IMG/VR virus record: IMGVR_UViG_3300021168_000016
Coordinates: 1 to 64,000 of that record
Reading direction: 5' to 3' (one strand)
Length of the DNA: 64,000 bases
Source of the DNA: a virus
The notes under the pieces were generated by a model that was not told where the DNA came from, made no database searches, and was given only the letters and a program-made list of their open reading frames with translations. The position numbers and the translations under genes are program-made. Shown here piece by piece: positions 1-64,000 of this stretch. Every line of letters starts with the position of its first letter. Positions within the stretch are counted from its first letter, which is position 1.

Positions 1-544
1 ACACACCAGTCTGCGATACTTGATTTGATTCAAAAGACTGATATACAGTAAAGCCAATTTCCACAGGCCAAGGAGTAGGATCAGCGAGCACACTCATTGC
101 TACCTGTGCACTAACTAATCCATGATATGCCCCTAAAGCAAACAACCGAGCATCAGCATCTTGTTCGGATGTAGGAACTGTAATTGTCCCAGCAATGTAT
201 GGAAATTTTGCTAGTTCACAGCAGCCATTAGCAACAAGCGTCCCGCAGAGTGTAACTCCATCAGAACCTGCATCCTGGGGGAAGGTTCCGTCAACGATTA
301 GTTCCTTTGAATATGTATAAGCAGGAGAGAAAACTACAGTCTTATTGCCGAGATACTTTCTATGAATCCATTCATTAGCAGAAGTTCCGGCATGCGCTGT
401 ACAGGAACCTTCAGCACCTTGGTCCTTAATTGGACCGCAGAACTCTCTTAGATCAACTGTTGGAGGCAGAACAGATGAAACCATACTCAACATACGATGA
501 GCAGGCAGTGGAAGCGGTTTCTTACGACCGTATTTTCGCATCAT
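1..544 (-). CDS. Papain-like (C1 family) cysteine peptidase, truncated by window edge
   Basis: Not in ORF track. Manual translation from ATG at 544 (RBS AAGGAG): MMRKYGRKKPLPLPAH...LPPTVDLREFCGPIKDQGAEGSCTAHA, containing the C1 catalytic motif DQGxxGSCxAxA. Confidence 0.85.
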   Translation of the reverse strand, partial: MMRKYGRKKPLPLPAHRMLSMVSSVLPPTVDLREFCGPIKDQGAEGSCTAHAGTSANEWIHRKYLGNKTVVFSPAYTYSKELIVDGTFPQDAGSDGVTLCGTLVANGCCELAKFPYIAGTITVPTSEQDADARLFALGAYHGLVSAQVAMSVLADPTPWPVEIGFTVYQSFESNQVSQTGV

Positions 545-566
545 AGTATTCTCCTTTTAGAACGAA

Positions 567-660
567 CTGTGCAACTTATCCCACGCTCTTATAGGCGGGC
601 GAGGGTTGAGGTCCCTATTCCCTTTTTATCTGACCTCATCCGGTGGAACCTGTTGCACAG
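567..660 (-). ncRNA. Candidate structured intergenic RNA (3-way junction)
   Basis: 9-bp closing stem CTGTGCAAC/GTTGCACAG with internal stems GAGGTC/GACCTC and CCCGC/GCG(T)GGG. Confidence 0.45.
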
Positions 661-671
661 ACTTTTAAAAC

Positions 672-1337
672 TTACCAAGCCTTAACTTGGGTCAAAAGGT
701 TAGTGTTCAGTGTAGAAATCATCGGGTTATTACTTTTTACTTTCAAAGCATTCGATACTGCCACCTTGAACTGCTTTGGAGTAATCTTAGGGCTGCTGGC
801 TTTTACTGCCTTTATAGCAGCTTCCTTAGTTCCTCCAGCAGCAAGTACAGTGCTAGTCAACTGTGCAATCTGCTGAATAGAGGACAAGCAAGCGGAAAGG
901 ATTGCTCCCACCTCTCCTGAAATTGCAGGATCACTCACCTTGAATGCAGTAAGCAACCCCTCATATTTCTGATTCAGGACTTGAATTGCCGCTTGAAGCT
1001 GAAGAAGAATTCCAGGCTGTGCTGCAGCCGCAGCTGCTTGCCATTGCTGGAATAGTTGGAGTACTGGGCCCTGAGCTGCGTTGACCAACCCAGCAGCTGC
1101 TGTAGCTGCTAAACAAATAGCAGCATCGATACAGACAAGAGGAAGCGCTATGTTCACAGCCAAAGGAATGTAACCTAGAATCTTTACTCCATCAGCAAGT
1201 ACGTTGCTCCAAGAGCAAGCTGCTGTAAACGATGCAGCGATAAGAATTGGTACGAGAAGAAAAGAGGTGAAAGTCTTTTTCTTCTCAGTTATCTCAATGC
1301 CAAGATTGAGATTTTGTAACGTGATTGCACTAGTCAT
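672..1337 (-). CDS. Putative lipoprotein in lysis module
   Basis: KKK + hydrophobic stretch + FTAAC lipobox-like motif; helical Ala/Leu-rich body; directly follows the holin-like gene. Confidence 0.55.
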   Translation of the reverse strand: MTSAITLQNLNLGIEITEKKKTFTSFLLVPILIAASFTAACSWSNVLADGVKILGYIPLAVNIALPLVCIDAAICLAATAAAGLVNAAQGPVLQLFQQWQAAAAAAQPGILLQLQAAIQVLNQKYEGLLTAFKVSDPAISGEVGAILSACLSSIQQIAQLTSTVLAAGGTKEAAIKAVKASSPKITPKQFKVAVSNALKVKSNNPMISTLNTNLLTQVKAW

Positions 1338-1621
1338 ATTGTTGATTCTCCTTGTGTAGATGTTTCATCACATACTACAGGTGGCTTGATTTCTTTCTTC
1401 ATCGGTATTGCTACTGTAGCAACATTCGTCTGCATCCACCGTTTCCAAGCACTCCATAAAGCCTTACCCATCGCGAAAAATACAGCTACCCACGCTGCCT
1501 TTGTTAGCGGTAATCCGCCCGACCATGAAGTACAGAAGCTAACAATAGCTGCTTCTGTAGCTTCTACGAAGCTGTGAAAGTAGGCATTCGTGTTGTAATA
1601 ATTGACGATCTTTTTCCACAT
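1334..1621 (-). CDS. Holin-like small membrane protein
   Basis: 95 aa, two hydrophobic segments, charged C-terminus, located after the tail tip gene. Confidence 0.55.
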   Translation of the reverse strand: MWKKIVNYYNTNAYFHSFVEATEAAIVSFCTSWSGGLPLTKAAWVAVFFAMGKALWSAWKRWMQTNVATVAIPMKKEIKPPVVCDETSTQGESTI

Positions 1622-1657
1622 CTAGAGATCCTCTGTATAGATATACCGTAAGTACGA

Positions 1658-4600
1658 TTACGCTTCCATATTAACTGCTGGAAGACTTCCCAAACCATTT
1701 TGTGTAAGACCACCCATAGTAGATGGCAGTGAACCACCCGACATTGGGTTTGTTGCAAATCCTGTACGAGCCTGTCCGGAAGAGTTCCATGCAGTATAAG
1801 ATGTCGCTGGTGCTGTATAACCGCCTTCTGTTTCTGCCAAAGTTGCTACACTACCTCCAATAGCTCCCCAATACAATCCAGGGGGTAATGTTACCGGTGT
1901 GATAGTCGTAGAAAGTGTAGTATTACTATTAGTGATGGGAATGTTAGCCCATTGAAATAGCAAGTGGCCAGTGATATCATACATGCCGTATGCTGCTACA
2001 TCTCCGGCGTGGCCTGTACCCGCATTAACACGAAGATTCATCTTAGAAACCGAAATTGCGTAAGGAAGCCGCATCATCCAAACTCCGACCAGATTAGCAG
2101 TACCATATGTCATTCTTCCAAGTTGTGTTGACCAAACGTAATTGGTCCCATCTCCACTCATCCACCAGTTGGGTGATACTGAGAAACTAGCAGTGGTCCT
2201 GGCGTCTGCTAAAATCTGCCAGTTGGATATTCCATCTGAAATAAGAATTACAGAATCGCCTGCACTGGAAAGAGTCAAAGTAGAAAGACTTTGAATTGTA
2301 TCTCCAGAAAATGGAGTAATAGCTACAGTGTGTGCATCAACCGATTTCTTTGTAACGCCAATAGCAGTATTCTGATTTAGTGACGCTTTTGGAAAGCTAA
2401 CTGTGATATTACCTGAAGTTGTATCACAAATCAAATCATCCCAAGGGAGGGCAGTAATGTTTGCATTAACATTTATAACAAATAGATTAACTACACTCCC
2501 TGAGCCACGACCATCCGCGATGATAGAAGTCCATTGGGGAACTCCTCCGGCAACTGTTGTCCCCATAAGAGCGTAACCATAAGGAATATTCTGAACGCCG
2601 AATGATCCATGAACAGCTGAAAGAGCACTCTCAATATGCGGTACTGCGAAGTTTGGAGTTCCTTGTAATATCGCTCCTGTAGTTTGATCAAATGCCCCGG
2701 GAGCTAGACCGCCTATCCCCACTAAGACTGGAGTTACCTGTGAAAGTGTTTGAAGCTGGTTACCGTAAGCATTAAAGCTTAAGAACTTGAAGTAGAGTGT
2801 TCCTCCTTTAAACGTTGGATCAACTGTATATATGAAAGAGGCTTGGTCTAATCTAGCAAATGCAGCTCCCAGTGGATGATCAAATGGATATGTTCCGTAT
2901 ACACCTCTTCGAAGACTTGTAAGATTATACGTATTTAAACCAGTTAAAGTTGCTGTCTCGTATGAAACCAGTTCTAATGCGTATGTCCCTCCTCCGTAGA
3001 CTGTCATTCTAAAGTTGTCTGTAAAGATAGTATCGCCAAGTACCCCATTTATCTGTACCATGATACCAAACCCATTCGGGCCTTGACTATTGATTTGGTC
3101 TACAGTAAAACTAGGGATCCCCCACATATCGACAGAGGTTCCAAAGGAGACTTGAGCAGCGGGACCAACTGTTGATAAGAAGGATGCAGATCTCGGATTC
3201 CCAATTCGCTGCCCATTATAAAGTAACTGTACTGTAGCAGTAGCGGGAGAACTAACTTGAGCAGCCGCTATTGTAACTGAAATCCCAGTTGTGATAAAAC
3301 CGAACGGTAGTTGAAATCCGAAGTCTGTCCCTTGTATCCAGTTGGTAGTAGTTGTGTTAGTTAAAATAGCAGATGCAAATAATGAAGAAGAATTTACATA
3401 CTGTGTATTAAGCCACTGCGCTCCACTGCCAGCTGCTTGCCAGAATACTGTAAGTTTTACATTCTTGACAAAGATATCAGCTATGTTTGAACTTGAAACT
3501 GTTCCTCCATCTACAGCCTGCATTGCAATACCGAACGTCGGGTCATTTACAATAGCGGGAAGAAGGGATCCTGAAAATATACTCCAACCACTTAGATCTG
3601 TTGAACTTCCCAGAGTCAAAGTTGTAGCAGTACCTGGCATGGGACTAGCAAAGGTTGGGCCACCTGCATAAATACCGCCCCGATAAGCTAACATGAAATT
3701 TAGTCCGGGAGCCGTAGGTTGGAAAGTATCAGTTGCAAAGGCTGTAGCTGTAACCTGTAATCCTAAAATTGGACCAGCTCCATTTGGAATATTAAATCCC
3801 ATCGCAGTAGTAAAGAGAAAATCTGATCCAACTAATCCAGTTGAATTTATAAGATGAGATTGAGAAAATGTTGAAGAACCGAGTACACTGCTTACATTTG
3901 TCCAAGCACCGGTTGATCCAAAGGATGCTACATCAGCTGCAACCGTACCGAGAAACGGTCCTTGCGTCCCAGGAGATCCTGTAGTTGTGGATATGCCAAC
4001 ATTTGCTCCAGTCTGCGCCGTACTTGTTGTAGACGATGGGAGTGAAGCTGAAGGAGAAACAATTCCCGATAATGTTACAAACGCATCTCTATCAGCTGCT
4101 GTTACAGTCTGTAGTGTGGCTCCTGATTGTTGCATGTTAACTGATAATGTATCTGTATTATCAGGATCAGCGTGGGGAGGTAAATCAGCAGTTGTAACAC
4201 CAATACGTCCTGGAGTATCAATTTGATCGTAGAAGGTATAGTCTACTCCATTGAAGGAAACGTAAACCTGGGCTCCTCCCCAATTGCTTTGAGATCCATT
4301 TGCAAAGATATAAATCTTGCCACCTGAGAATTGAGCGGCTCGATTCGGTACTTCAAAGATTAAAGCTGTTGTAGGACCAGGATCTTCCTGAGGTCCATCA
4401 TTCGTATTACTTGGAAGCTGGGCTTGAGCATTGTAAAGAAGTGCTGCACCTACTGACCATGGAAAGTTTTCTGCTTCAATGTCGATCCCTTTTTGGGGAT
4501 CATCTACCATCTTAGTGATGCGACAAGGAGTCCGACCGAACAGCGTTCCCGCTGTTAGAAGTACCCCATCCGTGATAGTAATAATATCGCCAGGACTCAG

Positions 4601-6766
4601 GAAGGCTAAGTTAGATTTAAGTGTGAACTTATAGGTTGTATAGATCGCAGAATAACGCTGCAATCGCATATTTCCTGCAAACTGGGCAGCAGGAAGTGTA
4701 GTTACAAACCCATAATCTTGCGCTGTCTCTGACATTAATCCATATTGCTGGACAGCTGCTTCATCCTGAGTTTGATAAATATCTTGATTGTAATCGTTTG
4801 ATCGTACATCCCAACGAACACCTACTCTATTCCATCTGTTCTGCCAAGGTGTTTGCTCGATAGTAATTGGATCTTTATTAGGATCTACGACGAAATCATT
4901 ATCATCGAGATCAATAATTGGCTGGGTTGGGGGAGAATAAACAGCCCCATGTCCGATAGATGTAGTATCGGATAAGGGAATGAACTTTAGCATTCCTTCA
5001 TCAAATGATATATATGCTTGTCCAGCTTCACACCACTTAGATATCACATTCATTAGAGATGATTGTGAATCAAGTATGTCTGAAATAAAGAAGCTATTGG
5101 ACGACCACATTGCTCTAACGCAGGAAGATATAGGGGGAGAAGTAGGAGTATAAACAGCAGAACTTGTCTGTCCTACCCAAGTTCCGGTACCATTAGCAGG
5201 TCCTGTAATCTGATTTGTCAGTAGAGAGTTGGTACCAGTAACAGTACCAACCATGAGAGCTATAGCTCCTGATGTTGTTTGCTTTACAACCTCTCCGGAT
5301 GTAAAGGTCCCACTTGTAACATTTCCTGTTATTGTATAGTTGCCTAAGAGAGAACTTCCGATGTTGAGAATTGGGAAGTTCAGTTTATAAATCGGGGCAA
5401 CTAGTAAACCGTATATAGCATCCGCTGGATTAGCATCAGGGATGCCTTTCCCAAAAGAATATGGTCCGAGGATTTCGAAGTTGTACTGCGGTAAGACTGG
5501 AGAGTAACCAAGATACAATCCAGAACTTGCTACATATGCTAGTTCACTGTAACCTAGAGCAGCGGAAGGAAAGCCGCTAGTGAGATATGACCAAACAGGT
5601 TGTCCTAACCCGCCCCCAAAGAATGTTAGGTTGATGGTGCCTGAAGTATTGTTGTCAACATTGGGGTCTGCATAGATATAGGAAATTACAACGCCTGCTC
5701 CCTGATCTCCAACAGAGAATGTGTAATGCCCATTGTTGGGATTATACTGTCCGGTTGAAGGAGTACCTGAGGTAGCTGTTAACGCAATTCCTGATGGATA
5801 ATAACTAACACCGTTATCAAATCTGTAAGAAGCTGCATATTGAACTGTAATTACAAAAGGAGTTACAGGAACAACATCTAATTCATCTTCTTGAATATGA
5901 TAACGATATGCTGTATAATTTACTACAATTGTAGAGCCAGTCTGTGCGGCATTAAATACGTAGACAGGAACACTTCCGATTATCAACGCAGTCATTATAG
6001 CTGTATCAGCTATACCGTTCGGATTGTTCAAAGTCAGTGTTGCTGCTGTAGAGGCAGTACATGTAAACTGACCGTTGTTCGCTGGAAAGTTAGAACCTTT
6101 TGTTACGAATACATAATTAGCATACGCGTTAGAAGCTCCTCCTGTAATCGTACCTGTATATACAGTACTCCCAGCAGAAGCATTTGCTACAGATGTAATA
6201 GAAAGAGCACTCTGTCCGCCAGTACCGCCAGTACCCCCTCCCCCTACAGGTCGAGCGTTAATTGTATACTGTCCAGGTGCAGGAGATGGATTTGTAGTGT
6301 ATACGAGCGGGATATAATGGCTACCTGTACGAGTAGTACTCCCGGGAGAACCGTAATCATTAGTGGTTACAGAGTAAGATGTATTGATTCCTACGCCTAA
6401 ATCTTGTTTGAATGCGAACTGATTTAATGGTGTATAGGTTGTACCGGATACTACTGTCGTCTCTGAGAATGTATCCATCGCGTAACGACCGATGGAATCC
6501 CACACAGCTAAGAAATTAACGCAATTACCCAGACATACACTACCGATTACACTTGCTGAATAAACGTATTGAACGCCGCCTTTAGCTAGACCACTGCCTC
6601 CCTGCTGCTTAGCTTGCTTGGATGAGAATGCACCATACCACAACAGTCGCCAAGATAAACGCTGTTGTCCTATAACAATCGGAATAGTAGTTCCTAGTAT
6701 CGATTGGGCTACTCTTAGACCATTAAATCTCGTGACTGGATTACTTGTGTTTCCTTCTAAGCCCAC
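1658..6766 (-). CDS. Tail tip / central fibre protein (Phage-tail_3 / GTA megatron-like) with receptor-binding extensions
   Basis: 1702 aa; N-terminal GTTIPIVIGQQR; LSPGDIITITD; ELVSYETATL...LRRGVYGT...H..GAAFARLD..YFKFLSFN; follows NlpC/P60 as in GTA-type tails. Confidence 0.85.
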   Translation of the reverse strand: MGLEGNTSNPVTRFNGLRVAQSILGTTIPIVIGQQRLSWRLLWYGAFSSKQAKQQGGSGLAKGGVQYVYSASVIGSVCLGNCVNFLAVWDSIGRYAMDTFSETTVVSGTTYTPLNQFAFKQDLGVGINTSYSVTTNDYGSPGSTTRTGSHYIPLVYTTNPSPAPGQYTINARPVGGGGTGGTGGQSALSITSVANASAGSTVYTGTITGGASNAYANYVFVTKGSNFPANNGQFTCTASTAATLTLNNPNGIADTAIMTALIIGSVPVYVFNAAQTGSTIVVNYTAYRYHIQEDELDVVPVTPFVITVQYAASYRFDNGVSYYPSGIALTATSGTPSTGQYNPNNGHYTFSVGDQGAGVVISYIYADPNVDNNTSGTINLTFFGGGLGQPVWSYLTSGFPSAALGYSELAYVASSGLYLGYSPVLPQYNFEILGPYSFGKGIPDANPADAIYGLLVAPIYKLNFPILNIGSSLLGNYTITGNVTSGTFTSGEVVKQTTSGAIALMVGTVTGTNSLLTNQITGPANGTGTWVGQTSSAVYTPTSPPISSCVRAMWSSNSFFISDILDSQSSLMNVISKWCEAGQAYISFDEGMLKFIPLSDTTSIGHGAVYSPPTQPIIDLDDNDFVVDPNKDPITIEQTPWQNRWNRVGVRWDVRSNDYNQDIYQTQDEAAVQQYGLMSETAQDYGFVTTLPAAQFAGNMRLQRYSAIYTTYKFTLKSNLAFLSPGDIITITDGVLLTAGTLFGRTPCRITKMVDDPQKGIDIEAENFPWSVGAALLYNAQAQLPSNTNDGPQEDPGPTTALIFEVPNRAAQFSGGKIYIFANGSQSNWGGAQVYVSFNGVDYTFYDQIDTPGRIGVTTADLPPHADPDNTDTLSVNMQQSGATLQTVTAADRDAFVTLSGIVSPSASLPSSTTSTAQTGANVGISTTTGSPGTQGPFLGTVAADVASFGSTGAWTNVSSVLGSSTFSQSHLINSTGLVGSDFLFTTAMGFNIPNGAGPILGLQVTATAFATDTFQPTAPGLNFMLAYRGGIYAGGPTFASPMPGTATTLTLGSSTDLSGWSIFSGSLLPAIVNDPTFGIAMQAVDGGTVSSSNIADIFVKNVKLTVFWQAAGSGAQWLNTQYVNSSSLFASAILTNTTTTNWIQGTDFGFQLPFGFITTGISVTIAAAQVSSPATATVQLLYNGQRIGNPRSASFLSTVGPAAQVSFGTSVDMWGIPSFTVDQINSQGPNGFGIMVQINGVLGDTIFTDNFRMTVYGGGTYALELVSYETATLTGLNTYNLTSLRRGVYGTYPFDHPLGAAFARLDQASFIYTVDPTFKGGTLYFKFLSFNAYGNQLQTLSQVTPVLVGIGGLAPGAFDQTTGAILQGTPNFAVPHIESALSAVHGSFGVQNIPYGYALMGTTVAGGVPQWTSIIADGRGSGSVVNLFVINVNANITALPWDDLICDTTSGNITVSFPKASLNQNTAIGVTKKSVDAHTVAITPFSGDTIQSLSTLTLSSAGDSVILISDGISNWQILADARTTASFSVSPNWWMSGDGTNYVWSTQLGRMTYGTANLVGVWMMRLPYAISVSKMNLRVNAGTGHAGDVAAYGMYDITGHLLFQWANIPITNSNTTLSTTITPVTLPPGLYWGAIGGSVATLAETEGGYTAPATSYTAWNSSGQARTGFATNPMSGGSLPSTMGGLTQNGLGSLPAVNMEA

Positions 6767-6768
6767 AT

Positions 6769-7251
6769 CTACTCCTCATCCTTGTCGAATACAGAAAAGA
6801 ATCGACGTTGTCTTTTTACCAGGAATCCTTCGTTATCAGCATGGGAACCTACAACACCTAATTTAACAACTGGATGTAAAACATACTCAGGCCATTTGAT
6901 AATGATACCACCATGTGTCCAGGAGGCAGCTACTTTCCAGATGATAAAGTCTCCCGGTTGTACTTCATCTTCTGTTATTTCTCGCCTAGCAAATCGTAGG
7001 ACTATATCAAGGAATGTTGTATCTTCAAACTTCAGATGAAACTTATCTTTCTGTGATGGGCTGTTAAGCCACTGTTGGGGCGAATAATAAGGGACAGTAA
7101 AGTCTTTAGGGATACGTCCTACAGCTTGATAACATTTTAGTGGAAAAAAGGCACAGTCGACACCGGCATTCTTGATGCCTGCGTGATCGTGATAAGGTGT
7201 CCCGACCCAGCTAATAGCTTCTTTAACGATCTGTTCTCTGATTGAATTCAT
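6769..7251 (-). CDS. Tail-associated NlpC/P60 peptidase
   Basis: EAISWVGTPYHD...GVDCA, QPGD...THGGII..LH catalytic Cys/His motifs. Confidence 0.9.
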   Translation of the reverse strand: MNSIREQIVKEAISWVGTPYHDHAGIKNAGVDCAFFPLKCYQAVGRIPKDFTVPYYSPQQWLNSPSQKDKFHLKFEDTTFLDIVLRFARREITEDEVQPGDFIIWKVAASWTHGGIIIKWPEYVLHPVVKLGVVGSHADNEGFLVKRQRRFFSVFDKDEE

Positions 7252-7262
7252 AAAGTAGTCCT

Positions 7263-7377
7263 ACTCGCCGCTAGTGCCATCTGGGTCTCTCGACTTAGGT
7301 AAGCAGTTTTCACTGGAGGCATCATTGCCACGTGCGCCGCCTTAAGGACTGGTTAGCGGTTCTTCCTGGCGGCGAGT
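7263..7377 (-). ncRNA. Candidate structured RNA in the NlpC/P60 leader
   Basis: Closing stem ACTCGCCGC/GCGGCGAGT; CCGC/GCGG; GNRA hairpins CAGT-GAAA-ACTG and GTC-GAGA-GAC. Confidence 0.5.
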
Positions 7378-7397
7378 TAACTTGTCTAAGTCCTTTG

Positions 7398-8936
7398 TTA
7401 TGAAGCAATTTCCGGGTTCGGGACGTACGGCTGTCCCCCGTAATGTATCTGGTTAGCATAAATGATAGTACAGGTACCTAAAGTTTTATCACAACCGGAA
7501 AACAATCTAAATGTATCACCCGCGGCAACTGCGAAAGGAAGAGGCTTAATCAGTTGTAGTTGGAACAGACCACTGGCTACAGCCTGCATCTTTATGGTTG
7601 CTTTAATACCTGTATTCTGTCCTGTCATTCCAAGAACGTAACCCTGAGGAAAAGATTGGTTAGCAGCACTCGTGCCTGCTACTAAACTTCCTAAGGAGGT
7701 GAAGCTAGCGGTCCCGTCTGTAGTAACAGCTCCTCGTGTTGTAGTATAAGCTGGCAGTGATCCTGCAGATGTTCCTTCTGTAGTACACATGTAAACAACA
7801 TTACTTATAACAATCAGATTACCATGGATGTAAGGTGTCCCATTCGTCCTTGCTGTCCCTATAAAGTTTAGATAAAGGGTCGTACTCGATGCATCAAGAG
7901 CGTAAGGAGTACTTCTAACGTTATTAATCTGTAGTGTACAGCCTGAATCACAGAAGGTATGTCTACATACTGATTGGATAAGATGAGGCGGAAAGGGACG
8001 ATTCAAGATATAAGTAAGATCGAATACTTCACAGACGACCTTAGATCGTCCTGTAGTCTTAACATTTCCAATCTGCCCAATCATTAACTGCATTGTACCC
8101 ATTGAGAAGCCGGAGCTAGGGAGGCTACCAAGAGGCCAGTATAGAGATTGGATAATTACTTTAGCTCCATTAAGCGCCCCTTGATTAACGACCTGCATCA
8201 GTGATGTAGTTGTTCCTGGGTAAACAACCGATTCTGGGATGTATGCATTTAACTCCATCGAACCAGCATTCATTGAGAATGAAGCCTCGTTAGAATAAGC
8301 ACCTCTCTCCCATGATCCATACTTCGATATGTAGTATGTAGGAGGTACGATATTCATTACCCAACTACCTGTATTGGTGATAGGATCATACGTATTGGTG
8401 TTCAACCCAAGTAGTAACTGCGTCGTTCCTAAGGGCGCTGGACCGATAGTAAGATTTGTTCCAATGTAGAACGGAGGAGAGATTACCCAACCTGAAGCAT
8501 TCGCGAACGCACCAATTAAACATCCTGCTGCAGGAATGGAGGATCCAATAACATAGTGCCCTGGATAGGTATTATCTGGTGTAAGAAAGGCTCCGGTTGG
8601 ATCATAGATATCAGGACCTACGTTTGTAATTGTACCAGATGCGTAGGATAATGTAATCACCTGTCCTTGCGTCATCGTTACAGAAGTGGGACCAGTTCCA
8701 GTTGCACCTGAGGGAGTAAAGGGATAGGTAGGATCTGTACGACTCCATGGATAAGAAGTTGCAGCGACTGTAACTGTTGCACCTAAACCTGTAGGATATG
8801 TAATCTGTGTTACGTTCGTTCCGTCAAGGACATTCATAACCTGTCCGTTTGGTAGGACGATTGAAATAAGATAAGCCCTCGAGAACGTTGTGTTTCCAAG
8901 AAGAAACGTTGTAAGAGATGAGCTAATTGTCTTCAT
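7398..8936 (-). CDS. Tail hub protein (DUF2163 / BR0599 family) with inserted domains
   Basis: MKTISSSLTTFL N-terminus; CRHTFCDSGC and GDTFRLFSGCDKTLGTC...NQIHYGGQPYVP C-terminal Cys cluster typical of the family. Confidence 0.85.
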   Translation of the reverse strand: MKTISSSLTTFLLGNTTFSRAYLISIVLPNGQVMNVLDGTNVTQITYPTGLGATVTVAATSYPWSRTDPTYPFTPSGATGTGPTSVTMTQGQVITLSYASGTITNVGPDIYDPTGAFLTPDNTYPGHYVIGSSIPAAGCLIGAFANASGWVISPPFYIGTNLTIGPAPLGTTQLLLGLNTNTYDPITNTGSWVMNIVPPTYYISKYGSWERGAYSNEASFSMNAGSMELNAYIPESVVYPGTTTSLMQVVNQGALNGAKVIIQSLYWPLGSLPSSGFSMGTMQLMIGQIGNVKTTGRSKVVCEVFDLTYILNRPFPPHLIQSVCRHTFCDSGCTLQINNVRSTPYALDASSTTLYLNFIGTARTNGTPYIHGNLIVISNVVYMCTTEGTSAGSLPAYTTTRGAVTTDGTASFTSLGSLVAGTSAANQSFPQGYVLGMTGQNTGIKATIKMQAVASGLFQLQLIKPLPFAVAAGDTFRLFSGCDKTLGTCTIIYANQIHYGGQPYVPNPEIAS

Positions 8937-9790
8937 TAGAGAAGTACCGAATGGAATTTCAATTCTTCCATGGACCAGATGGCTGCATAATCCTCTGCGA
9001 GATTACTCCATGAATCATCCGTGAATGCGCATCTGTACATGAAGCCGCCAGTCCATGATATATTCTGTCCGCCTGTAGGAATATGTCCCGCAGTAAATGT
9101 TATAGTACCATACTGATCAGGCCCAGTATAATTAGTTACGGGAGTACTCAGACTACCTGCAACGTAGATATTTGGGTTGAAGACAAAGTTCTGCATTAAA
9201 TCCTGTGCTCCTCCACTAACTATTGATCTAACCATTGAGAAGGCTGCTGTCGTTCCATCACCTGTCCCTATAGATTGTGAAGTTGATAGTACAGGTACAG
9301 CAGAAGGCGTGAATACAGCGGCACTAGTTTGTCCTACCCAAGTATGTGAGTTATCTGGAGTCTGTGCAATGTTCCATGGACCAATTGTAAGCTGATTAGC
9401 TGCTACAGTTATTTCTGCTACTGTTGCTCCTGTAGTTGTCTGGATAACGGTTTCACGTGTAATAAAACGTCCGCTAGTTAACGTTCCTGCAACCGTAAAG
9501 CTGCCTTCAATGTTATCATATGGATGTAAGAATAACCAATCAGAAGCAGCGCCCTGTACTCCCATGTAGAAGTTTATCAGTTGCTGCCAAGGGGTATTTA
9601 CTCCTTGATTATCTCCAGCTAAGTATGCTACGTCTATGCTGAAATCCCAGAGAGGGAACTGCATTGTAGGAATACGAATCTGTCCTCTTCCTGACGCTGA
9701 AGTTTGTGTGATCGTATTAAAACGAGGAGTTTGCTTGATTGGAAATCCAACTGCTGATCCGAAAGTAAGCGGGAAAATTAAAAGGCTCAT
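8936..9790 (-). CDS. Distal tail protein (DUF2460 family)
   Basis: KQTPRFNTITQTSASGR...P.W.F; GTGDGTTAAF; WTGGFMYRCAF..D; position directly after tape measure. Confidence 0.85.
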   Translation of the reverse strand: MSLLIFPLTFGSAVGFPIKQTPRFNTITQTSASGRGQIRIPTMQFPLWDFSIDVAYLAGDNQGVNTPWQQLINFYMGVQGAASDWLFLHPYDNIEGSFTVAGTLTSGRFITRETVIQTTTGATVAEITVAANQLTIGPWNIAQTPDNSHTWVGQTSAAVFTPSAVPVLSTSQSIGTGDGTTAAFSMVRSIVSGGAQDLMQNFVFNPNIYVAGSLSTPVTNYTGPDQYGTITFTAGHIPTGGQNISWTGGFMYRCAFTDDSWSNLAEDYAAIWSMEELKFHSVLL

Positions 9791-12700
9791 ATGTTGAATC
9801 CTTTCCTTCTCAACTTACTTTGTAGATGGGTAAACATTTCATCTCCATGTTTAGAGACATCAAAGTTACCATTTACTATAGGAGCAAATTGGTACTGTAG
9901 TCTGCCGATAGAGTTGCCTGAAGCTGTATTAGAAGTATTAGTTGAAATACCTCCGCCTGAAATCATACCCTGTAGTCCTTTACTGATATGTGCAGGAAGA
10001 ATCATTTCGTTCTTATGAGCTAGCACGTTCATATCTGACGACAGTACTGCTCCTTTTTCAGCTGCTGCTGCGGGAAGGAAAGCCATTGCTGCTGCAGACA
10101 TGGCTGCACCGAAGCCCGGAGCTCCCATATCGATTGGCCAAGGAGCTCCTGCCCAGGACGCTACGCCGGCTGCTCCAGCCTCAGCTGCGTGCGCTGTGAT
10201 AATGCTAGCAGATGCTACAGACTGTGATATCTTCATTCCAAGCAGTGTCATAAGCCAGTTCTCAAGCATCACAAGACCCATCTTGACGAACTGTTCTGCT
10301 AAGGTTGCTACTAGTTGCGCTCCCATATTCTGCATGGCTCGAACGAAACTGCCACCATGTAGAATCCATTGTCCAACAGAATTACTGAATTGTTGATTAA
10401 CAGATGTAAGAGCATGCTCCCAACTCATTTTGAATTGATCTGTGAAAGACTTCCAAGATAAACCGGCAGTGAGTTCTTTATTCATCATGTCAGTAAAGAA
10501 CCCTTTTGCAGTAATATCTAGTTTGCTAAATGCTTGATTCGTACTTTCTAATAGTTGCTGGTATCTCCGCCATAATGATGTTTGTTGTTCTAAGTCTTTA
10601 TCGAGACCTTGAAGCTTCTGTGCTGAGTTATTAAAATCCTGCGATCCCGGAGCTTGTGTCTGCTGGGTAGCAGCTGTTTTACTAATTTCACCTTCAGTAG
10701 CATCTACTGCTGCCTTGGCAGAAGCGGTTTTCTTCTCAAGTAAGGCTATTGATGCCTGTAAGTTCTTCCTCTCCTGATTACTACCAATATCATGTTCTTC
10801 GAACAGACGTTCATATGCTTTTATCTGTTCCTGTACTCCACGAAGCTCTTCATTTTGTCCCCTGACCTGAAGTGTATCAGCTCTACCACTAGCAGTTTTT
10901 ATAGCTTCATCACGCTTCTTCATTGCTTCATCGAATGCCTTATTAGTCTCATCAAGCATTCGCTTTTCAGCAATGGCTACTGCTTCTTCTTCATCTAGCT
11001 GCTTACTTTTCTCAGCCATCAATCTAGAATGGCCATCACGCTCAATTCTTACTAGTGCTGCTTGATGAGCCGTGTAAGCTAATTCAAGCTCTTTCCTATC
11101 TTCAAAGATTGCTGTACCTTGTTCAGGACCCGGTTTCTTTAATTCATCAGTCTGTTTTTTCCTCTCAAGAGCAGCTACGTGTGCATTATATTGATCGTTT
11201 TCGGCTTTAACCTGATTTAGCGTTTCTGTCGCAAGCAGTGATTGTTTAGTAAACGAATATCTTACATCTGCCTGTGCTTTACTTTCGCCTGCCCTTACGT
11301 GGCTAGCTACTTGGAGCTCAAGTGCCGCCTGTTGCGCGCGGAGTAAACTCTGTGCATTCTCTTTAGCAATCTGAACTGCTTGTTCGCCCTGCTTGTCACT
11401 AATTTTATCTGCAGCTTCACTCTCAGTAAGTGCTGTTGCGCGAGCCACATCCTCCATACCGAGTATTGCTGCTTTTTGCCTGTCCTCATCAGCCTGCTGC
11501 TCTTTCTTTATAGCAAGAATGTGAGCTTCTATGGGAGTGATTGTACCGCTTTCCTGCGCATTTATTTCAGCAAATGCTCCTATTGCTTCAGCTCTCATCT
11601 CCTCGAGAGCTTTGACCATTGCTATCTTCTGCTGTTCGAAAGGAAGATTTTGTAATTCTTTCGGAGTAGGAAGTATGTTTGTCTGTAACGTTCCCGAAAG
11701 TAATTTCTTAGCTTCATCTGCTGATGCACTTATTAAATCATTGAAATTCTTTACTGCTAAGAAATTCTTAGCGGCATTATCATATCGATTATTTAATTCT
11801 TTTAGTTGCCCTTGAGTTAAACCCTGTTCAGAAGTTAGTATCTGAAGCGTTTTGTCTGTATAAGTTTTTACTTCATTATCAGCATCAGCCTTTGCCTTCT
11901 GGGCAGTAGCTAAATCAATTGCGGATGCCTTTTGGGCAGCAGCATCTTTTGCATTGTTATAGTTATCCTGTGCAAGTTGTAACTCTACATTCGCTTGACT
12001 TTGTGCTGCTACTAATACCTCAAGTGTTTTAAGTCTAGGATCAGCCTTCTCTTTGAAATCAGTTGTTTCTTCGTGGCCCGTAAGTGCTGCTCTAAAGAGA
12101 CCAACTTTACCTGTTTCAAGAAGTTCTAACTCTTTTTCAATTGCCCTTTCAAAAGAATCAGTTAACTTATCTACTTCTTGAGCCGACTCAATTATGGCTT
12201 CTGCTAATTTGTTTACAGCTGGACGTCCCTCAAATATAGCAATTTCATCGGTTAGTTTTAAAGTCTGTAGTTCAATGTTCTCGACATTTCTTAGACCTTG
12301 TGTTCCTAGATCATCGAATGCTACATTAGCCTTTCTAAGTGTATTCTCCATCTGCAGGAACTTATCATGCAGACCAGAGATGACTTCAGCTAATAGGATT
12401 AATCCAATAACTGGGAAAGCTGCAACTAAAACGGCGTTAACAGAAGCAATACTTCTTCCTAAGATACCAAAACCAAATCCTAACTGACCTAAACCAAGTT
12501 CATAGGCACCGGCACGACCAGCCAGATAGCCCATCATCTTTGCGTTCTCTGAGAGTCCTTGTGTATTCGCGTTAACAGCGGACGTGTTGATGTTCATCAC
12601 GTTACCGACTGTATTAACCGCGTACCCTGCTTTCTGAGCAGCAGCAGCTACAGCCTGCTGAGCAAAAGCGACAACGTGAGCGTTAGCTCCTCCCTGTAAC

Positions 12701-13428
12701 TGCGCATTAGCTAAGGCTGCTGTCGCTTGTCTCAGTGCGGCTGTTTGAGTAACACCTTGACCTAACGCTACTGTATATCGCTGCGTAGCAGCAGTTGCCA
12801 CATTTGTACTAGCTGCAGCGGCTTGTGTAGCAGCAGCAGCTACAGCCTGCTGAGTAGATACATCAAGTAGGATCTCTTCTTCTTGTGCCTCTGCGATAGC
12901 ACGAGCTTCTATAGCAGCTACACGAGCTTCATCAGCCGCAATCAATCCTGAAGATATTGCTACCAGATTTCCGGTAGCTATTGCGCGCCCTTCTATTGCA
13001 GCAGTTAATTCACCTTCAATCGTTGCTAGCTCATTATCAGAAGTTATTATCTCATCTTGGAGTTCAGCAAGACCCAATTCGGTCGAGATCAATTCTCCAA
13101 TTGAAGCTACATGTCCCCCTATTGAGACAGTCGTCGTATCTACTACATTTCTCCAAGCAGAGAACTGACTAACTGATGTAGCAAGTTCAGTATTTGTTTC
13201 TGTTAGTGCGCCGTATAAAACATTTAGTGCGTCTCCTCCTGTAGTTGCATTTCCCGAGATAGAATTTAGTGATTTCCCTAGATTCCCTATCTCTCCGGCA
13301 GCAGTCGAAGATAATTCTGAAAGGTCATTTAAAGGACTAGCTAGAGCCTGAAATGCACCTTCAGCCGCAGATGTACCTTCAAGGATATCTGAGACGTCGA
13401 ATATCGCACTTATTCTAAGTTCATCCAT
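9787..13428 (-). CDS. Tape measure protein
   Basis: 1213 aa, Ala/Glu/Lys-rich helical; C-terminal AEKGA...AHKNEMILPA motif; between chaperone and distal tail genes. Confidence 0.9.
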   Translation of the reverse strand: MDELRISAIFDVSDILEGTSAAEGAFQALASPLNDLSELSSTAAGEIGNLGKSLNSISGNATTGGDALNVLYGALTETNTELATSVSQFSAWRNVVDTTTVSIGGHVASIGELISTELGLAELQDEIITSDNELATIEGELTAAIEGRAIATGNLVAISSGLIAADEARVAAIEARAIAEAQEEEILLDVSTQQAVAAAATQAAAASTNVATAATQRYTVALGQGVTQTAALRQATAALANAQLQGGANAHVVAFAQQAVAAAAQKAGYAVNTVGNVMNINTSAVNANTQGLSENAKMMGYLAGRAGAYELGLGQLGFGFGILGRSIASVNAVLVAAFPVIGLILLAEVISGLHDKFLQMENTLRKANVAFDDLGTQGLRNVENIELQTLKLTDEIAIFEGRPAVNKLAEAIIESAQEVDKLTDSFERAIEKELELLETGKVGLFRAALTGHEETTDFKEKADPRLKTLEVLVAAQSQANVELQLAQDNYNNAKDAAAQKASAIDLATAQKAKADADNEVKTYTDKTLQILTSEQGLTQGQLKELNNRYDNAAKNFLAVKNFNDLISASADEAKKLLSGTLQTNILPTPKELQNLPFEQQKIAMVKALEEMRAEAIGAFAEINAQESGTITPIEAHILAIKKEQQADEDRQKAAILGMEDVARATALTESEAADKISDKQGEQAVQIAKENAQSLLRAQQAALELQVASHVRAGESKAQADVRYSFTKQSLLATETLNQVKAENDQYNAHVAALERKKQTDELKKPGPEQGTAIFEDRKELELAYTAHQAALVRIERDGHSRLMAEKSKQLDEEEAVAIAEKRMLDETNKAFDEAMKKRDEAIKTASGRADTLQVRGQNEELRGVQEQIKAYERLFEEHDIGSNQERKNLQASIALLEKKTASAKAAVDATEGEISKTAATQQTQAPGSQDFNNSAQKLQGLDKDLEQQTSLWRRYQQLLESTNQAFSKLDITAKGFFTDMMNKELTAGLSWKSFTDQFKMSWEHALTSVNQQFSNSVGQWILHGGSFVRAMQNMGAQLVATLAEQFVKMGLVMLENWLMTLLGMKISQSVASASIITAHAAEAGAAGVASWAGAPWPIDMGAPGFGAAMSAAAMAFLPAAAAEKGAVLSSDMNVLAHKNEMILPAHISKGLQGMISGGGISTNTSNTASGNSIGRLQYQFAPIVNGNFDVSKHGDEMFTHLQSKLRRKGFNI

Positions 13429-13429
13429 A

Positions 13430-14055
13430 TTAGTTTATTTTCATGAGTTTCTTTTGAGCTTCTGCCCAAAGCATAGCTTCATGGAAGCCTTCAGGAGCTG
13501 ATCCTTCAGGAGGTAACTGTCCAAATTCTTTACTGAAGGTATGCTGGAATTCCACTTCGTCAAATTCCTTCTTCTTATTCAGACGTCCCTTTCTATTAAC
13601 TGTCACACCATGAACGAGAGTGAGTATTTCTGCTGTAGTAGGATGATCTCCCAGAAATTCGAGAAGCTCGACAACCTCGTCCAGAGTGTGTTCTTCTACT
13701 GAACGATAGTCCCAGCCGAAGGCGACACAGAGGCGTCCGTAGATTGCGCCCCACTCGATGTTGCTTCCGGCTGAATTTCCCCCTCTTTTTTCTGGACAAT
13801 AATACCAGAGGCTCTAAGGGTGAGTTGCCAAGTATTTAGAAACTCTTCGAACGTGAGCTCTTCTAGGAGTTCTTTCTTAAAGTCAGGATCGTTGCCTTGG
13901 ATGGATGCTGTAATATAAGGTGAGTAACGATCAAGCAATACAGCAATTGATCCTGAAGGAGGTTCTTTAAGTGTGTCGTTGATACGACGAAGATGCTTCA
14001 AGCGTAGCGGAGATAGTGTGTACTCTTTTCCATTGATGTTAATCTTTTCAGGCAT
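13430..14055 (-). CDS. Tail assembly chaperone, extended -1 frameshift product (gpGT-like)
   Basis: Slippery GGGGGAA at 13783-13777; the -1 frame is open to TAA at 13432-13430 (GNSAGSNIEWGAIYGRLCVAFGWDYRSVEEHTLDEV...KIN) and ends 1 nt before the tape measure ATG. Confidence 0.8.
13696..14055 (-). CDS. Tail assembly chaperone (gpG-like)
   Basis: 119 aa, MPEKININGKEYTLSPL; canonical position upstream of tape measure. Confidence 0.8.
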   Translation of the reverse strand: MPEKININGKEYTLSPLRLKHLRRINDTLKEPPSGSIAVLLDRYSPYITASIQGNDPDFKKELLEELTFEEFLNTWQLTLRASGIIVQKKEGEIQPEATSSGAQSTDASVSPSAGTIVQ

Positions 14056-14070
14056 GACAGGATTCCTTTC

Positions 14071-14769
14071 TTACACGAATACTGGAGTATCTTCAAACGG
14101 TATTCCAGTATAAATTCCTTTACGTTCAAGAGCAAGTCTTGTCTCTTCAGCGCGATGACAAGATGGACAGAGTGTAATACCGTTACTTACTTCGTAGCGA
14201 AGTTTCGGAAACTCTCTCCAAGGTTTAATGTGATGACAATGAAGAAAGCAATTAGCTGTAGTTGAGGATTCAGTTGGTAATTCATCCTGCGTGATACCAC
14301 AGTATTGACATGTATCATTGTCACGTTGTCTAACTGCAAGTTGCCAGACTTGGTACTTCTTTCTATACCGACCTTCGGCCGGGTGCAACTTCCAAAATTC
14401 TTCCCAGTAGGCTGTGTTCGCGGCTTTGATCTTATCTTTTCTTTCTTGTGTATGCCTATAGTTAGAAGGATTACCTCTATTTCCTGATGGCTTTCCCGTA
14501 CTAGCTATACGCATTAACTCTTTTGATTCTTCTGAATGAGTATGACCAAAATGGTTTCGGGTCCGTCTAGCATTATCTGCTTGGATAAGACTTAATTCAG
14601 CTGCTTTTTCTTCTCCAAAGAGTTCAATGTTAGTCTTACCTTTATTCCAAGCAATAATACCTTTTGGTCGTCCTCCCTTGTAAGTTTGACCAAGTGCTTT
14701 CAGAAGTAGATTATATATCTTAATCCCTAAGATATATTCATTTATTTTGGTTGGATCTTTTGGTAGCAT
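14071..14769 (-). CDS. Free-standing HNH homing endonuclease with NUMOD3-like repeats
   Basis: HTHSEESKELMR, AWNKGK; RDNDTCQYCG...HCHHIKPW..FPKLRYEVSNGITLCPSCH. Confidence 0.9.
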   Translation of the reverse strand: MLPKDPTKINEYILGIKIYNLLLKALGQTYKGGRPKGIIAWNKGKTNIELFGEEKAAELSLIQADNARRTRNHFGHTHSEESKELMRIASTGKPSGNRGNPSNYRHTQERKDKIKAANTAYWEEFWKLHPAEGRYRKKYQVWQLAVRQRDNDTCQYCGITQDELPTESSTTANCFLHCHHIKPWREFPKLRYEVSNGITLCPSCHRAEETRLALERKGIYTGIPFEDTPVFV

Positions 14770-14871
14770 AAGAAGAATGGGCAGGTCCTTTCTACCTACC
14801 CATCCCTATTATGTTATACCCTGAGTTTAAGAACTAAAGGACTACCTTAAAGATTCTTTCTAAGTCACTGA

Positions 14872-15891
14872 TTAGAAAGTATCTCCAAAAATAAGGCCGA
14901 GATTGTTCCCGGCATCTGTATTCGCATCGAAAGCTACATCCGCAATTTTGTTACTCTTTCTGTCTTCTAGAAAGGAGCTAGACATTTCTGCTAGCTTCTT
15001 GCAGTTCAATTCCTGCAATGTTCGGACTATTGCATCACCTGTTCTAGGTGCCCTCTCGCTTAGTCTCTCACGGTGCATGATAGTAACTACTATCGGCTTC
15101 CGCCTCGTTGGCATCTCAGCGTTCGAGTCAATTAGAGTGGGTTTCATGTTGTCCTCTATATCCCTATAGAGCGATCCCGGTTAATTTGTTGAGATCCAAA
15201 AATCCTCCAATTTGCTCGGGTAAGTCCAACTGCCAAACGTCACTGAGTTAAGCTGAATACCAAGGATCTTACTCCGGAAGTTATTCCAGACTTGGACTTG
15301 GCATACAGGAGCAAAACCCATCAACTGATTGGCCATTGTGATAGTCTTACCACGGGTAGAGTTAGTATAAGTATAGCTGATAGACATAGCAATGTTATTA
15401 TCAGCCGAACTAAAGAAATACGCCCCCGTAGAGTTGACAGTGTATACACCTACACCAGATCCAATAGCTGTAACCTGAAGCAACAAGGCTCCCGCTTTTG
15501 CGCCTCCGGCGTATAGTACACCGTTGTTCTGTGTGAAGTTGGCTCCGCCATTAGCTGCGGTTGCATTAGGTAAACCAGTAGCTCCCGTGGTAGGAGTAAT
15601 TGTCTCTCCGTCTATTGGAATTTGCGTACCAGCAGCAATTGATTGTCCCCAGAAGAGTTGATTGATGGGATCAGGATCGTAGTTAGCAATCTTTGCTTTT
15701 CCTGTCACTTCAATCTTACCGCGGGCAGTGGCAATTGGAAACTGGTATTGCGTGAACAGCTTCTTCAAGTCGCCCTTGAACTCAACAGATACTTCCTGCA
15801 AAAGTAGGCGAACAGGACTTGGATTAACAGCGAGGTTACCGGCGTTCGGTGTAGAGTAGAGCAAACCGGTACCAAACTCGATTACGGCCAT
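14872..15891 (-). CDS. Major tail tube protein, two exons (15891-15192 and 14942-14872), 256 aa spliced
   Basis: Position between tail terminator and chaperone; LQEVSVEFKGDLKKL motif; removing the intron joins ...EDFWI-S-DVAFDANTDAGNNLGLIFGDTF in frame. Confidence 0.8.
14943..15191 (-). mobile_element. Group I self-splicing intron (ORF-less, 249 nt)
   Basis: P1: exon GATCT pairs with IGS GGATC, with U.G at the splice site. P10: CCG/CGG. P7: GAGAGACTA...ATAGTCC. P9 hairpins, 3' end GTAACAAAATTG with terminal G. Splicing restores the reading frame. Confidence 0.9.
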
Positions 15892-15926
15892 ATTATTCTC
15901 CTTTACAGCAGATTATGTTCAGCCTA

Positions 15927-15945
15927 CTTCGTGACAGGAACGAAG
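15927..15945 (-). promoter_or_regulatory. Leader hairpin with UUCCUGUCA loop (tail tube 5' region)
   Basis: CTTCG-TTCCTGTCA-CGAAG; same 9-nt loop as at 36198-36216. Confidence 0.55.
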
Positions 15946-15951
15946 AAAGTT

Positions 15952-16422
15952 TTATACCAAAATCGTGATGGGAACGACGATTACAGCCTGTTGATCGTTG
16001 ATGCCGCTGTCGAAAAAGATTGTGCCATCGATAAAACAATGATAACAGACGCCGCCGAGAGTCAGTCTATTATTAATTGGATCAGTTTGAAAGGCTAGTT
16101 CGAAAGAATCTAACATCTGATCTGTAATCTGATCAGGATAGGTAGAAGCTGTTTTCAGACTATCCGTCCTAAAGTAAATCCAGATCGATGCGTGCCACTC
16201 TTGTTTAGTAACTCCAAAGACATGCTTCTGTTCAGAAATCTGTGGACCTCTATGCAACAACATAGCAGGCTGGCTAACTGCCGGAATCTCATCCCATAGA
16301 ACTAGACTCTGTGTAATTGTCTTCCATACAGTTTGTCCTGGTATAGATGTTGCCGGTATTGTCTTCATCAATGCTAGAAGAGCGTTAAACACTGTAGAAC
16401 GACCTGCGTGAGAGAGAGGCAT
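15952..16422 (-). CDS. Tail terminator / tail completion protein
   Basis: 156 aa, WDEIPAVSQPA...LTLGGVCYHCFIDG...VVPITIL; position before tail tube. Confidence 0.7.
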   Translation of the reverse strand: MPLSHAGRSTVFNALLALMKTIPATSIPGQTVWKTITQSLVLWDEIPAVSQPAMLLHRGPQISEQKHVFGVTKQEWHASIWIYFRTDSLKTASTYPDQITDQMLDSFELAFQTDPINNRLTLGGVCYHCFIDGTIFFDSGINDQQAVIVVPITILV

Positions 16423-16952
16423 TATACAGGTTCTCCTAATACACCGGTAATGGTTTCCTGTAATCCAGTCTTAATATCACTGATGGATTCATCAAGACTA
16501 GTAGACATGAAAGGTCGTTTAACCGCAGGAGGATGCCACACAGCCGCTACTACTACACCTTTGCTGTTTAGTTCTCCCCTGAGTACATCTAATACTTGTG
16601 GACCAGCCATGAAAGCTAATGCTTTCTTATCTACAGGAACAATTCTATACCAGTGGGTGCCTCCTGTTTCGAATACTTGTGCGAAACCTGCATCAGCACC
16701 TCCTGCTGTAACTGCTCCTGTAATAAGAGCACCATCAAAAGTAGTCGGTTGTACCTGAACACTTCTAAATAACGATCCCTCACGATTCTGTAATACTTCT
16801 CCCGACAACTTCTGCTGGATCTTCTGTTGTAACTTAATCATAAGGAACGACATCTTAGCTGTTAAGGCATCAACCATTTTATTTGCTCTCAGCATTAGAG
16901 CACGAACGATTTGTCGATCTGTTCCGTTGAATGAGAACTTTATCGTAGTCAT
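16422..16952 (-). CDS. Neck / virion morphogenesis protein (HK97 gp10-like)
   Basis: LSGEVLQNREGSLFRS...FAQVFETGG...HP...RPFM motifs. Confidence 0.7.
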   Translation of the reverse strand: MTTIKFSFNGTDRQIVRALMLRANKMVDALTAKMSFLMIKLQQKIQQKLSGEVLQNREGSLFRSVQVQPTTFDGALITGAVTAGGADAGFAQVFETGGTHWYRIVPVDKKALAFMAGPQVLDVLRGELNSKGVVVAAVWHPPAVKRPFMSTSLDESISDIKTGLQETITGVLGEPV

Positions 16953-17951
16953 TTAGTAGGCCAATGCTCTTCGTGAATAGTGTTCAATGATACGCTCAAT
17001 TCCCGGAGGCATAAACCAATCTCTATATCGAGTTGTACCGGCTACACCTTGACCACTGCTTAGTGTCTTGCTGGCAAGATCGATCCAATCTTTGCGTTCG
17101 TAGTTAATAGCTACTGCCTCCATTACTGCCTCTTGGAGATCGAAAGGGACAGATGCATACCCTGCTGTGTAGCTTACCTGTATGTTACCTTGTCCTCTTG
17201 AGAAACGTCCCGGCCATATCGTCTGTGCAGATATTTGGAACCCGGATGTATTCCATCTTAATGCGACTGCCTTAGCTGATGGATCAATATACCAACCTGA
17301 ATTAGTTAGTCCTGCCGATTGAGGAATTGTATAATTTCCAACTATAATCGATAAAATTGATACAATTGGACAGTTTCGAAGGAATAAACGACTTGCATTA
17401 TTCCCGTCATAAATCTCAACATAAGGATTAACTGAAGTAAAAGAAGACTGTCCTGTACGATTGAGAACGTATCGACTGAATGAACTAATTAGAAGTTGAA
17501 GGATACCATCATCATCTGTGTTAGTTGACTCAATTCCTAACCAAGACTTAACATCATCTAATTCGACAAGATCGGATGTTACCTGAGGGAAAACTACTAC
17601 TCCAGGAATAGACCACGTATCAACTAATGTAACGCCACTCGACGCTGTAATAACGACTAAGTAGCCAGTCAATGACTGTGCCGGATTAAATGTTGCTGGA
17701 ACCACTCCTTGATAGATACCGGAAACTCCTGGGATAGTTTCAGGTAAAGCAAGATTGCTGAAACTGGGATCTGCAATTGTTCCCGGTTGCGCTACTGGAT
17801 TTGATCGACTTCTATTTGCATAAAGTGTAGCAACAACAGTCATTCCTGTAATAGGTAAGCCTGTAGGATCAGTTAAGGTCCAGGTAATTTGTGACTGCTG
17901 TAAACATCGAAATGTCATCGAAGTAGGTGGGGCGATTGGAATCGTACTCAT
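16953..17951 (-). CDS. Head-tail connector (gp6-like) with N-terminal Ig-like domain
   Basis: DLVELDDVKSWLGI..DDDGILQLLI...YDGN...YTAGYASVPFDLQEAV; extra ~125-aa beta-rich N-terminus. Confidence 0.8.
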   Translation of the reverse strand: MSTIPIAPPTSMTFRCLQQSQITWTLTDPTGLPITGMTVVATLYANRSRSNPVAQPGTIADPSFSNLALPETIPGVSGIYQGVVPATFNPAQSLTGYLVVITASSGVTLVDTWSIPGVVVFPQVTSDLVELDDVKSWLGIESTNTDDDGILQLLISSFSRYVLNRTGQSSFTSVNPYVEIYDGNNASRLFLRNCPIVSILSIIVGNYTIPQSAGLTNSGWYIDPSAKAVALRWNTSGFQISAQTIWPGRFSRGQGNIQVSYTAGYASVPFDLQEAVMEAVAINYERKDWIDLASKTLSSGQGVAGTTRYRDWFMPPGIERIIEHYSRRALAY

Positions 17952-19039
17952 ATGATATCTCCGTCTACGTCTATAACAAGCTCAACAATTCCCCCCGCTA
18001 GAATAGGTTCACTTATTGCTCCGCCAGTTGCTAACGAAGCAGGGGTAACACCACCTGTTGCTAGGATGAACAAAGTAATTGGAACTTGTGTATAAGCTTC
18101 CGTACCATCAAATGCATCTTGATACCATCTGGGTTGTAAGAATTGTTGCTCTGCATCATTATCCCACGTGAAATCTACAATAGGTATTGGGATAGTAATG
18201 AGTTCTACACCTTCATCCATTAATGTATCGGATGAGAATTGTAGCGGATTAAGCTGTTGCCATTCAGCACTATCATCCCATGAAAAATCGCGAATGGGAA
18301 TTAGTATGATATTTTCTACTCCCGCATCTGTTACATCTCTATCAAGTTGGTATGGCTCCTGTGCTCGTTGTTGATCTGCATCTGTGTCAAAGAATTGGGA
18401 AGGTAAGAAAACCTTTTCTACGCCTTCATCCATTAGATGATCTTTGTAATACTCAGGTTGAGACTTAGACCATTCAGATGCATCATCCCAAGTGAACTGG
18501 AATATACCTGTTAAAATTGTTTCTACTGTTGGATCACTTATTTCTCTATCAAGTAAATAAGGATCCTGTGCAAACTGCTGATCTGCATCTGTATCAAAAG
18601 CAGCAGGAATAACCACGATGTTAATTGACTCAACTTCACCGGAGGAATCTGAACTAAAAGAAGGAGGTCGAAGAAATTGATGCTCTGCATCACTATCCCA
18701 ACCTGTAACTACACCTACAGCGTATTGAGGTAATTCTACAGGAAAAAGTTCCATCATCGCTGCTTTTGGTGCCCAGTATCTTTGCCTCTTAGATATATTG
18801 AGAGTTGCCGCCATTGCTGACGACGGAGCTACAAAATTGGGAATCTGCCATATTACTATAGCATCAACTTCATCATAAGATACTTGCCATTTCTGTAATG
18901 ATAATACATGTTGTTGATCGTATTCCTGTTGCTGTATGATCGGAGCTACAGTCAATCCTACAAAGGCCTCCTGTTCTTGCCGGATTATAATATCCAGCTG
19001 CTTTACGTACTGTTCATCAGGATAGAGGTATTCAAACAT
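17948..19039 (-). CDS. Acidic repeat protein 2 (hypothetical structural)
   Basis: About 6 copies of [WF]DxDA[ED]QQ...DxGVExI. Confidence 0.7.
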   Translation of the reverse strand: MFEYLYPDEQYVKQLDIIIRQEQEAFVGLTVAPIIQQQEYDQQHVLSLQKWQVSYDEVDAIVIWQIPNFVAPSSAMAATLNISKRQRYWAPKAAMMELFPVELPQYAVGVVTGWDSDAEHQFLRPPSFSSDSSGEVESINIVVIPAAFDTDADQQFAQDPYLLDREISDPTVETILTGIFQFTWDDASEWSKSQPEYYKDHLMDEGVEKVFLPSQFFDTDADQQRAQEPYQLDRDVTDAGVENIILIPIRDFSWDDSAEWQQLNPLQFSSDTLMDEGVELITIPIPIVDFTWDNDAEQQFLQPRWYQDAFDGTEAYTQVPITLFILATGGVTPASLATGGAISEPILAGGIVELVIDVDGDII

Positions 19040-19455
19040 TATTGATTATGCCTGATGTAGCTAACCGCTCCACCCACCTGTACAGCCTGACTATTTACTA
19101 AACACAAATCATTTCCTCCGGGAATAACCATATCTATACTAGTCATACCAGTTTGAGCAATTAATGTGAGAGGTCCATCTATCACTGTCGTTCCTGTATC
19201 ACATGGTGTTGATGATGTTGTCCCATATTCTATTGAAACGTTGGTTGTACCGGCTGCCATTAAATGATAACTAAATCTTGTTACAAGCGATCCAGAATGA
19301 GCAACTAGAGATATCGTTGTTGCAGAGGATGTATTGATATCAACTGTCGCTTCTGATCTAATTGGGATTACAGGAGTCAATCCCGGTACGTCGTAAAGGA
19401 ATAGAGTGATAGCAACGAATGCTATGAATAGTTTAAGATACTCTTTAGTTGTCAT
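19039..19455 (-). CDS. Small beta-rich protein with N-terminal hydrophobic/signal segment
   Basis: Likely start MTTKEYLKLFIAFVAITLFL after GGAGG; GTTSSTPCDTGTT...GNDLCL. Confidence 0.65.
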   Translation of the reverse strand: MTTKEYLKLFIAFVAITLFLYDVPGLTPVIPIRSEATVDINTSSATTISLVAHSGSLVTRFSYHLMAAGTTNVSIEYGTTSSTPCDTGTTVIDGPLTLIAQTGMTSIDMVIPGGNDLCLVNSQAVQVGGAVSYIRHNQ

Positions 19456-21460
19456 TTTCGTCCTCACCTCCAGCAACTATTTCGACTATATCGATAAATG
19501 GAGGAAGGGATATAAACTCTACTCCACTATCCATCTGATCGTCACAAGCTAAGAAGACTGGTATGAATTGCTGTTCAGCATCGTTGTCCCAAGTTAACGA
19601 TGACGTAATACCAGAAAATATTATATTTTCCACACCCGCATCTGTTACATCTCTATCTACCTGATATAGTGGTGAGGCGAACTGCTGCTCTGCATCTGTA
19701 TCAAAAGATCGTGCAGGAGCAATAATTATTTCTACGTCTTCGATAGCCGCCTGCAACATCAACGATCTAGGTATACTATAACCTTGATATCCTATTAGGA
19801 TAACATCTGTAGCACCTGATAACCGCGGGAGTACTTCTATCTGTGCATCGAATACGCTTTCATCAAGCTGATAAGGTAGTTGAGATAACTGATTTTCTGC
19901 ATCTGTATCCATCCCTCTAGTAGGAACAGCAGGCGCCAGTGTAATCAATTCTACTTCTTCATCCATTACGGTATCTGTTCCGAAAGGTGATGGATTAAGA
20001 CGTTGTTGATCTGCATCATTATCAATTTCCATCTTCGGGATAATAGGTAATTGATTTCTTTCTTCTACTTGATCTAGATACCAAGGAGCTTGAGGAAGTT
20101 GCTCATTAATATCGTCCCAAGTATGATCGGTTATTATAACGATTACAGTTATTAATTCTACACTATCATCAGCCTGAAGCATCAGAGACTTTGGAATAAA
20201 ATATCCCTTATATCCCATCAATATAGTATCAGTACCTGAAAACAACTGAGGCAGGATTTCTATTCCTTCGTCTGAAAGATGATCCTTAAAGTAATCAGCT
20301 AGCAGCGTTGACTGTTCATTGATATCATCCCATGTCGTTGTTGCAACAATAGCGGGAAGAGTAATCTTTTCCACTCCCTCATCTGCTAGTATATCTGAAC
20401 CAAAACTTACAGGATTCAATTTCTGTTGCTCTGCATCGTCTTGCCATGAGTTAATCGGGATTATAATACGCTCAACTCCCAAATCACTAACTTCCCGTTC
20501 AGGAGTATAGAGATCTCTAGACCAAGCGGCTTGTAAGAACTGATTATCTGTATCGTTGTCCCATGTAAAATCTGTAAGTAACGTGATTATAGTTATCTTT
20601 TCTACACCATCATCTGACTGAAGCATCAGAGACTTTGGAATAAAATATCCTCTATACCCCATTAGGATAGTATCAGATGCTACAGATAACTGAGGCAGAA
20701 TTTCTACGCCCGCATCTGATAGATCTCTATCTGTCAGATATGTAGGCTGTTGGAATTGCTGTTCAGCATCCGTGTCGTAAGCCTGTATTGGAATTACAGG
20801 TTGTTCATTATTATCACCAATCGCAACCTCAGGTATCTGAATTGTTTGTATTCCTGTAAGTCCTAGTTGTTGGTTCTGTTGTTCTGCATCAGTGTCGTAA
20901 GCAACAATAAGTATAATAGGTAGTTCATTACGTTCTTCTATTAAATCTAAATACCAACTGGGTTGTAAGAATTGATTCTCTGCATCTGTATCCCAACCTG
21001 TAATCGGTAAAGTAATCAATTCTACGCCAGTATCTGATAAATCGTCATCATTAGTGAAGAAACTAGCTATATATTGATTCGGTGCCCATAATCTAGAAGG
21101 ATCAGTCTGTTGTTCAGCATCTGTATCAAATGCTTCAGTTGGAATTGTAATCCGTTCTGTACTATCATCAGCCTGCAACATTAGTGATTTTGAAGTCCAG
21201 TAGCCTGTATATCCCATTAATACTATGTTTGATACTACGGCAATTGGCGATGGAAGTTCTGTATTATCCCCCATACTATATTCAGCTAGTTGCAATCCTG
21301 CTATACCTGAAAAGTAATTGAATAGATCTTGTGGGAAATGGTCAGTATCATCATACCAATTTAAAATTATCGGAGGAGGTTGCGAGGGAGGAGGCTGTGT
21401 AAAGAATTCAAACGGGCTTATAGGAAACCCAGTTCCTACACCTCCTATGAAGTTCGGCAT
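19445..21460 (-). CDS. Acidic repeat protein 1 (hypothetical structural)
   Basis: About 13 copies of the xDxDAEQQ...DxGVExI unit and 4 copies of [IV]L[MI]GYxGYxxx[KR]SLMLQ. Confidence 0.75.
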   Translation of the reverse strand: MPNFIGGVGTGFPISPFEFFTQPPPSQPPPIILNWYDDTDHFPQDLFNYFSGIAGLQLAEYSMGDNTELPSPIAVVSNIVLMGYTGYWTSKSLMLQADDSTERITIPTEAFDTDAEQQTDPSRLWAPNQYIASFFTNDDDLSDTGVELITLPITGWDTDAENQFLQPSWYLDLIEERNELPIILIVAYDTDAEQQNQQLGLTGIQTIQIPEVAIGDNNEQPVIPIQAYDTDAEQQFQQPTYLTDRDLSDAGVEILPQLSVASDTILMGYRGYFIPKSLMLQSDDGVEKITIITLLTDFTWDNDTDNQFLQAAWSRDLYTPEREVSDLGVERIIIPINSWQDDAEQQKLNPVSFGSDILADEGVEKITLPAIVATTTWDDINEQSTLLADYFKDHLSDEGIEILPQLFSGTDTILMGYKGYFIPKSLMLQADDSVELITVIVIITDHTWDDINEQLPQAPWYLDQVEERNQLPIIPKMEIDNDADQQRLNPSPFGTDTVMDEEVELITLAPAVPTRGMDTDAENQLSQLPYQLDESVFDAQIEVLPRLSGATDVILIGYQGYSIPRSLMLQAAIEDVEIIIAPARSFDTDAEQQFASPLYQVDRDVTDAGVENIIFSGITSSLTWDNDAEQQFIPVFLACDDQMDSGVEFISLPPFIDIVEIVAGGEDENDN

Positions 21461-21461
21461 T

Positions 21462-22055
21462 TTAGTTTAGAGCTTGCATACAAGTATACTGGGCTGTAAC
21501 CGTACTCGCTACTGAAAATGTAATTCCGAAATTAAGCGCACCATAACTGCCCAAAGAACCTGCCCCTGTCGTATCCACACTAACAGCAGCTGTTGAGCTA
21601 AAGGGTATAACAAACGCATATCCAGCTGTACCAGTAACCCCTTGTGCTATGAATTGTCCTACTATCCATGCTGTTGATACTGTGGCCGCATTCGAGATAG
21701 TACGATAAACAAGATCTCCTTCCATCCGCCATGCACCGTTAGTAATACTTGGAGCATATGTAATTGTAGCTGAAGTGGCTAGGACGGTGGCAGCAGTAAG
21801 CGCTACTTGAGCTGTACTAGGACCATGAACAGCAGTAATGATCATAGTACCGGTGGTCCCAGTAGTAAATAGGCCCCCTGCAGTAAATCGAAAGACTTGA
21901 CCAGCAAACGGACCGCCGTTAACACCAAAAGGTAAAGGAAAGAATTGATTTGCTTGTGCTGGTGTAAAAATACCAGTTAATGATGTAATTGATCCCGTAG
22001 AGGCTGAAACTATTGCTGAATCAGCTAAACTAGAATTGAAGTATTGCCTTGCCAT
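21462..22055 (-). CDS. Hypothetical virion (jelly-roll-like) protein
   Basis: 197 aa, Thr/Ala/Gly beta-rich; RBS AGGAGAGG; structural operon. Confidence 0.65.
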   Translation of the reverse strand: MARQYFNSSLADSAIVSASTGSITSLTGIFTPAQANQFFPLPFGVNGGPFAGQVFRFTAGGLFTTGTTGTMIITAVHGPSTAQVALTAATVLATSATITYAPSITNGAWRMEGDLVYRTISNAATVSTAWIVGQFIAQGVTGTAGYAFVIPFSSTAAVSVDTTGAGSLGSYGALNFGITFSVASTVTAQYTCMQALN

Positions 22056-22085
22056 TATTTCCTCTCCTTATACTTCTTCCATTTG

Positions 22086-25000
22086 TTATTGTCCTACACC
22101 TAAAACTGTTAGACCGTGGGGAGTTGGCGGGGGACCACTGCTTTGAACATCAGGGAAAAATCCAGGTGCATTGTACTGATTCCGTGTTTGCGCAGCATCA
22201 ATGGCGGAGATATTTGGCCCCATATCTGTACCGTCTGAAGCTTGCTGCGTGCCCCCTCCCTTGAAGAGACTAGTAGGATCGAGCGCGAAGCTATGATAAT
22301 CAGGCAGTGTGATTGGCATCGAGGCTGCACTCATGGCCCCCGAGAATCCTATGCAATTTGAGTTAGCAATGGCCCCTGAGCAGAATGTAGCTGTTGGGAA
22401 GTACATCGTTACCGGATTGTGGCATCCAGCACCAGTACAGCCCGCGGAGTCAGGATAGTTTGGATTGTTACCATACTCAGTGTAGTTCGACGCCACAGCT
22501 ATTGGCCATACCAGGTGGTGGGCTGCCATAGTAGTCGAGTCGTAATTCAGATTCTCCGTCTGGGTGCCTTCTGTAACTGAGCCACCAAGCCAACCATTAC
22601 CGCCTAGCATAATCGAGTCAAGGACAGCTGCATTCATCTGGAAGTTGAAGCCACCTGACGGGCTGTTGTTACTGGTCAGCGCGGGGCCAGTGTTGTCCGT
22701 AATCTGCGTGACGTGTTGGAGGGTTAGGTTGAATGGTCCTCCTTGTAGACCGCTAATTGTGCAGAAGCCTCCGTTGTCGGTTCCGGTTACCGTGGATGGG
22801 AAGGAGACTGTCAGATTGCCAGCAATTCCAGTACCAGTCCATGGAGCGCTAGCAGCGGTAGCCAGCGGACCTCTCTGACTAGGATTAATGAAGCCGCCGT
22901 TGCTTGAAGTTGTGACATTGTTGAATGCTGGTGTACCGTTACACATCGTGATTGCGACCGGATCTCCAACCTGCATATCGAATACTTCGGCTCCGATGGT
23001 TGGTGCCGTTGGGGAGGTGACCATCGTTACGGTTACGGTGCCTGTCCCGGTAGCCAGAGTAACTGAGGGGGTAGATGTGTAGCCTGTTCCACCTGCCGTG
23101 AGTGTTACCGTCGCTAGCGCTCCACTGGTGCAGGTATACGTTCCCGCGGCCTGAGTGCCGCCTGAGATGTTAGGAGCAGGAATTACTAAGCTTCCTGCCA
23201 CGCATCCAGTTCCTGCGGCGTTTACCGCGATACTCGAGATGTGTCCCGGACAACCACCTTGCTGTACGGAGCAGTTGGCAACGAATGTTGCTGTCGTACC
23301 GTCCCCTTTGATAGTTCCCTGCCAAAGTGTCTTGCTGCCGTTCGACAAGGCTATACCCTTGATGTTTCCGGCAATGGAGCATCCTGGGTTGTGGCCACTG
23401 ATTCCATAAGTAAGTAGGTGCCGCAAGGTCGAGCGGTACACCCCGTAGGCCACTCCATTACCATTACCTATGGCTAGATTAGATCTGTCGAACTCCATGC
23501 CAATGCAGGAATTTCTTAGGATTCCGTACTCGAATATAGCGTCAGTGATGATGGTGTTGTAGTTACTGCACGGCGTAGCCGCTGAGCAATTTCGATCAGT
23601 GACATCTCCCTGAGGTCCACTCTGCCCACCTGAACCATCTATATTCTCCCAAATATATCCGGAGTGCAGAACGCGCTGCCCATTCTTCAGTTCGTTAAAG
23701 TTCTTGAATACGGTACTATTACCTGCAAAGTGGGGATTACCACTTAAATTTCCGCCTAGCCACGTATAAGGTCGGCCCATTTTGTATCTACGAGCCTCTA
23801 CGTCTTGGAATATCTGTTGCAATCCGACCGGTAGTATTCCTCCCGGCCCTCCGGAGAACATCCCAATACTCATCCCCTCTAGCCAATTGTGGTTCATCTT
23901 ATAAGGTCCACAGCCTTCCATAAGAATGATGTGTCCCTCGGCGCCTGGTCGTATGGCCTGTCCTGCCTGCGTGTCGAGAACAGAAACGTAGGAACCATTC
24001 AGGAACATTAAGTTTCCTACAGGATTCAATCCTGACGCAAGACTAGTCCAATCGCTGTGTGACCAGTCTTTTCGGAAGTGTATGTGCTGCGGGTACTGGT
24101 TACAAGCAGTTTCAGCTCCCGAGCCAGTCATCAAGACTGGAGTCGGGGTGCTGCCGTTTACGAATACGGCCTTCGGACGGGCTTCCATGTCCATAATCAG
24201 CCAATGATCAGGCGCGAGCGTCGTGCTAGTGCACTGAGGAGATGGCTGGGCCGTTGTTTGCCCGCCAACCGGGGAGCAGAAGCGGATGGACGAAGCATTA
24301 GCCGCCGTGCTTTCTGCTGTCCACATATGCTGTACGTCGTTGTAGTCAGAAGTATGCACGACAGTACCATTAGCCAGCGTAATTGTTCCTATATCATAAG
24401 TTACCGTCACCCCGCTAGCATGATTAAGCGTGAACACACCATATAGTCCCGTCTGATTTACTCCGCTTACTGCGACCACAGTTTCAGCATTTACGCCAGT
24501 ATCAACCACGTAGGAGTTTCCAGGACTGACATAACCATTAGCAAGCGCAACCAGTTGCGGAGAGGCATTCAGGGTGATAGCGGCCAGTGTTGTCGTGTGC
24601 GCATCAAGAGTGGTGACTCCTGTGATAACGCCACCAATATTCTGCGGCCCTAACTCGTCGTACATATTCAGGCCATCGTTACTCGGATTATGTAGGCCGA
24701 TATCTGTGGTAGTTGTAAAGCTTACATTTGTTTGTGCTCCTGCGCTAGTGGCAAGTGTCAACGTAGTAAAAGGTGTTATAGGAGACCACGATGAGGCAGT
24801 ATTGTAATTGATACCGTTTATATTGACTGGCTGACCAGCACCGACTAAGGATTTAAAGTTAGTTCCACTGACGAAAGTAACCGTAACCCCACTTGTACTA
24901 ACTACAGCAGGATTCCCTGCAACGTCGTCTTGGATGCCGTGCGAGCCGACTGTTCTGCCGATTGGAAGGCTACCGTCCTCCGTCGAGTCGATGACGTTAC

Positions 25001-26948
25001 ATTGCGTAGCTGCGACTGTACTAGTTTGGTTAATCCACGGTCCATTTGCTTCTGAATAAACATATCTAGCAGGGATATGTATCCGTGTCCCCTTACCGGT
25101 TGAGGTACGGTACGTATCCATGTCGAGTAAGGCTTGTTGTACGCCTGCGTCGGTGTTTGCGTAAGGAAGAGCAGTTGGCCAGCCTACCGGAGTAGCACTT
25201 GCCCAACTTGTCGGAAAGGCCAGTGTGTAGGTGAAGTTGGTGTTACATTCGTTATTGTCTACTTTAAGAGCAGGAAGAGCCGATTGTGCTGGATTAATTA
25301 CATATGCTGCTGATCCGACTGCGCTATCCGTGAATCCAGTTCCTCCTGCTATCGCGAATAGAGTCTCAGTGATTGGGACTCCTACAGGCCCGGTGTAGGG
25401 AGTTCCTGTCGTGCAGCCACTAACCCCGTCAGTTGCTGGAGCACCTGCTGTATTCCAACAGATCACACCACCACTAGTTGCATGGAGTGTGACGTTCTGT
25501 GCACCAGAGTATGTTCCTGCACCAGGAGAGAAGGTTGGAGTAGAAGCTGCGCTGCTTATCAAAGGGTGGGGATAAGTGTAAGGCGTGTACCAAACGCCCC
25601 ATGTATTCGTTGACGTACAAGAGTATAGAATTCCCTGCGTACCCTGATCAGTAGCGAAGTAACCTACACCACCTCGTCCTTGATCTGGTGCCAGAACAGA
25701 AGGTGTTGGAGTACAGGTCGAAGGACGTCTCGCTAAAGTACCGAACCCCACGCCAGAAGTTCCATTGAACGGCGATGTAGTAGAGCTTTGCGGACCTGTA
25801 CCCACCTCGTCATACCAATCACGATTGGGAGCAAAGTAAGTGGGAAATCCGGATTCATCAGCTTCCGGCACTTTGTTCCCGTTTATCGTGTCCCGGTTGT
25901 TCCATCCATAGACGGGGTAGAGCAGATGGGCATGGTAGTCCCGCCCCGGCTGATAAATGGTTGGATACGATCCAGTGTACTGCGGAGGATAATTAGCTGC
26001 CAAAGACAAGGCATCAGAGTTGATTGGTTCGGTGAAAGGGGTAAATGTGTTGTTGAAGTACATTTCCTCAAACGATCCCTGATGGTGAATAAGACGATAT
26101 CCGTCAGGAACAGCAGATCCGGAAGTACCAATTACATGATTGTTGTAGACCTCCCAGTTGGCTGCTCCGTTCCCGTGTCCTCCGACTGTTTCGGCAGAGT
26201 GAATTGTTACTAAGGCGTTGGTCACCGTATTGTGACGGAACACTACAGCGGCCATCGGCCCCCAACCGTCCATCGCTCCGGTTCCGCTATCGGTCATGGT
26301 GGTGACGGTGATCGTATTGTCTTCCATGAACATGTTGCTGATTGTTCCCTGCGCACTGGCAGGAGCGCTAGCATCCGCGATCCCGAATACCTGCATAGCA
26401 GCGAAGGAACTGGCGCTCGAGAACGTATTGTGGTCAATGACGCCGTAGACGTACTGTATAGAGGTATTTTCTCCTATGGTGATAACGGTAGCCGAAGCCG
26501 TTATCCCAGTGCAGGTGTTGTGGTCAAAGCGGAATTGGGTGATAGTCCCAGTACACCCTCCAGCGGGACAGGTCCATACCGTACCAGCGGCAGAAGGAAA
26601 CGTAAATCCCGATATACGATATAGTTTAGTGGAACTCCCAGTAGGGAATCCGAAGGCCGCTATAGCACTGGAAGTAACTGTGCAAGTAGCTCCATTTGCG
26701 CAGATAAAAGTAATTCCGGTCGATAGAGAAAAACTGATAGTCGAACTCCACGAGTAAGAGCCGTTAGCGAATGTCACTACCGCCCCGTCCGAGGCTGACC
26801 CGATTACCGTGTTAACCTGAGCGGCAGTACTACCTGAAGTACATGACCATGCAATGCCGCTACCAGAACAAGTTGCGAAACCTGGTAATGATGATGCAAA
26901 CAGTATAAATAAAAATACTGTAAATTTAACCAATTTATTCATCTCCAC
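22086..26948 (-). CDS. Large secreted-type protein: two beta-helix (pectin-lyase-like) regions plus chitobiase-C/Ig-like domain
   Basis: Signal peptide MNKLVKFTVFLFILFASSLPGFA; RFDHN/IDHN/EDN/RHN beta-helix rungs; TPTFSPGAGTYSGAQNVTL; many paired Cys; ends LTVLGVGQ. Confidence 0.7.
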   Translation of the reverse strand: MEMNKLVKFTVFLFILFASSLPGFATCSGSGIAWSCTSGSTAAQVNTVIGSASDGAVVTFANGSYSWSSTISFSLSTGITFICANGATCTVTSSAIAAFGFPTGSSTKLYRISGFTFPSAAGTVWTCPAGGCTGTITQFRFDHNTCTGITASATVITIGENTSIQYVYGVIDHNTFSSASSFAAMQVFGIADASAPASAQGTISNMFMEDNTITVTTMTDSGTGAMDGWGPMAAVVFRHNTVTNALVTIHSAETVGGHGNGAANWEVYNNHVIGTSGSAVPDGYRLIHHQGSFEEMYFNNTFTPFTEPINSDALSLAANYPPQYTGSYPTIYQPGRDYHAHLLYPVYGWNNRDTINGNKVPEADESGFPTYFAPNRDWYDEVGTGPQSSTTSPFNGTSGVGFGTLARRPSTCTPTPSVLAPDQGRGGVGYFATDQGTQGILYSCTSTNTWGVWYTPYTYPHPLISSAASTPTFSPGAGTYSGAQNVTLHATSGGVICWNTAGAPATDGVSGCTTGTPYTGPVGVPITETLFAIAGGTGFTDSAVGSAAYVINPAQSALPALKVDNNECNTNFTYTLAFPTSWASATPVGWPTALPYANTDAGVQQALLDMDTYRTSTGKGTRIHIPARYVYSEANGPWINQTSTVAATQCNVIDSTEDGSLPIGRTVGSHGIQDDVAGNPAVVSTSGVTVTFVSGTNFKSLVGAGQPVNINGINYNTASSWSPITPFTTLTLATSAGAQTNVSFTTTTDIGLHNPSNDGLNMYDELGPQNIGGVITGVTTLDAHTTTLAAITLNASPQLVALANGYVSPGNSYVVDTGVNAETVVAVSGVNQTGLYGVFTLNHASGVTVTYDIGTITLANGTVVHTSDYNDVQHMWTAESTAANASSIRFCSPVGGQTTAQPSPQCTSTTLAPDHWLIMDMEARPKAVFVNGSTPTPVLMTGSGAETACNQYPQHIHFRKDWSHSDWTSLASGLNPVGNLMFLNGSYVSVLDTQAGQAIRPGAEGHIILMEGCGPYKMNHNWLEGMSIGMFSGGPGGILPVGLQQIFQDVEARRYKMGRPYTWLGGNLSGNPHFAGNSTVFKNFNELKNGQRVLHSGYIWENIDGSGGQSGPQGDVTDRNCSAATPCSNYNTIITDAIFEYGILRNSCIGMEFDRSNLAIGNGNGVAYGVYRSTLRHLLTYGISGHNPGCSIAGNIKGIALSNGSKTLWQGTIKGDGTTATFVANCSVQQGGCPGHISSIAVNAAGTGCVAGSLVIPAPNISGGTQAAGTYTCTSGALATVTLTAGGTGYTSTPSVTLATGTGTVTVTMVTSPTAPTIGAEVFDMQVGDPVAITMCNGTPAFNNVTTSSNGGFINPSQRGPLATAASAPWTGTGIAGNLTVSFPSTVTGTDNGGFCTISGLQGGPFNLTLQHVTQITDNTGPALTSNNSPSGGFNFQMNAAVLDSIMLGGNGWLGGSVTEGTQTENLNYDSTTMAAHHLVWPIAVASNYTEYGNNPNYPDSAGCTGAGCHNPVTMYFPTATFCSGAIANSNCIGFSGAMSAASMPITLPDYHSFALDPTSLFKGGGTQQASDGTDMGPNISAIDAAQTRNQYNAPGFFPDVQSSGPPPTPHGLTVLGVGQ

Positions 26949-27630
26949 CTAACCAATGAAAGTCTGTTCCTATAACTGAAGCATTACTGAATGTTACACC
27001 GCCACTTCCAAACGCTTTAAACGCTGCCATTATAGCGGTATACGAATCACTATTAGTATTATCACTCCACGTGGCTGCTACTGATCCTGCCACCGTCTGA
27101 ATTAGACTCTCCATGATATCACTAGCAGCAGTTGTAAATCCAGTGCCTGTCGTTAACGTACCTCCTACAACATCACAAAATCCTATAACTAAATCAGCAA
27201 AATTTGTAGTTGCCAGACCTGTTGTAACATTCTGTCCTCCACCAGTACCCGTACTTGCATTACTTCCAGAATTACTTGTAACATCAACTGGATTAGATAA
27301 AGCATTACCAGTCCATTCTTCGACTACTATACGCATGAAACTTGCACTATTTCCTACCTGTGACACTGAAACTGTATTAGATATTGCAGCAGTATTAATA
27401 GTGTAAAACAACTGAATTACGTAAGCACTTCCATTGAACAATAACTGCCCTACACCACAATCAACATAAGTATTTCCTGCTGTATCTGTTGGTACATTAA
27501 ATGTATTAGTTTGTATACTAATTACACCTACCACAATCAGGCTTCCAACTATAGTTGAATTCGTAAGAGAAACAGTAACCGGAGAGCCTGTATTCGTGTT
27601 CGTTACATCGTTATTTTTAGACCAAGCCAT
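26935..27630 (-). CDS. Hypothetical virion appendage protein (paralogue A)
   Basis: GSLIVVG..PTDTAGNTY..EEWTG..DLVIG..MAAFK; ends TDFHWLGGDE. Confidence 0.7.
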   Translation of the reverse strand: MAWSKNNDVTNTNTGSPVTVSLTNSTIVGSLIVVGVISIQTNTFNVPTDTAGNTYVDCGVGQLLFNGSAYVIQLFYTINTAAISNTVSVSQVGNSASFMRIVVEEWTGNALSNPVDVTSNSGSNASTGTGGGQNVTTGLATTNFADLVIGFCDVVGGTLTTGTGFTTAASDIMESLIQTVAGSVAATWSDNTNSDSYTAIMAAFKAFGSGGVTFSNASVIGTDFHWLGGDE

Positions 27631-28349
27631 TAAGAATTATCCCCAACCCATTGATACTCATCATTTATAGAAGTAATCCCTGAAGGAGTCGTTACTCCCC
27701 CACTAGCAGTAAGTATAAAAGCCATCGCCATTGCTGACCAAGCACCGGAACTCTGGGTGTAATTCACTGCCGTAGCTCCGGATGCAGAACTGAGAATATA
27801 TTCCGCCATGTCGCCAGCAGCAATTGCTCCGTCTGATCCCGTCCATATTCCATTTGTGCTCGATCCGCCAGCAACTGGAGCGCTTATTGTTCCCCCAGCC
27901 GCAGCACCAGAATAAAGTAATTCACCAGCACCGGCCGGAGTTATACTTGGAGTATTAATTGTAACTGCAGAACTTGCAGTACTAGCTGCAATATCTATAT
28001 CGAAACTACAAGTTCCGCCTGTATAGTGAAATTCATCCGCCCACATTGCAGCCGAAGTTACTGTGGTCCAGGTAGCAGTAATGGTCGCACTAGCATTGGC
28101 TGGAGCCGAAAGCAGATAAGCCATGTATATTTGTCCGGCGCCTGATATAAATGTAGAAGGAGAATTACCGCTTATTGCGTAACTATTATTATTAGAATCT
28201 TTTATCGCCAATGAAGATATTGTCGAACCACCCGGAGAAAAAGTTACGCACACTAGGTTTCCCAAAGTAGGCGCCCCGCCAAGAACCACGTTTAGTGTAG
28301 TTACACCCGTCGCGTTGTGAGAATTACCTTGAATATGCGTAAATGCCAT
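27630..28349 (-). CDS. Hypothetical virion appendage protein (paralogue B)
   Basis: GNLVCV..KDSNNNSY..DEFH..ELLY..MAMAF; ends DEYQWVGDNS. Confidence 0.7.
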   Translation of the reverse strand: MAFTHIQGNSHNATGVTTLNVVLGGAPTLGNLVCVTFSPGGSTISSLAIKDSNNNSYAISGNSPSTFISGAGQIYMAYLLSAPANASATITATWTTVTSAAMWADEFHYTGGTCSFDIDIAASTASSAVTINTPSITPAGAGELLYSGAAAGGTISAPVAGGSSTNGIWTGSDGAIAAGDMAEYILSSASGATAVNYTQSSGAWSAMAMAFILTASGGVTTPSGITSINDEYQWVGDNS

Positions 28350-28399
28350 TAAAAATTAGCTCCGCCTAACCACTGGTATTCGTCGCAGATTTTCTTCAT
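28349..28399 (-). CDS. 16-aa mini-ORF MKKICDEYQWLGGANF (tag-only peptide, remnant, or frameshift extension)
   Basis: ATGA overlap with the upstream stop and TAATG overlap with the downstream start; matches the C-terminal motif of neighbouring proteins. Confidence 0.55.
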   Translation of the reverse strand: MKKICDEYQWLGGANF

Positions 28400-29811
28400 T
28401 TGTTTACCACTGAAGCACGATGCCGAACAACCCCTCCGCTTCCGAAGATAATTCCCATAGCCATCTGACAGAATCCACTGGTGTCTGAGTTGGTCCAACT
28501 CATCGCTACCGTGCCCCCAGTCCCTAATTTAAATTGTGACAAAGCACTATCCGTTGTACCGTCACTCGACCCTTGGTCGCTAGCCAAACTTTCTATTTCG
28601 GATCCGGTCGGGACAGCCTGATAGGAATAATCAAAGACGCTGGCTATATCTTGCACAACCATTGAAGTAGTCGTAGACGGGACACTTACTGTTACCGTTC
28701 CGGACGCCAAAGAGGTGCTGGCTACAGTGGTGAAGGTCCCGGTAGCAGTGGTCCCGCTAGAGCCTTGATTGACCAGGAACCAAGTCTCTGCCATCCCCAT
28801 GTAGTTATCCATCGTACCTGAGAACGTTGCCACGATATTCGCTGTGGATGCAGTAGGATTCTTGAGATACCAAATTTCTGCTCCATTCCCGCTGGCATTG
28901 GTGCACGTTTGCAACTTGGTTAGATTCGCTGCACCAAAAGTAACGCTGGAAATAGTGTTAGCTGCCGTATCGTAGGTTGCGAGATAGAGTAGCAAACCAT
29001 TAGGACTGCTACTCACTACATAGTTGCTCATCGTTACCTTGAATGGAGTTCCTACTGTAGTTCCTATCGCCTGTGCATAGGTATCAAACGCGGGAATGGT
29101 TGGGATGTCGGTCGTAGGTCGTAAACTGATACAGGTTGCATCCCCGTCACCGGAAGTTTGTGTCCAGATCAATGTGGTTCTTGTCGCAGCGGCAATGTAA
29201 GCAGAAGCCCAACTTGTTGCCTCTCCAGCGCCAAATGCATTTGAAGTAAAAATAGCCGTTTGCGATCCATTCTGCGTAATAGTAGTCTCGTGGCCTTGAG
29301 CAAGACCGACAAGATAATCTCCTGAGATAGCATCCGAACAAGTAGCCGTCAACGTCGCGCTATTCGTTAGTCCTGTATGGAAGAATGAAGGCAGGCGTAC
29401 CGGATAGGATTGATGCACTCCACAAAACGACACAGCAGAACCAGCAATGTATTCGCCACTCAGCGCGCGAGACAGACTTACCAGTATCGCGTGCGTTCCA
29501 GAAGCAGGCGCAACCAGAATCCACTCTAGTATAGCCATCTCAGAGCCGCCATGATCCCTACCACGAATCGCTAACTTTGCGTTGACGCTGTTGAAAGCGA
29601 CCGAACTTACCATCAATGCGTTTGGATCGTTAAGAACTCCGGCGACCTGAATAACGAGGACGCTGTTCGTGCAGCCTGCGCCTACGGTGTGATTCCAGGT
29701 AAACGATGATCCGGACAAAGTAGTTGATCCACTATTGCTAGTTGAGTCAACTGATATGCTCGCCACCGCATGCGCGCATAGAAGAGGAATGAGTAAGAGT
29801 AATCGCCACAT
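28396..29811 (-). CDS. Secreted-type protein with two copies of the paralogue A/B-like domain
   Basis: Signal peptide MWRLLLLIPLLCAHAVA; two repeats (VSSVAFN..EWILVAPASG / ISSVTFG..EIWYLKNPTAS). Confidence 0.7.
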   Translation of the reverse strand: MWRLLLLIPLLCAHAVASISVDSTSNSGSTTLSGSSFTWNHTVGAGCTNSVLVIQVAGVLNDPNALMVSSVAFNSVNAKLAIRGRDHGGSEMAILEWILVAPASGTHAILVSLSRALSGEYIAGSAVSFCGVHQSYPVRLPSFFHTGLTNSATLTATCSDAISGDYLVGLAQGHETTITQNGSQTAIFTSNAFGAGEATSWASAYIAAATRTTLIWTQTSGDGDATCISLRPTTDIPTIPAFDTYAQAIGTTVGTPFKVTMSNYVVSSSPNGLLLYLATYDTAANTISSVTFGAANLTKLQTCTNASGNGAEIWYLKNPTASTANIVATFSGTMDNYMGMAETWFLVNQGSSGTTATGTFTTVASTSLASGTVTVSVPSTTTSMVVQDIASVFDYSYQAVPTGSEIESLASDQGSSDGTTDSALSQFKLGTGGTVAMSWTNSDTSGFCQMAMGIIFGSGGVVRHRASVVNK

Positions 29812-38770: not shown

Positions 38771-39016
38771 TTACCAGACGTCGTTAGATCCGGTTGCAGT
38801 ATGTGAAGTCTTAGCTGGAGGTGTTCCTCCCCAGTGCTGATCAACCGTCATGTATGACTGCACTGCTAGTTGTGATCGTCCTGTATTCTTATTGGTGTTA
38901 TCAGCAGATACGAGGCTTCCAGTAGGATCAGGATCACTGTTATCACCTACAACTCGATAAGTTACGTTAGGATTAGAAGGACCGTAGTTGTTAGTTCCCG
39001 AATAACTCACTGACAT
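38771..39016 (-). CDS. Small protein with KNTGR tag
   Basis: TGSLVSADNTNKNTGRSQ; RBS AGGAGG. Confidence 0.65.
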   Translation of the reverse strand: MSVSYSGTNNYGPSNPNVTYRVVGDNSDPDPTGSLVSADNTNKNTGRSQLAVQSYMTVDQHWGGTPPAKTSHTATGSNDVW

Positions 39017-39025
39017 AAATTCCTC

Positions 39026-39910
39026 CTATTCAGAAATCTCTGTAGCTATGATTACACATTTACATCTAGGATGTCGTGGAACAAAAGGCATATCATCAAT
39101 TGGGTAAGGCCCACCTGCTGCAGCATCGTCGCATTCGTCGACTATATCGTGATCTGCACTAAGCAGGATGCTTACTGTCTTAACAAAACCTGTAAGTTTC
39201 CATACATCGAGATTACCTTGAACCTGAGCAAGCGCGATTTCTGTCTTTGCGATTAGTTCAGCTCTTGCTTCGCTAAATGTACCTGCTTCTTGGATAGCAG
39301 TTGCCAATTCCTGAGACGACATTTTCTGCGTAACAGCCATCTCGATAATATCTTTTAGATCGTCCCTTGTTGTCTCAGCAATTACCCATTCGGCATTAGA
39401 ATCACCGATTAACTCACCATCAATGAACTTCTTGCCTACCATTTCAGCTGCACGTTTCTTTGCGTACTGTTCAGCACTGCTTACTACTTTATCTGTCATA
39501 TCAGGGACTAGATTATGGCTGATAGCTAATTGTGCGATACCATCCTTACCGCCATCTTCATATGCAGTCTTTAGTTCGCTAGTTGTACTATCAACAATCT
39601 CTTCCCAATCAACAGCACCGTTGGCGGCGTAAAGGATCTGCATCAATTCGTCTTCATCAGCCTTGATAACTTCTGCTGCTTTCTGTTCAGCTGCACTAGC
39701 CGCCTTCTTCGCAGCCTTTCTAAGGAAGCTACTTAATACAGCCTGCAATTGCTGACGAACTAACTGGAGTTTCGGACTTGGAGTACCATGATCAATCTGA
39801 AGATGATGAATACCATGCTTAACTCTAATCTTTAGGAGGTCACAGTCACTACAGCCCGCCATCCTATATAAGTGATTAGAGCAGTGGGTACTTGTTAGCA
39901 CTATTTCCAT
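39026..39910 (-). CDS. Minor head protein (MuF / SPP1 gp7-like)
   Basis: IAETTRDDL...FSEARAELIAKTE...DECD...PRHPRCKC; start MEIVLT coupled to the portal stop. Confidence 0.85.
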   Translation of the reverse strand: MEIVLTSTHCSNHLYRMAGCSDCDLLKIRVKHGIHHLQIDHGTPSPKLQLVRQQLQAVLSSFLRKAAKKAASAAEQKAAEVIKADEDELMQILYAANGAVDWEEIVDSTTSELKTAYEDGGKDGIAQLAISHNLVPDMTDKVVSSAEQYAKKRAAEMVGKKFIDGELIGDSNAEWVIAETTRDDLKDIIEMAVTQKMSSQELATAIQEAGTFSEARAELIAKTEIALAQVQGNLDVWKLTGFVKTVSILLSADHDIVDECDDAAAGGPYPIDDMPFVPRHPRCKCVIIATEISE

Positions 39911-41571
39911 TACTTTACTCTTGCCTCTGTTGAGGCAATGCAATCGGCACAGAATGCTCTTGGGTAGCCATAATGCTTAGTGCAGACGGATGATTTGTGA
40001 TATCCATTTCCGTTTCCATTCGTTGCTGCATCCTTATCGATGCTTGCATAGTTGTCAGAGGTTCGTCCATCCGATCCACCAACCTTTCCCTGTGCTGTAG
40101 TCCTTACCTTAGCCCCACCCCCCGAAGCTCCGCCTGAGCCCTGACTTCTAATGGCCATAGTAGCAAGCTTCTCTGCCATGTTAAGGGGGATAACGCCTGA
40201 ACTTGTGATAACGCTAAGTTCGTCTGCAGCAGGCTCATCACTCGGATCAATACCGCGATCTTCAAGAACTTGGTTGCGTGTCTTTAACCCGATGGAGATA
40301 TCGATCTTATCACCTTCAGCCTGTTTCAATGCATCCAACTCGATAACTGGATCAAAGGCAAATTCATATGCATCGTGGCCCATCTTCACTTGGATAATGA
40401 AATCCATAGCTGCCTTAAGCCAATTCAGCCAAGGCATCGTACCTTCTTCTTCAGCTGACTGTTGCTGTGATTCGCTGCTGCTGCGATTAATCATCCGCAT
40501 CAGTCTAGTAGGCGAAGTACCAAAGGCAAAGCAAATCTTACGGATATGAACTTCATCAAACAAATCCGCTAGTACAGGTTCTTTAGGGAAAGTAAACTGT
40601 TCTGTCTTTCCTTCTTGTTGGAATCCCTGTAGAATCTGAAGTCGGCGTCTCTTAGCTAATTGCCCTGCTAGATCACTGTCTAACCACTGCTGAGCTTCCT
40701 TAATCTTCTCAGGCGGTGTGTTAATGGGAGCGAAGAGGATCCCTCCGGGAATGGTCCCCTCAGAGTAGAAATTGTATACAAACTTTAGACGTTCAATCCC
40801 AATCCTGATCTCATAGGCCATCTGCTCACAAGGACTGTAACCGTACAGATAAGATGAAATCGTGTTCCTGGGAACGATGTTTCGAGGTCGATAGATCAGC
40901 TGGTCTGTTGTGAAATCTAATCTAGGATAGCCTTCATACAACTGTTGATAGGCGGTACTGGGTGGTTGAGGCGTCCATCCATGTTCATCGATCTTTCGTG
41001 TAATAGATGCACCTTCTACCCAACGTAGTCCAGTGATGTTATTCTTCCCATCACGTGTCACGAAGATACTGGCTGCATCAAGTACCAGCATATCTTCTAA
41101 TATAGGACGAAGGAATTGCTCCCAATCCTGTTCTGGGTTGGGACGCGCAAAGAACCTATTCAGCGCCTTAAGTACAGGATCCTTGGAACTCCTCTTTGCT
41201 CTATCTTTAGTAGTTTCTCCCTGAATGGGAGTGAGCTGAATACGCCAAGGCATCCGGGTAAGAATGTCTTTATTATTCTCGATACAGACACGGGCAAGTG
41301 GATACTGTGATAGACGTCTGAGTTCCTCTGTCCCTATCTCAGCATCATACCGTGCCTGTATGTTTAAGTTCTCTCCAAAGTTAAATGGGAAAGATAACGG
41401 CTCCGCTTTCGGCGGACCCATCGGAGTTATCGGCTGGAGAGGATTTGGATAAGCATCATCAGGGATAGTGCTGATAGTTGTCTGTGGCGGCTTATACAGG
41501 GCAGTTCTAGCGTTGTTAAGAGCTATTACCATCGGTCCTAACTGCCTGATAACCCCTGTAAACTTAGCCAT
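39910..41571 (-). CDS. Portal protein
   Basis: FFARPN..EQFLR.ILEDMLVLDA..YGYSPCEQ..FYSEGTIP..RKICFAFGTSP. Confidence 0.9.
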   Translation of the reverse strand: MAKFTGVIRQLGPMVIALNNARTALYKPPQTTISTIPDDAYPNPLQPITPMGPPKAEPLSFPFNFGENLNIQARYDAEIGTEELRRLSQYPLARVCIENNKDILTRMPWRIQLTPIQGETTKDRAKRSSKDPVLKALNRFFARPNPEQDWEQFLRPILEDMLVLDAASIFVTRDGKNNITGLRWVEGASITRKIDEHGWTPQPPSTAYQQLYEGYPRLDFTTDQLIYRPRNIVPRNTISSYLYGYSPCEQMAYEIRIGIERLKFVYNFYSEGTIPGGILFAPINTPPEKIKEAQQWLDSDLAGQLAKRRRLQILQGFQQEGKTEQFTFPKEPVLADLFDEVHIRKICFAFGTSPTRLMRMINRSSSESQQQSAEEEGTMPWLNWLKAAMDFIIQVKMGHDAYEFAFDPVIELDALKQAEGDKIDISIGLKTRNQVLEDRGIDPSDEPAADELSVITSSGVIPLNMAEKLATMAIRSQGSGGASGGGAKVRTTAQGKVGGSDGRTSDNYASIDKDAATNGNGNGYHKSSVCTKHYGYPRAFCADCIASTEARVK

Positions 41572-41876
41572 TATTTCAACCACTTATCTGCTTTAATAAG
41601 CACTGGAGTGTAGAACTGAGCTGTACAACGAAGACAGATATGTTGTAAAGCTACTTTCTCAGGTCCAGTGGTTTGGGTACATGTAACAACACAACTCTTC
41701 CTACCCGTTCCCGAGTCTCCTTTAAATCCACAAGCAGGACATAAATCCTTCTCCGGATTATAGACTCTAAGTGATTTTACAATCCGAGCAAACAGATGTA
41801 CTGGTAGAGAGAGTAGCCACGCAATGATAGTAATTGGCGAGTAATAATCTGCGCGTTTCAGGGCTTCTTCTGTCAT
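41571..41876 (-). CDS. Hypothetical Zn-ribbon protein
   Basis: CPACG...CLRC; hydrophobic N-terminus. Confidence 0.6.
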   Translation of the reverse strand: MTEEALKRADYYSPITIIAWLLSLPVHLFARIVKSLRVYNPEKDLCPACGFKGDSGTGRKSCVVTCTQTTGPEKVALQHICLRCTAQFYTPVLIKADKWLK

Positions 41877-43531
41877 CTAAGCGAGCCCCCTGCTAATGCC
41901 ACACTCCGCATATCACCTTCAAATAAGTAGCTACCAAGATGCGTGGTCTTCATGAAGGGAGCAATGTATACTTTCATCCCAGCAGCGCGTGCATCCAGGC
42001 AGAATGCATAATCTTCGGAGACATAATGGGGAAGACCGCCTGCATTGAACTTACCTGACTCAGGATCTATCTTTGACTGGAAATACATGTATACAGGAGT
42101 ATTTTCCATTTCTCCCCGCATCGGGAGATGCCATCGACCCTCTGTGTGGAAGTTAGAGAACTTTAGGAAGGCTTCTCTCTTAACCCGCATCAATCCTGTC
42201 CCACCATGCTGTACTTCTAGCAGTTTATCTAAAGCAATCTCTTTAGGAGCATTATCAGGCGGGAAATTGAGTACGTACTCACCGAGAAGGGATTGCATCT
42301 CACCGACTGTGTAATCCTTCTCTGGATGCTGCTTTACTGCCTTCTGAACCCTGTCTAAGCGGAGATTCTTTCTAACACAAGGAGCACAGATAATCTCTTC
42401 ATCGTGGGTTAGGAGAGCAAGTAGATCATTAGGATCAAACCCTATATCTGCATCAATAAAGAAGAAGTCTGTAGCACTTGACTCAGTTAAGTATTTGCTC
42501 ACTAGCGTATTCCGTGCTCTAGTGATTAGACTCTCATTGTACAGGAAAGCAGTTTGGTACTTGATTCCCCAATCAATACAGATTGCCATTAAACTCGTCA
42601 ATGAGTTGACGTAGTTAACAGCCATCATTCCACCATAAGCAGGAGTAGCAATATAGATAGACTTTGTTCTAAGATAGTCTTTCATCGCTTGCTTCTGCTT
42701 ATCTGTAGGTGAAAGACTATATGCAGGGCGTTTTACACTTTCATCTTTCGGCTTTATATCCGTTACAATCCCTGTAGAAGCAATACGTTGAAGTGTATAA
42801 GCATCTACCTTATACTTTGCTGCTAACTTCTCATATGAAGCAATCTGCTGTCTCTGGAACGCATCAAAGCCGATATTCTTCTCGAATGTAGTAGGACCAC
42901 CTTTTGGTCCAGCTTCATGCTGTACTACTACCTTAGCGGCTACAGCGAGCTCATAATCAGCCATTCGTGCTCTTAAGCAGTAGTCAAGATCATCGGACCC
43001 AAAGCTATCAAACTGTTCATCCAGGAAGCCAATCTTATCGATAAGTTCTCTCTTGATGTACACACACGGGAACCACATCTGCATCGGAACAATAGGTTCA
43101 ACCGGGTCTACTACTTGGGAATTAGCCAGTGACGGATTAACTAGCATATAACTCCCTCGACCAACAATACGAGGAGAAAGAATGCCAATCCGAGGATACG
43201 CATAAGCAATCCTCTGAAGATCCTCGATAGTGTTCTTCTGCAGGAATCTGATGTCATCCCCTACGTAGAGTACATCGTGATCTTTCGGTACTGCCTTCAA
43301 GCCTAAGTTCCCGTTTCCAGCCATCGAGAACTTCTCAGGCCCTTTGATTGTAACGACATATGGTTCAAGAGAACCTTGCCACTTCTCCATCGGATCTGGA
43401 CTAGACCCATCAACAACGCAGTAAACAGTATTCTTAACACCAAACTTTCGAAGTGATAAAAGGAAGGGAATGTAAACATCTATATACTTCGCGAGTACAA
43501 CGATAGCGACAGGTCTATCGGGCTTGCTCAT
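41873..43531 (-). CDS. Two-domain glycosyltransferase (GT2-like + phage GT-A-like)
   Basis: N-domain GNLGL..LYVGDD..IGFLDEQF...DDLDYCLR; C-domain IATPAYGG..NESLITRARN..FFIDADI..GTG.M..SEDYAFC..HLG. Confidence 0.85.
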   Translation of the reverse strand: MSKPDRPVAIVVLAKYIDVYIPFLLSLRKFGVKNTVYCVVDGSSPDPMEKWQGSLEPYVVTIKGPEKFSMAGNGNLGLKAVPKDHDVLYVGDDIRFLQKNTIEDLQRIAYAYPRIGILSPRIVGRGSYMLVNPSLANSQVVDPVEPIVPMQMWFPCVYIKRELIDKIGFLDEQFDSFGSDDLDYCLRARMADYELAVAAKVVVQHEAGPKGGPTTFEKNIGFDAFQRQQIASYEKLAAKYKVDAYTLQRIASTGIVTDIKPKDESVKRPAYSLSPTDKQKQAMKDYLRTKSIYIATPAYGGMMAVNYVNSLTSLMAICIDWGIKYQTAFLYNESLITRARNTLVSKYLTESSATDFFFIDADIGFDPNDLLALLTHDEEIICAPCVRKNLRLDRVQKAVKQHPEKDYTVGEMQSLLGEYVLNFPPDNAPKEIALDKLLEVQHGGTGLMRVKREAFLKFSNFHTEGRWHLPMRGEMENTPVYMYFQSKIDPESGKFNAGGLPHYVSEDYAFCLDARAAGMKVYIAPFMKTTHLGSYLFEGDMRSVALAGGSLR

Positions 43532-44202
43532 GCTACTATCTCCTTAGAATTTAGAATACTATCACACTTGTTAAGAAATCTCTCACGAGTATGCTGTTCT
43601 CTGCTACAGAATGAATGATAGAACAAATCCTCGTAAGTAGTACCGTAACCGAATACTTTACCGTCAGTAAGATTCCACATCGGCTGCTCTACAGCTGATG
43701 GCCAGAGAAATCTTACTTTCTTTCTACGTTCTTGCCAGCGATAGGTTAGTTCTTCTCCGCAATCGCCTCTATCTGTTTCATCGAAAGAAGGGCTAGCTAG
43801 AAGCTCATACTGCCACTTACTAAATGCCATGCAGAAAGGACCAACATAAAGATGTTCTTCATTCTGGATGTGACCCGCTCTCTGTACAGCTCCTATGAGT
43901 GTCCCATTATGTGCTCCCCAAACAAGGAAATGAAATGCATTTGAGGTTAAGGGTACACAATCGATATCAAGTAGGATGATATCATCATGCTTAGCTTCTT
44001 TGATACATCTCGCAATAGCAGCTGCATGATGCTTTACTTCAAACTCTTTCGGAGAATGCAGATACTGATGAAACTCCCAATCTGGTGGTAAGAACTTATT
44101 TACAACAGTGTTCTGTGCTTCTACGACTTCATCTGGAATGTTCGACATGTAGACGGAGAAGACGGATGCGTTATACATGAGAATACCAGATGTCGGTTCC
44201 AA
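43528..44202 (-). CDS. Glycosyltransferase-like protein
   Basis: ILLDIDCVPL DxD motif; GPFCMAF; DCGEELT; GTTYEDLFYH. Confidence 0.7.
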   Translation of the reverse strand: MEPTSGILMYNASVFSVYMSNIPDEVVEAQNTVVNKFLPPDWEFHQYLHSPKEFEVKHHAAAIARCIKEAKHDDIILLDIDCVPLTSNAFHFLVWGAHNGTLIGAVQRAGHIQNEEHLYVGPFCMAFSKWQYELLASPSFDETDRGDCGEELTYRWQERRKKVRFLWPSAVEQPMWNLTDGKVFGYGTTYEDLFYHSFCSREQHTRERFLNKCDSILNSKEIVA

Positions 44203-44686
44203 GAGGCTGTATTACAACTTTCAGCGATTCATTAACTGCTCTACGAACATCTGGGTACGAATAATCGTGTCCAGAAATTATACCGCCTTTAGCAACCCTC
44301 GGCAGCCAGTATTCAATATCTTTCTTAACTCCTGCATACTGGTGATCTGCATCGATGAACACAAAGTTAACTTCGCGGAAAGCTAAGACATCGGTTGATT
44401 TGTAGGGGATTACCTTCTCAGTTACAATTAGATCAAAAAGGTTATCTTGAAACTGCCCAAAGAAGGAAGGGAGTTCTTCCCGTTCGTTAGCTCCCACAGG
44501 ACCAGTCCATGTATCAATAGCTATTACCTTACCTTTAGCATGATCTCCAAGTGCGCGTGTACTACGCCCAAGAAAGGAACCAACCTCTATAATAAGGTCG
44601 TGGTTGGAAGCTTGCTGTGCGAGCCATGTTAATTCAGCATGGCTCATCCAGCCTTGGATACTTTCTGATTTGGAGATGTCAATCAT
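44171..44686 (-). CDS. Class I SAM-dependent methyltransferase (Methyltransf_24-like)
   Basis: IEVGSFLGRST..IDTW..FVFIDADHQY..VKKD..GGIISGHDY. Confidence 0.9.
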   Translation of the reverse strand: MIDISKSESIQGWMSHAELTWLAQQASNHDLIIEVGSFLGRSTRALGDHAKGKVIAIDTWTGPVGANEREELPSFFGQFQDNLFDLIVTEKVIPYKSTDVLAFREVNFVFIDADHQYAGVKKDIEYWLPRVAKGGIISGHDYSYPDVRRAVNESLKVVIQPLGTDIWYSHV

Positions 44687-45096
44687 TATTTCATTCCAAT
44701 GCGTAGATAGTACATCGCAATGTTTAACATAACAACAAACCCACTAAGTGCAGCACCTATAGCCCACATCCTACCTTCTAAGTTAGACTTATTAGTTTCT
44801 AGTGCTTTAAGTCTAGTGTCGACCGATTCCTTATTCGAATCTCTTTCAGCTTCGTATCGATCTCTTTGTAGGTAACGTCCTCTCTCTTCATTGATCTGAG
44901 ATCGAAGTTCATTCATTCCTTCGAGCCTGCGATTAACATCATCACGAGCAATATCTAATGCTAACGCATCACCCGTGCGAGCTATTTGTAGAGCGTGTTG
45001 CTCTAGGTCATGTTGGTGCATATGCTGCTTTTGCCACTGCACAACGAGATCGTGATCTGCTTTTATCTCAACAAACCTGTAATCTACATCATTCAT
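44686..45096 (-). CDS. Coiled-coil protein with C-terminal transmembrane helix
   Basis: RRLEGMNELR...RLKALE..LEGRMWAIGAALSGFVVML. Confidence 0.6.
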   Translation of the reverse strand: MNDVDYRFVEIKADHDLVVQWQKQHMHQHDLEQHALQIARTGDALALDIARDDVNRRLEGMNELRSQINEERGRYLQRDRYEAERDSNKESVDTRLKALETNKSNLEGRMWAIGAALSGFVVMLNIAMYYLRIGMK

Positions 45097-45335
45097 AGAA
45101 GGCCCAATTCCTTTGCTCTTAAGTACATCAACCTGACTTGCGGACAGAATTCATCTTCGTAGATCTCATACACCATATATATATGGAGGAAATGATTCCG
45201 TAATGTACTTATCTTACACTTGAAATGATCTGCTATCTGATGTCTAATTGGCTTAGCTAAAGTTGTCTTCGGATTAATCATGTAATCGATAATGGCTTTC
45301 TGCTTCTCTGTACACCTGTCGTAGCTCATGATCAA
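45093..45335 (-). CDS. LuxR-type helix-turn-helix protein
   Basis: TEKQKAI...QIADHFKCKISTLRNHFLHIY. Confidence 0.6.
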   Translation of the reverse strand: MIMSYDRCTEKQKAIIDYMINPKTTLAKPIRHQIADHFKCKISTLRNHFLHIYMVYEIYEDEFCPQVRLMYLRAKELGLL

Positions 45336-47086
45336 TCCATGAATCCAACTTTACGATCCATCTTTTGCAGTACATCAGTACGTGATTGCGTCCTCAAGCC
45401 GATAGGTTGTACTTCTCTTTCTGCTCGAAATTGTAGTCCGCACTGGCCGCAGCGCCATTGTCCCTGAGCACGGCTAATACACGTTGCTTGACATTCGGGA
45501 CAGTTAAGAGGCTTATCAACCTGCATTGGCTTCAGTAAACTCTTCGCTTCCTCTATTTTTCGCATATCCTTAAAGAAGTCCAATGCGCCGTAGACTAAAG
45601 TACGTTCAGCGAATGCGAGCATAATAGATTCTGCTCGATCAGGACTTCTCATTCCCCTTTTGGCTGCATCTTCTTTTGATTCAATCTGAATCTGCCCTTT
45701 TGAAGTAGGCTTATAACGTATACCGGCTAACTGTCCAACTGTCTTCTCATCTGAAAGTCCAGAAATCTCACCGGCCTGGAATCTAAGGCGGAGTCCCCAA
45801 TAGAACTCTGCTTTAAGATTGAAGTACTTATCACCATCGTTACTTATCTCACAGACATTGATAGGAGTAACTGGAAAGCCCATATCTTTAAGATGCTGGC
45901 AAATACCCCAGCCAATACCAATTGAATCAATATTGATATTCTCAATGTTCTCTTTTAGTCTCTCTTGAAGATTTCTTAGGCAGATTACAATATCACCACG
46001 TGGATCTGAATAGTTCCATTGCTTGTGAAGTATGATCTCTCCGCCACGCCTAACTGTAAGAGATGACTCATCTTCCCCAGGACCAGCAACATCTAACCCA
46101 GCCTTAATCTTTCCTACACCGATACCTTGGCTAGCCCCTGCTTCCTCAAGCCAAGTAAGACTCATGAGAGCATCAGGACTCTGTTTCGGGAAGTTTCCTA
46201 GTACACGAGATTCCCAGAGAGGATGTCCTGGACCCCATTCAAAATACTTTTCCTGTACCCATCTTCGAGTTGTTAGATAAGGAAGAGCATTAGTATCAAG
46301 TTCCTCATCTGTAGCATCTAACAGGTCTCCCGGTACTTTCTTTCCTAACCTTTTAGATTCTCCTAGTTGATCTAGGAAGTAGGTTCCTTTCAGGTTAGGC
46401 GTATCAAAGGCAGAGATTGTATACGTCTTCCAACCTGAACGATTATCTGTAAATGCATCATGGAAGGGACCGGATGAGATGGTTGGGTTGCCGATAGCAA
46501 GAATACGTACATTACCACCAGCTCTAGCACCTTCAATGGCTTCCCAGATCTTTGCTTCTACACCGGGTGCTTCATCTAGGATGATTAGTACATGCTCTGC
46601 GTGGATACCTTGAAACTTAACACCTTCATCAGACTTCGTGACTGATGTAGCTAATCCATAAGCGAGGCGCTTAGCTCCACCAGGAAACTGTATCTTGGTT
46701 AAGTTAGCAATGGGAAAAGGATATGTACTCTTAGCTAGGAAGCTGTGAACCTCTCCCCAGAGTAGACGTTCTACCTGTCCCCATGTCGGCGCGGTCGTTA
46801 CCACTACTACTTCCTGATACTTCGCTAGGAACCATAATACTGCTAAAGCTGCGGTAAAGGTCTTTGAAGAAGCATGGCAAGCCTTTACAGCTACACGAGC
46901 TTGAGGTACTGTCAGAGAGTTTAGAATCTCCTTCTGCATGTACCAAAGATTAGTCTGTAGATAAGTCTTTGCGAATAGGTCAGGAAGTTCAAACGATAAC
47001 TTGATACGTTGTGCTGGTGTTAAGGTTGATAGATTTAATCCTTGAGCAACAACATCAGCAACCGGTAATACTGCTTGAGTAGCCAT
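45332..47086 (-). CDS. terL: Terminase large subunit (C-terminal Zn ribbon)
   Basis: Walker A-like ACHASSKT; TAPT..Q; LIILDEA; IGNP; nuclease GLDVA..GEDES; SPDRAES. Confidence 0.92.
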   Translation of the reverse strand: MATQAVLPVADVVAQGLNLSTLTPAQRIKLSFELPDLFAKTYLQTNLWYMQKEILNSLTVPQARVAVKACHASSKTFTAALAVLWFLAKYQEVVVVTTAPTWGQVERLLWGEVHSFLAKSTYPFPIANLTKIQFPGGAKRLAYGLATSVTKSDEGVKFQGIHAEHVLIILDEAPGVEAKIWEAIEGARAGGNVRILAIGNPTISSGPFHDAFTDNRSGWKTYTISAFDTPNLKGTYFLDQLGESKRLGKKVPGDLLDATDEELDTNALPYLTTRRWVQEKYFEWGPGHPLWESRVLGNFPKQSPDALMSLTWLEEAGASQGIGVGKIKAGLDVAGPGEDESSLTVRRGGEIILHKQWNYSDPRGDIVICLRNLQERLKENIENINIDSIGIGWGICQHLKDMGFPVTPINVCEISNDGDKYFNLKAEFYWGLRLRFQAGEISGLSDEKTVGQLAGIRYKPTSKGQIQIESKEDAAKRGMRSPDRAESIMLAFAERTLVYGALDFFKDMRKIEEAKSLLKPMQVDKPLNCPECQATCISRAQGQWRCGQCGLQFRAEREVQPIGLRTQSRTDVLQKMDRKVGFMD

Positions 47087-47373
47087 TAATGTTTTCTAGC
47101 TTCAGCGCAGAGTCCTATAGGAGATTTCCGCCCAACAACTGCAGTAAGTTGAAGCGTACTATAGCCACCACTCCTACGGCCTGTCCAAACGTATCGAAGG
47201 ACACATGTATACATCACAATAGCCCTGAGTTCAGGAATCCAGATAGCTTCATCACCATGCACAGCTTGCTGTGCTTTAGTGAAAGAAGTATGATAGTGAT
47301 ATTTACAGGGAGGACGTATTCCTGATACTTCCCAAGCAGTTACCTGTGAATGTGTCAAAATGCACGTCGCCAC
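47086..47373 (-). CDS. Hypothetical protein
   Basis: Translationally coupled in operon. Confidence 0.5.
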   Translation of the reverse strand: MATCILTHSQVTAWEVSGIRPPCKYHYHTSFTKAQQAVHGDEAIWIPELRAIVMYTCVLRYVWTGRRSGGYSTLQLTAVVGRKSPIGLCAEARKH

Positions 47374-47627
47374 TAAAGCACATCCTCCGGCTTTATACCT
47401 TTAAGGATTAATGTAGGACTTACAGCCAACATCATCCTAGCTGTTTGTAATCCCAGCATATAACCTATCCTAAGATCACTGGATATACCCTTAGCTCCTA
47501 TCTCCTGTGCTCGTACATCTCCAAATGACTTTAGCTCAGCCTCTTGGCTAGCCAGCATCCTTGGATCTGCATTATGCAGACTATCTTGAGCCATTTCTAT
47601 AAACATTACGGACGGTGCTACCCACAT
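47373..47627 (-). CDS. Hypothetical protein
   Basis: Translationally coupled in operon. Confidence 0.55.
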   Translation of the reverse strand: MWVAPSVMFIEMAQDSLHNADPRMLASQEAELKSFGDVRAQEIGAKGISSDLRIGYMLGLQTARMMLAVSPTLILKGIKPEDVL

Positions 47628-47629
47628 AA

Positions 47630-48337
47630 TTACCGCACCACCGTCGTCGTCGCAACTACTATGTTGCTAGGACCAGAAGTAACGAATACGCCAGCAATAG
47701 TATCATGAGCCTTTACATCAAACCAGCATGTCTTCTTTACATTCGGTGCAACTGGCGTGCAGGTTGCAGTATAGGACTTTTGGCTTGCGGGAACAATAGC
47801 AACTCGTGGAGGTGAAGGACACCTTGAATCACCACATCGATAAATCCAATAGTTATCAACTACTACGCCTGCCTGCTGGATAGGAGCCTTCCACATTAAA
47901 GGAACATTGTTCTTTGCGATTGTACCGACAGTCAAGCCGGTTGGAGTTGCTGGTTGGCCATCAGCTGGGATAACTACAGGGCCAACTTCATCAGGACCAG
48001 ACAAGCTAGGATTACAGGTAGAGCAGTATGCTTTAACTGAGTAGTAATAACTTCCTAATGCCATCACTCCAGTATCTGTGTAACTGCATGTGGCTAATGG
48101 AGAGGCATTCAAAGGAGTTGTACTTTCCTGTCCTTGGATTGATCCTCGATAGAAGTTGAACATAACTCCTGCGGTTGTATCCGTACAACCACCGAGGGTA
48201 ACAGAATGGACAGTAGCACCAGCAAGGGTGCTTGTATTAACTGTAGCTCTTGGAGCTACTTTTGGTTGTGTACGAGGCTTCGTTTGTCCGAAGCTAAGAC
48301 AGGATCCAAGCATTACAAATAAAATGAGACTTTTCAT
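47630..48337 (-). CDS. Secreted protein with two fibronectin type III-like domains
   Basis: Signal MKSLILFVMLGSCLSFG; FNFYRG..YTDT..YYYSVKA; PTGL..LMWKAP..YWIYR..SGPSN. Confidence 0.75.
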   Translation of the reverse strand: MKSLILFVMLGSCLSFGQTKPRTQPKVAPRATVNTSTLAGATVHSVTLGGCTDTTAGVMFNFYRGSIQGQESTTPLNASPLATCSYTDTGVMALGSYYYSVKAYCSTCNPSLSGPDEVGPVVIPADGQPATPTGLTVGTIAKNNVPLMWKAPIQQAGVVVDNYWIYRCGDSRCPSPPRVAIVPASQKSYTATCTPVAPNVKKTCWFDVKAHDTIAGVFVTSGPSNIVVATTTVVR

Positions 48338-48346
48338 CGTAACTCC

Positions 48347-48535
48347 TTAGAATACCTGACATGTGAATATTGGTAACTCGATACCGTGCTGCTGGAGATG
48401 CTCGAAAAGAGACGATATTAGTTGATTTGTCTCTTCAGGTAAGATCCATACGCCTTCCCACTGGCACTCTTCACACTTGATAGATTGTGGTCCAGCGACG
48501 AAGTTCGGGACAGGATCGGACTTCTTTACCGGCAT
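48347..48535 (-). CDS. Small C2H2-like Zn-binding protein
   Basis: CEEC...HLQQH. Confidence 0.5.
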   Translation of the reverse strand: MPVKKSDPVPNFVAGPQSIKCEECQWEGVWILPEETNQLISSLFEHLQQHGIELPIFTCQVF

Positions 48536-48620
48536 GTTTCCCCACTTCTGTTACTGCTGAAAAGGGAATACCTGTTAGAGTTCTATAGGACTGATGAAAA
48601 CCTTCTCTACTAGGGCGTCT

Positions 48621-49376
48621 TCAAGAACCCTTTTGGGATTGTGTATCATCTACTAAGATCTTACCTTCAAGGACAGGATGCTTATCTTCGAGCTTCTCTC
48701 TATCCGGACTTACTACTCGAACATTTTGGACATTGATAGTAGTGTTCATGATAATCTGATCAAATGCTTGAATAGTTGATGGTGATCCATCTTTTCCATC
48801 TGATTCAAATCTGTTATCTGAAAGCATACCCTTTAGACGTGTTTCTAATGCGACGTATGCTGCTTTAGGTACAAACGTAATTCGAGGACGACCTGCTGCA
48901 TCATAGTAGAGTTCTTGAATAGCTTCAGCTGCTTCTCTTGACGGCATATTATTAAGGTTAAGCTGGAAGTTGCCATCAGGAAGAATATCGTAGTAATCAA
49001 GTGGATTTGAATGGGCGCAAGCAGAAACTCGATTTAATACATCTTCTGTAGTTAGCTGCATCTTCTCGAAATGAACTCTTGCTCGCTTCTGAATTTCTTG
49101 GAATATCCGCGGTCTGCGGTAAACATCGGTACCGGTAACACTTTCCTTAAACCCAGCTAAAGTTTTTGCTTCCTTTAGACTCTTACCCTGCAGAAAGAAT
49201 TCAATGAAGGTCATTTCCTTAGTAGTAAGACCTCTATTTGTGGGAAGCGGTGTATTACTAATCTTTTCTACTTGCTCAATAGAGAGACTACTGTTAGGTC
49301 TAAGAGGTAATACTGGAGTCTTTCTAATTGGTAGGAGGTCAACGTCTTTCTTTTCAATTGGAGGAGACGTGGACAT
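48621..49376 (-). CDS. terS: Terminase small subunit
   Basis: LTTKEMTFIEFF..AKTLAGF..P.I..EI..LTTEDVL..A.SNPLDY. Confidence 0.8.
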   Translation of the reverse strand: MSTSPPIEKKDVDLLPIRKTPVLPLRPNSSLSIEQVEKISNTPLPTNRGLTTKEMTFIEFFLQGKSLKEAKTLAGFKESVTGTDVYRRPRIFQEIQKRARVHFEKMQLTTEDVLNRVSACAHSNPLDYYDILPDGNFQLNLNNMPSREAAEAIQELYYDAAGRPRITFVPKAAYVALETRLKGMLSDNRFESDGKDGSPSTIQAFDQIIMNTTINVQNVRVVSPDREKLEDKHPVLEGKILVDDTQSQKGS

Positions 49377-49560
49377 GTACCTTAAGTTGTATTGGATTCT
49401 CTACAGTATGTCAAGACAAACCTTTAACAGACGATTAATAAGGCAGATTACCAATAATATCTACTTGACTTCTTTCGAACGTTAATATACATTAGTAATG
49501 TCTTCGGACTCCCCGCCCAGAGGAAATGTATCTGGGCATCGCTTTATACAATTAATTCAT

Positions 49561-49600
49561 AAAAATCTCCCCCACCAACTAAAAGTGGGGGAGAACTTTT
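49561..49600. terminator. Bidirectional intrinsic terminator
   Basis: AAAAA-TCTCCCCCAC-loop-GTGGGGGAGA-ACTTTT. Confidence 0.7.
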
Positions 49601-49618
49601 GTGCTTAACTTTTTCCTC

Positions 49619-49879
49619 CTAGCAAGAGATTGTAGAGCCATCCCCTCCTGTTGTTATAGCTCCAGTTGTGGTTCCCGTATATATAATCGTATTTGTTGGG
49701 TACACTACTGGATACGTAGGCATGACCCAATACGGCTGTGGATAGATATATGGTGCAAAATAAACAGGTTGCCATGGAAGAGCTACGTACTTTCCGCAGT
49801 TTCTACAGCAACCGCAATGAGAGCAACGATCACAGTTGGCGCAAGCGCCACACTGTTTACATCCTGCTCTTTTACTCAT
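49619..49879 (-). CDS. Small Cys-rich protein
   Basis: CKQCGACANCDRCSHCGCCRNCG followed by Pro/Tyr-rich tail; RBS AAGGAGG. Confidence 0.6.
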   Translation of the reverse strand: MSKRAGCKQCGACANCDRCSHCGCCRNCGKYVALPWQPVYFAPYIYPQPYWVMPTYPVVYPTNTIIYTGTTTGAITTGGDGSTISC

Positions 49880-49890
49880 TACACCTCCTT

Positions 49891-49928
49891 AGAAACATCC
49901 CCACCCCCGAAAGAGTGGGGATATTTTT
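49891..49928. terminator. Intrinsic terminator-like hairpin
   Basis: ATCCCCAC..GAAA..GTGGGGAT flanked by A and T runs. Confidence 0.6.
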
Positions 49929-49933
49929 GCTTT

Positions 49934-50003
49934 ACCTTACCCCACCGGACCTCACCACAACGTACCTAACCCCGCCAGACCTCACCAGACCAGACCCTGC
50001 CGT
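49934..50003 (+). repeat. 14 tandem degenerate pentamers (ACCNN)
   Basis: acctt acccc accgg acctc accac aacgt accta acccc gccag acctc accag accag accct gccgt. Confidence 0.85.
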
Positions 50004-50015
50004 GTCATTTCAAAA

Positions 50016-50282
50016 TCATGCGGCCTGTTTAGCCTTGACTACAGCACGCTTCCCAGTAAAATCACCGTTTGCTTCAGATTGGAAAGTGTACATGCCATCA
50101 ATTCCAGTTTGGACTGTTCCATCAAGAGTATGGTAAGCTTTTAGCCGACCTCGCTTCGTCTTCTTGACGAAAATTGGTCGGTAGACAACAGCGATGACCT
50201 CTAGACCGTTAGCATCCTTTTCTCCATGACCTGGCTCGATAGTAAAACCTAATCCGAGCAGGCTATTTGATTTCTCTGCCAT
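50016..50282 (-). CDS. Hypothetical protein
   Basis: RBS AAGGAG and upstream GCGGTATATACT motif. Confidence 0.65.
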   Translation of the reverse strand: MAEKSNSLLGLGFTIEPGHGEKDANGLEVIAVVYRPIFVKKTKRGRLKAYHTLDGTVQTGIDGMYTFQSEANGDFTGKRAVVKAKQAA

Positions 50283-50335
50283 AATTTCTCCTTTTATAGT
50301 ATATACCGCTAGTTTAGACGAAGTAGCAATAAAAT

Positions 50336-51022
50336 TTAACCTTTCTTCTGTATCACAAAAGACATGGAATCATTTTCTTTATAAAGATCTTCTCCACAAG
50401 AACACTTGAGTCTAGCATAATCAAACTGATCGCCTCCACATTTCCAGCAGCGCAGTGGTAAGTGAGAACGTCTAATCATATGAAGATCTTCGATTGAATA
50501 GAATAGCTCAGCAATCTCCTTTCCTGTGAAGTAGTAATCAAGGGATTCCTGGATATGCTTTGTAGGATGTTCTCCCGTAGACTTAAGATGCTTGATCATC
50601 AGCAGTACGTGAAAGATTGTAGGAGAACCTAATCTTATAAAGGATGCGTGGATATCCTCTACGATGTAGAAGCCACCCTTCCTTACATGAGGGAATCCCT
50701 CGAGTAGACAGATAGCCTGATGCTCTGGTTGATGACTGCCGTCATCGATTATCAGATCAAACTTAATGTCTAATCGTTGGAACATCTCCCTTACTTCTAG
50801 TCGCTTCCCTTGATCCTGATGTAAATAGATAAATCTAGGATCCTTGATTGCATCAAATATCCCGAAGATATCAACACCTAATACATCAGCATGAGGAAAG
50901 CGTTCTAGAAGGAATCGTATCGAAGCTCCTTGGAGCACACCGAATTCAAGGATATTCTTTGGTGGATCGATACGGGTGAATATGAGTCTCTCATAATCAC
51001 CCATGTACTGATGCCAGTACAC
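50336..51022 (-). CDS. Class I SAM-dependent methyltransferase
   Basis: ILEFGVLQGASI..GVDI..DQG..FDLIIDDGSH..GGFYIVEDI. Confidence 0.88.
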   Translation of the reverse strand: MYWHQYMGDYERLIFTRIDPPKNILEFGVLQGASIRFLLERFPHADVLGVDIFGIFDAIKDPRFIYLHQDQGKRLEVREMFQRLDIKFDLIIDDGSHQPEHQAICLLEGFPHVRKGGFYIVEDIHASFIRLGSPTIFHVLLMIKHLKSTGEHPTKHIQESLDYYFTGKEIAELFYSIEDLHMIRRSHLPLRCWKCGGDQFDYARLKCSCGEDLYKENDSMSFVIQKKG

Positions 51023-51209
51023 CTTTCACTTTCCTAATTTTGTCTCTACCGGGTACATTCTTGTTGTCTCCGTATCGTGTCGGTTGCTGTTTCAGTGCCG
51101 CCCAACTCGATCCACTTTTAAATGCTCCAGTCCAACCTGCTGGAATCGAAGCTTCTTTCTTAACAGCAGCTTTATCAGCAATATGCTTATCTTTCTGTTT
51201 CTGAGTCAT
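50997..51209 (-). CDS. Small basic hypothetical protein
   Basis: Likely start MTQKQK after GAGG. Confidence 0.5.
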   Translation of the reverse strand: MTQKQKDKHIADKAAVKKEASIPAGWTGAFKSGSSWAALKQQPTRYGDNKNVPGRDKIRKVKGVLASVHG

Positions 51210-51330
51210 TTTTCCCTCGTAGCCATCTGCAGAGAAAGCAGGGTCTAATATCAGTACATGTAACGACATCGTAAGCAGAGACGGCTAGCAGTGTGATAAC
51301 CAAGCCAGTGATAACCCCCCAAGATATCAT
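51187..51330 (-). CDS. 47-aa membrane peptide
   Basis: Manual translation MISWGVITGLVITLLAVSAY...CFLC; ATGA overlap with the upstream stop. Confidence 0.45.
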   Translation of the reverse strand: MISWGVITGLVITLLAVSAYDVVTCTDIRPCFLCRWLRGKNDSETER

Positions 51331-51989
51331 AATATACCTCGTCCGCCAATAGATCGTATCCTTGTAGCGACAGCGCGTTCAGCCCTCCCAAAGTTCTTGC
51401 TAGATAGCTTGGCTGCTCGTTCGACAGGGGTGCGCTGTTGAGTTACCTGCTGTTCAGCATAATCGACTATCTTGTGAAAGATCTCTTCCGTGTAGACGTA
51501 TTGGTTGTTGTAGATATCAGGCTTTGGGGTAGCACCTTTAGCTTCCCACCGAGCGATAGTCGAATGACTGACGCCTAATAGGTTAGCTACTTCATTCCTG
51601 CTGTAGTACTTTTGGCCAGCCTGCAATACAGTAGTATCAGATCCTATGAACTCGTTCTGTGGAAGGGTATCACGGAGAGATTCCTTGAATCGGTTTATCG
51701 AACAGCGAGAACAGATGGATGAATTACGACGTGCTTTCCTTCTTTTACAGATACTGCAGAGTTCACTCTCGTCGTATGCTGGCTGTTGATGTGCGATTGC
51801 GACTTCTTTTATGCGCTGTAGTTCCTCTTCCGTATACAAGGACATACCATTGTAGCGGGTAGCTGAAGTAATTATCCCTTTCTTTTCCCAGCGACTGATA
51901 GTAGAGTGATCCACACCAGCGAGTTCAGCCACTTGCTTACGTGTGTATAGGTTCGGTGCAGCGTTGATTGGAATAGGTGTATCAGCCAT
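51327..51989 (-). CDS. Tandem MerR-type HTH protein with central Zn finger
   Basis: YTRKQVAELAGVDHSTISRWE..YTEE and YSRNEVANLLGVSHSTIARWE..YTEE flanking CSIC...CSRC. Confidence 0.8.
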   Translation of the reverse strand: MADTPIPINAAPNLYTRKQVAELAGVDHSTISRWEKKGIITSATRYNGMSLYTEEELQRIKEVAIAHQQPAYDESELCSICKRRKARRNSSICSRCSINRFKESLRDTLPQNEFIGSDTTVLQAGQKYYSRNEVANLLGVSHSTIARWEAKGATPKPDIYNNQYVYTEEIFHKIVDYAEQQVTQQRTPVERAAKLSSKNFGRAERAVATRIRSIGGRGIL

Positions 51990-52144
51990 TTTATTCTGCC
52001 TGTAAGTTATTATACCGCTAGTATAGGACGGAATGAAATATTTTTATATAACAACCTTTGCAGACATCCTTAGTAGTTAAGATTTTCATTAAAATCAAGA
52101 TGATGATATCAGCAGTAACGGTATACTAGGTAAAGGAGATTTAT

Positions 52145-52648
52145 ATGAAAAGTTTAGCAGCAGTACTAATGCTGATGATTTTATCTGCAGCAGCACAAAA
52201 GGTATGGGTAGGTACTGTCAAGGATGCTCCCTGTACTGAGATTAAAGACTTCTCGATAGGAGCTCCTACGTGGCAGGGATATCCTGAATCTGACTATACA
52301 AAGTATATGGAAGATACAACTGTGAGGGACGACTTTCAGATAGGACCAACCGTAGTTTGGTTTCCACCAGCACCGAAGGATGCTCCTGGCTGGGAATATG
52401 AGAATGTAGGTGACGGTACAGACAGTGGACCGCTTAAAGACTTTGAACCGCCTATGGATGTACCTGCCCTCACTGAAACTAAGAGTTGTTTCGATACTTT
52501 TTCTTTAGCATATTCAACTGGGTGGTCTATTTCTGAAGATGCAAAACATGGTTGTAAAATAACGTTTGCTACCTGTGCTGATAAGTCTCGTATACTGTTA
52601 ACTGCAGAAGATGGTTCTAAGCACTGTGTAAAGTTTCCTCAGATGTAG
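52145..52648 (+). CDS. Secreted hypothetical protein
   Basis: Signal MKSLAAVLMLMILSAAA; C-terminal TCADKSRILLTAEDGSKHC. Confidence 0.7.
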   Translation: MKSLAAVLMLMILSAAAQKVWVGTVKDAPCTEIKDFSIGAPTWQGYPESDYTKYMEDTTVRDDFQIGPTVVWFPPAPKDAPGWEYENVGDGTDSGPLKDFEPPMDVPALTETKSCFDTFSLAYSTGWSISEDAKHGCKITFATCADKSRILLTAEDGSKHCVKFPQM

Positions 52649-52703
52649 ATGTATAGGAAGTTTATGGCAGTTTAGCAGAATTTGCTAATAACTGAAGATT
52701 AGT

Positions 52704-52802
52704 AGTTAGGATTTTCGGAAAGTAGAACCATATCTGAAGATACCATTGGATGTGGTTACCAGTTAAGATTTTCGGAAAGTATAGTTCTAGATGAAGATAC
52801 CA
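52704..52802 (+). repeat. Two direct repeats, 57-bp period
   Basis: AGTTA(G/A)GATTTTCGGAAAGTA-N10-TGAAGATACCA at 52704 and 52761; partial third copy near 52075. Confidence 0.8.
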
Positions 52803-52960
52803 GTCCCCGTCGTCACAAAAATAAATTCGAAAATTGGCTCATAATGGCCCTTGAATTGCAAGGGATTGCAAACTACGCCGAGTCCCTGTGCGCGCTAGTG
52901 CGCCGAGTCTGTGCTCACAATGCAACCAAATTGTATACAATATACGTGCAATTGGGACGT

Positions 52961-52990
52961 AAGAAAAGGCCAGTGCGTTATGCACTGGCC
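52961..52990 (-). terminator. Intrinsic terminator
   Basis: GGCCAGTGCA-TAA-CGCACTGGCC-TTTTCTT on the minus strand, after gene 52998-53252. Confidence 0.75.
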
Positions 52991-52997
52991 GAGTAGC

Positions 52998-53252
52998 CTA
53001 CGCTGTGTGTGTGGGTTGAATGTTAGCCTCGACTGTCATACCTGCGATGAGCAGGGCAGCCTGTAGCTTAGGTCCGCTTAAACCGCTAATCTCGATAACG
53101 ATTGCTAGATGCTCCTTTGCATCCTCGACAGTGAACCCGACCGAAAGCATTTGGAAACAATCCCAGACCCCATGTACTACTACATGGACGTCAGCGAATG
53201 AGCCGCTATAGTGGCAGCACTTGCAAGGCTCCAATCTGAAGTTACGCGCCAT
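52998..53252 (-). CDS. Hypothetical protein
   Basis: Start MARNFR after AAGGA. Confidence 0.55.
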   Translation of the reverse strand: MARNFRLEPCKCCHYSGSFADVHVVVHGVWDCFQMLSVGFTVEDAKEHLAIVIEISGLSGPKLQAALLIAGMTVEANIQPTHTA

Positions 53253-53373
53253 TGTTTTGTTCCTTTCAGTGTGTGTGTGTAGTTCGTGCAAATAGGCTTG
53301 CGCCTAGGGTATGCCATGCACCGCTGTACTAGCGGTAAGGCACCATACCCTAGACGCAAACTACGTGTACCAA

Positions 53374-53790
53374 CTAGACGGTTGCTGAACCATCCTTACC
53401 CTTTCCCTTTGCGGGAATTGGGGTTGGCATCTTGGCCTTGAGTTCTTCCATCTTGGCCTTGACAGTAGCCAATTGCGCCTTGAGTGTGTCCGGCGGGGTT
53501 GGCATGGTTGCCCCACGTCCCCTACCGGAACGTTCCTTGCGGACAATATCCTCAGTCGCAAGGACTCGGAATGCATCCGTGCCGATATACTCAAGTACAC
53601 CGTCCCCGTATGCATCCTTACCGCGCGGTACGAATCCCTCATTCGTCCGAACGTATGCAACGTCGGAAGGGTAGATACCACCCTTCCATTCAGGGGAAGA
53701 TTCGCGGACTAGGAACTTAATCTGTTCCCCTGTCAACGTAGCGCCAACATATTCGCGGGTTGCCTTCTCAATTCGGGTATCGTTTGCCAT
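53374..53790 (-). CDS. Hypothetical protein
   Basis: Start MANDTR after AGGAG; IYPSD motif; basic coiled-coil tail. Confidence 0.65.
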   Translation of the reverse strand: MANDTRIEKATREYVGATLTGEQIKFLVRESSPEWKGGIYPSDVAYVRTNEGFVPRGKDAYGDGVLEYIGTDAFRVLATEDIVRKERSGRGRGATMPTPPDTLKAQLATVKAKMEELKAKMPTPIPAKGKGKDGSATV

Positions 53791-54701
53791 GATGTGTGTA
53801 TCTCCTGTGCATAGGGGTTTACCCTTATGCCTGTGCTCAGGTATCAGGTTACCCTGTATACCCTGTCCCTTTTGCTGCATACAGGTGAGCCATGCGAACT
53901 GCTAGGGCCTGTATGGTTGGTCGGACTAACCTTTGTACCCTGTCTTGGGTTAGCCTACGGCTCACCTGTCGGGTACGTTTCGCCATTCGATCCAAGGGGC
54001 AGGATTCGGGAAACCCTGCTCGGGGCTGGTACGCGCGTACGGGGTGCGAAACCCGAGCCGCGCCAATTGCAACCAACCGCCAACCGAACGACTACTTAAT
54101 CACTGTAACATGAGTGTTATAACGTAGGCTTGCATATGGGGTTTATACGCTTGTAAGTACCTTTGCTTGCAATACGAAAATAATTATCTTGACATGTTTG
54201 CAATTGGGGAATCTTGCACAGCAATTGTGTGCAATTTACACACACTTGGCCTTGATCGTGCGCCGAGTGCTGGCTTGATCGGTGCGCCTATAGTAAGGAT
54301 GCGTCTAAACCCTAGATTCTAATGGCCTTATGCTATGTGTATGAAAATAAAGGGTTTAGCAAATTGGGCATTTTGACGACGAGCCGGCGGAGGGCAGCCG
54401 ACGACGAAGATGTATATAGAGCCATAATAGGAGCTGGAGGACGTAGAGCAGGTAAATATAGAACAAAAAGAAGAAAACGAAGCTGTAGATTCTACCTCAT
54501 AGAATCTTAATATTTAACAACGACGCAGAGGAGGATGTAGAACGCTCTTGCTCTGCTAATAAAGATGTATCTTACTCCTATTAGGATGTTGTTTCCTGTC
54601 ATAACAGATTCCTCCTAGCTAAAAAGAGGTGAAATATTTTTCTGGCATAACTGCTATAGAACTGAGGTATATACTATAGCAGGAGGAAAGAGGAGGTAGC
54701 C

Positions 54702-55139
54702 ATGATTAAACCTACTATAGACTATCCCAAAGAATATCAAGCCTATTGTGACGCTAAGTTCAGATGTAATAATCCAAACAACAATGAGTATCCTTACTAT
54801 GGCGGACGAGGCATCGCGTTCCTATATAGAAGTTTCGAGCAGTTCATAGAGGACCTTGGCAAGCGTCCAGAGGGAATGACGCTTGATAGAATTGATAATG
54901 ATGGACACTATCAGCCTGGCAACTGTAGATGGGCTACAAGGATAGAGCAAGCAGGCAATAGAAAGAGGAGGATTGCTCCTAGGAGGATTGTCACGTGCGA
55001 ACTGCCATTGGAAATGTTCATTAGATTAGAAGCAGCTAGGAGAAAGATTAATATGCCAATGAATCAGCTGCTGAAAGGGATGATCCTGGAGAAAGTAGAG
55101 GAGATAGAAAGAATTCTTACTGCAGATATCGCTGTATAA
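54702..55139 (+). CDS. HNH endonuclease-like protein with C-terminal ribbon-helix-helix-like domain
   Basis: [50 protein letters not shown]. Confidence 0.85.
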
Positions 55140-55396
55140 CCGTAGTTGAGGAGGAAGTTAGATGACGACTATGTTGTAATCATATGTATCGCGATATTTC
55201 TGAATCTTTCATGATTTAATAGCTCTAAACATCTTCAATACGTCTTGTAGAGCAATAGATTACTAATCACCTCCGTATACTGACGATGTTATTTATACTG
55301 ATCCTACGGTATTACCTATAGCTAGCATACTCTTCATAGAATCTCACAGGCTTACGGGTATACAATCCGGGGTATATAAGCATATAGGAGGCTTAT

Positions 55397-55684
55397 ATGC
55401 TAAGGCATTCTCTCGTAGGTATCCTACTTGCTGTCGGCTACACAATACTCTCTCGATATGTACTCCACAGCAAAACTCTCATCATTACATCATTCCTTGG
55501 CTTCCTATTCGGCTGGTTCCTATATGATGTCATTAGGCTGATGATACGTCGTAGGAGGATAAAGATCTGCACACGACCTTTTCCTCACATCTGTAGAGTA
55601 AACGGACCTTGTAACGGTCTCCCAAACGATTCACCCGATGACGTAGATGAATTGAAATCGGATGCTTGGAGAGAGGCAGACTGA
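55397..55684 (+). CDS. Small membrane protein
   Basis: Two TM segments, then CTRPFPHICRVNGPCNGLP. Confidence 0.6.
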   Translation: MLRHSLVGILLAVGYTILSRYVLHSKTLIITSFLGFLFGWFLYDVIRLMIRRRRIKICTRPFPHICRVNGPCNGLPNDSPDDVDELKSDAWREAD

Positions 55685-55716
55685 CAGGATTATAAAGAAA
55701 TAAGGGTTATAAAGAA

Positions 55717-55890
55717 ATGAAAGAGGAAATTAGACAAGCATTTGAGGCTTCCTATCCACTAGCTAATTGGGAGATAAAACAGCTCGGTGAGCCTGTAGCT
55801 CGCGCTATCATGGATCAGCATACAAAACGCGAGTGGGAAGCCTTCCAAAAAGGTTGGGAGGCAGCTAAAGAGAGGTTTATAAAGAAATGA
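55717..55890 (+). CDS. 57-aa hypothetical protein
   Basis: Manual translation MKEEIRQAFEASY...WEAFQKGWEAAK. Confidence 0.55.
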   Translation: MKEEIRQAFEASYPLANWEIKQLGEPVARAIMDQHTKREWEAFQKGWEAAKERFIKK

Positions 55891-56060
55891 AAGTATTCTT
55901 GCTTATATTCATTGGAGCTAGCCTATATATCAGTTGGGTGTTCTTCTGGATGGGCAGAAATGTAAATCATAACTGGCCATTTCTCCCATGCTTTATCATG
56001 GGATTTGTCTTCCCAATCTCTCTAGCCATTGCTATAGCAATTAAGCTGACAGGATTATAA
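55887..56060 (+). CDS. 57-aa membrane protein
   Basis: Manual translation MKVFLLIFIGASLYISWVFFW...FIMGFVFPISLAIAIAI. Confidence 0.5.
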   Translation: MKVFLLIFIGASLYISWVFFWMGRNVNHNWPFLPCFIMGFVFPISLAIAIAIKLTGL

Positions 56061-56064
56061 AGAT

Positions 56065-56271
56065 ATGCTAGTTGAAATCACGATTAAAAGAGATGATGGC
56101 ACCGTCGTAATTAAAGCAGGAGGGAATGCTTTCGGTCAGATCGAATGGAGAGCTCCTCTGGATAATGGCTTAATCGATATGCAAGCCAGTAAAGTTCTAC
56201 AGGGATTTGTATTCATCTCTGATTTTACTTATCTAGATGTAGGAGAAATAGAATATGAGACAAGAGATTAA
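56065..56271 (+). CDS. Hypothetical protein
   Basis: ORF in a run of small plus-strand genes. Confidence 0.5.
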   Translation: MLVEITIKRDDGTVVIKAGGNAFGQIEWRAPLDNGLIDMQASKVLQGFVFISDFTYLDVGEIEYETRD

Positions 56272-56812
56272 ATCTTGGATGTATACAGCAGCACATGCTT
56301 GTAAGACGCTAGATAGAGATATGCAGGATCGATTAGGTCGTCAAGCAGACATAGCTGACCTAGCTGTTGTCATAGCTCGTGCCTACTATCAGGAGAATGA
56401 TAGCAATGAAGATTAAAGAAGTTAGATTCATAGAGGGTTAGGCATAATCCTTAGGGCAGCAATAGAGTCTCAGAGATTCGTAGCCAAAACTAAAGCAACG
56501 GGTAAGAGATTAGCGATACTAGATGGCCTCTACCAAGTTACTACTTCCTATTTATGTGCAGGATTCGTGATTAAGGATGGGCTGATTACATTCTGTGCTC
56601 CTATCCTAAGGAATAAGCTATCTTATTGGATGTCGATTGCACAGAGGATAGGAGATTAGAATGTATAAAATACTGGTGATAGTGCTTTATCAAGGGAATG
56701 TAGCTGTGACTACAGTTGGATACGATGAAAGGGATAGAGCAGATATCGCTTACGATAAGATAGCATCTACCAATAACGTCTTCATTGGAGATTTCAAAGT
56801 CATCAAGCTGTA

Positions 56813-57196
56813 TTAGGTCCTTCCCTTCCCTTGATCGTTACAAGCACGATTTCTGATGAATTTAAGACTTCTGCTCTGTATATCATGATAGGCATCAATC
56901 TCAGCAGCAGTCCTTAGATTATCAGCAGCTGAAGGATAGCCCCACTGTGAAGCACGATCACCATCAAAGAAAGGCTTTAGCTCAGGATTACGTTCATAGA
57001 GGACAAGGATAGCTAAACGAACACTAGGTACATGTACAGCGTAATCGATATCATAGAGGACAAATGCTCTACTGAGGTGAGCCTTAACTGTACGTCTAGC
57101 CATATCAAGTGCTTTGCCAATCTGTTGGTTAGAGTATCCTAGAATCAAGAGATTGAGTACCTGTATAGCTCGCGATCCTAGGATTCTTTGTTTCAT
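56813..57196 (-). CDS. LuxR-type HTH regulator
   Basis: LGSRAIQVLNLLILGYSNQQIGKALDMARRTVKAHL. Confidence 0.8.
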   Translation of the reverse strand: MKQRILGSRAIQVLNLLILGYSNQQIGKALDMARRTVKAHLSRAFVLYDIDYAVHVPSVRLAILVLYERNPELKPFFDGDRASQWGYPSAADNLRTAAEIDAYHDIQSRSLKFIRNRACNDQGKGRT

Positions 57197-57280
57197 ACTG
57201 TGTTGACAGTATATAGGTAAGATTCATGTATATATAGGATAAAAGACAGCGGTATATAAAGAATAGGAGGAATATAGAAT

Positions 57281-57709
57281 ATGCCACTAATCGCGAAGCA
57301 AAAAGAAAGAAGTATGAGTCCGCAGAAAGCTACAGCCATCACCTTGAAGATGCAAGGACTTACATATGAAGAAGTAGCGGAAAGAATGAACTGCACTCCT
57401 GCAAATGTTTCGCAATTGTGTCGGCCATCTAAGAACATTGCTTGGGAACTCAAAAGGAAAGCTAAATTCAGATGTCAGCACTGTAATACACCGATAAGAA
57501 CTGGGCATGTCCATCATATTGATTACAACGTTTCAATAGAGATATTCAATTCTATTTCGAATCTACTGTACTTATGTGATGCATGCCATAGCAAGTTACA
57601 CTGGGAAGGAGAGAAAGGAGTTAAATGGAATAAACAGGAAAGAATTAGATGGAATGAACAGAGGGTAAGAAAAGCAAAGCAACTTTATTATGTTAATAAT
57701 CATTATTAA
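57281..57709 (+). CDS. HTH + HNH endonuclease
   Basis: QGLTYEEVAERMNCTPANVSQL; CQHC..HVHHIDY..N.ISNLLYLCDACHSKLH. Confidence 0.85.
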   Translation: MPLIAKQKERSMSPQKATAITLKMQGLTYEEVAERMNCTPANVSQLCRPSKNIAWELKRKAKFRCQHCNTPIRTGHVHHIDYNVSIEIFNSISNLLYLCDACHSKLHWEGEKGVKWNKQERIRWNEQRVRKAKQLYYVNNHY

Positions 57710-57924
57710 CTTACTTGGGATTATGCAAATCACTTTGCAAAACAAAGAACTTTATAAAAAGGTGTTGAAAACAAAGGTAATTCTCCAGATGCAAAGGGAC
57801 GTGCGATAGGGTAAACTGGTAACGGTGTCCGTCCTGAGCAAAACGCGATGCAAGGCGGGTGGTGGGCCGAGCGCCCCCGCTCGCAAAACCTTCCGTGTCA
57901 ACAAAATTCTAAAGGAGACAATGA

Positions 57925-58062
57925 ATGAAGATACCAACAATAAAAGGTTGGAACAAAGTTCATTTAAACTATCACCGAATGCCGGCAGAAAGGACGGCGG
58001 ACAAACAAACCAAAGTCGACTGGAGAAAGGTAGTCAGGAAACAATTCTACAAATCACGCTAG
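57925..58062 (+). CDS. 45-aa basic peptide
   Basis: AAGGAG 7 nt upstream; MKIPTIKGWNKVHLNYHRMPAERTADKQTKVDWRKVVRKQFYKSR. Confidence 0.5.
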   Translation: MKIPTIKGWNKVHLNYHRMPAERTADKQTKVDWRKVVRKQFYKSR

Positions 58063-59172
58063 ATACGATACGACATAGTGGGGTTGGGATTCTATATTCC
58101 AACCCCAGTTTGATGTATCGCATATACATCAGTGGAGATAGGAATAGCGCGAGCCGGTGGACATCACCTTATACCGGTGGACAGGATGGGATGTCACATT
58201 CCTTCGGGAATGGGGCGCAACAGATAGGACAATCCAGCTATACCGAATTAGACCATAGCAGTCTAATCAACCCATGTGGATCCTATCGCAAACTAACCTC
58301 CTGTGGCCCAAAAATCTACGGTAGCGGCGTTAAAGACTTCAAATTTAACAGCTTACCCAACCCGCTACTATCAAAAGTCGATGCCAGAATCGAAAGACGG
58401 TCGACGGGCGATCAAGACCAAAAGAGAGTGGCACTCCTATCGATAAGGACCCAAAAGCGGAGCAATGGGAAGGCTAGCAGAATATGCGAAATGGCTAGCC
58501 AGACAGTCTTAACAATCAACAAAAATCACTGTCAATTCCCCGCCCGGCGAAGTAGGCATCAAGTTCATATCTATATGAACTTGGTCTAGTCAAGAGGCCA
58601 GAAGCCAATTTGACCCAAACAATCCTTGCTGTATCCCAGGTGTCCATCAACATAGAGTTGAACGGCAGTCATTAAATCAGCGTGACAGGTTGATTTAATG
58701 GTTGCTGTTAAGGAAGACGGGGACGGACAGAGCTTAACTGGATTGGAGTAGGTCATCTGAGGTGAATCTGCAAGGCAGAAGACAACGCGAAGTTGTCGAT
58801 ATTACTGCTCATCAAGATAATACAACTTGATGGCTATGGGTAGACTAGGCGTTATGTCCAAAATCCAACGTCACATGGATTTAGTCCACAAAGACGAGAG
58901 AGAACCGAATGGAGTAGTTACTCCATACGTGAGAGACCCAATTTGTGGTATGTGACGTAAGATTTTGGTGTAGCCGAGGCGCAAATACATCCAGCAAGAG
59001 TCGATAGAGTTGGTAATGTAGTTAACAACGCTAGACCTTGAAATCGCATGTGACATTTCTTGAATAATCGACAGCGGTCTAGTATTTGGAATGTCGATAG
59101 CTAGAGAGAAAGAGACTAATCGATTACATGATTTGGTGGATGGATTTGCTCCTTACGATACACCAAGCTCTT
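58063..59172 (+). ncRNA. Candidate large structured non-coding RNA (~1.1 kb)
   Basis: More than 15 hairpins including CATTCC-TTCG-GGAATG; long-range nested stems; no credible protein. Strand inferred from flanking genes, G.U pairs and tetraloops. Confidence 0.65.
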
Positions 59173-59206
59173 GAAAACAAATCAGATTGTACTGGAGGAT
59201 AACAAT

Positions 59207-59632
59207 ATGAAAACACGGACGGTAGCTGAGTACATCGACAATTGCAGTAGCTGGATAGATTCAGACAAAAAGAAGCATGTGCAAGAACACGTCAAGAAGC
59301 TATGGGAACAATTCTGGCAAATGGCAGGGATAAAGGAAGGCGAAACGATCACAGAAGTTGGCGATTTCGACTGCATGGGATCGCAAGAAGCGGAAATCAA
59401 GGCTAGGAAGATCGCCGGTTGGACAGAATGGCTTGGTGAAGAGTCGACCTTAATCTGGAAAGATGGTCGGCTAGTGGCTGAGGTGATATGCTGCCGAGGG
59501 AGCTGGGACATGGTACTGAATGGAAAGAAGTATTACGAAAGTCTGAGGGAGCCGGTCTGGGTGGAAAGAGAGGTATGGCTGGCCGAAGTCAATGCACGGG
59601 CAGCTCTGTCAGGACTTGACAAATTGTCGTAA
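59207..59632 (+). CDS. Hypothetical early protein
   Basis: Start MKTRTV after repeated CAGATTGTACTGGAGGA. Confidence 0.7.
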   Translation: MKTRTVAEYIDNCSSWIDSDKKKHVQEHVKKLWEQFWQMAGIKEGETITEVGDFDCMGSQEAEIKARKIAGWTEWLGEESTLIWKDGRLVAEVICCRGSWDMVLNGKKYYESLREPVWVEREVWLAEVNARAALSGLDKLS

Positions 59633-59685
59633 TCAGCGACATAGAGTGGATGGCTAACCAGCGTCCACTACTTGATGTTGATTAC
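59629..59685 (+). repeat. Intergenic GACA-stem-UGAUG hairpin (copy 2 of 5)
   Basis: Related copies at 58066-58120, 61445-61497, 62781-62841, 63094-63157. Confidence 0.7.
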
Positions 59686-59709
59686 AAACAGATTGTATTG
59701 GAGGATAAC

Positions 59710-59988
59710 ATGGCAGGCAGATTCGTTAGTCCCGATGAAATGCTCCGGGCTGCTAAAGACATGCAGCTTGAGGGTCGTGAACCAATCACAACTCGTGATT
59801 GGCAGCTGATAATCAACTTCATAGCTGCTAACACAGCAGATGGTCTTGAGAAGGCTGTCTGCAAGATGGCCAAACTGATATACAGCATCCCACTCAGCGA
59901 TTCAGACATAGAAGAAATTGCTGTATTCCAGCACAATCACAAGAATCCTTCAAGCCCGGAAGACGAAATGGAAAGGGCAAGGAGATAG
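59710..59988 (+). CDS. Hypothetical early protein
   Basis: Start MAGRFV after CAGATTGTATTGGAGGA. Confidence 0.7.
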   Translation: MAGRFVSPDEMLRAAKDMQLEGREPITTRDWQLIINFIAANTADGLEKAVCKMAKLIYSIPLSDSDIEEIAVFQHNHKNPSSPEDEMERARR

Positions 59989-59990
59989 AG

Positions 59991-60512
59991 ATGGCGCGCG
60001 GATATAACCCGCAGCGGTTGACAATGACGGAAAGATTGGCTTTCTCGATGTCTAAGGACAAGAAGAAGGTCATATCTTTCCGTCACTCAAACAAAGGATG
60101 TCTGCCGTGGCAACGACATTTAGTTGTCACGTCATTTGCCAAGCAGAAAGAGAAGCCAACGGAGAGGAAAGTAATCCTCCCAATCAAGACAGGAGATAAG
60201 GTCCTGCATTCAGCTGGCGGGATAGGATTTGTGAGGAAAGTTGACAGCCGCGGAATCTGGGTGAACATGGATCCGAAGCATGGCGACAACCTATTCAACC
60301 ATAATCAAGTCTGCCGCCAATGTAAGATGATATTCGCGTCAGCAGACATTAATCGACTACATCGAGAGCATGGTCATAGACGTGAATATCCATACGTCAC
60401 ACAATCGCGGAAGATTAGCAAGAGCGAAGAAAGATATATGGAAGCCAAGGAAAGACGGACAGTCGCGCAATATGTTGGCGACAATCGGGAATTGATTCAG
60501 GTCGAGGAGTAA
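59991..60512 (+). CDS. Hypothetical basic protein (SH3-like segment)
   Basis: IKTGDKVLHSAGGIGFVRKVDSRGIWV. Confidence 0.6.
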   Translation: MARGYNPQRLTMTERLAFSMSKDKKKVISFRHSNKGCLPWQRHLVVTSFAKQKEKPTERKVILPIKTGDKVLHSAGGIGFVRKVDSRGIWVNMDPKHGDNLFNHNQVCRQCKMIFASADINRLHREHGHRREYPYVTQSRKISKSEERYMEAKERRTVAQYVGDNRELIQVEE

Positions 60513-60542
60513 AATTCAATCAGATTGTACTGGAGGAACAAA

Positions 60543-61226
60543 ATGGCAACACGAAGGCAATTTGGGAAGTTAGTCGCGGGAGCGATAAGCACATCGCTAC
60601 TACCGAAGTCCAGCGAAAGTCAACCAGCAAAAGTGGTAACTCCAAAGGCGCCAGTTGTTGGGCAGAACAAACTCACAGTTGATTTGACCTTCAAGACAAT
60701 TGAAGAGACTGGCTACGATTCTCACTTCATGGGAGTTGAGGTAAATGGAGTCCATGTCATCCCTGAAAGATTTGATGGGCACGAGACTGTACATCTACAG
60801 GAGCTTCCAGACAGCGAAGTCTTCCTGGTCAGACAGTCCAAGGATGATGGTAGCAATTGGCAGCGAGCTTCAGAGATTGTAACTGGTGTCCCCTGTGATG
60901 GAATGTATACAGCCAACGAAGATGATATCAACTTCGCACGAATTGAAATCATGACTGGGATGCCAACAGACGATGTGATTGTCTCCCGATTGTGGATGAT
61001 TGGCGACGGCTATCTAGCAGTTGTCAGCGGCTGCGTCGGTTATAGAATTGGCGAGCACATCGTCAAAGACGCCTTAGCATGGTGCGAAATGTCACATGGG
61101 ACAGATGGATTCTTAATCGCGCATGTCAGCTTCACGCGGACAATCGCGGATTGGAAGCAGGTAATTGAAGAGTTGGGAGACATCTACCCAGCCGTGAAAG
61201 GTAGTTCAGACAACTTTGGCTGGTAG
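60543..61226 (+). CDS. Hypothetical protein with twin-arginine-like N-terminus
   Basis: MATRRQFGKLVAGAISTSLLP after the repeated RBS. Confidence 0.65.
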   Translation: MATRRQFGKLVAGAISTSLLPKSSESQPAKVVTPKAPVVGQNKLTVDLTFKTIEETGYDSHFMGVEVNGVHVIPERFDGHETVHLQELPDSEVFLVRQSKDDGSNWQRASEIVTGVPCDGMYTANEDDINFARIEIMTGMPTDDVIVSRLWMIGDGYLAVVSGCVGYRIGEHIVKDALAWCEMSHGTDGFLIAHVSFTRTIADWKQVIEELGDIYPAVKGSSDNFGW

Positions 61227-61235
61227 GGAGTCAAT

Positions 61236-61445
61236 ATGAAAGTCAAGGAGTTAATCAAGCATCTCGAAGCCATTGACAACAATGACTTAGAAGTCGTTCT
61301 TGTCAGTGACGTAGAAGCATCTCCGGAAGTAATTAAGCAGCCTGAGATGTCCCATGAATTCCACCATCGTGAAGAAAAGATTATATTTGTCGGATTTACT
61401 GACAAAGCAGTCTTCATTCACGCCGAAGCTCACGCGATTTATTAA
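61236..61445 (+). CDS. Small phage protein (MKVKELI type)
   Basis: MKVKELIKHLEAID..DLEVV; RBS GGGAG. Confidence 0.7.
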   Translation: MKVKELIKHLEAIDNNDLEVVLVSDVEASPEVIKQPEMSHEFHHREEKIIFVGFTDKAVFIHAEAHAIY

Positions 61446-61522
61446 TCAGCGACATAGAGTAGACAAACGTGACAGTTGTCTACTCTTTGATGTTGATATA
61501 AATCAATCAGATAGGAGATGTT

Positions 61523-61900
61523 ATGCGTCAGATTGGATCTGATCTTCGTGAAGTATATGGTTCGCACTATCGTCCCGAGCTAGTTGGTCAGCTTGGATCG
61601 GTTGTTAATGTTCAAACCCTTAGGGTAGCAATGGGTCTACCGGCAGGCAAACTGCCAGTCGGCGCTGTTGATGCTCAGCTGATAGGTGATACCTATGTGG
61701 GTATTTCCAGCAGAGCAGTCGCGGAATTGATGGCACCTAACTCACACAGGCCACATAGAATGTTTGCCCGTTGTAATCACTGTGGCCGTTGGATACCTGT
61801 CGGACGCTTTGGACAGCATCTCGGCTTATACCGAATTGGTGGAAGAACTGCTGATGGCAAGCCACGATATGGCAAGCCATGTAAGGAGCGTGTATCATGA
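61523..61900 (+). CDS. Hypothetical Zn-finger protein
   Basis: RPHRMFARCNHCGRWIPVGRFGQH. Confidence 0.7.
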   Translation: MRQIGSDLREVYGSHYRPELVGQLGSVVNVQTLRVAMGLPAGKLPVGAVDAQLIGDTYVGISSRAVAELMAPNSHRPHRMFARCNHCGRWIPVGRFGQHLGLYRIGGRTADGKPRYGKPCKERVS

Positions 61901-62412
61901 CATCAGGACGCAGATTTTTCTGGTCACCTAAAACCTCAATAGAACACATCAAACAGACAATAGGTGGCTCCACAATCAGCCATGAAGAGATGGAAAAGCT
62001 GAAGCAAGAACAGAAGACTGACATCGAGAAAGGAGCGGCTGAGGCTAGCCGCCAGCATCTCCGACTAATCGGGCTATTCCAGGAGATTGGAATGCATCCG
62101 ACAGGTATTCACATCGGCATTGAAAAAGGAGGAACACTCCTTTCGGATGATGGAGAGGAGCTTTGGAATGGAGCTATCTCCGCAGAATCATTCGAAGATA
62201 CCATGATTGACTATCTCGAATCCATGCCTGAATCAATAGATCAGACCATCGAGTATGTCAGGCAGAAGTTGCAAGAGAAAAGAGACAAGGTAGCAGGTTG
62301 GAACAAGAAGGCACGCGCCGCTGTTGATACAGCAACTTGTCCTGATTGCGGACACAAACTGCATACAGGAGTCTCTTGTCTGGAATCTGATTGCTGTGGG
62401 TGCGGAGAGTGA
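61897..62412 (+). CDS. Hypothetical protein with C-terminal Cys cluster
   Basis: CPDCGHKLH..C...CCGC. Confidence 0.65.
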   Translation: MTSGRRFFWSPKTSIEHIKQTIGGSTISHEEMEKLKQEQKTDIEKGAAEASRQHLRLIGLFQEIGMHPTGIHIGIEKGGTLLSDDGEELWNGAISAESFEDTMIDYLESMPESIDQTIEYVRQKLQEKRDKVAGWNKKARAAVDTATCPDCGHKLHTGVSCLESDCCGCGE

Positions 62413-62582
62413 TATCAACTCCGCTTTCACTCCTGTTTGTATGTCTAGTTGCTTCAACGATCCGAGCATTCTGTGAGGGTGCTGTGAAAGGAGTATACAA
62501 GCTCGTGCTATTGTTGGTATTTGTGAAATGTTTGATTATGTTAGCGGCACTAACGTCTGGGCAGTAGAAGTGAGGTCTGGCC

Positions 62583-62780
62583 ATGCATGTTACACAAAGC
62601 GTTGACCGTGCTCCAATCACCAACATCACAATCAATTGCGATTGTGATGATTTACGTATGGAGACATTTTCTCTCTACGTGGAGATGTTGAATATATATG
62701 ATGTTTGCGCCGCTGCTATTCCTGAATGGAGAAGGAGTCAACGCAGACATCAAAATCCAAATCCTAACTGGAAGAACTAA
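62583..62780 (+). CDS. Hypothetical protein
   Basis: GAGG RBS; ends WKN. Confidence 0.5.
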   Translation: MHVTQSVDRAPITNITINCDCDDLRMETFSLYVEMLNIYDVCAAAIPEWRRSQRRHQNPNPNWKN

Positions 62781-62863
62781 AACATCTGCGACATAGATCA
62801 GCCAGTCTGATATAGGCTGGCTGATGTTTGTTTCATGTGTTAAATCCAATAGAGGAGTTGTAA

Positions 62864-63088
62864 ATGACAACGACAGAACAACCTGACCAAAAATTCAGCT
62901 CAGCCGATGAAATAGCAAAGACGCTATTACAGAAGCATCCCAACTGGAACGCCAGCCAAAATGAACTAAAGAACACAATCCTGGCAAGTCCGAAAGACTC
63001 CGGCACCGACGAAGCTCCAGTCTATGACGTCCAAAAGACGATGAAGAACATGGAGAAAATGAGCGAGCGCTGGGAGAAAGCTGCTTAA
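62864..63088 (+). CDS. Hypothetical protein
   Basis: GAGGAG RBS; flanked by cassette hairpins. Confidence 0.65.
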   Translation: MTTTEQPDQKFSSADEIAKTLLQKHPNWNASQNELKNTILASPKDSGTDEAPVYDVQKTMKNMEKMSERWEKAA

Positions 63089-63174
63089 TACTGTTGTCGA
63101 TCGATGACAAAAGGCTGATGCAGAATATAGCATCAGCCTTTTGATGTGGATCGTCAATCAAGGGAGACTACAAA

Positions 63175-63363
63175 ATGCTTGGAGATTTGACTAGGCTGAC
63201 AGATACACAACTGCTTGAATTCTTCATGTTGATCTTAAGCAAACCAGACAAAGAAATCTCACCATTCGATCACAGTGAAATGACTCAAATCAATGATGAA
63301 TTCCTTAGACGGGGATTTGTTAGGGAAGCATACGCTGATTTACTGGCCAGTAAGGAGAAATAA
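63175..63363 (+). CDS. Hypothetical protein
   Basis: GGGAG RBS. Confidence 0.6.
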   Translation: MLGDLTRLTDTQLLEFFMLILSKPDKEISPFDHSEMTQINDEFLRRGFVREAYADLLASKEK

Positions 63364-63364
63364 G

Positions 63365-63535
63365 ATGGACGAATGGTATTGCATGAATTGTGGGAAGCAA
63401 CTAGTAAAAGTAAAGCTGGATGAAGGTGATTTTCCTTGCTGCCTGGATTGTGCAATTAAGTATACAATTCATGGGACGGGAGTAGGCGATTCACTGTTCG
63501 TCGTAGGGGCTGACTCCCTTAAGATTACATTCTAA
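63365..63535 (+). CDS. Small Zn-ribbon protein
   Basis: MDEWYCMNCG...CLDC after AAGGAG. Confidence 0.55.
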   Translation: MDEWYCMNCGKQLVKVKLDEGDFPCCLDCAIKYTIHGTGVGDSLFVVGADSLKITF

Positions 63536-63616
63536 GGTTGCCCTATAGAAGCAGTGATAACCCCAGCCATTCGTAGCGATCTTGGTCGCAACCTAGATAA
63601 GAAAGGAGGATAGCCA

Positions 63617-63835
63617 ATGCGGGAAAAGATGGTCATAGAAATTACTCCTGATCGCATAGAAAAGATGAAAAAGGTAGCAGTAGCCGTAGTCGAACTTATA
63701 GGTGCAAGCGACCTCACAGTGATAGAAAAGTATCTCTGTCTTAAGTATCTGTCTGAGACGTTCACTGACACATATAAGATAGAGGCTGAAGTCTTTGAAG
63801 TCTCTACTGCAACTGATAGCAAAACTGCGAATTGA
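63617..63835 (+). CDS. Hypothetical protein
   Basis: AGGAGG RBS; LTVIEKYLCL resembles LTPIEMLLV in the next gene. Confidence 0.6.
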   Translation: MREKMVIEITPDRIEKMKKVAVAVVELIGASDLTVIEKYLCLKYLSETFTDTYKIEAEVFEVSTATDSKTAN

Positions 63836-63842
63836 GGGACAA

Positions 63843-64000
63843 ATGAAAAAAGAAGACGAACAGTTGAATAAACTTCAAGCAGCGGGAAATGATGTCGTCT
63901 CCCTCCTTAATGAAAGGGGATTAACCCCAATTGAAATGCTGCTAGTCATCACAGCGCTCTACACCTCCATGGCACAGGCTCTTGGAGTAGTAGATCCCGT
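63843..64000 (+). CDS. Hypothetical protein, truncated by window edge
   Basis: MKKEDEQLNKLQAAGNDVVSLLNERGLTPIEML after GAGGG. Confidence 0.55.
   Translation, partial: MKKEDEQLNKLQAAGNDVVSLLNERGLTPIEMLLVITALYTSMAQALGVVDP

Follow-up and report, generated by a model that had tools for sequence, protein, structure and literature searches.

Among the large structured RNAs described so far, ROOL and GOLLD are ornate RNAs that are often carried by phages and prophages, with tRNA genes as frequent neighbours in phages, and that assemble as RNA-only homo-oligomers. To our knowledge, very few large structured phage RNAs are known, and their function is unknown. Structured regulatory RNAs that also carry a translated frame, such as RNAIII/hld and SgrS/SgrT, have frames of 26-43 codons within RNAs of 200-500 nt. 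Early transcripts of T7-like phages are processed by RNase III, and rRNA precursors have ends that pair with each other. A cryo-EM paper has ROOL and GOLLD RNAs as its subject (PMC12286853).

The candidate RNA described here lies at 58174-59071 on the + strand of a 64,000-nt stretch of DNA from an uncultivated soil phage (the window, positions 1 to 64,000 of IMG/VR record IMGVR_UViG_3300021168_000016). It resembles ROOL and GOLLD in size class (0.6-0.9 kb), in being phage-carried, in its many helices, in conserved junction-like blocks between variable hairpins and in having no obvious protein partner; it differs from them in matching no Rfam model, in having no tRNA genes nearby and in that half of it falls in a conserved open frame. 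Like RNAIII/hld and SgrS/SgrT, it would be a structured regulatory RNA with a translated frame, which is putative here; however, this frame, at 222-254 codons, runs across the 5' end of the species found in the sequencing runs. A hairpin-punctuated rightward early transcript with mature ends in one helix recalls T7-like early transcripts and rRNA precursors, but the helix does not extend past the ends, therefore trimming fits as well as RNase III cutting, and there is no sequence similarity to any deposited phage. Finally, a structured RNA beside an HNH-domain gene is reminiscent of HEARO and the omega RNA of IscB. IscB, however, combines RuvC and HNH domains in ~400 aa or more, whereas the HNH protein of this locus is 142 aa long, carries an HTH and lacks a RuvC-type domain, and the RNA matches no such model, lies downstream of the HNH gene and is three times longer.

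Results

Layout of the locus and contigs from RNA runs

The features needed to follow the locus are listed below; P0002 is a called protein of 237 aa related to the long open frame.

57281-57709, + strand: upstream neighbour, gene for a 142-aa HTH + HNH endonuclease (Pfam Sigma70_r4_2 1.5e-6, HNH 9.2e-6)
57825-58589, + strand: 254-codon open frame (222 codons from ATG 57921), open in the relative, atypical for a gene
57925-58062, + strand: 45-codon ORF for a basic peptide, GGAG at 57914-57917, 7 nt ahead of its ATG
58066-58120, + strand: terminator-like hairpin, 12 bp at 58079-58107 in the terminator scan, extended by 58066-72 x 58114-20
58174-59071, + strand (inferred): RNA as seen in run X2, a single 898-nt contig (record 1, 0 other letters)
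58175-58199, + strand: closing helix, 5' strand, pairs with 59048-59070 and spans an AGGA and the in-frame ATG 58191
59048-59070, + strand: closing helix, 3' strand, pairs with 58175-58199

The original prediction had drawn one RNA over 58063-59172, the largest gene-poor stretch of the window. These limits need revision: 58063-58173 contains the terminator-like hairpin after the 45-codon gene, and the RNA seen in the runs starts at 58174. The stretch ranks as the largest gene-poor one only when the 254-codon frame is ignored and ORFs of 60-80 aa are taken into account; if the frame is treated as a gene, the ORF-free part is 58590-59170 (581 nt).

Part of the stretch was listed for 13 runs, ten of which are soil metatranscriptomes, and runs X2, X3 and X4 contain 0.50-0.58 of its words. 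The comparison of contigs took in four RNA runs (X2, X3, X4 and X6). Record 2 of run X3 spans 58174-58854 and begins, with no loose end, at the same base as the X2 contig, a shared start base in two runs being a weak hint; records 7 and 9 of run X4 span 58420-59045, and records 13 and 14 of run X6 also cover part of the RNA. Word depth in X4 was 124-163 on the contigs at 58420-59045 versus 2-3.6 on the flanking genes, a measure that cannot rank genes. Contigs reveal neither strand, true ends nor level, their ends reflect graph branches, and RNA libraries can contain DNA; the gap at 58074-58173 in the four runs and the uncovered flanking genes in X2, X3 and X6 are evidence neither way. Across 58174-59071 the contigs are colinear with the DNA and the only joints are those of a diverged variant, in a comparison that can miss rare forms.

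A large structured RNA without an Rfam family is supported at this locus, and it is likely a discrete one of a new family, reaching in the runs from 58174 to near 59071, or possibly up to ~59167. The original prediction is partly supported: the locus comprises a small gene, a hairpin and a ~0.9-kb RNA whose 5' half may be translated and whose 3' half (480-580 nt) is free of ORFs. We put at about one in two the probability that 58174-59071 (+ strand) gives rise to a discrete, long-lived and heavily folded RNA of ~0.9 kb that founds, within a small lineage of soil phages, a new family of RNAs; its strand, ends, processing, accumulation and role we infer.

Predicted fold

Folding strength was expressed as z against dinucleotide shuffles, and the stretch folds far better than they do (z about -6). 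For 58063-59062, z was -6.39 on the + strand (0/20 shuffles as good) and -5.65 on the minus strand; for 58174-59071 it was -5.95; for 58590-59071 it was -5.22 on the + strand (0/100 shuffles as good) and -4.92 on the minus strand. Folding this strong also occurs elsewhere in the genome: among 40 control tiles (482 nt, 15 shuffles per tile) the mean z was -1.26 (sd 1.91), one tile (-6.49) lay below the 3' half's -5.22, and five had z <= -4.5. The strand test, in which single G-U and A-C positions between Watson-Crick runs are counted, gave 4 vs 5, which are small counts, and paired probability did not differ clearly between conserved and variable blocks.

Every hairpin named in the original prediction was found in the sequence, about where it had been placed. 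Predicted hairpins, with an alternative 3' one, are listed below:

58197-58202 x 58207-58212, + strand: CATTCC/GGAATG hairpin, read from the sequence
58247-53 x 58261-67, + strand: ATTAGAC/GTCTAAT hairpin, read from the sequence
58472-78 x 58494-58500, + strand: GGCTAGC/GCTAGCC, 7-bp hairpin inside the 254-codon frame (p 0.99)
58560-69 x 58574-83, + strand: CAAGTTCATA/TATGAACTTG hairpin (p 0.97)
58662-81 x 58689-58708, + strand: long arm, a 20-bp hairpin (p 0.98)
58858-58968, + strand: three-tier long hairpin with nested CCAAAATC, CGTCACAT and CCACAAA stems (helices p 0.84-0.98)
58964-59167, + strand: alternative long 3' hairpin, ~28 bp with interruptions, 58964-98 x 59132-67 (p 0.73-1.0)

The GACAAC/GTTGTC and CATCAAG/CTTGATG stems had pair probabilities of 1.0 and 0.98, respectively. 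Two proposed pairings fared less well: the letters of GGTAGCGG/CCGCTACT and of the long-range TGGACATC/GGTGTCCA are present, but these are not the preferred pairings. The 20-bp hairpin at 58662-58708 has three G-U pairs on the + strand, and the minus-strand fold retains just ~10 bp of it.

Conserved blocks and compensatory changes

Diverged variants in the RNA runs share three blocks with the window.

58420-58463, + strand: conserved block a (X4 record 8, 2 other letters)
58583-58671, + strand: conserved block b (X4 record 8, 7 other letters and 2 gaps)
58825-58854, + strand: conserved block c (X3 record 4 shares 30 letters and then diverges; X4 record 8 shares 26)

These near-exact blocks stand beside unalignable segments, which points to selection at the nucleotide level; of the three, two lie outside any ORF. 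After block a, X4 record 8 has 107 unalignable letters in place of 119; the residues of P0002 are identical over 58419-58448, the region of this block. Block b includes the stop codon of the long frame as well as the segment that, of all alternatives, pairs best with the 5' end of the RNA. Behind 58854 both X3 and X4 have loose ends; in that of X4 record 8 the base of the stem at 58858-58968 is retained before the sequence departs, and the interior of this three-tier hairpin differs among variants. One of the five near-identical variants (59015 A>C) would disrupt a predicted base pair, and the variant 58667 A>G (X3, X6) turns an A-U into a G-U pair in the hairpin at 58662-58708.

Covariation could be followed through one relative, the protein P0002, with bases inferred from residues and helices predicted from the window itself; it is indirect, as no homologue DNA was found. 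Eight pairs in predicted helices are changed on both sides in P0002. The residues determine five of these changes completely, and each of the five still permits pairing. The mean compatible fraction was 0.81 versus 0.17-0.50 in eight slid registers, and 3/67 pairs were definitely broken versus 14-24 in six slid registers. In the hairpin at 58472-58500, the pair 58474/58498 changes from C-G to T-A and 58477/58495 from G-C to A-T, both fixed by the residues, and 58473/58499 is compatible; one arm encodes Ile-Asn in place of Ala-Ser, the other Val-Asn.

The 254-codon frame and a possible conventional early mRNA

The 5' 415 nt of the RNA fall within the 254-codon frame, which ends with the stop codon at 58587-58589. 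The overlap had been flagged as a caveat, and it is a real one: a run of at least 254 open codons arose in 0/3000 dinucleotide shuffles, the longest shuffle frame having 200. In P0002 the frame is likewise open, over 237 codons (50% identity over 211 columns), and it is therefore being kept open. From these comparisons, the frame is not a product of chance and appears to be held open by selection. A structured RNA without an Rfam family was correctly foreseen, whereas a non-coding nature over all 1.1 kb is not supported; with half of it in a conserved open frame, the RNA is probably not purely non-coding. The refuting condition named at the outset, codon-type conservation or a lack of covariation, has a divided outcome: the frame is kept open in P0002, yet the helices appear to covary.

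The putative product is nevertheless unlike an ordinary protein because of its atypical codon usage, the lack of a predicted fold and the lack of a family. P0001 and P0002 are the frame's only 2 members among 1.84 billion protein representatives, the protein search found no relatives at shorter lengths, and there was no Pfam or PHROG match. The codon score of the frame is -0.04 versus a minimum of 0.083 in the 56 training genes. Structure prediction gave a pLDDT of 29 (AF2) and 0.27 (Atlas), a low confidence that says nothing firm with a two-row alignment.

The strongest rival is an ordinary early mRNA, which we consider possible, if somewhat unlikely. Here the 222-254-codon frame, or its 132-codon part from ATG 58191, would encode a fast-evolving basic orphan protein, 58590-59170 would be a stabilising 3' untranslated or intercistronic region, and the abundant species would be a decay-resistant fragment without a role of its own. 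The highly non-random frame retained in P0002 speaks for this, as do the conserved Cys and His residues and the replacements between the window and P0002, which are more conservative than random base changes would produce (mean BLOSUM62 -0.45 vs -0.91, z 3.3, inflated by alignment bias). Low codon scores are found in the neighbouring early genes too (0.02-0.10), other early intergenic spots of the genome fold strongly as well, and orphan proteins with two-row alignments often have no confident model. Against a plain message, the contigs of two runs start inside the frame, at 58174; ATG 57921 follows its GGAG with a spacer of just 3 nt and is not kept in P0002; and the visible single-step changes in 58174-58589 fall 8, 13 and 5 times at codon positions 1, 2 and 3, which is not coding-like. 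Apparent covariation of helices within the frame is not predicted by a pure protein constraint, and blocks b and c of the ORF-free part are nearly exact among diverged variants.

The 45-codon ORF is probably the real gene of its stretch. Within 57921-58062, 11 of the 17 single-step differences from P0002 fall at position 1 of the long frame, the wobble position of the short ORF, versus 9 at position 1 and 18 at position 2 elsewhere; the protein search found no called homologue of the 45-aa product. A -1 frameshift from this ORF into the long frame found no support: T-TTA-AAC at 57963-57969 is in phase, but P0002 has Leu-Gln for the window's Phe-Lys and no other homopolymer-codon pair in that stretch. 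The terminator-like hairpin that follows has pair probabilities of 0.99 and 0.79; in P0002 two of its pairs are double-changed and compatible, two are kept as G-U and two are broken, with an indel nearby.

Ends of the RNA and a possible stored message

The two ends of the RNA are predicted to pair with each other in three segments: 58175-78/59067-70 (p 0.96), 58182-86/59058-62 (p 0.85) and 58190-99/59048-57 (p 0.91). Their duplex has an energy of -20.0 kcal/mol, matched by 0.89% of 4848 random window pairs, and the best partner of the 3' end among 1240 start positions in 57710-58950 is 58171-58174. The 5' 30 nt have a stronger partner at 58620-58627 (-25 kcal/mol, the best alternative, in the region 58620-58650). 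The closing helix disappears once 57900-59300 is folded as one; that fold predicts the hairpin at 58964-59167, which, as modelled, is a rival of the closing helix in the unprocessed transcript. Around 58104-58197 there was no recurrent promoter motif (16-mers of 57710-59206, <=2 mismatches, 125-kb genome), and a sigma-70 scan gave 5 sites vs 7.1 expected.

As the predicted closing helix would bury the AGGA and ATG at 58183-58193, the RNA might be a silent stored mRNA, an inert 132-codon message that builds up and is later activated by 3' trimming. The fold-back of hok mRNA hides a translation start in a similar way. Although the pairing of the AGGA/ATG segments and ends flush with the helix suit this idea, we regard it as improbable: ATG 58191 has no aligned Met in P0002, the product would be large, hydrophilic and unlike known type I toxins, there was no sign of an antisense partner, and the helix is lost in the longer fold.

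Known families, homologues and a possible mobile unit

Rfam gave 0 matches at gathering scores in the whole window. At E up to 10, 57600-59300 gave five matches, all far under gathering scores, with GOLLD and ROOL absent among them. No Rfam model of tmRNA, RNase P RNA, 6S RNA or phi29-type pRNA matched, and ARAGORN found 0 tRNA or tmRNA genes in the 64-kb window. There was no homologue DNA in deposited phages (blastn), and no related loci were found in viral, metagenome and genome contigs queried with the frame, the downstream gene, the terminase and alignment A1. DNA-pattern searches for relatives of the locus gave 0 matches. A match in a Bacteroidales MAG was discarded as chance: it sits inside a 220-aa ORF, the rest of that locus is unlike, and ~1 chance match of a 20-mer is expected (estimate) in that MAG collection. 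Reading TGA as W or TAG as Q opened no convincing gene in 58590-59206. In the accessible part of the literature on large phage and soil RNAs, GOLLD and ROOL, no description of the RNA at 58174-59071 was found.

The 142-aa HTH-HNH gene matches several PHROG HNH families and is context only for the RNA. Its position directly upstream, together with an 11-nt direct repeat at 57764 and 59170, could point to a mobile unit, be it a self-splicing intron or a different RNA-containing element that travels with the homing endonuclease. This is very unlikely: no group I, group II, HEARO or ribozyme model is matched even with E relaxed to 10, the RNA contigs follow the DNA without joints other than those of diverged variants, and there was no sign of a split host gene. 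The repeat motif occurs a third time, at 64982, which suggests a regulatory motif; ~98 such 16-mer matches are expected by chance (estimate).

Discussion

That the contigs come from carried-in DNA or assembly breaks, and the hairpins from the general hairpin richness of the early region, is very unlikely: DNA can occur in RNA libraries, contig ends reflect graph branches and control tiles attain similar z, but the depth contrast in X4 is between the RNA and neighbouring genes of the same phage, the two ends of the contig are complementary, and several diverged variants of the stretch occur in the RNA runs.

For the discrete ~0.9-kb RNA, the following course of events may be proposed. Rightward early transcription would pass through the 45-codon gene and the terminator-like hairpin, and the RNA would then be cut or trimmed back to the base of the helix formed by its own ends (58175-58199 x 59048-59070). 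It would accumulate because its compact multi-helix fold protects it. Most likely it would work at the RNA level, serving as a scaffold or as a decoy for a host or phage factor, the type of role considered for ROOL and GOLLD. As the frame appears to be kept open by selection, the precursor would probably also be read by ribosomes, making it a dual-use RNA.

A bolder version, which we regard as doubtful, takes the whole ~1.3-kb transcript as a dual-use module that yields a basic, fold-less protein of ~220 aa, a 45-aa peptide and a processed, nuclease-resistant, closed 0.9-kb RNA, possibly bound by the protein in cis. If true, phages would have a ribonucleoprotein or RNA particle of a new kind, produced as infection begins and without a relative among known RNA or protein families. 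If the RNA is merely the stable 3' part of an orphan mRNA, its interest would be modest.

The candidate RNA has RNA-level support from environmental data, a defined size and testable ends. With a long conserved open frame that passes through apparently covarying helices, it would be a concrete case of coding and folding sharing one sequence, and structural studies of natural RNA assemblies would gain a new target.

The locus and its neighbourhood

The virus record is linear, 125 kb long and of an estimated completeness of 87%, with the window taking up its first 64 kb, and its terminase relatives among deposited phages are distant (identity at most 35%). The minus strand carries late genes up to about 53.9 kb, and small rightward genes run from about 54.7 kb. 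The features in and around the locus (58063-59172) are:

56813-57196, leftward: LuxR-type HTH gene, directly upstream of the locus
57281-57709, rightward: HTH-HNH endonuclease gene (142 aa), directly upstream of the locus
57825-58589: long open frame of 254 codons (259 codons between stops)
57925-58062: small ORF of 45 codons
58079-58107: terminator-like 12-bp hairpin after the small ORF (terminator scan)
58174-59071: stretch found in RNA libraries
58175-78/59067-70, 58182-86/59058-62, 58190-99/59048-57: segments of a predicted closing helix (p 0.85-0.96)
59207: start of the next convincing gene downstream (ORF list)

Several motifs recur in this region. A 27-nt motif including the ribosome-binding site (AATCAGATTGTACTGGAGGATAACAAT and variants) lies at 59180-59206, 59686-59712 and 60518-60544, and also at genome position 65340; it stands ahead of at least three consecutive early genes and may act as a common translational operator or as a processing site. 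A 21-23-nt motif (TAATCAGCGACATAGAGT...) is found directly 3' of early-gene stop codons (59630-59652, 61443-61465, 62784-62804), and fold z values as low as -5.6 occur in 200-nt windows near 59600-60200 and 61300-61500. Three to four CTGACAGGATTATAAAGAAAT-like units spaced by ~180 nt precede very small ORFs (51-68 aa) in 55681-56071. Three copies of TTGAAAACA(A/T)A have similar flanks and are followed by no second sigma-70-like hexamer (window 57764-57774 and 59170-59180, genome 64988); the two window copies flank the whole 1.4-kb unit. The segment 57795-57900, ahead of the small ORF, is G+C-rich with possible stems, a fold z of only -0.7 to -1.7 and no Rfam match.

Folding of the locus

The original prediction described a structured, probably non-coding RNA of ~1.1 kb, and all hairpins it listed were found in the sequence. 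The folding energy of 58063-59062 (-321 kcal/mol) was better than that of all 20 shuffles (-271 ± 8 kcal/mol; z -6.4), with z -5.7 for the minus strand. For the ORF-free part, 58590-59071, z was -5.2 on the plus strand, where none of 100 shuffles folded equally well, and -4.9 on the minus strand. Control tiles from across the genome, 40 in number and 482 nt each, had a mean z of -1.26 (sd 1.91); one folded below this part (z -6.49) and five reached -4.5 or lower; tiles starting at 50600, 84700, 90900 and 35100 (z -6.5 to -4.5) are comparable with the locus. When the early region was scanned in 200-nt steps, several intergenic spots folded equally strongly. The strong folding is real, yet not unique within the genome.

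The suggested Rfam comparison yielded no family at gathering scores, and the five matches at E up to 10 were all far under theirs. Membership in GOLLD, ROOL, HEARO, self-splicing introns, tmRNA, RNase P, 6S and pRNA was thus ruled out, tmRNA also by a tRNA/tmRNA scan that found neither.

Presence in RNA libraries and diverged variants

A word search of public runs with the stretch listed 13 holders, 10 of them soil metatranscriptomes, of which three held half or more of the words. Contigs of four RNA runs (X2, X3, X4 and X6) were placed on 55500-61500. A single 898-nt contig of X2 equals 58174-59071 without a difference, and an X3 contig over 58174-58854 shares this first base and has no loose end there; X6 contigs cover 58189-58417 and 58599-58898. 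These contigs are good evidence for the stretch in RNA libraries. Word depth in X4 was 163 for the contig 58420-58563 and 124 for 58534-59045, and 2-3.6 for contigs on neighbouring genes (57873-58073, 59700-60354); since contig depth is unfit for ranking genes and RNA libraries may contain DNA, we take these values as a hint that the RNA accumulates. Contigs reveal neither strand nor true ends, so the shared first base hints only weakly that a 5' end lies at 58174.

The same runs also contain diverged variants. One X4 contig differs from 58420-58463 (block a) at two positions, continues with 107 unalignable letters where the window has 119, matches 58583-58671 (block b) with seven differences and two gaps, and matches once more over 26 letters up to 58854. 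An X3 contig is identical over 58825-58854 (block c, 30 letters) and diverges afterwards. Blocks b and c are both in ORF-free sequence. Such near-exact short blocks adjoining unalignable segments indicate that constraint acts on the nucleotides of the locus. Searches of viral, metagenome and genome contigs for DNA of relatives gave nothing beyond a chance match.

Folding of 58174-59071 by itself brought the 25 nt at each end together in an interrupted 19-bp helix. The terminal 30 nt on either side give a duplex energy of -20.0 kcal/mol, which just 0.89% of 4848 random window pairs reached, and among 1240 start positions the 3' end paired best with 58171-58174. Because an assembler has no reason to break at both feet of one helix, the predicted pairing supports a discrete, trimmed RNA molecule. 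The 5' end pairs still better with block b (-25 kcal/mol), and in the fold of 57900-59300 a long hairpin (58964-98/59132-67) replaces the closing helix, which would therefore form only once the 3' part is cut off.

Coding potential and covariation

The longest open run in 3000 dinucleotide shuffles of 57710-59206 was 200 codons, and 254 was never reached; the other two frames contain 7-9 stops per sub-region, matching expectation, and the long frame's own phase has 11 stops within 58590-59071. Among 5.8 billion clustered proteins there was a single relative, P0002, which has 237 aa, is encoded on a 1719-nt contig and is identical in 106 of 211 columns with 24 gap columns; searching 1.84 billion representatives with a profile added no members. 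Residues that differ between the long frame and P0002 are exchanged more conservatively than random base changes would give (mean BLOSUM62 -0.45 vs -0.91 ± 0.14), a comparison biased upward by the aligner. The long frame is being kept open, so that the 5' half of the RNA cannot be called non-coding.

As a gene, the long frame is odd. It scores -0.04 for codon usage, lower than any of the 56 training genes (mean 0.32, minimum 0.083) and lower than the 10th percentile for 64 other ORFs, which is 0.074. Low scores (0.02-0.30) are also seen in the early genes nearby. Base use across codon positions is nearly flat, except that T is scarce at position 1. With a pI of 9.9 and a GRAVY of -0.79, the predicted product is basic and hydrophilic; it is modelled poorly (AlphaFold2 pLDDT 29; Atlas model 0.27), and has no structural look-alike and no Pfam or PHROG family. 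An orphan mRNA whose 3' region stabilises the message is a possible but less probable reading of the locus.

We think that the small ORF is the gene of its stretch, because of its start, its substitution pattern and the terminator-like hairpin downstream. A GGAG stands 7 nt before its ATG (57925) and 3 nt before that of the long frame (57921). Within 57921-58062, P0002 shows 17 single-step differences, 11 of them at long-frame position 1, the wobble position of the small ORF; elsewhere, 9 fall at position 1 and 18 at position 2. P0002 has Lys-Tyr in place of Met-Asn at 57921, so this start is not kept, and its bases, as read back from residues, would still allow the second ATG. A T-TTA-AAC heptamer (57963-57969) has the phase needed to shift by -1 out of the small ORF into the long frame; it is not conserved in P0002.

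Bases permitted by P0002 residues were mapped on 10 high-probability helices within aligned codons. Among 67 ungapped pairs, three were definitely broken, 15 changed compatibly on one side and eight on both; six registers slid by 1-3 places gave 14-24 broken pairs and 1-4 compatible double changes, a control biased because the helices came from the window itself. By a fairer measure, the pairing-capable share of allowed base combinations in double-changed pairs was 0.81 vs 0.17-0.50 in eight slid registers. All five double changes fully fixed by residues pair (chance ~0.375^5 = 0.007 by our own arithmetic). The clearest hairpin, 58472-78/58494-500, shows C-G to U-A and G-C to A-U with a third compatible pair, through Ala-Ser to Ile-Asn on one arm and Val-Asn on the other, in an ungapped alignment anchored on both sides by identical residues. 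Four whole hairpins (58197-58212, 58223-58287) fall within the 13- and 6-residue gaps of P0002, as variable peripheral stems would. This comparison, made with one relative whose bases are deduced from residues, points indirectly to RNA structure under selection inside the long frame.

Overall interpretation

These observations fit a locus that would consist of a 45-codon gene, a hairpin resembling a terminator, a ~0.9-kb RNA whose ends pair and that contains both conserved blocks and variable hairpins, its 5' 415 nt lying within the frame kept open, and a 3' half of 480-580 nt without an ORF. We give about an even chance (roughly 0.5) to a new structured RNA acting as RNA, the precursor of which is also translated; a silent stored mRNA, a mobile element and an artefact carry smaller weights than the orphan mRNA. 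The earlier suggestion of a new or divergent large RNA holds as regards the lack of an Rfam family and the RNA-library contigs, and is qualified by the possibly coding half and by covariation read through the residues of one relative. No description of the RNA was found in the parts of the literature available to our search.

In size, setting and conservation pattern the ~0.9-kb RNA resembles the large phage RNAs GOLLD and ROOL; unlike them, it has a long open frame and a closing helix. We know of no established function for either of the two, and by analogy with them the RNA may serve as a scaffold or decoy.
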